Notes: a model not told the origin generated them from the sequence alone. 32,000 bases of DNA from Geotalea daltonii FRC-32 (GCF_000022265.1 NC_011979.1:600001-632000); one strand, 5' to 3'. Positions 1 to 32,000 are shown, counted from the first letter of the stretch. Translations and numbers: made by a program.

Positions 1-167
1 TTCTTGGCCTCCGGATCAAAGGAGGTTGACAGGTATTCCGAATAGTCGCTGAACTGGTAAGTGTCCGTACTTAGCAGGAGATCGCAATTCCCGAAAACCA
101 GACTCAAGGCCCCTTGAGAGGCAGCGAAGATCTTGTCGTAATTGTAGGTGGTCAAATCTTTTTCAGG
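1..167. repeat. Copy A of an exact direct repeat; a detached fragment of the flavoprotein gene at 638-1291, identical to 721-887
   Basis: Base-by-base comparison shows 1-167 = 721-887 with no mismatch. Identity breaks at 168 versus 888. The left limit is unknown because the window starts inside the repeat. Confidence 0.95.
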
Positions 168-180
168 AGGAAATCGGTGT

Positions 181-226
181 CAGGCTTGCAACTATGGAAT
201 TAGCAACTTGCACAATTGCAAGCCTG
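181..226. repeat. Inverted repeat with 11-bp arms (caggcttgcaa / ttgcaagcctg) and a 24-nt spacer
   Basis: Arms at 181-191 and 216-226 are perfect reverse complements. Confidence 0.85.
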
Positions 227-259
227 GCACCACCTTATGCATGGCACCACCTTATGCAT
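226..259. repeat. Perfect 17-bp tandem duplication (ggcaccaccttatgcat x2)
   Basis: 226-242 = 243-259, read directly. Confidence 0.9.
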
Positions 260-379
260 TTAATTGATTTAGGTGAGACCAAGGGGGCAGCCTTTGACAT
301 TCTATAGGGAGGAAAGACAATGACAGACAATATAATCGAGGGCTCCAAATTGAAGCAAGATAGCATTGGAAATTTAACA

Positions 380-440
380 GTGTCAGGTCTACACCTTGAC
401 AGAAAAGGATTAAATTAGTGTCAAGGTGTAGACCTGACAC
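380..440. repeat. Perfect 22-bp inverted repeat (hairpin) with a 17-nt loop
   Basis: gtgtcaggtctacaccttgaca at 380-401 is the exact reverse complement of 419-440. Confidence 0.9.
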
Positions 441-507
441 ATATTCTTCCTGTAGACCTGACACATATTCTTCCTGCATATTCTTCCTGTGACACATATT
501 CTTCCTG
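429..507. repeat. Iteron-like direct repeats: 24-mer x2, 18-mer tgacacatattcttcctg x3, 12-mer atattcttcctg x4
   Basis: The 24-mer tagacctgacacatattcttcctg occurs at 429-452 and 453-476. The 12-mer occurs at 441, 465, 478 and 496. The 18-mer occurs at 435, 459 and 490. Confidence 0.9.
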
Positions 508-637
508 TGCATGATGGATATTCTGGCCGTCTTGAGCAGAAGCCTAGAAAGAGGGCCTAAGTTCCCATAGCGGGAATTCCCCGGGAGAGGGACCAGAAGG
601 ACCATCTATGGGAGCTCCAGAGGTGTTCCGATTATGC

Positions 638-1291
638 CTAGCCAGGTACACTGGCCGCGAGTCTGGCCCCTAACTCGAATGCACGCTTACAATCTTGCGG
701 GAAGACCTCCTCGCGCCGCTTCTTCTTGGCCTCCGGATCAAAGGAGGTTGACAGGTATTCCGAATAGTCGCTGAACTGGTAAGTGTCCGTACTTAGCAGG
801 AGATCGCAATTCCCGAAAACCAGACTCAAGGCCCCTTGAGAGGCAGCGAAGATCTTGTCGTAATTGTAGGTGGTCAAATCTTTTTCAGGGATATTCATCG
901 TGTAAATCAGCCCGACTTGGAGTTTCCCCGGGAAAATAGGGGCATAGCCGGGGGTGTACGTGAGGAACGGAAACAGGAGGCGTTCTATAAAGGACCTCAT
1001 TTCCCCTGTCTCTGCACTGAAGTACACGGGGGTTCCGAGGATGAGGACGTCCGCCTCCGCGGCTTTCTTCAGAATCGGCGTCAGACCGTCGTTGACTGCA
1101 CACCGGCCATAACTCTTGCCACCTATTTTCTTGCAGGCAAAGCAACTGATACAGCCTTTGAAGTCATGGTCATAGAGATGCACCACCTCGGTTTCCGCAC
1201 CGTCCTTGGCGGCGCCCGCTACAGCATGCTCAAGCAAGGTTGCGGTATTCCAGTTCTTCCTGGGGCTGCCATTAATCGCAATTACTCTCAT
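638..1291 (-). CDS. Flavodoxin-fold NAD(P)H-dependent FMN reductase / iron-sulfur flavoprotein-like protein
   Basis: 217-aa ORF. The N-terminus MRVIAINGSPRK...NT is typical of the FMN_red family. It has a Cys cluster (CISCFAC...C) and an AGGAGA SD upstream of the ATG. Confidence 0.8.
   Translation of the reverse strand: MRVIAINGSPRKNWNTATLLEHAVAGAAKDGAETEVVHLYDHDFKGCISCFACKKIGGKSYGRCAVNDGLTPILKKAAEADVLILGTPVYFSAETGEMRSFIERLLFPFLTYTPGYAPIFPGKLQVGLIYTMNIPEKDLTTYNYDKIFAASQGALSLVFGNCDLLLSTDTYQFSDYSEYLSTSFDPEAKKKRREEVFPQDCKRAFELGARLAASVPG
721..887. repeat. Copy B of the exact direct repeat, lying inside the intact flavoprotein CDS
   Basis: Identical to 1-167. It may start further left (as far as 168+), which cannot be seen from this window. 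Confidence 0.95.
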
Positions 1292-1344
1292 GGTTTCTCC
1301 TTTTTTTCAATCCGGCGGGCTTTAAAAATCGGTCACACCGACGC

Positions 1345-1379
1345 TTCGATATTTGTCGAACCATTCGAAAATATTCGAA
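1345..1379. promoter_or_regulatory. Candidate ArsR operator in the divergent promoter region (TTCGAT/TTCGAA repeats)
   Basis: ttcgatatttgtcgaaccattcgaaaatattcgaa contains TTCGATAT...ATATTCGAA inverted halves and repeated TTCGAA. It lies between the divergent flavoprotein and arsR-family genes. Confidence 0.3.
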
Positions 1380-1433
1380 CTGTATTGCTCGGTCAAGCAT
1401 ATTTTTGTATGATGGCCGGTACATGGAGGAAGC

Positions 1434-1838
1434 ATGGTAGCGAAAAGTATCGAACAGGAGCAACCGTCGAGCAACGAGATCACCCTGCCCAAAATACTGC
1501 ACGCGCTAAGTGACCCAGTGCGGCTTGAGATAGTGCTTAAACTCGCCAGTGCCGGTGAAATCGCATGCGGATGTTTCGGCCTGGCTATGCCGAAATCTTC
1601 TTTATCCCACCATTTCAAGGTCCTGAGGACATCCGGTGTACTCGCCACAAGGCGTGAAGGCAAGGAGTGGGTCAACAGCCTTCGAAAAGAAGACCTCGAG
1701 GCACTATTCCCGGGAGTTCTCGACTCCATCATCGCCGCGGCGCGTGCGGGGCAAGGGGACGGAGGGGGGGGCGCACGTAGATTGTGCTGCCGCGGATTAA
1801 AAAAGGGAACAGGCCACTTTATTGACTGGGGGCTTTAA
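1434..1838 (+). CDS. ArsR/SmtB-family HTH transcriptional regulator with an atypical Gly/Arg-rich C-terminal tail
   Basis: LHALSDPVRLEIVLKL...SSLSHHFKVLRTSGV is the ArsR winged-helix signature. A GGAGGA SD sits 4-5 nt before the ATG at 1434. Confidence 0.8.
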   Translation: MVAKSIEQEQPSSNEITLPKILHALSDPVRLEIVLKLASAGEIACGCFGLAMPKSSLSHHFKVLRTSGVLATRREGKEWVNSLRKEDLEALFPGVLDSIIAAARAGQGDGGGGARRLCCRGLKKGTGHFIDWGL

Positions 1839-1862
1839 AAACCAGCCTGTCCCCTTTTTCAT

Positions 1863-2063
1863 GTCCGAACCGAAGATGAAGAAACTGCCAATGCAATCCG
1901 CAGAGCTACACGAACTGGTCGTCCCTTCGGCTCCGAAACTTTTATGGATATGCTGGAATTCCGGTTGAATCAGGCACTAAGACCCCGGAAACGAGGACGG
2001 CCACGCGTACTAACGAGGCAAGACCCGCCTAATAGAATCGGCGGGGCAAAGCCATACCCTTAA
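1863..2063 (+). pseudogene. C-terminal remnant of an IS200/RAYT-like (COG1943-type) transposase; no N-terminus and no start codon
   Basis: The open frame translates to EDEETANAIRRATRTGRPFGSETFMDMLEFRLNQALRPRKRGRPR. This is the characteristic tail of COG1943 transposase-like proteins. The catalytic Y1 domain is absent. Confidence 0.5.
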
Positions 2064-2081
2064 ATTGCAACAAAACAAAAA

Positions 2082-2109
2082 TTGACAAGTGCACCAAAAT
2101 TGGTACAAT
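2082..2109 (+). promoter_or_regulatory. Near-consensus sigma-70 promoter of the toxin-antitoxin operon
   Basis: TTGACA (2082-2087), 16-bp spacer, TACAAT (2104-2109), preceded by TGg (extended -10). Confidence 0.55.
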
Positions 2110-2118
2110 GGGCCACAA

Positions 2119-2475
2119 ATGACTGATATTGCGTTTGTCCTCAAAGTCGTATTTTACCACTCTGAAGCTGGCAATGAGCCGGTTCGGGAATGGCTTAAGG
2201 ATTTGCATCGTGATGACAAGCGCCAAATTGGCGAAGACATCAAGACCGCACAACTTGGCTGGCCATTGGGAATGCCGCTCATCAGAAAGATAGACAAAGA
2301 TTTATGGGAAGTACGAACGAGATTGGCAGACGGCATTGCACGGGTTTTTTTTACGGTTGATGATGAGTACATGATTTTACTGCATGGGTTTATAAAAAAA
2401 TCACAGAAGACCCCGCAAAACGAACTCAAGACGGCATTGAGCCGCCTTGGTACCTACAAAAGAGGTTCAAAATGA
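2119..2475 (+). CDS. Type II toxin, RelE/HigB superfamily (phage Gp49-like)
   Basis: YHSEAGNEPVREWLKDL...IGEDI...LWEVR...RVFF...ILLHGFIKKSQKTP matches the Gp49/HigB-like pattern. The start was moved to the ATG at 2119 because the ORF-track start at 2089 lies inside the promoter. Confidence 0.75.
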   Translation: MTDIAFVLKVVFYHSEAGNEPVREWLKDLHRDDKRQIGEDIKTAQLGWPLGMPLIRKIDKDLWEVRTRLADGIARVFFTVDDEYMILLHGFIKKSQKTPQNELKTALSRLGTYKRGSK

Positions 2476-2753
2476 AAAACGAACATTTGGGATCAAACTT
2501 CGATGATTTTCTTGAAGAGGAAGGTTTGCGTGCTGAAGCAGAAGCGGCAGCAATCAAAAGGGTTATTGCATTTCAGATAGAGCAGGAAATGAAACAAGCG
2601 AATCTTTCAAAAACCGCTATGGCTGAGAAGATGCACACCAGTCGCACTGCTTTGGACAGGCTCCTTGATCCTGCCAATGTTTCCGTTACCCTTCAGACCC
2701 TCGAAAGAGCGGCCCTTGCCCTCGGTAAAAGCCTCAAAATTGAGCTGGCATAA
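2472..2753 (+). CDS. XRE-type HTH antitoxin (HigA-like)
   Basis: 93-aa ORF. Its start overlaps the toxin stop (ATGA). The segment LSKTAMAEKMHTSRTALDRLL forms an HTH. Toxin-first gene order is typical of HigBA. Confidence 0.75.
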   Translation: MKNEHLGSNFDDFLEEEGLRAEAEAAAIKRVIAFQIEQEMKQANLSKTAMAEKMHTSRTALDRLLDPANVSVTLQTLERAALALGKSLKIELA

Positions 2754-2966
2754 CTGAGCGCACCACATGAAAATAACCTCTATCGAGACTTTGTGGACAC
2801 GGTCTGGATAAATATATGCCGAGTCAGCACGGGCCATTGTGCAATGCACGGATAAACATCCTCGATCAAACCAGAAAGAATAAATCCATCATACGCTGAC
2901 CGGAAATCCCCCTCCCCCTGATGCCCTCAATCGCCTCATTGCAGCCTACATAGAACGTCATCACCA

Positions 2967-5531
2967 TTATCCCCACAAAAGCAAACTCGGCTCATAGATC
3001 GGTCCCAACACCGGGTGTTTGGGCATGACCCGCAGCATGAAGCCGTGCCGGCCGCAGAAGCGGCAGTCCAGCTGGCCGCTGAAATAGTGGGCGCCGGCCC
3101 CGTCCGGTGCCGAGGGTGTAAGCGGCACCAGTTCACCGCCTATGATGGCGCCGCGGGAATCGAGGACGCCGTAATAGGCATCCACCGCCAGCTGATCCAG
3201 GGGAATCTCGTCGACGAAAATCTTCGCCCGCAGCGGAATGCTGCTCCCGGCCAGGATATCCTGGCTCATCTCCGCCTCCACCTGCTCGATGCGCACATGG
3301 TGCCAGAGGCGGTGCATCTTTTCCTTCCACCTTGCCAGGTCCACGGCCAGCGTCGAGTTGTTTTCGTTCAGCATCTGCCACTGTTCAAAAGCGGTAAAGT
3401 AGAAGGTTTCACTGTACTGCTGCACCATCCTGTCGGTGCTGAAGGTGGGGCAGAGCGACTGCAGCGATGCCTTCATGCAAGCGATCCAGCCACGGGGAAT
3501 GCCGTCGCTGCCCCGATCGTAGAAGAGGGGCACGATCTCCTTCTCCAGCAGATCGTAGATGGCTCTGCTTTCCACCTCGTTCTGATATTCAAGGTCGTCG
3601 TAGACTTCTCCCTTGCCGATGGCCCAGCCGTTGTTGCCCCGGTATCCTTCACACCACCAGCCATCGAGAACGCTCATGTTGAGGCCGCCGTTGAAGGCGA
3701 CTTTCATGCCGCTGGTGCCGCTCGCCTCCAGGGGACGCAGCGGGGTGTTAAGCCAGACATCCACCCCCTGTACCAGGTGGCGGGCCACCGACATGTCATA
3801 ATCCTCCAGAAAGACGATGCGGTGGCGGAAGCGCTCCTGATGGGAAAGCTGAACGATCTGCCGGATGAGTTCCTTACCCTGGTGATCGGCGGGATGCGCC
3901 TTGCCGGCAAAGACGATCTGCACCGGCCGGGTGGAATTGTTGACGATACGCGCCAGCCGTTCCACGTCGTGAAGCAGCAGCGTACCCCGCTTGTAGGTGG
4001 CGAAGCGGCGGGCAAAGCCGATGGTGAGAATATCGGGATCGAGGACTTCATCGGCAACGGCGATTTCCTTGGCGGTGGCACCCACCTGGCAGAGCTGTTC
4101 CTTGAGCCTTTTGCGGGCGTAATCCACCAGATGCTCCCGACCATGTTTATGGGTACGCCAGAGCTCGCCGTCGGGTATGCGCGAAACACGGCGCCAGACC
4201 GAGGCGTCGGTGGGGTCTTCCAGCCAGCGGGTGCCCAGATAACGGATCAGCAGCCGGGCCATCTCTCGGGAAAGCCAGGTTTTGTTATGGACGCCGTTGG
4301 TGATGGAGGTAAGCGGCAGATGTTCTTCGGGGAGATCCGGCCAGACGTTTTTCCACATTTTCCGCGAGACTTCGCCATGGAGTTGGCTGACGCCGTTGGC
4401 GTGACCGGTGAGTTTCAGGGCCAGAACTGCCATACAGAACATTTCGTGGGGATTGCGGGCGTTCTGCCGTCCGAGGGAGAGAAATTCTTCCCTGGACAGT
4501 CCCAGGCCACGGTAGTAGCGTCCCAGGTATTTATCGATCAGGTCAGCGGGAAAGTGGTCGATTCCGGCTTCCACCGGGGTGTGGGTGGTGAAGACAGTGC
4601 CGGCCTTTACCGCTTCGCAGGCCTCGCTGAATTTGAGGCGGCGTTCCTCCATGAGCAGGCGGGTCCGCTCCAGGGAGAGAAAGGCGGCGTGGCCTTCATT
4701 CATGTGGCAGACATGTGGTTCTATCCCCAGAAGGTGCAGTGCCCTGACGCCGCCGATGGAGAGCAGAATCTCCTGCCTGATGCGCATTTCCTGATCGCCG
4801 CCGTAGAGACGGGTGGTGATGTTCCGGTCATCCGGGGAATTTTCCTCCAGGTTGGTATCAAGGAGGTAAAGGGGGATGCGCCCAACCTGAGCCCTCCAGA
4901 TCTGGATCTTTACCCGGTTGCCCGCCAGGTCCAGCTCAAGAAGGAGCGGTGTGCCATCGGCCTTGCGTTCAAGGTGCAGGGGCAGGTTGTAGAAATCGTT
5001 TTCCGGATAAAATTCCTGCTGCCATCCCTCGATGTTCAGGTACTGGCGGAAATAGCCCTGGCGGTAGAGGAGCCCGACCCCCACCAGGGGGAGCCCCAGG
5101 TCGCTGGCCGATTTGAGATGATCGCCGGCGAGAATGCCGAGCCCCCCAGAATATATGGGGAGTGATTCGTGCAGGCCGAACTCCATGGAGAAGTAGGCGA
5201 CGCGGAGACCGTCGTCCTCCCGGTGCAGCTTGCTGTACCAGGTCTTTGCCGCCAGGTATTCCTTGAGCTTGTCTTCCACCATGGCCAGATGGGAGATGAA
5301 GCCCTCGTCGGCCTTGAGCATTTCCAGGGTTGTCTGCTGCAGGATGCCCAGCATCTCCACCGGATTGTGACGGGTTTCCCGCCACAGTTCCGGATCGAGT
5401 CGTGTGAAAAGCTCGATGGCATCAGGTTCCCAGCACCACCACAGGTTATAGGCGATACGCTGGAGGCCGGCCAGTTCCTTTGGTAACGAGGGAGTAACGG
5501 TAAAACGGTGAAGGATTTTGCTGAAATTCAT
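2967..5531 (-). CDS. glgP: Alpha-glucan (glycogen/maltodextrin) phosphorylase, GT35 family
   Basis: 854-aa ORF with YFSMEFGL...GGLGILAGD, EASGTSGMK (PLP-Lys region) and NGG motifs. AAGGAG SD upstream. Confidence 0.9.
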   Translation of the reverse strand: MNFSKILHRFTVTPSLPKELAGLQRIAYNLWWCWEPDAIELFTRLDPELWRETRHNPVEMLGILQQTTLEMLKADEGFISHLAMVEDKLKEYLAAKTWYSKLHREDDGLRVAYFSMEFGLHESLPIYSGGLGILAGDHLKSASDLGLPLVGVGLLYRQGYFRQYLNIEGWQQEFYPENDFYNLPLHLERKADGTPLLLELDLAGNRVKIQIWRAQVGRIPLYLLDTNLEENSPDDRNITTRLYGGDQEMRIRQEILLSIGGVRALHLLGIEPHVCHMNEGHAAFLSLERTRLLMEERRLKFSEACEAVKAGTVFTTHTPVEAGIDHFPADLIDKYLGRYYRGLGLSREEFLSLGRQNARNPHEMFCMAVLALKLTGHANGVSQLHGEVSRKMWKNVWPDLPEEHLPLTSITNGVHNKTWLSREMARLLIRYLGTRWLEDPTDASVWRRVSRIPDGELWRTHKHGREHLVDYARKRLKEQLCQVGATAKEIAVADEVLDPDILTIGFARRFATYKRGTLLLHDVERLARIVNNSTRPVQIVFAGKAHPADHQGKELIRQIVQLSHQERFRHRIVFLEDYDMSVARHLVQGVDVWLNTPLRPLEASGTSGMKVAFNGGLNMSVLDGWWCEGYRGNNGWAIGKGEVYDDLEYQNEVESRAIYDLLEKEIVPLFYDRGSDGIPRGWIACMKASLQSLCPTFSTDRMVQQYSETFYFTAFEQWQMLNENNSTLAVDLARWKEKMHRLWHHVRIEQVEAEMSQDILAGSSIPLRAKIFVDEIPLDQLAVDAYYGVLDSRGAIIGGELVPLTPSAPDGAGAHYFSGQLDCRFCGRHGFMLRVMPKHPVLGPIYEPSLLLWG

Positions 5532-5590
5532 GGTGGTTACTCCTTCAAAGCCCTTCTAAAGGCATCAGCGTTTTTTGGATTTTAGCAGGT

Positions 5591-6955
5591 TCAGGATCTT
5601 TCGATACCGAACTTCTCCAGGCGGTACTGGAGTGTCTTATAGCTCATTCCCAGAAGCGGCGCCGCCTTGCTGATGATGCCGTCGGCCCGTTCCATGGCTT
5701 TGATGATCAGATCCCGCTCCAGTTCCTCGATGGAAATCCCCTGTGGCGGAAATTCAAAAGGGAGTTTGGTGATATTGGCCATCTCTTCGTGGACTTCGGC
5801 AGGCAGGTCCTCCGGCAGGATCTGGTCCGATTCCGCCATGAGCACCCCCCTCTCGATAACCGATTCAAGCTGCCTGACGTTTCCCGGCCAGCTGTAATTC
5901 ATGAGTATCTTCAAGGCCGGCTTCGATATGCCATTCAAGGCAATGCCGGAAGCGGCGCTGTACTTCTCGAGGAAGAAATCTGCCAGGGTGGCGATATCGT
6001 TACCCCGCTCCCGGAGCGGCGGCAGTGTCACCCGAATGACGTTCAGACGGTAGAACAGGTCCTCGCGAAAGTTCCCTTTCTTGATCTCCGCTTCCAGATC
6101 CCGGTTGGTGGCCGAAATGATACGGACATCGATGGGAATATTGACCTTTCCTCCCACCCGCCGGATCTCCTTTTCCTGGATGGCGCGCAGGAGCTTTGCC
6201 TGCATGGCCACATTCATCTCGCCGATTTCGTCGAGAAATATGGTGCCCCCTTGGGAAGCCTCCAACAGACCGATTTCCCGGCTGGCAGCGCCGGTAAAGG
6301 AGCCTTTTTCATGGCCGAAGAGTTCGCTTTCAATGAGGGTGTCGGGAATGGCGGCGCAGTTGATGGCAAAAAATGGTTTGTCACGGCGGGGGCTGCCATC
6401 GTGAATGGCCTTGGCCACCAGTTCCTTGCCCGTTCCTGATTCGCCATAGATAAGGACGGTGGAACTGGTGGGAGCGATTTTGCCGATGATGCGGGCCACT
6501 TCCTTTATTTTCGGATGTTCTCCGATCATGTTGGAGATGGCCATGGTTTCTTTCAGCTTTCTGTGAAGCACGGCGTTTTCATGGAGAAGACCTATATGTT
6601 CGAAGGCCCGCTTGACGGTCAGAAGCAGGTCCTCGCGTTCCAGCGGCTTTTCCAGGTAATCGAATGCTCCCTTCTTCATGGCTTCCACGGCAGAGTCGAT
6701 GGTGCCGTGGGCAGTCATCATGACCACGCACTGGCGATTGTTATCTGTCAGCAGAGTTTCCATGAGTTCCATGCCCGACATCCCTTGCATCTTCAGGTCG
6801 GTAAGAATAAGGTCGAATTCCTTGTCCGCAAGCTCTGCCAGCGCTTCCCTTGCACCGGGCACCGCTGCAGTAGCATATCCCTGCTTCTGCAGAATGGCGG
6901 TAAGAATATCTCGCTGTCCCTTTTCATCGTCTACTATCAAAATGCTACCCGACAT
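5591..6955 (-). CDS. Sigma-54-dependent response regulator (NtrC family: REC + AAA+ + Fis HTH)
   Basis: ILIVDDE...DLILTDLKM receiver, GESGTGKE Walker A, GSFTGA loop and a C-terminal HTH. Confidence 0.9.
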   Translation of the reverse strand: MSGSILIVDDEKGQRDILTAILQKQGYATAAVPGAREALAELADKEFDLILTDLKMQGMSGMELMETLLTDNNRQCVVMMTAHGTIDSAVEAMKKGAFDYLEKPLEREDLLLTVKRAFEHIGLLHENAVLHRKLKETMAISNMIGEHPKIKEVARIIGKIAPTSSTVLIYGESGTGKELVAKAIHDGSPRRDKPFFAINCAAIPDTLIESELFGHEKGSFTGAASREIGLLEASQGGTIFLDEIGEMNVAMQAKLLRAIQEKEIRRVGGKVNIPIDVRIISATNRDLEAEIKKGNFREDLFYRLNVIRVTLPPLRERGNDIATLADFFLEKYSAASGIALNGISKPALKILMNYSWPGNVRQLESVIERGVLMAESDQILPEDLPAEVHEEMANITKLPFEFPPQGISIEELERDLIIKAMERADGIISKAAPLLGMSYKTLQYRLEKFGIERS

Positions 6956-6981
6956 ATGTTCTCCTGAAAAGAGCCTGACGC

Positions 6982-8430
6982 TTAAATTTGTTCATAGCCC
7001 GCATTCTGGGGTTTTTTCACCGGCAGGACCATGGTAAAGGTGGTACCGCTGCCCACGGTACTGTTCACCCTGAGTTCGCCGCCGTGTTCCCTGACGATTC
7101 TTTCCGTAATGGCGAGCCCCAGGCCTATTCCCGCTTCCTTGGTGGTGAAATAGGGCTGAAATATCTTGCCGATGTCACCTGCGGCGATGCCGGCTCCTTG
7201 GTCGGCAAAGGTGAGGATGAATCGCTTTTCCTCTGGGGCAAATGCTGCTCCAAGGGTGATGGTGCCCCCTTCGGGCATGGCTTGGGCCGCATTGGTGATG
7301 AAATTGAAAAGGCAGTTGCGCATCAGTTCGGCATCCACCTGCATGGCGGGCAGGTCTGCCGGGATATCCATCGCCACCCGGATACGCTGTTCGTCAAGCT
7401 TGTCCTGTAGCAGAGGCAGCGCCTTGCCGATCAAATCGGCATAACGTACCTCGCTGGTGCGCAGTTTCAGTGGCCGGCCGTAATTCATGAAATTCAGGAC
7501 CATGTAATTGGCTTTGCGCACCTCTTCCTTGATGTTGTCGGTGATCGCCTCCAGCTCCTTGCTCCGCTCCGGGCAGGTGGGGAGCAGTTCGCTTTTCAGG
7601 TGGTCGATGGCAAGGCTGATGTAGTTGAGTGGATTTCTGATTTCGTGGGCGATGCCTGAGGCCAGCTGTCCTACCTTGGAGAGATGCTCCGCTTCGTAGA
7701 GACGTTTTTCCAGGTTTTCCCGTTCCCGCAATTTTTCCACCATCTCATTGAAACTTTTGGCAAGTTCGCCGATCTCATCCTTGCTTTCCACGGGAAAGGT
7801 CACCGACAGATCCCCCGCAGATACCTTTTTTACCCCGGCTGCCAGCCGGTTGATAGGGGTGGTATACCTTCTGGCCAGAAAAAAGGTGAGGAGGATGCCG
7901 AAGGAAAAAACCATGCAGGTGGCAACCAGACGGCGGATGAAGTTGGCGTGCTGGATGTCGCGGATATTGTCCAGGAGCAGGTTGATCTGTACATATCCCA
8001 GTTGCTCGTCGCCGACAATGACCGGGACTACCAGGTCATAGGGGCGAAGGGACGGTGAAACGCCGGTGATCTTCCCTTTGTGGGAGGCCTTAAGGCCTTT
8101 CTCCAGCTTTTTTATTTCACGCTTTTTGCCGACCTTTTCCGGGTCGGAGGAGTTGATAATCTCCCCTTCGTTGCTGATGATGTTTATTTCGTTGATGCCC
8201 TTGTTTCTGGCCTGTTGAAAGTAGTCCTCGAGGCGGGAGGATTCGCTCTCTTCCTCCGAAGTGAGATCCTCGACACTGATCTGGATGGCTTTGGATACTT
8301 CGGTGGAGCTTTCCTGCATCTCTTGCACCAGATCGTTCTGGCTGAACTGATTCATGATGAAGAGAATCAAGGTGGCGATGACGAGAAGGGTGAGCATCAT
8401 TGCCACCAGCTTGGTATTGAGTTTCATCAT
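6982..8430 (-). CDS. Membrane sensor histidine kinase (2 TM, periplasmic loop, HAMP, HisKA, HATPase)
   Basis: GIAHEIRNPLN H-box, a HAMP segment (PINRLAAGVKKVSAGDLS) and G-boxes (DQGAGI, GLGL). It sits 26 nt upstream of the cognate regulator gene. Confidence 0.85.
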   Translation of the reverse strand: MMKLNTKLVAMMLTLLVIATLILFIMNQFSQNDLVQEMQESSTEVSKAIQISVEDLTSEEESESSRLEDYFQQARNKGINEINIISNEGEIINSSDPEKVGKKREIKKLEKGLKASHKGKITGVSPSLRPYDLVVPVIVGDEQLGYVQINLLLDNIRDIQHANFIRRLVATCMVFSFGILLTFFLARRYTTPINRLAAGVKKVSAGDLSVTFPVESKDEIGELAKSFNEMVEKLRERENLEKRLYEAEHLSKVGQLASGIAHEIRNPLNYISLAIDHLKSELLPTCPERSKELEAITDNIKEEVRKANYMVLNFMNYGRPLKLRTSEVRYADLIGKALPLLQDKLDEQRIRVAMDIPADLPAMQVDAELMRNCLFNFITNAAQAMPEGGTITLGAAFAPEEKRFILTFADQGAGIAAGDIGKIFQPYFTTKEAGIGLGLAITERIVREHGGELRVNSTVGSGTTFTMVLPVKKPQNAGYEQI

Positions 8431-8479
8431 AGTGCCTTCTGTTTATGCGGTCCGTGCAGCGGTTGGGTTAAACCGGTAA

Positions 8480-8508
8480 ATTATACATCAGGGCATGGTG
8501 GTAAACAA
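8480..8508 (-). promoter_or_regulatory. Candidate sigma-70 promoter for the HK/RR(/glgP) transcription unit
   Basis: On the minus strand: TTGTTT, 17-bp spacer, TATAAT, preceded by TG. Confidence 0.35.
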
Positions 8509-8616
8509 GGAGTATGTCCCATGGGAAAAGTCCATAACAGGTTAAAAAGGTAAAGAATCTACGGCTTGAATCCGATATGGAGAATCAAGGGATTATTTGC
8601 TGCAGGGAGGTGTTTC

Positions 8617-8823
8617 ATGGAATACAGCGTGGGGAAAATACCGGCAGCGTACAGCATTGATGCCGACAAGCACGGGCCGGGGCGGGAGCGCAAAAAGGGG
8701 CATCTTGTTCAAAAAGTCGAGGCACATGACAGCATTTCCATATCCGATGAAGCAAGACAGCGTAGTGCGGACGAGGAAGGTGCAGAGGAGGCTTCCGGCG
8801 AAAGTGATCAGGTTACGAAATAA
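8617..8823 (+). CDS. Small charged hypothetical protein (68 aa)
   Basis: A GGGAGG SD sits 6-7 nt before the ATG at 8617. No recognised domain. The 3' end overlaps the convergent HDOD gene by 16 nt. Confidence 0.3.
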   Translation: MEYSVGKIPAAYSIDADKHGPGRERKKGHLVQKVEAHDSISISDEARQRSADEEGAEEASGESDQVTK

Positions 8824-9659
8824 CTTTTGTCCTTTTCAAACGCTTCGGTAAAGAGGTTCAGCAGCATGTCGATGCGTGTCTCATCGAGATTGAGCATGGA
8901 TGCCGGGGTGGATGCTGCCAGATCAAGGGATTCCTGAGGTTCCCGTTCACCTATTCCAAGCTTGAGACAAAACATGTCGGCGAGGGCGATAACCGCTGTC
9001 AGGTTTATCTGATAGATATCATTAGGATCATCGAACTGCAGCTTATGGTGCTGAAGAATGGCGTTGGTCATGGCCAGGGGGAAATTCCACTTCTTCACCA
9101 CGTAGGCGCCGACTTCGTCGTGGCAGAAGGGGAAGATGCTGGCTTCAGCGTCTTCAAAAGTGAGCCCTTCATTATAGCAGCGTTGCATCACCTGCTGGAA
9201 TTTGTCCTTGTCCAGGGAGTTCATGATGATCTTGCCGATATCGTGGAAAAGGCCGCCGAGAAAGGCCTCTTCCTCGTTGGCGGCCCTGGTGCTGCTGGCA
9301 ATGATGCGTGCTGCCAGTCCGGCTGCAAAGGAATGCTCCCACAGCATCTTTTCTGTCAGTCCGAAAGGTTTGTAGACCTGCTTTACGGAAGCGGCGACCA
9401 CCAGGCTCTTCAAGGTGTTGAAGCCGAGAATGACTATGGCCGTCGACAAGGTCTGTATCTGCCGTTGGCATCCATAAAAGGAGGAGTTGGAAATCTTGAT
9501 CACCCTGGCGGCAACGGCGGGATCGGAGGCAACTACCCTTGCCAGTTCTTCAGCGGTAGTAGTCTCGCTTTCCATCAGCTGCATGACTTTGGTGGCTACA
9601 ACCGGGATGGTCGGCAGGTCTCCTGCGGTCATGATGGCAGTTTCAAGCTCTTTATTCAT
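8808..9659 (-). CDS. HDOD domain signalling protein
   Basis: LPTIPVVATKVMQL...LARVVASDPAVAARVIKISNSSFYG...FHDIGKIIM is a typical HDOD signature. Confidence 0.85.
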   Translation of the reverse strand: MNKELETAIMTAGDLPTIPVVATKVMQLMESETTTAEELARVVASDPAVAARVIKISNSSFYGCQRQIQTLSTAIVILGFNTLKSLVVAASVKQVYKPFGLTEKMLWEHSFAAGLAARIIASSTRAANEEEAFLGGLFHDIGKIIMNSLDKDKFQQVMQRCYNEGLTFEDAEASIFPFCHDEVGAYVVKKWNFPLAMTNAILQHHKLQFDDPNDIYQINLTAVIALADMFCLKLGIGEREPQESLDLAASTPASMLNLDETRIDMLLNLFTEAFEKDKSYFVT

Positions 9660-9831
9660 GGCTCACTCCAGGATTAAACGTTAACTTTGCTGTCCTGGGT
9701 GTACTTTTCGGCACCAGTTGCCAATACTTTACCCCTTCAGCTTTTATTTTGACAAAGCCTCCCCTTTTACGTACCTTGTTAGCCGCAAAAAGTAGGAAAA
9801 ACGCCCCCCTCGAAAAAGAACAGGTGGTTCA

Positions 9832-10455
9832 GTGCTGATCAAATATGTTGAATTCATCAAGAGTGCCACGAGGGCTGCCCATTATCCACCGGGGGACCTG
9901 CCGGAGATAGCCTTCGCCGGCCGCTCCAACGTGGGCAAATCTTCTCTGATAAATGTCCTGGTCAACAGGAAGAGTCTGGTCCGCACCAGCTCAACGCCGG
10001 GGCGAACCCAGCTTATCAACTTCTTCGACGTCAACGGCCAGTTTACCCTGGTGGACTTGCCCGGTTACGGCTTCGCCAAGGTGCCGCTGGCAGTGAAAAA
10101 ACAGTGGGGACCGATGATGGAGAACTATCTGGCGAAAAGGGCCAATCTCCGTGGGGTCATCCTTATCCTGGATATTAGGAGGACCCCTGTTGCCGAGGAC
10201 ATCCAGATGCTTCACTGGCTGCAGGCATACTCCATCAAACCGATACTGGTCATTACCAAGTGCGACAAGGTTTCCAAAAACGAAAGGGGAAAACAGTCGC
10301 GGATAATTGCCCAGACCCTGGGGGTTGAAACCGAAGAGCTGAATTTCTTTTCGGCACTGAACAGGGAGGGGAAGGACCTGATCTGGCGGAGGATAGAAGA
10401 GGTGTTGCCCGCGGAGACGGCGGGCTCCGCCGGGGAAGCCCCCAAAGCGACATAA
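9832..10455 (+). CDS. engB: Ribosome-biogenesis GTPase EngB/YihA/YsxC
   Basis: [12 protein letters not shown] (G1), DLPGYG (G3), TKCDK (G4). GTG start with an AGGTGG SD. Confidence 0.9.
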
Positions 10456-10458
10456 TGT

Positions 10459-10487
10459 TTGACTTTGTGGCAGCGCTCTGCTAAAAA
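10459..10487 (+). promoter_or_regulatory. Candidate sigma-70 promoter of the riboswitch-cob operon
   Basis: TTGACT (10459-10464), 17-bp spacer, TAAAAA (10482-10487). Confidence 0.35.
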
Positions 10488-10512
10488 ATAGCCTCAAAAT
10501 TGAATAGTTAAC

Positions 10513-10680
10513 TTGGTGCGCCGGTATCGGTAGATACGGCGTTAAAAGGGAAGGAGGTGCGATTCCTCCACTGTCCCGCAACTGTGAACGGTGATGAAAG
10601 CCGCTTGATGCCACTGAGATATTCGGGAAGGCGCGGCAAGTAAAGTGACCCGTAAGTCAGGAAACCTGCCAGGTTGACCG
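10513..10680 (+). promoter_or_regulatory. Cobalamin (AdoCbl) riboswitch aptamer
   Basis: The conserved blocks occur in order: AAAAGGGAAG, GGTGCGATTCC, CTGTCCCGCAACTGTGA, GCCACTG, GGGAAGGCG and the B12 box AGTCAGGAAACCTGCC. It lies upstream of the cob genes. Confidence 0.9.
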
Positions 10681-10739
10681 CTGAAAAAGGATCCTCCGCA
10701 GGAGAGGAGCCGAAGCCTTTTGTCATACCACGGTTTCGA

Positions 10740-10767
10740 CCCCGCCTCCCAGGAGACGGGGTTTTTT
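10740..10767 (+). terminator. Riboswitch expression-platform terminator; its 3' arm contains the cobU SD
   Basis: ccccgcctcc / ggagacgggg stem (one mismatch, tiny loop) followed by TTTTTT. The cobU ATG starts at 10769. Confidence 0.65.
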
Positions 10768-10768
10768 C

Positions 10769-11290
10769 ATGTCCAGAATCGTACTTGTCACCGGAGGTGC
10801 CAGAAGCGGCAAGAGTCGCCTGGCCGAAGGAATGGCCCTTGCCTACGGCGATCCACTCGGTTATGTGGCCACCGGTAGGGCCGGCGACGGCGAGATGGCG
10901 GAACGGATTGCACGTCATCGACAAAGACGGGGCTCCATGTGGCAGACGATGGAGGAGCCGCTGCTTCTCAAAGAGGTAATCGTCGGCCATGACGGCTACT
11001 TCAAGGCAATATTGGTCGACTGTGTCACCCTCTGGCTGAGCAACCTGCTCTTTGCCCACAACGATAGGGGACGGGTGCTGGACGAGGTCAGGGAACTGGC
11101 GGACGTCCTGCCCAATCTTGCAACCCCGCTTGTCCTTGTCACCAACGAGGTGGGGGCGGGGATCGTCCCGGAGAACGCCCTTGCCAGAACCTTTCGTGAC
11201 TTGGCCGGAGAAGCCAACCAGATCCTGGCGTCTGCGGCAGACGAGGTCCACGTGGCCATGTGCGGTTTGCCACTCAAGCTGAAGGGCTGA
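10769..11290 (+). CDS. cobU: Adenosylcobinamide kinase / adenosylcobinamide-phosphate guanylyltransferase
   Basis: 173 aa. It has the VLVTGGARSGKS P-loop and the size and pattern of CobU/CobP. Confidence 0.9.
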   Translation: MSRIVLVTGGARSGKSRLAEGMALAYGDPLGYVATGRAGDGEMAERIARHRQRRGSMWQTMEEPLLLKEVIVGHDGYFKAILVDCVTLWLSNLLFAHNDRGRVLDEVRELADVLPNLATPLVLVTNEVGAGIVPENALARTFRDLAGEANQILASAADEVHVAMCGLPLKLKG

Positions 11291-11343
11291 CAGCTCCGTT
11301 CAAACAATGAACAAATTAAATGCAAAATGTGGAGGAGATAATC

Positions 11344-12408
11344 ATGAGTTTGATCGATGACACCCTGGAGCAGATCAAGGCGGTGGACCCAGCCCTGCTG
11401 GCGGAGGCCCAGGTGGTACTGGACAACAAGACCAAGCCTCCGGGGTCTCTGGGGCGGCTGGAAGAATTTGCCAGACGTTATGTGGCCATAATCGCCGATC
11501 CGGAGAATTCCGATTTGGAACTGCTGGGGACGAAGGTTGTTTATACTTTTGCCGCCGACCACGGTGTCGTTGAAGAGGGGATCTCGCTATATCCCAAAGA
11601 GGTGACCCAACAGATGGTGCTCAACTTTCTCAATGGCGGGGCAGGGGTCAATGTCCTTGCCCGCCATGTGGGGGCTGAGGTGCGGGTGGTTGATATCGGT
11701 GTCGATTACTATTTCGGCATGGTGCCTGGACTGGTGGTGCGCAAGGTGGCAAGGGGCACAGCCAACCTGGCTCAAGGTCCGGCCATGACAAGGGAACAAG
11801 CGGTGGCGGCCCTGGAAGTGGGGATTGGCCTGGCAGCGCAGGCCAAGAAAACCGGCGTGACCATGCTCGGCACCGGCGAGATGGGGATCGGCAACACTAC
11901 GCCGTCGTCGGCTATTATTGCCGCCATCTCGGGGAAGACGGTAAAGGAGGTGACCCACCGGGGCACCGGTATCAACGATGCTGCCCTGGAGAACAAGATC
12001 CGCGTCATCGAGCAGGGGCTGGCGGTGAACAAGCCCGACCCGAAGGACCCTATCGATGTGCTGGCCAAGGTGGGGGGGCTGGAGATAGCCGGCATCGCCG
12101 GGCTCATTCTTGGCGCAGCCGCCAATCGCATTCCGGTCGTCGTCGATGGCTTCATCTCCACTGCCGGGGCGCTCATCGCCAGCGAACTCAATCCCCATGT
12201 GAAAGACTACATGTTCGCCGCCCATGAGTCGGTGGAGATCGGCCACAGTTTTATGCTGCAACACATCGGACTGAAGCCGATCCTTGACCTGCAGCTGAGG
12301 CTGGGTGAAGGGACCGGCGCCGCGCTGGCCATGGGGCTGATCGAAGCCGGGGTGAAGATATACAAGGAAATGGCCACCTTTGCCGAGGCCGGGGTAGCTT
12401 CAGAATAA
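11344..12408 (+). CDS. cobT: Nicotinate-nucleotide--dimethylbenzimidazole phosphoribosyltransferase
   Basis: [11 protein letters not shown]..., GEMGIGNTT and LGEGTGA motifs. The ATG at 11344 is preferred (GGAGGAG SD 6 nt upstream) over the ORF-track start at 11320. Confidence 0.9.
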
Positions 12409-13151
12409 TGCTGCGGCTTTATTTCGTCGCACTGCAGTTTCTGGCCATCATCCCCATCCCCTTTTCCTTCCGCTGCAGGGAGGAAGACCTGGGGCGCTCC
12501 ATGTCCTTTTTCCCTCTGGTGGGGCTTACCCTGGGGCTTTTGCTGGCCGGCTGCGACTATCTCCTTGCCTTGGCACTGCCACGACCGGTTGCCGATCTTC
12601 TTCTGGTGGCCATCCTGGCATTGGTGACCGGTGCCCTGCATCTGGACGGCCTGGCGGATGTCTGCGACGGTCTGGCGGCGAGAGGGGGACGGGAGCGGTT
12701 TCTGGCGGTGATGAAGGATTCACGGGTCGGCGCCGTTGGGGTAGTGGGCCTGGTGCTGGCGCTGCTTCTGAAATACCAGGCACTTTTTGCCGTTACCACC
12801 GACAAATGGGAGACACTGCTGTTTTTCCCCATGGTGGCGCGCTTCAGCCAGGTGCAGCTCACGGTCGGCTCGAAAAGAGCCAGGCAGGATGGACTCGGCT
12901 CACTATTCATCGGCGGGGCCGGTTCCATGCAGGTTGCGGTTGCGGCGTTTTTCACCGTTGTTACCGGCTGGCTGTTGCTGGGGCTGCCGGGCATCGGCTG
13001 TGCTGCAGTATGCTCTCTTTTTACCTGCCTGGCCAAAGCCTGGTTTCACCGAAAGCTTGGCGGCATTACTGGCGATGCCATTGGCTGTGTCAGCGAACTC
13101 AATGAAATCCTGTGTCTGATGACACTTGTTGCCATAGGAGGAAGATTTTGA
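12408..13151 (+). CDS. cobS: Adenosylcobinamide-GDP ribazoletransferase (cobalamin synthase)
   Basis: 247-aa polytopic membrane protein with HLDGLADxxDG and GGxTGD motifs. TAATG overlap with cobT. Confidence 0.9.
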   Translation: MLRLYFVALQFLAIIPIPFSFRCREEDLGRSMSFFPLVGLTLGLLLAGCDYLLALALPRPVADLLLVAILALVTGALHLDGLADVCDGLAARGGRERFLAVMKDSRVGAVGVVGLVLALLLKYQALFAVTTDKWETLLFFPMVARFSQVQLTVGSKRARQDGLGSLFIGGAGSMQVAVAAFFTVVTGWLLLGLPGIGCAAVCSLFTCLAKAWFHRKLGGITGDAIGCVSELNEILCLMTLVAIGGRF

Positions 13152-13750
13152 CAGGAAGGACACGTGTATACCTGATCCGGCACGGAGAGGTGGAAGGTGC
13201 CGACACCCGCCGTTACAACGGCCACGCCGATGTGGGGCTGTCGGAGTTCGGCATCGCCCAGTATCAGTCACTCAAAGGACGCTTCGACGATGTGCGGATC
13301 TCGGCCTGCTACTGCAGCGATCTGACCCGCTGCGTCATTGGGGCGGAGATGCTCGGTACACACCTGGGAGTGACGCCGGTAAAAAACAGCAATCTGCGGG
13401 AGCTGAATATCGGCATCTGGGAGCGGATGACCTGGACCGAGCTGATGGAGAAATATCCGGTGGAATGGCAGGCGCGCCTGGACGATATTGTCAATTATCG
13501 GGTGCCCCAGGGGGAGAGCCTCCAGGACATGAATGACCGGGTGATGCCGGTAATAAAAGATATCGTACAGCGCCATCAGGGGGAGGATGTACTGGTAGTG
13601 GCTCACGGCGGCGTCAACAGGGTGATCCTTCTCAATGCCATCGGGGCGCCTCTATCTTCACTTTTCAATATCGAGCAGAGCTACTGCGGTTTCAATATCA
13701 TCGATTATTATGCCGACGGCAAGGCTGTCGTCAAGCTTGTCAATGGATAG
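13148..13750 (+). CDS. cobC: Alpha-ribazole phosphatase (histidine phosphatase family)
   Basis: [11 protein letters not shown] motif. The TTG at 13148 has an AGGAGG SD 6 nt upstream and overlaps the cobS stop (TTGA). The ORF-track ATG at 13112 would lie inside cobS. Confidence 0.8.
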
Positions 13751-13751
13751 C

Positions 13752-15146
13752 ATGAAATCGATCATCATTGCTGCGCCGCAAAGCGGCTCGGGCAAAACCA
13801 CAATTACCCTCGGCATCATGGCATGCCTTCGGCGAAGGGGTCTGCAGATTGCCCCCTTCAAGGTCGGCCCCGATTTCATCGATCCGGGCTATCACCGGCT
13901 GGTGGCCGGCCGGCCTTCCATCAACCTGGACGGCTGGATGTGCGGGGCTGATTTTGTCCGCGAAACTTTTACCAGCCATGGGTCAGGAGCTGATATGGCC
14001 GTAATCGAGGGGGTGATGGGGCTCTTCGACGGCATCGGTGAAAACGGCGACGAGGGAAGTACGGCTCAGGTCGCCCGGTTGACCGGCTCGCCGATTGTCC
14101 TGGTGGTGGACGCCGGTCGCATGGCCGGAAGCGCAGCCGCTCTGGTGAAGGGATTTGCCGAATTCGACCCCCAGGTGAATCTGGCGGCGGTCATCTTCAA
14201 CAATGTGGCCGGCGACAACCATGGCCTCCTGCTGAGGAAGTCAATGGCCGCGGCCCTGCCGAGGGTCAAGGTCCTCGGTTGTATCGGCCGTGACGAAAGG
14301 CTGCATATCCCTTCCCGCCATTTGGGGCTCTTGACGGCAGAGGAAAACCCATTGTCCCCCGGCTTTCTCCAGCATTTGGTGGAGACCGTGGAGCGCTGCC
14401 TGGATGTGGATTTTCTTTGCCACCTTTCCTGCACCCATTCACATGATATTGGGAAGCCAGGCGATGTAATGGAAGATCAAGGCGCCGGGAACCTTGTCCC
14501 CATTGCCGTTGCCAGGGACGAAGCCTTCTGCTTTGTTTATGAAGACAACCTGCGGCTTCTGCGGGAGGCCGGCTGCGAAATCGTCGAGTTTTCCCCCCTG
14601 CGGGACCGTGCCCTTCCCGTCGGCATCGGCGGTATTTACCTGCCGGGAGGCTACCCGGAAATCTTTGCCGAGAGCCTCGCGGCAAATGCGCCCATGAAAG
14701 AGGCGATCCGCGCAGCGGTCGAAAAGGACATGCCGGTTTATGCCGAATGCGGCGGCTTTATCTATCTGACCAGAGGGGTCATGGATACCAACACCGAAGC
14801 CGGATCGATCCATGATTTTGTCGGCATCTATCCCGTGACCACCCGCATGCTGCCTCGCCGCAAAGCCCTTGGCTACCGCGAAATTATCACCCAGCAGGAT
14901 TCCATACTGGGCAAGAGGGGACTTTCGACCAGGGGACACGAATTCCACTATTCAGAGATGGCTGAACTGCCTGAAAGCATAGATCGCCTCTATCGGGTGC
15001 GAAAGCTGGAAACAGAGCTGGGAGCGGAAGGCTACCGCTATAAAAACTGCCTCGCCTCATACATCCATCTGCATTTCGGTAGCTGTCCGGAACTGGCGGC
15101 GGCATTTGCGGATAATTGCAGAAAATTCAATGGGAGTTGTTCCTGA
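13752..15146 (+). CDS. cbiA: Cobyrinate a,c-diamide synthase (CbiA/CobB)
   Basis: [21 protein letters not shown]...[11 protein letters not shown]-terminus and a C-terminal glutamine amidotransferase region (YAECGG). The start is 13752 or 13743. The ORF-track start at 13635 overlaps cobC in another frame. Confidence 0.85.
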
Positions 15147-15164
15147 CCCAACCAAGGAGATACC

Positions 15165-16472
15165 ATGAGAACCCAGATCGAACTAGCCCGTGAGGGCATC
15201 ATCAGCACCCAGATGGCCACCGTTGCAAAGGATGAAGGGTTTTTACCGGAATACGTGCGGCAGATGGTGGCGGAGGGGAAGATCGTCATCCCCTGGAACC
15301 ACGGCCGGAAACCGAAAGCGGTGGGAATCGGCAAGGGACTGCGCACCAAGGTAAATGCCTCAATCGGCACTTCTTCCGATATTGTCGACTACGCGGCCGA
15401 GGTGCGTAAGGCAAAGGCAGCCCAGGAATCGGGGGCCGATACCCTGATGGAGCTGTCGGTCGGGGGAGACCTGGACCGGGTGCGCCGGGAGGTGATTGCT
15501 GCGGTGGATCTGCCAGTGGGAAATGTTCCCCTCTACCAGGCCTTTTGCGAAGCGGCCCGCAAGTATGGCGATCCCAACAAGCTGGACGAGGAGATGCTTT
15601 TCGACCTCATCGAGAAGCAATGCGCCGACGGCATGGCGTTCATGGCGGTTCACTGTGGCATCAACCTTTACACTATAGAGCGGCTGCGCAAACAAGGATA
15701 CCGCTATGGCGGGCTGGTCTCCAAAGGGGGGGTCTCCATGGTCGCATGGATGCTGGCCAACAACCGGGAGAACCCCCTCTACGAGAAGTTCGATCGGGTG
15801 ACTGCCATCCTGAAAAAGTACGACACGGTGCTTTCTCTGGGCAACGGTCTCCGGGCCGGAGCGATCCATGATTCGAGCGACCGCGCCCAAATCCAGGAGT
15901 TGCTCATCAACTGCGAGCTGGCAGAGATTGGCCGGGATATGGGCTGTCAGATGCTGGTCGAAGGTCCGGGCCATGTGCCCCTGGACGAGGTGGAGGGGAA
16001 CATTCAGCTGCAGAAACGCATGAGCGGCGGCGCACCCTACTACATGCTCGGTCCCATCTCCACCGATGTGGCCCCGGGCTTCGACCATATCACCGCCGCC
16101 ATCGGCGCCGCCCAATCGAGCCGTTTCGGCGCTGACCTCATCTGTTACATCACCCCTGCCGAACATTTGGCCCTCCCCAACGAGGAGGATGTACGCCAGG
16201 GTGTGAAGGCAGCCAAGATCGCCGCCTATATCGGCGACATGAACAAGTATCCGGAGAAGGGGCGACAGCGGGACATGGAGATGTCCAAGGCCCGTCGCGA
16301 CCTGAACTGGGAGAAACAGTTCGAATTGGCTCTGTATCCGGAGGACGCCCGGGCGATCCGCGCCAGCCGTACGCCGGAAGATGAAGCCACCTGCACCATG
16401 TGCGGTGATTTCTGCGCCTCCCGCGGGGCGGGAAAGCTGTTTGCCGGAGATTTGCGCGGAGACAAGATCTGA
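15165..16472 (+). CDS. bzaF: ThiC-family radical-SAM enzyme; operon context indicates 5-hydroxybenzimidazole synthase BzaF (automated pipelines would call it ThiC)
   Basis: 435-aa ThiC-like sequence with GIGKGLRTKVNASIG, VEGPGHVP and a C-terminal CTMCGDFC cluster motif. It is the last gene of a B12-riboswitch-controlled cobUTSC-cbiA operon, and no TPP riboswitch precedes it. Confidence 0.7.
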   Translation: MRTQIELAREGIISTQMATVAKDEGFLPEYVRQMVAEGKIVIPWNHGRKPKAVGIGKGLRTKVNASIGTSSDIVDYAAEVRKAKAAQESGADTLMELSVGGDLDRVRREVIAAVDLPVGNVPLYQAFCEAARKYGDPNKLDEEMLFDLIEKQCADGMAFMAVHCGINLYTIERLRKQGYRYGGLVSKGGVSMVAWMLANNRENPLYEKFDRVTAILKKYDTVLSLGNGLRAGAIHDSSDRAQIQELLINCELAEIGRDMGCQMLVEGPGHVPLDEVEGNIQLQKRMSGGAPYYMLGPISTDVAPGFDHITAAIGAAQSSRFGADLICYITPAEHLALPNEEDVRQGVKAAKIAAYIGDMNKYPEKGRQRDMEMSKARRDLNWEKQFELALYPEDARAIRASRTPEDEATCTMCGDFCASRGAGKLFAGDLRGDKI

Positions 16473-16485
16473 GGTGAAAAAATTC

Positions 16486-16591
16486 AGCCACGAATAGCAC
16501 GAAAGTTCACGAATAAGAGCAAAGCGTGAAAGAAAAATATGTGGTTGTGCTTCGGTTTGACTATTCGTGTTAATTCGTGACATTCGTGGCT
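16486..16591. repeat. Long imperfect palindrome built from 3+3 phased CACGAAT heptamers, between bzaF and cbiM
   Basis: CACGAA(T/A) at 16489, 16498 and 16508. ATTCGTG at 16563, 16573 and 16582. The arms pair as 10+6+8 bp around a ~44-nt centre. Confidence 0.7.
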
Positions 16592-16610
16592 AAAAGATTT
16601 GAGATTCATA

Positions 16611-17369
16611 ATGAAAAAAATCCTGTTATTTACAATTTTAATGCAGCTTATTGCTGCCCCTGCCCATGCCATGCACATCAGTGAGGGGCTACTGCCACTG
16701 AACTGGGCGCTCTTCTGGTTCATGGCCGCGGCGCCTTTTGTCGCCCTTGGCGTGCGTCAGCTGAATAACCTGGCAAAAACCGATCTGGCGATGAAACCGC
16801 TGGTGGGGCTGATGGCTGCTGTTGTCTTCATCGTCTCCTGCATGCCCATCCCGGTCCCCACCGCCGGCACCTGTTCCCATCCCTGCGGAACCGGCATTGC
16901 CGCTATCCTTGTCGGGCCTTTGGTCAGCGTTGTCATCAGTGCCGTGGCCCTTCTGCTCCAGGCACTGTTTCTTGCCCATGGCGGCCTTTCCACCCTGGGG
17001 GCGGACATTATTTCCATGGGGGTGGCCGGCTCCTTTGCCGGCTGGCTAATCTTTCGGGGCCTGCGTAAAATCAGTGTCAACTTGGCCGTAGCTGCTTTTT
17101 TCGGTGGTCTCTTTACGGACTGGGCCACCTATCTGACCACCTCCATGGAGCTTGCTGCCGGCATCAGGGGGACGGCGCCTTTCTGGCCGCTCGCGGCAAA
17201 AATCGTCCTTGCCTTCATCCCTACCCAGTTGCCGCTGGGCATTCTGGAAGGAGCCATGACCGCCGGCATGGTTACTCTGCTACAGCGCAAGCGCCCGGAC
17301 CTGCTGGTGAAGATGCGGGTACTGAAGGAAAGCGAGGTCGTCCATGCCTGGAAAAAAGCGCAGATATAG
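16611..17369 (+). CDS. cbiM: ECF-type cobalt transporter substrate-capture subunit CbiM
   Basis: A signal-like leader ends in AHA, directly followed by the MHISEG motif (metal-binding N-terminus of CbiM/NikM). Polytopic membrane protein. Confidence 0.9.
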   Translation: MKKILLFTILMQLIAAPAHAMHISEGLLPLNWALFWFMAAAPFVALGVRQLNNLAKTDLAMKPLVGLMAAVVFIVSCMPIPVPTAGTCSHPCGTGIAAILVGPLVSVVISAVALLLQALFLAHGGLSTLGADIISMGVAGSFAGWLIFRGLRKISVNLAVAAFFGGLFTDWATYLTTSMELAAGIRGTAPFWPLAAKIVLAFIPTQLPLGILEGAMTAGMVTLLQRKRPDLLVKMRVLKESEVVHAWKKAQI

Positions 17370-17643
17370 AATAATCCTGTTGCACATCATCCTGTTGCCC
17401 ACACTGCTCTTTGCCTTCTATTTCCTTACCCTGGCGCCCCACCCCTATGTGGGGGTGGATGAGACGGTGGTCGAGAAAATTGCCGTGGAGCATGGCCGCA
17501 AGGTGCATGAACCCCTCATCGATCCGGGAGAGGGAGATTTGCTGCTCTTTCTTTTTCTTGGAGCCGGTGCTGCGGGAGGTTTTGTGGCCGGTTATTACTG
17601 GCGCCGGTTGGGCGAGAAATCTGACCGGCATGGGGAAGGTTGA
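17344..17643 (+). CDS. cbiN: Cobalt transport protein CbiN
   Basis: 99-aa protein with two TM segments. It sits between cbiM and cbiQ and overlaps the cbiM 3' end. Confidence 0.75.
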   Translation: MPGKKRRYRIILLHIILLPTLLFAFYFLTLAPHPYVGVDETVVEKIAVEHGRKVHEPLIDPGEGDLLLFLFLGAGAAGGFVAGYYWRRLGEKSDRHGEG

Positions 17644-18398
17644 TGCGTCATACCCTGCAACAGATACAGGTCGCTGATCATCCCTTAAGTCGCTATGATG
17701 CACGGGTCAAGCTTCTGGCGGTACTGGCCCTGCTGACGATGGTGCTCAGCTACCGGGGGGCGGCTTTCCCCCTGCTGCTGAGCGCCCTTTCCATCGCCCT
17801 GTGTCTGAGCCTCAAGGTGAGGCCACGGTTGCTGATGCTTCGTTTTGCCCAGCCCCTTTTCTTTGCCGCGGTGATCGTCCTGCTCAAGCTGTTCACTACC
17901 GGTGCAGTTCCCCTTTTTACCCTGTCTGTCTGGGGAATTAATCTTATCGGCTACAGTGACGGATTGGGCGAAGGGTTGCTCATTGCCGGCCGGATCGTGG
18001 GGGCAGTTTCCCTGGTTGCCCTCCTCGGTTTTTCCACCTCCTTTACCGATCTGATTTCGGCCTTGGCCTGGTTTCGGGTGCCCCAGGGGGTGATCGAGGT
18101 GGCCCTGTTTGCCTGGCGTTACCTGTTCGTTCTCTTTGAAGATGCCATGGTGATATACAACGCCCAGAAGAACCGTCTGGGTTATGCGGGTTATCCCCAG
18201 GGGCTGCGTTCTTTCGGCACCCTTGCCGGCGCCATGGTCATAAAGGCCTTCGACAACAGCCAGACCATCACCACCGCCATGGTCCAGCGGGGCTACGACG
18301 GCACGCTGCCCCCCATTCGCCAGCAGCCGTTCAGGGGGCGGGAGGTGGCTGCAACATTATTGGTCGTAGCTGTTTTGGGAGTTATCTGGAATGTTTAG
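17643..18398 (+). CDS. cbiQ: ECF transporter transmembrane (T) component CbiQ
   Basis: Polytopic protein with ARxLxxR-like motifs (AQKNRLGYAG). TGATG overlap with cbiN. Confidence 0.85.
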   Translation: MRHTLQQIQVADHPLSRYDARVKLLAVLALLTMVLSYRGAAFPLLLSALSIALCLSLKVRPRLLMLRFAQPLFFAAVIVLLKLFTTGAVPLFTLSVWGINLIGYSDGLGEGLLIAGRIVGAVSLVALLGFSTSFTDLISALAWFRVPQGVIEVALFAWRYLFVLFEDAMVIYNAQKNRLGYAGYPQGLRSFGTLAGAMVIKAFDNSQTITTAMVQRGYDGTLPPIRQQPFRGREVAATLLVVAVLGVIWNV

Positions 18399-19239
18399 CA
18401 CCGACGTTCGTATTTCCGTGAGCCTGGAGAGTTTCAAGTATCCCGATGGGACTGTGGCACTGTCTGATATTCATCTCGAGATCGGCCGCGGCGAGTTCTG
18501 CGGCATCCTCGGCGCCAACGGCTCGGGTAAGACCACACTGCTGAAGATCATGGATGGCCTGATCAAGGACTACCAGGGGCGGGTGCTTCTGGATGGGGAG
18601 GAGGTGCACCGGCTCCACCCCAGGGATATCTACCGCAAGATGGGGCTCGTCTTCCAGAACCCCGATGATCAGCTCTTTGCCCATACCGTCTCTGAAGATG
18701 TGGCCTTCGGCCCCCGCAATATGGGCTGCGGCGAAAACGAGGTGAGAGGACGGGTCGCGGATGCATTATTGGCGGTGGAAATGTCCGAATTCGGCGGCAA
18801 GGGTATTCACCATCTGAGCTATGGCCAGAAAAAAAGGGTCTGCATCGCCGGTCTGCTGGCCATGGGACATGAAATCCTCCTGCTGGACGAGCCGACGGCC
18901 GGGCTGGACCCCATGGGCGAGTACCGGATGATGGAGCTTTTGACCAGGCTGAACCGGGAAAATGGCGTGACCATAGTCATGGCTACCCACAGTGTTGACC
19001 TGGTGCCGATTTTTCTCCACCGGCTGCACATTCTCAGCAGGGGCAAGCTGGTGAGGGGTGGGGTGCCGGAGGAGGTCTTCACGGCACCCGAGGAGATGGC
19101 CAATGTAAAGCTGAGGCTGCCACACATCGCCGAGTTGATCCACCGGCTCAAGCACGAAGACCTGCTCCCATTCGGCCGGATACCGCTGACCATCGGCGAG
19201 GCGCGGCGGGAGATCGTGGAAACGCTCCGGGAGCGCTGA
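18391..19239 (+). CDS. cbiO: ECF transporter ATPase CbiO
   Basis: GANGSGKTT Walker A, LSYGQKKRV signature and LLLDEP Walker B. Confidence 0.9.
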   Translation: MFSTDVRISVSLESFKYPDGTVALSDIHLEIGRGEFCGILGANGSGKTTLLKIMDGLIKDYQGRVLLDGEEVHRLHPRDIYRKMGLVFQNPDDQLFAHTVSEDVAFGPRNMGCGENEVRGRVADALLAVEMSEFGGKGIHHLSYGQKKRVCIAGLLAMGHEILLLDEPTAGLDPMGEYRMMELLTRLNRENGVTIVMATHSVDLVPIFLHRLHILSRGKLVRGGVPEEVFTAPEEMANVKLRLPHIAELIHRLKHEDLLPFGRIPLTIGEARREIVETLRER

Positions 19240-20691
19240 TCAGTACTGCTGTTCAATCACCCTGGCCTTCAGCTTGCCAACGATACTGCCAACAAGGGCC
19301 ATTTGTTCCGGGCTTTCTCCCTCAACCAGCTTGATGTGGCTTGCGTTCACCGGCAGTTGCCCGAAGGTGGGGTCCACGGCCAGCCATTCACCCAGATAGC
19401 TTTCCGCCCAGCAATGGTAGAGAAAACCTTTGCCCTTGATGTATGCCAGCCCGGAGACGAAGCGGCTGGGAATACCCATGGCCCGTGCCATCGTAACATA
19501 GAGGAGGGCGTGGGACTGGCTGTTTCCTTCCCCTATTTTCATTGTTTCAAGGGGAGGGCGGCTGTCCATTGCGAGTCCCTTCACCTCTGTCGCCATCCAG
19601 CGGGTAAGCTTCTCGACTATCTTCAGGCGGTCCTGCTCTCCAGCGGCGATTTCTTTCGCCTTTGCCGCTATTTCCCCATTATCAACAGGAATTCTTGCAG
19701 TGGCTTCCAGAAAGGTGCCGAGCGCTGACTGGTCCTGGGTTCCATTGGCATTTTTTACCGTTAACGCTTTGGTCGTCTTAAATGCAATGGTGCCGTCCTC
19801 TTCCCTGGTTGCTTGTTGTCTGGCATCCCGGTACAGGGGGAACTCAGGAGGAAACCCGGAAAATGTTGCCGCCATCCGTTGCAGCTTTTCGGGATCGCTC
19901 AGCGGAGGCTCAACCTTGATCAGGCTGAAGTCCAGAATCAGATCTTTTCTTGCCATGGCCGCGTCGGCTATGAAATTCTGTACCGTGAGCGCATCTTCGG
20001 CCCTGGTCAGGATCATCTCGTCCCTGACCGATTCCTTGAGGGTATTTCCGGAGAGGTCGAGCCAGATATCGTTGTCGACGAAGGGGTAAAGGTCATTCTG
20101 CACGTGCAGGGCTTTGACCCCTCCGGGGAGGGTTTCCTGACCGATTACCTTGATTTCGACACCCTTGACCTTTATCCCTTCCACATCCAGCATCTGCACG
20201 TTATACGTTTTCCCCGGCACCGCTCCTTGCATGGGTGGATAAAAGTTCAGGGCCGGCGGGGGCAAAATCTTTTTCTTCACCTTGAGCGACTTGTTCTTCA
20301 TGTTACCGGCCGATTCAATGACCACCTTGATCGCCTTGCCTTCCACCACACCTTTTACTTTCATGGGACTGCCATCGATGGTCTGTTCCACCTGGAAGGA
20401 CTTAAGGGCGAGGTCCTTGCCCACACGGTAATTTTCCCGGGACGATGACTCCCTTGATACCGCCATGACCTTGAGCTTCACGCTCCCCTCGCTGAACAGC
20501 TCAAAACCGTCGGCTGTTTCAAGAACATTGGTGTGGGCAAAACCGACCCGTTCTCCATTCATACTGATGCTGAACCAGCGCTCGCCAAGGGGTGGGCCTT
20601 GCAGTCTGGGGATGGGTGCTGAAAGGCAGACAGACGACGGCATCATGGAAAAGATCAGCAGTAAAACATGGATAATACGGCGAATGGTCAT
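19240..20691 (-). CDS. Secreted transglutaminase-like domain protein (nucleophile position is Ser, not Cys)
   Basis: C-terminal core: GNSQSHALLYVTMARAMGIPSRFVSG...YHCWAESY...LAVDPT. The start is set at the MTIRRIIHVLLLIF... signal peptide (ATG at 20691, GAGGGGGA SD). A -10 box lies inside the longer ORF-track version. Confidence 0.75.
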   Translation of the reverse strand: MTIRRIIHVLLLIFSMMPSSVCLSAPIPRLQGPPLGERWFSISMNGERVGFAHTNVLETADGFELFSEGSVKLKVMAVSRESSSRENYRVGKDLALKSFQVEQTIDGSPMKVKGVVEGKAIKVVIESAGNMKNKSLKVKKKILPPPALNFYPPMQGAVPGKTYNVQMLDVEGIKVKGVEIKVIGQETLPGGVKALHVQNDLYPFVDNDIWLDLSGNTLKESVRDEMILTRAEDALTVQNFIADAAMARKDLILDFSLIKVEPPLSDPEKLQRMAATFSGFPPEFPLYRDARQQATREEDGTIAFKTTKALTVKNANGTQDQSALGTFLEATARIPVDNGEIAAKAKEIAAGEQDRLKIVEKLTRWMATEVKGLAMDSRPPLETMKIGEGNSQSHALLYVTMARAMGIPSRFVSGLAYIKGKGFLYHCWAESYLGEWLAVDPTFGQLPVNASHIKLVEGESPEQMALVGSIVGKLKARVIEQQY

Positions 20692-20754
20692 GGTGATCCC
20701 CCTCAGGATTATTTGCCATAGGGCATTTGTGGACAACGGTTCATCTGTTTCTTT

Positions 20755-20763
20755 ATTATACCA
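20755..20763 (-). promoter_or_regulatory. Candidate extended -10 promoter (TGgTATAAT) for the transglutaminase-like gene
   Basis: The minus strand reads tggtataat, about 60 nt upstream of the ATG at 20691. Confidence 0.3.
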
Positions 20764-20896
20764 AAGGGTTCTGGCCGCAATGGGACGGGGCAATAACAGG
20801 TCAGCGCCCAGTTTTTTTGCACTTGCATGTATCCATGTGGAGCGTTAAACTATAATCAAAGATAAGAGTTGCGAGGGTCGTGAGATCCTCATTATG

Positions 20897-20937
20897 CCCT
20901 AGCTGACTTGCCCTCCTAGTCACTAGGGTGTTTTTTT
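20897..20937 (+). terminator. Orphan intrinsic terminator on the + strand with no upstream + strand gene
   Basis: ccctagctgact / agtcactaggg forms an 11-bp stem with a 1-nt bulge and a 9-nt loop, followed by TGTTTTTTT. Confidence 0.55.
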
Positions 20938-20962
20938 GCCTGTATTCCGGATCGTCTCAAGG

Positions 20963-20980
20963 TGTGCCAATTCTTGCACA
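20963..20980. promoter_or_regulatory. TGTGCCAATTCTTGCACA, a half-palindromic site related to the palindrome at 23419-23436; it overlaps the putative -35 of the activator gene
   Basis: 14 of 18 positions are identical to TGTGCCAAGAGTGGCACA. Confidence 0.3.
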
Positions 20981-21002
20981 TTTTTCCTGATTAGTCTATG
21001 CT
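20974..21002 (+). promoter_or_regulatory. Candidate sigma-70 promoter of the hydrogenase-like sigma-54 activator gene
   Basis: TTGCAC (20974-20979), 17-bp spacer, TATGCT (20997-21002). Confidence 0.3.
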
Positions 21003-21037
21003 GTTCAGACCTAAATTCACCTACACGGAAAACCAAA

Positions 21038-23302
21038 ATGGAACCTATCATAACCCTTACCGAGAAATGCAGAAAGTGCTACTCCTGCGTTCGCAGTTGC
21101 CCGGTAAAGGCGATCAAGGTGGAAAAGACCTTCACTGAAATCATCTTCGAGCGCTGCATTGGTTGCGGCAATTGCTTGAGTAATTGCCCCCAGCATGCAA
21201 AGGTTGTTACCGACAAGGTGGGGGTCGTGGAGAACCTGCTGGCCGGTGAGGAGCCTGTCATTGCGGTTCTGGGGTGTTCCTTTCCTGCCTTCTTTCATAC
21301 CTTTTCGGCCGGCCAGCTGGCAGCAGGCCTGAAAAAATTGGGCTTTGCCGAAGTACATGAGGGGGCAGCCGGGGTCGAGCTCATAGCGGCCGGATACGCC
21401 GAGGCCATGGAAAAAAGCAGCGAGGTGCTGATTTCCTCACACTGTCCGGCCATTGTCGATCTCATCGAGCGTCATTACCCGACCCTGATAAAGAACCTGG
21501 TGCGGGTCATCTCGCCGATGGTGGCGATTGGCCGTTTTCTGAAAACTGCCTATGGTCCTGAAGTGAAGGTTGTCTACCTGAGTTCCTGCATTGCAGCAAA
21601 ATTCGAGATTCAGGCGGAGGAAACCCAAGGCGCTATCGATATGGTTCTTACCTATCGGGAGATGGAAGAAATCTTCCTTAAGCGGGGAATTCTACCGGCT
21701 CTTCTGGCGGAAGATGCCTTCGACGGTCTGGAGCCCCATCTGGGAAGGTTGTTTCCCATTGCGGAAGGTACCTTCAAGGCCTTTTCCATTGCCACCGACC
21801 CCCTTGATACGGAAATCGTCACCGCTGCCGGAGAGGTTAATGCCATGGGAATCATCAAGGACCTGGCGGCAGGGCGTATCAATCCGCGTATTGTCGATAT
21901 ACGTTTCTGTTATGACGGCTGTATCGGTGGCCCCGGCAAGAAATCAGAGCTGACAGAGTTCTACAAACGAAACCTCATCATTGCCCATTTCAAAAACGAT
22001 GCTCCCTATCGCACTGCTTCCCATTACCAGGGGGAGCAAAAGCAGATTTCCCTCACCCGTTCCTTTACCGGCAAATACGTCAGGCTGAAGGTGCCGAAGG
22101 GGAGCGACGTCAAAAAGATCCTTCATGCCACCAACAAATTCACCCAGAAGGACGAACTGAACTGCCGTGCCTGCGGGTACCGGACCTGCCGTGAGTATGC
22201 GGTTGCCGTTTATCAAGGGCTGGCGGATCTGGAGATGTGTCTGCCCCATACCCTGCAGCAGCTGGTAGAAGACCGCGGACGGCTGATCGAGAAATACGAG
22301 CTGGCCAGGAGGGAGCTGGACCGGGAATATGGCGATGAATTCATCGTCGGTGACGATGGAGGGACCATAGAGGTGCTGGATCTTATCAAGCAGGTGGGCC
22401 CCACGCCGACAACGGTGCTGATCCGGGGAGAATCCGGTACCGGCAAGGAGTTGACAGCTAGGGCCATACACCGCTACAGCAAGAGAAACGACAAGCCGCT
22501 GGTGACGGTCAACTGTACCACCATTACCGATTCGCTCCTGGAAAGCGAACTCTTCGGCCACAAAAAGGGCGCCTTTACCGGGGCTATCATCGACAAGAAG
22601 GGCCTGTTCGAGGCAGCGGACGGCGGGACCATCTTTCTCGACGAGATCGGCGACATAACGCCGAAACTGCAGGCCGAGCTTTTGCGGGTGCTCGACTCGG
22701 GGGAGGTGAGGCCGGTCGGCGGAACCACCTCAAGGAAGGTTGATGTCCGCCTCATCGCCGCTACCAATAAGGAGCTTGAAACGGGAGTCAGGGACGGCTG
22801 GTTCAGGGAGGATCTCTACTACCGGCTCAATGTCTTCGCCATCACCATGCCGCCTTTGCGCAGCCGGGTCGAATCCATTCCTCTCCTGGCCCACCATTTT
22901 CTGGAAAAGGCCCGCAACAAGTTGAACAAGAGCATCATCGGCCTGGAAGACCGGGCAGTCAAGGCGATGATGCAGTACTCGTGGCCCGGCAATATCAGGG
23001 AGATGCAGAACGTCATCGAGCGGGCTGCTGTTCTTACCCACGATGAGATCATCAAGCTGGGCAACCTGCCGCTGGTTTTTGCCGAAAACTATGCAGAAGA
23101 GGCCGATGATGTGCCTGACCTGAGATCGTTCAAGCTGGAGCGCGAACCGCACGTGATGAGAGTGGAGAAGAAGCTTATCCAGCGCTATCTGGCAGATGCC
23201 GGCGGCAATGTGTCAAAAGCGGCACAACTTGCCAATATCCCCCGGAGGAGCTTTTATCGACTGCTGGACAAGCATGGCCTGAAGGGGCGGGGAGCTGACT
23301 AA
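21038..23302 (+). CDS. Sigma-54-dependent transcriptional activator with an N-terminal 2x[4Fe-4S] ferredoxin, an [FeFe]-hydrogenase-like domain and a 4-Cys Fe-S sensor module
   Basis: Sensor motifs: CRKCYSCVRSCP and CIGCGNCLSNCP; SSHCP, SSCIAAK and FCYDGCIGGPG; CRACGYRTCREYA...C. Output motifs: GESGTGKE, GAFTGA and a C-terminal Fis-type HTH. The ATG at 21038 is the only plausible start, because the TTG at 20936 overlaps the terminator T-run. Confidence 0.9.
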   Translation: MEPIITLTEKCRKCYSCVRSCPVKAIKVEKTFTEIIFERCIGCGNCLSNCPQHAKVVTDKVGVVENLLAGEEPVIAVLGCSFPAFFHTFSAGQLAAGLKKLGFAEVHEGAAGVELIAAGYAEAMEKSSEVLISSHCPAIVDLIERHYPTLIKNLVRVISPMVAIGRFLKTAYGPEVKVVYLSSCIAAKFEIQAEETQGAIDMVLTYREMEEIFLKRGILPALLAEDAFDGLEPHLGRLFPIAEGTFKAFSIATDPLDTEIVTAAGEVNAMGIIKDLAAGRINPRIVDIRFCYDGCIGGPGKKSELTEFYKRNLIIAHFKNDAPYRTASHYQGEQKQISLTRSFTGKYVRLKVPKGSDVKKILHATNKFTQKDELNCRACGYRTCREYAVAVYQGLADLEMCLPHTLQQLVEDRGRLIEKYELARRELDREYGDEFIVGDDGGTIEVLDLIKQVGPTPTTVLIRGESGTGKELTARAIHRYSKRNDKPLVTVNCTTITDSLLESELFGHKKGAFTGAIIDKKGLFEAADGGTIFLDEIGDITPKLQAELLRVLDSGEVRPVGGTTSRKVDVRLIAATNKELETGVRDGWFREDLYYRLNVFAITMPPLRSRVESIPLLAHHFLEKARNKLNKSIIGLEDRAVKAMMQYSWPGNIREMQNVIERAAVLTHDEIIKLGNLPLVFAENYAEEADDVPDLRSFKLEREPHVMRVEKKLIQRYLADAGGNVSKAAQLANIPRRSFYRLLDKHGLKGRGAD

Positions 23303-23418
23303 CCTACACCAGTTGCGGTTTCACAAGTTTTAGTAATTTTATGATCCTGTTTGAGAACCTGCGCTTTGCTTTGGTTTTCCAGCTTGCAACGTGCAAAAAT
23401 GTCCATGGTTGTAATTGA

Positions 23419-23436
23419 TGTGCCAAGAGTGGCACA
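23419..23436. promoter_or_regulatory. Perfect palindrome TGTGCCA-AGAG-TGGCACA; candidate enhancer (UAS) for the adjacent sigma-54 activator
   Basis: 7-4-7 perfect inverted repeat centred ~107 bp upstream of the -24 element at 23534. Confidence 0.45.
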
Positions 23437-23533
23437 AAATGTATACAATATGTGAGATGAGAGTGACACTGCGTGGTTAAGAAAGCGCGCAATTTCCAAT
23501 GGTTAGTGGAAGCATCCTGATGATTTTCTTCTT

Positions 23534-23549
23534 TGGCACGCATATGGCA
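23534..23549 (+). promoter_or_regulatory. Sigma-54 (-24/-12) promoter
   Basis: TGGCACGCATATGGCA has GG and GC at the exact consensus spacing (TGGCAC-N5-TTGCA, one mismatch). It lies ~55 nt upstream of the RHH ORF. Confidence 0.6.
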
Positions 23550-23603
23550 AAGAAGAAAATATCTTCGGTAAAAATTAAAACACTGACTATAGGAGAACAC
23601 AAC

Positions 23604-23789
23604 ATGGGCAGAATGAGAGAGAATCCACGTTATAACGTAATTTCCATGAGGATCAGCGATGAAGAGAGGGAAACCCTGGAGCAGATCGTCAGTACCACCA
23701 ACAGAAGCGTTTCCGATATCATGAGAGAGGCAATGGACCTTGTCAAGGAGCGTTTAGGCTCTTTGGAAATGGCCCGCAAAGCCGCCTGA
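23604..23789 (+). CDS. Small ribbon-helix-helix (CopG/MobC-like) DNA-binding protein, 61 aa
   Basis: An AGGAGA SD sits 7 nt before the ATG at 23604. The NVISMRISDEERETLEQIV...RSVSDIMREAM pattern reads as beta-strand, helix, helix. The upstream in-frame ATGs lie upstream of or within the sigma-54 promoter. Confidence 0.55.
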   Translation: MGRMRENPRYNVISMRISDEERETLEQIVSTTNRSVSDIMREAMDLVKERLGSLEMARKAA

Positions 23790-23810
23790 ATAAAAGGGAA
23801 TCCGTAGAAC

Positions 23811-23840
23811 AAAAGAAGGCCGCATAAGCGGCCTTCTTTT
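23811..23840. terminator. Bidirectional intrinsic terminator shared by the RHH gene (+) and cysS (-)
   Basis: aaaagaaggccgc-ataa-gcggccttctttt is a perfect 13-bp stem with A/T runs on both sides. Confidence 0.8.
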
Positions 23841-23871
23841 ATGGTGGTTCCTGGTTTACCTCGTGGCTCAG

Positions 23872-25356
23872 CTATTTTACACTCCAGGTTGTTCCCTGTT
23901 GTGAATCGAGAAGGACGATGTTTTTGGCCGCGAGCTGGTCACGAATTTCGTCGCTTCGTTTGAAATCCTTTGCCTTTCTTGCCGCCGTCCTTTCGGCAAT
24001 CAGGCGTTCTATTTCATCGACTGCGATATCAAGATTGCCTGCTTTGCGGCTTTTGAGCCTTTCCAGAAATGATGCCGGCTTAGAGGAAAAAATACCGAGG
24101 ACGCCGGCGATCTTTGCCACTTCGGCCTTTATCAGGGTGCAGAGGCTGCAGATATTGTCGGATGCTCCAGCTGTTTCGCTCAGCACGCGGTTGACGCAGC
24201 GCACCAGGTCGAAAACGTGGGCCATGGCCAGGGCGGTATTGAAATCATCGTCCATGGCCTCTCCGAAACGGGCAGAAATGGAAGTTGTTTTGTCGAAAAG
24301 TTCCCCTTCGGCTTCATTCAATGATGATGCATCGACTGGGGCTCCGGTGCAGCCATTGCCAGCTGCCAGAGTCTCCTCTACTGCGGCCAGCGCTTTGTAA
24401 ATTCTTTCCAGCCCAGCCTCTGCCTCGGTCAGGTTCTGATCGGAAAAATCGATGGGCGAGCGGTAGTGGGCCGAAAGCAGGAAAAAGCGGAGCACCTCAT
24501 TGTCATACCGGTCCAGCACCTCTTTGATGGTAAAGAAGTTGCCCAGTGACTTGCTCATCTTTTCCGAGTTTATGTTGACGAAGCCATTGTGCAGCCAATA
24601 GTTGACGAAGGGCTTGCCGGTGGCAGCTTCGGACTGGGCGATTTCGTTTTCATGGTGGGGAAAGATCAGGTCTTTGCCGCCGCCATGGATGTCGAAGGTT
24701 GTCCCCAGATATTTCATGCTCATGGCTGAGCATTCAATGTGCCACCCGGGGCGGCCTTTCCCCCAGGGGGACTCCCAGAAGGGTTCGCCCGGCTTCGCCT
24801 CTTTCCAGAGGGCGAAATCCATGGGGTGGCGCTTGCGCTCGTCCACCTCTATCCTGGCGCCGGCCTGCATGTCCTCCAGGGTGCGCCCGGAAAGTTTCAG
24901 GTATGAGTCGAATTTCTCCACGCAGAAGTTGACGTCGCCCCCCGCCTGATAGGCAAAGTCCTTGTCGATGAGCGTCTGCACCAGGGAGATGATTTCGTCG
25001 ATATGCTCGGTAGCCTTCGGCTGGCAGGTGGGCAACTTCAGGCCCAGCCGTTCCATATCCCGGTCAAACTCCTTGATGAACCGCTCAGAGATGAGGTCAT
25101 AGGTCACCCCTTCACGATTGGCCCGGTTGATGATCTTGTCGTCGATGTCGGTGTAGTTGCGCACATAGGTCACATCCAGCCCAAGATGGCAGAAGTAGCG
25201 GTAGATGACGTCGAAAACCACATTTGCCCTGGCATGGCCGATGTGGCAGTGATCATAGACTGTGACCCCGCAGACATACATCTTGACCTTCCCCGGCTCG
25301 ACCGGGACAAACTCTTCTTTGTTTCCCGAAAGGGTATTATAGACGCGCAAGCCCAT
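23872..25356 (-). CDS. cysS: Cysteine--tRNA ligase
   Basis: 494 aa. HIGH motif (CHIGHARA), KMSKS motif and typical CysRS length. Confidence 0.95.
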
Positions 25357-25443
25357 GAAAATCCTTTAGTTTAGCGATTTGAAGCACCGGTGAATCTAGC
25401 ATAACCTGCTGTTGAAGTGAAGAAATTTTACCTCTGTCACGGG

Positions 25444-25815
25444 TCAGGGGAGAAAGTTCCTGACTGTGGTGACGATGCCGGCAGGGGAAAACGGCTTGCT
25501 GATGTAACCGTCGGCACCCGATTCGTCGGTGAGGCGGCGAAGTTCGTCTTCGCTCTTCGACGAGAGGAGCAGGATAGGGATCTGACTGATGAAATCCTTT
25601 TCCTTGAGGAGCTTCACCTTTTTGTTCCCTTCGAGCATGGGCAGCATCACATCCATGATGATGAGGTCAGGCCTGTCGGCAGAAAAAATATAGCCGTTGG
25701 CTTCAAGGCCATTGTGGGCGCAGAATACTTTATAGCCTGCTTCTTCCAGGGCATCACGGGCCATCATCAGCACCAGTTCGCTGTCGTCGACGATAAGTAT
25801 TTTATTCTTTGCCAT
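25444..25815 (-). CDS. cheY: Single-domain response regulator (CheY-like)
   Basis: 123 aa. It has VDDS, the IIMDVMLP phospho-Asp, and conserved S and K (ISKPF). It is the last gene of the che cluster. Confidence 0.8.
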   Translation of the reverse strand: MAKNKILIVDDSELVLMMARDALEEAGYKVFCAHNGLEANGYIFSADRPDLIIMDVMLPMLEGNKKVKLLKEKDFISQIPILLLSSKSEDELRRLTDESGADGYISKPFSPAGIVTTVRNFLP

Positions 25816-25820
25816 GGAGG

Positions 25821-26861
25821 TCAGCTCCTTGCATCAAACAAGCGTGAAATGGTCTGCGGAATATCACCCAGAGGTACGATCATGTCGACGGCATCCATGG
25901 CGATAGCCGCCTTGGGCATGCCGAATACAGCACAGCTCTTTTCATCCTGGGCAATAGTCATACCTCCCTGTTTCCGGATTTGAGTCAGCCCCTCTGCCCC
26001 GTCTTTGCCCATGCCGGACAAAAGAACACCAACGACTGCGCCCCCATGTTCGAGAGCAAGGGATTTAAAGAGCACATCGATTGAAGGGCGGCAGCTGTTG
26101 ACCGGCTGGTCCTTTATCAGTTTTATTTTACCATCTGAAACGGTCATGTGGTAGTTGCTGGGGGCGACCAATGCCGTCCCCGGCAGGAACACATCTCCAT
26201 CCTTGGCCAGGCGGACGGGAATGTTGCTTTCCCGGTTCAGCCATTGGGCAAAGCCATAGGCAAAGCCGCTGGCGATATGCTGGACAATGAAGATGCTGGC
26301 ATCGAAGCCGGCCGGAAGGGACCGAACTATCTTCATGACTGCCTGGGGGCCGCCGGTTGATGCACCGATAGCCAGTATTCGATGGGTTTCCCCCGGTTTG
26401 GATTCCGAAGCGACCATTGCTCGACGTCTGGTCGGAGGCCTGCGGCGGATTACCTTGATCCGGGCCAGCATCCTGACTTTTTCGATGATATCCGAGGTGA
26501 AGCAGGGGGAAATGGTGTCGGTGGTGAAGCCTTCCGGCTTGGCCATGACATCCAGTGCTCCTCTTTTGATGGCGGCAAAGGCGTTGTTGACGTCCCGATC
26601 CCCGAGACTGGCAGAAAGGACCAGGATCGGCGTCGGCGAATGGGCCATGATCTCCTCTATGGCGGTCAAACCGTCCATGATCGGCATCATCAGATCCATC
26701 AGGACCAGGTCCGGCTTCAGCTTCTGTGTGAGTTCAACGGCGGCGGTGCCGTCTGCTGCTTCGCCGACGACGATGATATCGCTGGTCAGCCGGAATATAT
26801 CCTTGATTACCTCCCTGGTCAGGGCGGAATCGTCTGTAATAAGAACTTTTATCATTTTCAA
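25821..26861 (-). CDS. cheB: Chemotaxis protein-glutamate methylesterase/glutaminase CheB (REC + CheB_methylest)
   Basis: An N-terminal receiver, then IGASTGGP, IVQHI and GMGKDGA motifs. Confidence 0.9.
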   Translation of the reverse strand: MKMIKVLITDDSALTREVIKDIFRLTSDIIVVGEAADGTAAVELTQKLKPDLVLMDLMMPIMDGLTAIEEIMAHSPTPILVLSASLGDRDVNNAFAAIKRGALDVMAKPEGFTTDTISPCFTSDIIEKVRMLARIKVIRRRPPTRRRAMVASESKPGETHRILAIGASTGGPQAVMKIVRSLPAGFDASIFIVQHIASGFAYGFAQWLNRESNIPVRLAKDGDVFLPGTALVAPSNYHMTVSDGKIKLIKDQPVNSCRPSIDVLFKSLALEHGGAVVGVLLSGMGKDGAEGLTQIRKQGGMTIAQDEKSCAVFGMPKAAIAMDAVDMIVPLGDIPQTISRLFDARS

Positions 26862-26894
26862 TGGTAATCTTTCATGATCACTGTCAAAACGGCG

Positions 26895-28952
26895 TCAGCC
26901 AACGAAGGCCTCCACCGTTGCCAGCAGATTTCCCTGGTCGAAGCTTCCCTTGACGATGTATGCCTGGGCGCCGGCGTCCATGGCCTCACGTTTGTCTGCA
27001 TCGGTGGCCAGAGAGGAAACAATGATGATCGGCACTTCTCGGTACTTCTCAATGGCACGCAGGCGCCTGGTCAGTTCAAAACCGGTAATGCCCGGCATCA
27101 TAACGTCGGAAATGACCAGATCGTAAGTGGTGCCGGCCACCTTTTCCAGGGCATCTTCGCCGGAGATGGCTATGTCCACATCGTAACCGTGTGCCATCAG
27201 GATGCTGCGCTCCATAGTGCGTGTGGTTATGGAATCATCCACCACCAGGATGCGTGTCTTGACCGCCTTTTCCTCATCTCTGCCGAGCCTTGATGCGAAA
27301 CCGGCAGTAATTCCAACTTCAGCTGCGGTGAAAAGATCGGGAACGTTCAGGATCAGGGCCGGATCGCCGCTACCAAGAATGGTTGCCCCAAAGACGAAAT
27401 GTACGTTTTTCATTTGATTACTCAGAGATTTAACGACAATCCCGGAGCTTTCCAGGGTTGCATCAACAGCGCAGGCCAGATATTGACTCCCCTGTCCCAA
27501 CACCACTACCGTAAGCTTTTCCTCGGGGAAAAACTTACTGGGCTCAGGCAGGCCAAGGAGAGAGGCCAATGATACCAAGGGTATGGAGCTGCCGCGCAGG
27601 GAGATGACTTCTTTGCCGGCCGCGGTGACAATGTCTTCGGCCCTTATTTTCAGCGTCTCCTGGACATAGGAAAGGGGAACTGCAAAACACTCGTCGCTGC
27701 AGAGGATCAGCAGCGCCTCCATCATGGAAAGGGTAAGCGGCAGTTGCAGTGACATTTCGGTGAAGCGTCCCACCTCGCTCCTTATGGTCAGGTTACCTTT
27801 GAGCCGCTCCAGGTTTTTTTTCACCACGCTCATGCCGATGCCGCGCCCCGAGGTGTCGGTGATGAAGTCCCTGGTGGAAAATCCCTCCTCCATGATCAGC
27901 TCGATGACAGCCTTGTCCTCCATGGCTGCAGCTTCTTCCTGGCCCAGCAGACCCTTGCTCACCGCGGTTTTTCTGACCAGAGCCGGATTGATGCCCCGCC
28001 CGTCATCACGGATGACGATGTTGACACCCCCTTCTTCAAGCCTGGCGGCAATTTCTATGGATCCCTTGGGTTTTTTCCCTTCCACAAGTCGCTCTTCGAG
28101 TGTTTCGATGCCATGGTCGATGCAATTCCTTAGAATGTGCAGGATCATCGGTTTGACCGCTTCCAGCAGCACCCGGTCCATTTCGATCTGGGCTCCTGTG
28201 ACGGAAAACTCGATCATTTTGCCGTGCTCCCGGGACAGGTCCCGGATCATGCGTTCGAATCCGTCGGTGATGGTGTGCAAGGGAAGCATGCGCAGGGCCA
28301 GGGCGTCGTCGTGGAGTTCCTGAACCAGGTATGCCAGGTAGAGAACGTCCTCCTCCAGGTCGTTCCGGAATTGGCGCAGTCCCGGGAGGAGAGGGGACTT
28401 TGCGTTGGTGTTGCACAATTCATTCAGCCGGAGGAGACTGCTTTCAAAGCGTTTTTTATTGATGATCAGCTCGCCCAGGCGGTTGATGAGGCTGTCCAGG
28501 ATCTTGACATTGGTCCTTACCGTCTCTTCACTGGCGATTTCATGCTGCAGCTTCTTTTCCACCACCTGGGGATGGATTTCCCCCTGGTCGAAAGCCAGCA
28601 GGAACTGGGGGACGTCGAAGGGAATCTCTTCATTGCTGCTGAAAGCCTTGATAAGACGGGATATGGCATCGGCTCCCTTGAGAAGAATATCTATGATCTG
28701 ATCATCGACCCTTTTCTGTCCCTTTTCTATCTCTTCAAAGAGGTCTTCCATGCGGTGACCGATGGCGCTGATTTCCTCAAGACCAACCAGCTTTGCCGAC
28801 CCCTTGAGAGTGTGGGCATTGCGCATCAGTTCCCTGAGCAGCACCTTGTCGTCCGGAGTCTTTTCCAGGGCAAGAAGCCCCTTCTGCAGCGAGTCCAGAT
28901 GTTCGCGGCCCTCTTTGAAAAATATGGAGAGATATTTGTTCCGGTTGGGCAT
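26895..28952 (-). CDS. cheA: Hybrid chemotaxis histidine kinase CheA with a C-terminal receiver domain
   Basis: HPt (AHTLKGSA), HATPase (DDGRGI, GRGIGM), a CheW-like P5 domain and a terminal REC (ILVVDDS...ISDVMMP). Confidence 0.9.
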   Translation of the reverse strand: MPNRNKYLSIFFKEGREHLDSLQKGLLALEKTPDDKVLLRELMRNAHTLKGSAKLVGLEEISAIGHRMEDLFEEIEKGQKRVDDQIIDILLKGADAISRLIKAFSSNEEIPFDVPQFLLAFDQGEIHPQVVEKKLQHEIASEETVRTNVKILDSLINRLGELIINKKRFESSLLRLNELCNTNAKSPLLPGLRQFRNDLEEDVLYLAYLVQELHDDALALRMLPLHTITDGFERMIRDLSREHGKMIEFSVTGAQIEMDRVLLEAVKPMILHILRNCIDHGIETLEERLVEGKKPKGSIEIAARLEEGGVNIVIRDDGRGINPALVRKTAVSKGLLGQEEAAAMEDKAVIELIMEEGFSTRDFITDTSGRGIGMSVVKKNLERLKGNLTIRSEVGRFTEMSLQLPLTLSMMEALLILCSDECFAVPLSYVQETLKIRAEDIVTAAGKEVISLRGSSIPLVSLASLLGLPEPSKFFPEEKLTVVVLGQGSQYLACAVDATLESSGIVVKSLSNQMKNVHFVFGATILGSGDPALILNVPDLFTAAEVGITAGFASRLGRDEEKAVKTRILVVDDSITTRTMERSILMAHGYDVDIAISGEDALEKVAGTTYDLVISDVMMPGITGFELTRRLRAIEKYREVPIIIVSSLATDADKREAMDAGAQAYIVKGSFDQGNLLATVEAFVG

Positions 28953-30689
28953 CTACGCCTCTTTTTCGCTCAGGTCCCGCAGTTTTTCCGTCTGCTCCAT
29001 GATATCGGAAATGGCCCTTTCCGTTTCATTGGCGCTGGCCGCCACTTGCTGTGCCACATCCCGCACTTCTGTCATTGTTTCGGCCATTTGCTCGCAGGCG
29101 GAGGTCTGCTGCTGGGTGGAAAGTGTTATTTCCTTGGCGGCGCGGGCAGTTTCTTCAACCATGTTGATGATGTTGGTGAATGAGAGCTGGACCTTGTCGA
29201 CCAGTGCCGATGCGTCATCGACCCCTTTGGTTCCCTCTTCCGTGACCATGATGGTGCTGTTGGTCGCTTTTTGAATTTCTTCGATGAGCCCCTTGATCTG
29301 CTTGGTCGCATCCACCGTGCGCTGTGCCAGTCGTTTCACCTCCTGGGCGACGATGGCAAAGCGTTTGCCCGCCTCTCCGGCGCCGGCAGCCTCGATGGCG
29401 GCATTCAGCGCCAGGAGGTTCGTCTGGTCGCTGATCTCATCGATTATTTCCACGATACCGCCGATCTTCTGACTGTTATCACCCAGTTGAAGCATACTTT
29501 CGGCAATGCTCTGCACCTGGGTTTTCAGCACCGCCATACCGTCGATGGCGTTTGTCACGTCGCCGGTGCCGACGGTACAGCTGCGGGTGGTCTCCTCAGC
29601 CATGGATTCCACCGATTTGGCATTATCGGTGATCTGTTTGGCGGTGATGGCTATTTCTTCCGAAGTGGTGGTTACTTCCTGGACGGCGCTCGCCTGCTGG
29701 GTCGCGCCGGAAGATTGCTGGGCGCTGATGGCCATCATTTCGTTGGCTGAGCTGGACAAAAGAATGATTGCTTCCTTGATGGAGGCGATGAGCCGCGCGC
29801 TTTTTTCAATCTCCCCCTTCAGGTTTTTGACGATGACATTGGTCATGGTGTTGAACGCCTCGGCGAGAGTGCCTATCTCGTCGCCGGTCTCAACCGGGAT
29901 CTGTTCGTCCAGATTGCCGTCGGCAATGCGCCGTGCCGCCGCCGTCAGGTTGAGGAGAGGACGCATATAATAGCGGACGACGAAAAAGATGGTGACGCTG
30001 GAAACCAGCAGCATGAGGAACATGGAGCCGATGATCTGAGTCCTCAACTCGGCGATGCGCTTGTCGGTTTTCTCCATGGAGAAGCCGACCCTGAACGCTC
30101 CCCAGTGCTTGCCGTTGACATAGACCGGCGCCGAAATATCCCACATCCGCTCCCCGGTGTCGCGGAAATAAACCTGCTGGAGGAGTTCCTTCTGATTCTT
30201 TGCCGCAAGCATGCCCACTTCGTCATTGAAAATGCGCTTGGTCCGGTTGTTGATCAGGTCCTTTGCCCTGTCGCCGGTCAGCGGCTGGGAGTATTTTGTG
30301 TTATGGGTGGGCAAGTAACTGTTGCGATCAACTGCTGCCGCAAATACCACCTGGTCGTCTTTCAGGTACTCGTCTTCCAGCTCCTGGATGTTTTCGTCGA
30401 GGTATCTGTCGAACCTGGTGTGGAACTTCTGCGGGTAGGTATTGGGAATGGGGACATAATTCTCATCGAATATGTCCGTCTCGGACAAAGTGCCCTGTTT
30501 TATCGCCAGTTCCAGGACTTGCTCTGTCATCTTTGCTCCGGCAAGGGCTTCGATCCTCCCCTTGGAGAGTAGCTCGCCTTCCATGGAGGCGCTCCTCGAT
30601 CTGACGAAGTAGATGGTAAAGAAGGTCATGATGACGACCATTACCAGAATGAGAATTCCGGCAATTTTCAATGACAGGTTGTTAAACAT
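28953..30689 (-). CDS. Methyl-accepting chemotaxis protein with a periplasmic single-Cache-type sensor and HAMP
   Basis: 2 TM segments, a Cache-like region (...[12 protein letters not shown]), HAMP, and the signalling-domain tip [30 protein letters not shown]. Its stop abuts the cheA start (TAGATG). Confidence 0.9.
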
Positions 30690-30733
30690 GGCAACTCCTT
30701 GCAGGCGTTCCGTTAAACGCCGATGATCCTTTT

Positions 30734-31279
30734 TTATTGGTTATTGTCGGCCACAATGTCAGGGGACTGTAAAAGCTTTGCCATGTCCAGCATCATGATC
30801 AGCATGCCGTCAATGTTCAACTGACCGCGGATATACTCCCGCTGTTTCTCATTGAGAGATTTGACCGCAGGCTCAAGGGCGTTCAGTGGCAGTGCCCGCA
30901 CCCCCTCCACCGTTTCGGCGATGATGCCGGTGACAAACTTTTCCGATTTGACGACGACGATCCTGGAGAAAGGAGAAAGGGGGAGCTGGGGCAGGCCAAG
31001 CAGAGGCCTGATATCGATGGCTGCGGTAATCTCGCCACGGAGATTGAAAACGCCGGTGAGGAAGTCCTGAACACGCGGCAGCTTCACCAGCCTGGGGATG
31101 CGGATGACCTCGGAGGCGTAACCTGTTTCGAAGGCGAAGGTCTCACCACCGAGGGTCAGGGTGATAAATTCCTGCTCCTCTTCCCGTGCCTCTTCCACCT
31201 CTGACAGGGCGTGCCAGTACTCGTCCCTCATTTCATTCAGGATAGAGCGGATTTCGTCGGTTCCGTTCTTCACTACCAT
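30734..31279 (-). CDS. cheW: Chemotaxis coupling protein CheW
   Basis: 181 aa. [15 protein letters not shown]...VFNLRGEI is the CheW signature. Confidence 0.9.
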
Positions 31280-31292
31280 GTCGCTTCCCTTC

Positions 31293-32000
31293 TTAATCTG
31301 CCTTTGCCAATTCTTTATTCAACTGATCCATGAACAGCTCCCTTGTCAGGCCGCCGGAATAGGGAATGGCCGCTTTGGCTTTCAGCCCGGCCACAATCCG
31401 TAGTGAATTATTCAGCTCCCTGAGCCGTTCCTTTTTTCTGCCCAGCCGTGCATAGAGCTGTGCCAGCTGGTAATGGGCCATGACGAAGTCATGTTGCAGG
31501 AGGATCGCCTTGCGGTATTCCTCACCGGCCTCCGGCAAGCGGTCGGTCATCTCATATACAAGTCCCTTGAGGAAATATGCCTCCGGCAGCAGGTCGTCGG
31601 TCTTCAATGCAGCTTCGCACGCTGCAAGTGCCTCAGTGAAACGCCCGTCATTGGCCAGAGTAAAACCATAGAGAATGAGGGCTCCGGTATGATCAGGACG
31701 ATGTTGCAGTATATCCTGCAAAAGTCTGGCTGTCTCGGAGAAATTTTCCTCCCTGAAGAGTTCTTGGGCATGTAGATGGAGCCTCTCCCAGTCAACAGCC
31801 TGCGGGGATGCCGGTGCAGGTGCAGTGGTATTTACCGGTGCCGGGGTTTGCTCTTGCCGGCTCTTTGCTTTTGCCGGTGCAGGTTGCCGGGGAGGAGCAG
31901 GTTCGGTTGGAATCCCGTTTTTTGCCGTTTTCTTCCGGTAGTAGAAGCTGCCGTCATGGCTTTGTCTTTCGAAGCGGCTCGATATCTGGGCCATGGTCTC
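31293..32000 (-). CDS. cheR: 3' part of a CheR methyltransferase-TPR fusion gene (5' end outside the window)
   Basis: The frame is open to the window edge. ...ETMAQISSRFERQSHDGSFYYRKK aligns with the CheR C-terminus (E. coli ...SENFSNLVREFSLRGQTVYALSK). A Pro/Ala linker and TPR repeats follow. Confidence 0.7.
   Translation of the reverse strand, partial: ETMAQISSRFERQSHDGSFYYRKKTAKNGIPTEPAPPRQPAPAKAKSRQEQTPAPVNTTAPAPASPQAVDWERLHLHAQELFREENFSETARLLQDILQHRPDHTGALILYGFTLANDGRFTEALAACEAALKTDDLLPEAYFLKGLVYEMTDRLPEAGEEYRKAILLQHDFVMAHYQLAQLYARLGRKKERLRELNNSLRIVAGLKAKAAIPYSGGLTRELFMDQLNKELAKAD

Follow-up and report, generated by a model that had tools for sequence, protein, structure and literature searches.

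A sensory-type [FeFe]-hydrogenase module on a one-component sigma-54 activator upstream of hgtR in Geotalea daltonii

Introduction

Can a hydrogenase fold report H2 where only [NiFe] hydrogenases and no H-cluster maturases seem to be present? This question was raised by a gene of Geotalea daltonii FRC-32 lying in a window of 32,000 nucleotides (NC_011979.1:600001-632000; all positions below are counted from the first nucleotide of this stretch). In G. sulfurreducens, hgtR is RpoN-dependent, induced by H2 and essential on H2, and its promoter was mapped as RpoN-type (Ueki & Lovley 2010, PMC2817479). The same authors remarked that the EBP upstream of hgtR contains an iron-only-hydrogenase domain and might sense H2 (PMC2817479; 'data not shown'). 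As hgtR also adjoins the activator gene in the window, the observation made here is correct, but the hydrogenase-domain EBP and its proposed role as an H2 sensor are not new. The EBP seems never to have been characterised, and the statement of the initial annotation that no characterised example is known still appears to be true: a literature search disclosed no mention of GSU3363, the activator gene of G. sulfurreducens, nor any sigma-54/[FeFe] fusion in hydrogenase reviews.

[quoted passage not shown] In the activator family, signal, signalling step and target are approachable in one polypeptide and one locus. Its output could be measured as ATPase activity and open-complex formation at a DNA site and a promoter defined by prediction, and hgtR, the probable target, has an H2 phenotype and a regulon that have been described in G. 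sulfurreducens, a species amenable to genetics.

Domain architecture of the activator

The reading frame is open from a TTG at 20936 to the stop at 23302. Since the N-termini of the orthologues (MEPI/MGPI/MQPI...) coincide with Met 21038, this codon was taken as the start, which gives a protein of 754 aa. The protein of one Geotalea assembly with equal gene order is identical at 743 of 754 residues, and the exact protein of the window occurred a single time in a sequence search, on a 5.6-kb Logan contig. The gene and the segments of its product are as follows.

21038-23302, + strand: activator gene; its 754-aa product is orthologous to the Geobacter EBP encoded upstream of hgtR
21056-21199, + strand: two ferredoxin-type CxxCxxCxxxCP motifs (aa 7-54; Pfam Fer4, Fer4_10, Fer4_7)
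21257-21934, + strand: [FeFe]-hydrogenase H-domain (aa 74-299; Pfam Fe_hyd_lg_C, PDB alignments, column statistics, fold match)
22163-22240, + strand: C-terminal Fe-S motif C376-x2-C379-x4-C384-x16-C401 (Pfam FeS PF04060)
22247-22345, + strand: helical linker (aa 404-436) from the Fe-S domain to the AAA+ domain; helix 402-410 closes the AlphaFold model
22346-23104, + strand: sigma-54 interaction AAA+ domain with lid (GESGTGKE, GAFTGA; Sigma54_activat, AAA_lid_14)
23162-23272, + strand: Fis-type HTH DNA-binding domain (HTH_8, aa 709-745, 4.3e-08; Pfam)

The two ferredoxin motifs described in the initial annotation were found in the translation at the residues given there (C11/14/17/21-P22 and C40/43/46/50-P51) and by the Fer4 profile. 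Their cysteines are invariant or at least 90% conserved (n=92 sequences), and the motifs are predicted to form two accessory [4Fe-4S] sites. A profile search identified the central region as Fe_hyd_lg_C (aa 74-299, E 5e-45, 154 bits, model positions 3-245 of 245). The following cysteine block, CRACGYRTC...C (C376/379/384/401), which had been likened to the Fe-S domain of HydS proteins, matched FeS PF04060 (aa 374-403, 3.5e-11) and showed exactly the spacing Cx2Cx4Cx16C. Behind it lies the linker, which may take part in signalling; in relatives the same junction leads into HisKA or PAS.

The C-terminal half exhibited the features of an EBP, namely a full AAA+ domain (Sigma54_activat, aa 437-602, 2.5e-67, positions 2-167 of 168; AAA_lid_14, 5.8e-24), the Walker A motif, the GAFTGA loop, which reads GAFTGA or GSFTGA in the orthologues, and a C-terminal HTH. 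For the segment comprising AAA+ and HTH, the best NCBIfam matches included NorR. Pfam agreed with the initial annotation that the fusion contains no REC, PAS or GAF domain, as no match to any of the three was obtained in the activator even at E<=1. The data support a one-component sigma-54 activator that receives its input solely through an [FeFe]-hydrogenase module of the sensory, HydS-like type.

The H-site

HMMER alignments to solved hydrogenases placed H135-C136 on the CC of TSCCP, C184/K188/E190 on MPCxxKxxE and C291/C295 on CxxGC. The motifs SSHCP (C136), SSCIAAK (C184) and FCYDGCIGGPG (C291/C295) bear the residue numbers first assigned to them, and all four H-site ligands, C136, C184, C291 and C295, lie on ligand columns as had been claimed. 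Among 92 sequences, the eight cysteines that make up the H-site and the C-terminal Fe-S motif show no variation, and K188 (the K358 column of CpI) and E190 are invariant or nearly so. All 16 cluster-ligating cysteines and the pocket signature were kept in the 52 orthologues (51-88% identity) and in the 92 sequences including the HK clade.

Clade-specific residues were found in the pocket at the C299 (H135), M353 (S182) and M497 (R289) columns. H135 and R289, which are near-invariant in the orthologues, flank the dithiolate bridge. C80 is present in 42 of 52 orthologues; as the other ten carry Ser, Gly or Thr, it was rejected as an essential extra cluster ligand. Compared with group A [FeFe]-hydrogenases, the L1 motif TSCCPxW reads SSHCPAI, with His at the C299 column and without the Trp; in L2 and L3, Cys, Lys and Glu are kept, Met353 is replaced by Ser, Met497 by Arg, and GGGQP by GGPGK.

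An AlphaFold model built from the 92-sequence alignment reached a pLDDT of 92.9, and the top of its PDB search consisted only of [FeFe]-hydrogenases (E 1e-22, TM 0.64-0.73). A model from a 9-sequence alignment (pLDDT 52) was discarded. The sensor of the activator is a converted iron-hydrogenase. Residues that hold the di-iron site in real hydrogenases are retained, namely the bridging Cys C295 and K188 (K358), and probably also S81 (S232) and S159-P160 (S323-P324), so that a true H-cluster would fit equally well.

hgtR as the probable target

Downstream of the activator gene, the following elements were located.

23419-23436, + strand: UAS, predicted site, perfect inverted repeat TGTGCCA-AGAG-TGGCACA, centre 107 nt upstream of the -24 GG
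23440-23447, + strand: palindrome TGTATACA, which agrees with the published HgtR operator TTGTATACAGTATACTAA in its core (PMC2817479)
23533-23549, + strand: sigma-54 promoter TTGGCACGCATATGGCA (TTGGCAC-N5-TGGCA), about 55 nt upstream of hgtR
23604-23789, + strand: hgtR, 61-aa ribbon-helix-helix repressor, 302 nt downstream of the activator ORF
23815-23840, + strand: terminator hairpin GAAGGCCGC-ATAA-GCGGCCTTC with a T-run behind it, separating hgtR from the convergent cysS; read from the sequence

HgtR of the window is 100% identical to the NCBI entry 'hydrogen-dependent growth transcriptional repressor [Geotalea daltonii FRC-32]', and its termini (MGRMREN / ...KAA) agree with the cloning primers used in G. 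sulfurreducens (PMC2817479). In 37 of 55 loci, hgtR follows the activator gene at a distance of 160-300 nt, a pairing that was kept there despite differing wider gene context. The hairpin, which was missed by a simple terminator scan, is consistent with a monocistronic hgtR (PMC2817479).

Although the intergenic regions are otherwise poorly alignable, the sequence TTGGCA[CT]-N5-T[GA]GC[AT] was found in all 35 of them. In the window, its GG occupies 23535-23536 and its GC 23547-23548; the -12 element is TGGCA, not TTGCA, and the -24/-12 spacing equals that of the G. sulfurreducens RpoN consensus (PMC2725144). A plain consensus scan of the window for sigma-54 promoters stayed at chance level (17 matches versus 18.6 expected, <=2 mismatches), and 23533-23549 was singled out by cross-species conservation alone. 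The UAS was present with <=2 mismatches in 32 of 35 orthologous intergenic regions, and its distances to the -24 element, 94-96 or 103-109 nt, are helically phased. These conserved elements in front of hgtR, together with the one-component architecture, strengthened the claim of direct sigma-54 control, and hgtR is the probable direct target of the activator. GTATAC occurred at fixed offsets in 33 of the 35 regions (2.6 expected), which is why the palindrome at 23440-23447 may be bound by HgtR itself.

The remaining neighbours in the window (cobalamin/cbi operon, transglutaminase-like gene, cysS, che operon) were rejected as the regulon, and so were ptsP, RNase G, rsmB and ruvCAB of other loci, because the context varies among subclades and only hgtR or an sRNA is always adjacent. 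The sRNA, which is structured, unannotated and about 100 nt long with an anti-Shine-Dalgarno-like loop, replaces hgtR in 15 Desulfuromonadales loci. The UAS was also detected in loci of this type, often in two copies.

Control region of the activator gene

Two overlapping elements precede the activator gene.

20963-20980, + strand: inverted repeat TGTGCCA-ATTC-TTGCACA, putative activator-type site upstream of the activator's own gene
20974-21002, + strand: candidate sigma-70-type promoter TTGCAC-N17-TATGCT of the activator gene, its function being suggested by the sequence

In the 320 nt preceding the start codon, an activator-type site (<=2 mismatches to TGTGCCA-N4-TGGCACA) was found in 46 of 50 loci, compared with 0.03 expected from shuffles. 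Its 3' half, TTGCAC at 20974-20979, is at the same time the -35 box of the sigma-70-like promoter. This half-site reads TTGCAC in most loci, and an acceptable -10 box follows 16-18 nt behind it in 23 of 46. In many loci the -10 sequence is GTATAC(T), the core of the HgtR operator. The repeat itself was rejected as a sigma-54 promoter, as no GG stands at the -24 spacing.

What the module may sense

Neither HydA nor HydE nor HydG was found within 10 kb of the 55 activator orthologues (939 kb), and HydE, HydF and HydG were absent from the 32-kb window. The HK-fused sister clade differed clearly. Within the same distance, HydA was present at 15 of 26 of its loci versus 0/55 (Fisher 9.5e-10) and a HydE/G-like gene at nine of 26 versus 0/55 (Fisher 1.2e-5), and 20 of the 26 loci were embedded in HydABC, response-regulator and HydE/HydG clusters. 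The missing linkage and the clade-specific His and Arg weakened the initial reading of the module as an H2 sensor, and direct H2 sensing by the activator is unproven. The described Geobacter hydrogenases are [NiFe] enzymes (PMC2669807, PMC2825233), and the [FeFe] enzymes of Pelobacter were described as acquired laterally. HgtR repressor activity was seen also in acetate/fumarate-grown cells (PMC2817479), indicating that the signal is not strictly H2. Taken together, the 0/55 loci with HydA or HydE/G, the clade specificity of H135/R289, the [NiFe] nature of the Geobacter hydrogenases and the repressor activity without H2 favour a redox sensor that contains Fe-S clusters only and reports H2 indirectly. 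We give this reading about an even chance and consider it somewhat likelier than a matured H-cluster.

In a genuine one-component H2 sensor, a complete H-cluster would be supplied by HydEFG encoded elsewhere, and His135/Arg289 would tune a slow sensor chemistry. The conservation of the four ligands, K188 and E190, the cluster context of the HK-fused sister clade and the induction of hgtR on H2 argue for it, but bulky basic residues stand at both columns flanking the bridgehead, and Coppi reportedly noted in 2005 that G. sulfurreducens has no [Fe]-hydrogenase clusters. The organisation is also that of HydS proteins, which bind a di-iron site though they lack C299, M353 and M497, as was described for TmHydS; the CpI variant M497L, however, lost proper di-iron integration (PMC10055695). 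In view of this and of the linkage data, the described [NiFe] enzymes and the repressor activity without H2, we regard a fully matured H-cluster in the activator as rather unlikely. Less probable by far is that another small molecule (CO, NO, O2 or sulfide) is sensed by a site-differentiated [4Fe-4S] cluster, the pocket having been remodelled with His, Arg and often Cys, and that hgtR depends on H2 only secondarily. The three clade-specific polar changes in the di-iron pocket (H135, R289 and, in 42/52, C80) and the lack of linkage to hydrogen genes would suit it, but positive evidence for another ligand is absent, C80 is not invariant and the physiology of HgtR concerns H2 and electron-donor status. 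Finally, the module might be vestigial or structural and the activator constitutive or controlled by a partner, as PspF is an EBP without a sensor of its own that is controlled in trans. The conservation of the 16 ligating cysteines and the pocket signature would be unexpected in a decaying domain, and we consider this explanation extremely improbable.

For the Fe-S-only redox sensor, a model exists in Nar1 / NARFL (CIAO3), which have the hydrogenase fold and the four H-site cysteines without HydEFG and bind Fe-S clusters only. The H-site cysteines are likewise kept in the activator, and the missing linkage together with the literature on Geobacter hydrogenases hints that the maturases may be absent. 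Nar1 / NARFL differ in serving cytosolic Fe-S protein assembly instead of transcription, in their near-canonical L1-L3 and in lacking Cx2Cx4Cx16C. As a tentative combined reading, whose chance seems to us to fall somewhat short of even, the module would be a di-iron-free, exapted Fe-S redox sensor with an H-site rebuilt by His and Arg, which reads a low-potential electron pool filled by [NiFe] hydrogenases, and the cassette of sensor, UAS and sigma-54 promoter would have swapped its output, HgtR in Geobacteraceae versus the sRNA in Desulfuromonadales. If this is true, the di-iron-free module would be a bacterial, transcription-coupled counterpart of Nar1.

Proposed mechanism

We consider it rather probable that the activator, orthologous to the EBP that precedes hgtR in Geobacter, acts as a one-component sigma-54 activator with a HydS-type Fe-S input in the following way. 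Upon H2 oxidation or strong reduction, the H-site [4Fe-4S] and Cx2Cx4Cx16C clusters would receive electrons. These would either pass through the pair of N-terminal ferredoxin-type clusters or, should there be a di-iron subcluster, come from H2 cleaved at the H-site. The redox change would be passed on by the linker (aa 404-436) and free the AAA+ domain to oligomerise. On comparative evidence, the activator would bind TGTGCCA-N4-TGGCACA at 23419-23436, which precedes the promoter by about 107 nt, and drive sigma-54 RNA polymerase at 23533-23549 into hgtR, a step shown in G. sulfurreducens and probably retained here, where the elements are conserved. HgtR would then act as it does in G. sulfurreducens, where it is a repressor of gltA, nuo, atp and further genes for energy metabolism and biosynthesis and is required for growth on H2. 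Two negative feedback loops are suggested by conserved sites: the activator may repress its own sigma-70 promoter through the site overlapping the -35 box, and HgtR may act on the GTATAC cores in the promoter regions of both hgtR and the activator gene. We infer that the UAS is bound, that the redox state governs the ATPase and that the feedback loops operate. For Geobacter physiology, the activator would supply the still missing head of the cascade by which TCA-cycle, NADH dehydrogenase and ATP synthase genes are turned off during growth on H2.

Relation to known systems

The EBP upstream of hgtR (GSU3364) in G. sulfurreducens is the same kind of protein, an orthologue from another species: an iron-only-hydrogenase-like domain on a sigma-54 EBP, next to a monocistronic hgtR with a -24/-12 promoter and subject to the same H2-sensing hypothesis. 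The published remark on it came without an analysis of domains or ligands, a binding site or its distribution. New here are the predicted UAS and -24/-12 elements at hgtR, the autoregulatory-type site, the putative HgtR-operator cores, the atoC RNA in the leader and the sRNA loci.

TmHydS (group C, M2f) and TamHydS (group D, M2e) share with the activator the two N-terminal [4Fe-4S] motifs, the four H-site cysteines, the loss of the proton-relay Cys299, a variable M497 column and the Cx2Cx4Cx16C cluster, a motif defined in PMC8163306, before the output domain. The M353 column holds a small hydroxyl residue, Ser in the activator as in TamHydS. Differences concern the output (sigma-54 AAA+ and HTH versus PAS or none) and the C299/M497 columns, which carry His/Arg in the activator versus Ala/Ser or Leu in HydS; the residues known at the C299 column of HydS proteins do not include His. 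Moreover, M2e and M2f genes often adjoin a hydrogenase (PMC8163306), whereas the activator orthologues do so in 0/55 loci.

The nearest relatives of the sensor module are the HK-fused sensors (HydDB [FeFe] group C1-type; 37-43% identity over the full length), which have the Fe-S domain and the linker position in common with it but possess a HisKA-HATPase output, an L1 of [ST][ST]PCP and Leu at the M497 column. Their H-cluster motifs have already been questioned by others (PMC11406978). A like logic, in which a hydrogenase-derived sensor acts on an NtrC-family activator in response to H2, is found in HoxBC-HoxJ-HoxA of Ralstonia eutropha and HupUV-HupT-HupR, named as precedent in PMC2817479. 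There, however, the [NiFe] regulatory hydrogenase is separate from both the kinase and the response regulator, and the three proteins control hydrogenase genes, whereas here one [FeFe]-type polypeptide controls a repressor of central metabolism. NorR likewise has a metal-centre sensor fused to AAA+ without a phosphorelay, but it senses NO by mononuclear non-haem iron in a GAF domain and has neither Fe-S clusters nor the hydrogenase fold.

Further observations

The sRNA structure was resolved with a covariance model for which six sequences served as seed; MAFFT and RNAalifold on 14 sRNA sequences disclosed the terminator only.

The activator leader contains a further element.

20844-20935, + strand: atoC RNA motif (Rfam RF01733), found by cmscan

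It scored 99.1 bits (gathering score 50, E 5.5e-20) and, according to nhmmer, also precedes the activator orthologue in 12 loci. With its 5' part, the RF01733 model overlaps a sigma-70-type -10 box, TATAAT at 20851-20856. Promoter hexamers of the type TTGCxx-N16/17-TATAAT were seen in the loci L002, L004 and L005, and in the window their spacing is 22 nt. The atoC RNA proper consists of a hairpin, a terminator-like hairpin with the loop CCCUCCU and a U-run, and a terminator scan likewise yielded a terminator-like stem at 20914-20928 followed by a T-run.

Domain architecture and sensor module of the activator

The reading frame of the activator extends without interruption from 20936 to its stop codon at 23302; according to the N-termini of the orthologues it starts with the Met at 21038 and encodes 754 aa. 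The motifs from which the initial annotation had deduced a hydrogenase-like Fe-S module joined to a sigma-54 activation domain were all recovered in the translation, with the same residue numbers. Pfam assigned the following domains:

aa 7-54, two Fer4-type motifs
aa 74-299, Fe_hyd_lg_C (E 5e-45, almost the full model covered)
aa 374-403, FeS, PF04060 (E 3.5e-11)
aa 437-602, Sigma54_activat (E 2.5e-67)
aa 608-689, AAA_lid_14 (E 5.8e-24)
aa 709-745, HTH_8 (E 4.3e-08)

No Pfam match to REC, PAS or GAF was obtained, in line with the fusion claimed, and none of the NCBIfam equivalogs reached its cutoff. HMMER alignments to solved hydrogenases placed C136, C184, C291 and C295 on the columns of the H-cluster ligands, as had been proposed. 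H135-C136 aligned with the CC of TSCCP, C184, K188 and E190 with MPCxxKxxE, and C291 and C295 with CxxGC. An AlphaFold model of the sensor calculated from a deep alignment (pLDDT 92.9, pTM 0.91) gave only [FeFe]-hydrogenases as top PDB matches (E about 1e-22, TM 0.64-0.73), among them CbA5H, DdH, T. kivui HydA, T. maritima HydA and CpI. The observation made on this protein is correct.

The module consists of two N-terminal [4Fe-4S] motifs, the H-domain and the motif C376-x2-C379-x4-C384-x16-C401. This is exactly the layout of TmHydS and TamHydS, characterised enzymes of the sensory type that lack the proton-relay Cys299 and are variable at Met353 and Met497 (PMC8163306, PMC10055695). Database searches yielded two sets of relatives, one with the same sigma-54 fusion (51-88% identity) and a much larger one of HisKA-HATPase fusions (HK clade), which aligned over the full length with 37-43% identity. 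Across 92 sequences from both sets, the four Cys of the H-site and the four of the C-terminal motif are invariant, while K188 is kept in at least 90%. Within the sigma-54 clade, L1 reads [ST][ST]HCP with His at the C299 column (CpI numbering) in 51 of 52 sequences; all 52 have Ser at the M353 column (S-[ST]-C) and Arg at the M497 column (D-x-R-F-C). The APS(V/F) motif of CpI hydrogen-bonds a cyanide ligand; in the clade, G-[C/S]-S is found at this position, where the alignment is less certain and the Cys is not invariant.

HgtR is encoded downstream of the activator

Downstream of the activator gene, on the same strand, a small ORF with a good RBS was found:

23604-23789, + strand, ORF of 61 aa

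We identify it as hgtR. An identical protein is listed at NCBI as 'hydrogen-dependent growth transcriptional repressor' of Geotalea daltonii FRC-32, and the termini agree with the primers used for cloning of G. sulfurreducens hgtR (PMC2817479). An equivalent ORF lies 160-300 nt downstream of the activator gene, in the same orientation, at 37 of 55 loci. The G. sulfurreducens HgtR has 62 aa, is RHH-like and represses gltA, atpG, nuoA and gntR, among other genes. Its monocistronic gene has an RpoN -24/-12 promoter and is induced on H2; without it the cells cannot grow on H2, and repressor activity was also found in cells grown with acetate/fumarate (PMC2817479, Ueki & Lovley).

The intergenic regions between activator and hgtR can hardly be aligned, apart from a few short elements. 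In the window these are:

23419-23436, perfect inverted repeat, predicted upstream activator site (UAS)
23440-23447, GTATAC core
23533-23549, sigma-54 -24/-12 element

The sequence TTGGCA[CT]-N5-T[GA]GC[AT] was present in all 35 analysable regions, 70-88 nt before the ATG, and its GG-N10-GC spacing is that of the G. sulfurreducens RpoN consensus. The inverted repeat TGTGCCA-N4-TGGCACA occurs in 32 of the 35, always upstream of the -24 GG. Its distance from the GG is either 94-96 or 103-109 nt, and the difference between these classes is about one helical turn. This placement is the geometry expected for the UAS of an enhancer-binding protein, as which we predict it. Both conservation and the published experiments on hgtR lend good support to a wiring that runs from the activator through the UAS and the sigma-54 promoter to hgtR.

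GTATAC, which forms the core of the HgtR operator TTGTATACAGTATACTAA (PMC2817479), was found in 33 of the 35 regions (2.6 expected). It lies next to the UAS at constant offsets, and at 12 loci it immediately follows the -12 element on the 3' side. These fixed positions suggest that HgtR represses its own gene; the original HgtR paper (PMC2817479) makes no mention of autoregulation.

A putative sRNA replaces hgtR in Desulfuromonadales

At 15 Desulfuromonadales loci (L033, L037-L048, L051 and L054) hgtR is absent. They carry one or two copies of the same UAS and the canonical sigma-54 promoter TTGGCAC-N5-TTGCT. Downstream of this promoter lies a conserved element that spans about 95-110 nt and lacks an ORF; it is closed by a strong terminator with the loop CUCUCUCCCC. 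Examples are:

L038, 12489-12612, structured RNA element
L041, 2625-2754, structured RNA element

With a covariance model, each of the 15 loci gave a single hit and the remaining 1.38 Mb of searched sequence gave none; Rfam gave no match for the element. In the alignment, which was fitted to the model so that both counts are biased towards structure, 96.8% of cells pair and ten pairs show compensatory changes; shuffles gave 2.8 +/- 1.5 such pairs and slid controls 0-2. We regard the element as a putative sigma-54-dependent sRNA that substitutes for HgtR.

In one Desulfuromonadales subclade (L033, L039-L042, L044, L051, L054) the cassette of activator and sRNA is followed by ptsP. This gene encodes the GAF-containing EI(Ntr) of the nitrogen PTS, classically linked to rpoN; the neighbourhood may be a coincidence or a functional link. 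One MAG (AlinenLipids_bin-4284) harbors two activator paralogues: L028 keeps hgtR behind a 697-nt spacer with a duplicated GTATAC+UAS block, and L016 has neither hgtR nor the sRNA.

Promoter and leader of the activator gene

Upstream of the activator gene the following elements were located:

20844-20935, atoC RNA motif RF01733 (Rfam, 99 bits), leader of the activator gene
20963-20980, activator-type inverted repeat
20963-21002, region comprising the repeat and the -10 box of a putative sigma-70-like promoter

The repeat, TGTGCCA-N4-TTGCACA, occurs upstream of the gene at 46 of 50 loci (0.03 expected). Its 3' half forms a -35-like TTGCAC, followed after 16-18 nt by a -10 box in 23 of the 46, often GTATAC(T), the HgtR-operator core. 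An activator site over the -35 region together with an HgtR core at -10 suggests double negative feedback, in which the activator would be autorepressed like PspF or NtrC and additionally controlled by HgtR.

The atoC RNA, for which the published description goes no further than a probable cis-regulatory role in delta-proteobacteria (PMC2864571), precedes the orthologue at 12 loci of a Geotalea/Geomonas/Citrifermentans subclade. The flanks reveal a sigma-70 promoter in what the RF01733 model treats as its 'unpaired 5' part'; at the 3' end there is a terminator-like hairpin with the anti-SD-like loop CCCUCCU. Judged by these two features, the element may act as a leader or attenuator, or else be released as a small RNA.

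As far as the literature searched shows, the UAS, the double feedback, the atoC leader and the exchange for an sRNA are undescribed. The same literature does not mention the locus tag of the G. sulfurreducens protein (GSU3363), nor do the hydrogenase reviews mention the sigma-54 fusion; the activator itself appears to be uncharacterised.

Distribution and sensing chemistry

In a scan of species-representative genomes, the sigma-54 fusion was found at 54 loci, all in Geobacterales or Desulfuromonadales (e.g., Citrifermentans bremense, Geomonas silvestris, Oryzomonas japonica, Geobacter sp. OR-1 and Geotalea toluenoxydans), and the HK-fused type at 26 loci from many phyla. Two Geotalea assemblies share 96% DNA identity and the gene order with the window; the activator is identical at 743 of 754 residues. 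The HK-fused relatives reside in recurring clusters with genes for NuoE-like and NuoF-like proteins, HydA, response regulators, HydE-like/HydG-like radical-SAM proteins and aspartase. Within 10 kb (939 kb surveyed), HydA accompanies 15 of 26 HK-clade loci versus 0 of 55 in the sigma-54 clade (Fisher p 9.5e-10), and HydE/G-like genes 9 of 26 versus 0 of 55 (p 1.2e-5). The neighbours of the sigma-54 fusion are housekeeping genes that vary by subclade (cbiO/transglutaminase/cysS/che; RNase G/rsmB/rpe; ptsP/valS; yebC-ruvCAB).

That the activator senses H2 had been put forward in the initial annotation and was already published as a hypothesis in 2010 (PMC2817479), for the enhancer-binding protein with an iron-only-hydrogenase domain that is encoded upstream of hgtR. 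The interpretation is reasonable, its H2-specific form unproven. We give roughly an even chance to a redox sensor containing Fe-S clusters only, which would report H2 indirectly. A matured, true H-cluster would fit the retention of all ligands, of K188 and of the HydS layout, the linkage of the HK-fused sister group to hydrogenases and the induction of hgtR by H2. We nevertheless consider it rather unlikely, as the sigma-54 fusion is not linked to hydrogenase or maturase genes, His and Arg occupy both bridgehead-flanking columns, the hydrogenases described for Geobacter are of the [NiFe] type, the [FeFe] enzymes of Pelobacter are described as laterally acquired, and the repressor is active in acetate/fumarate-grown cells too. 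The remaining probability falls to other ligands or to no sensing at all. The locus is of value because it joins a HydS-type module to an output that can be measured and whose regulon is known.

The HydA proteins encoded beside HK-type sensors (L056-L080, family-7) read TSCSPGW instead of TSCCPGW at L1 in 14 of 16 cases, an observation that also concerns PDB 7q4v_A; in an ungapped alignment, Ser then stands in the column where the Cys that ligates the cluster is expected.

Other features noted in the window are:

10497-10687, cobalamin riboswitch RF00174 (126 bits)
11320-19239, cobT-cobS-cobC-cobQ-thiC-like-cbiMNQO cluster, downstream of the riboswitch
5591-8430, - strand, second, conventional sigma-54 system comprising a REC-AAA+-HTH response regulator and a HAMP-HisKA-HATPase kinase, adjoined by an alpha-glucan phosphorylase gene
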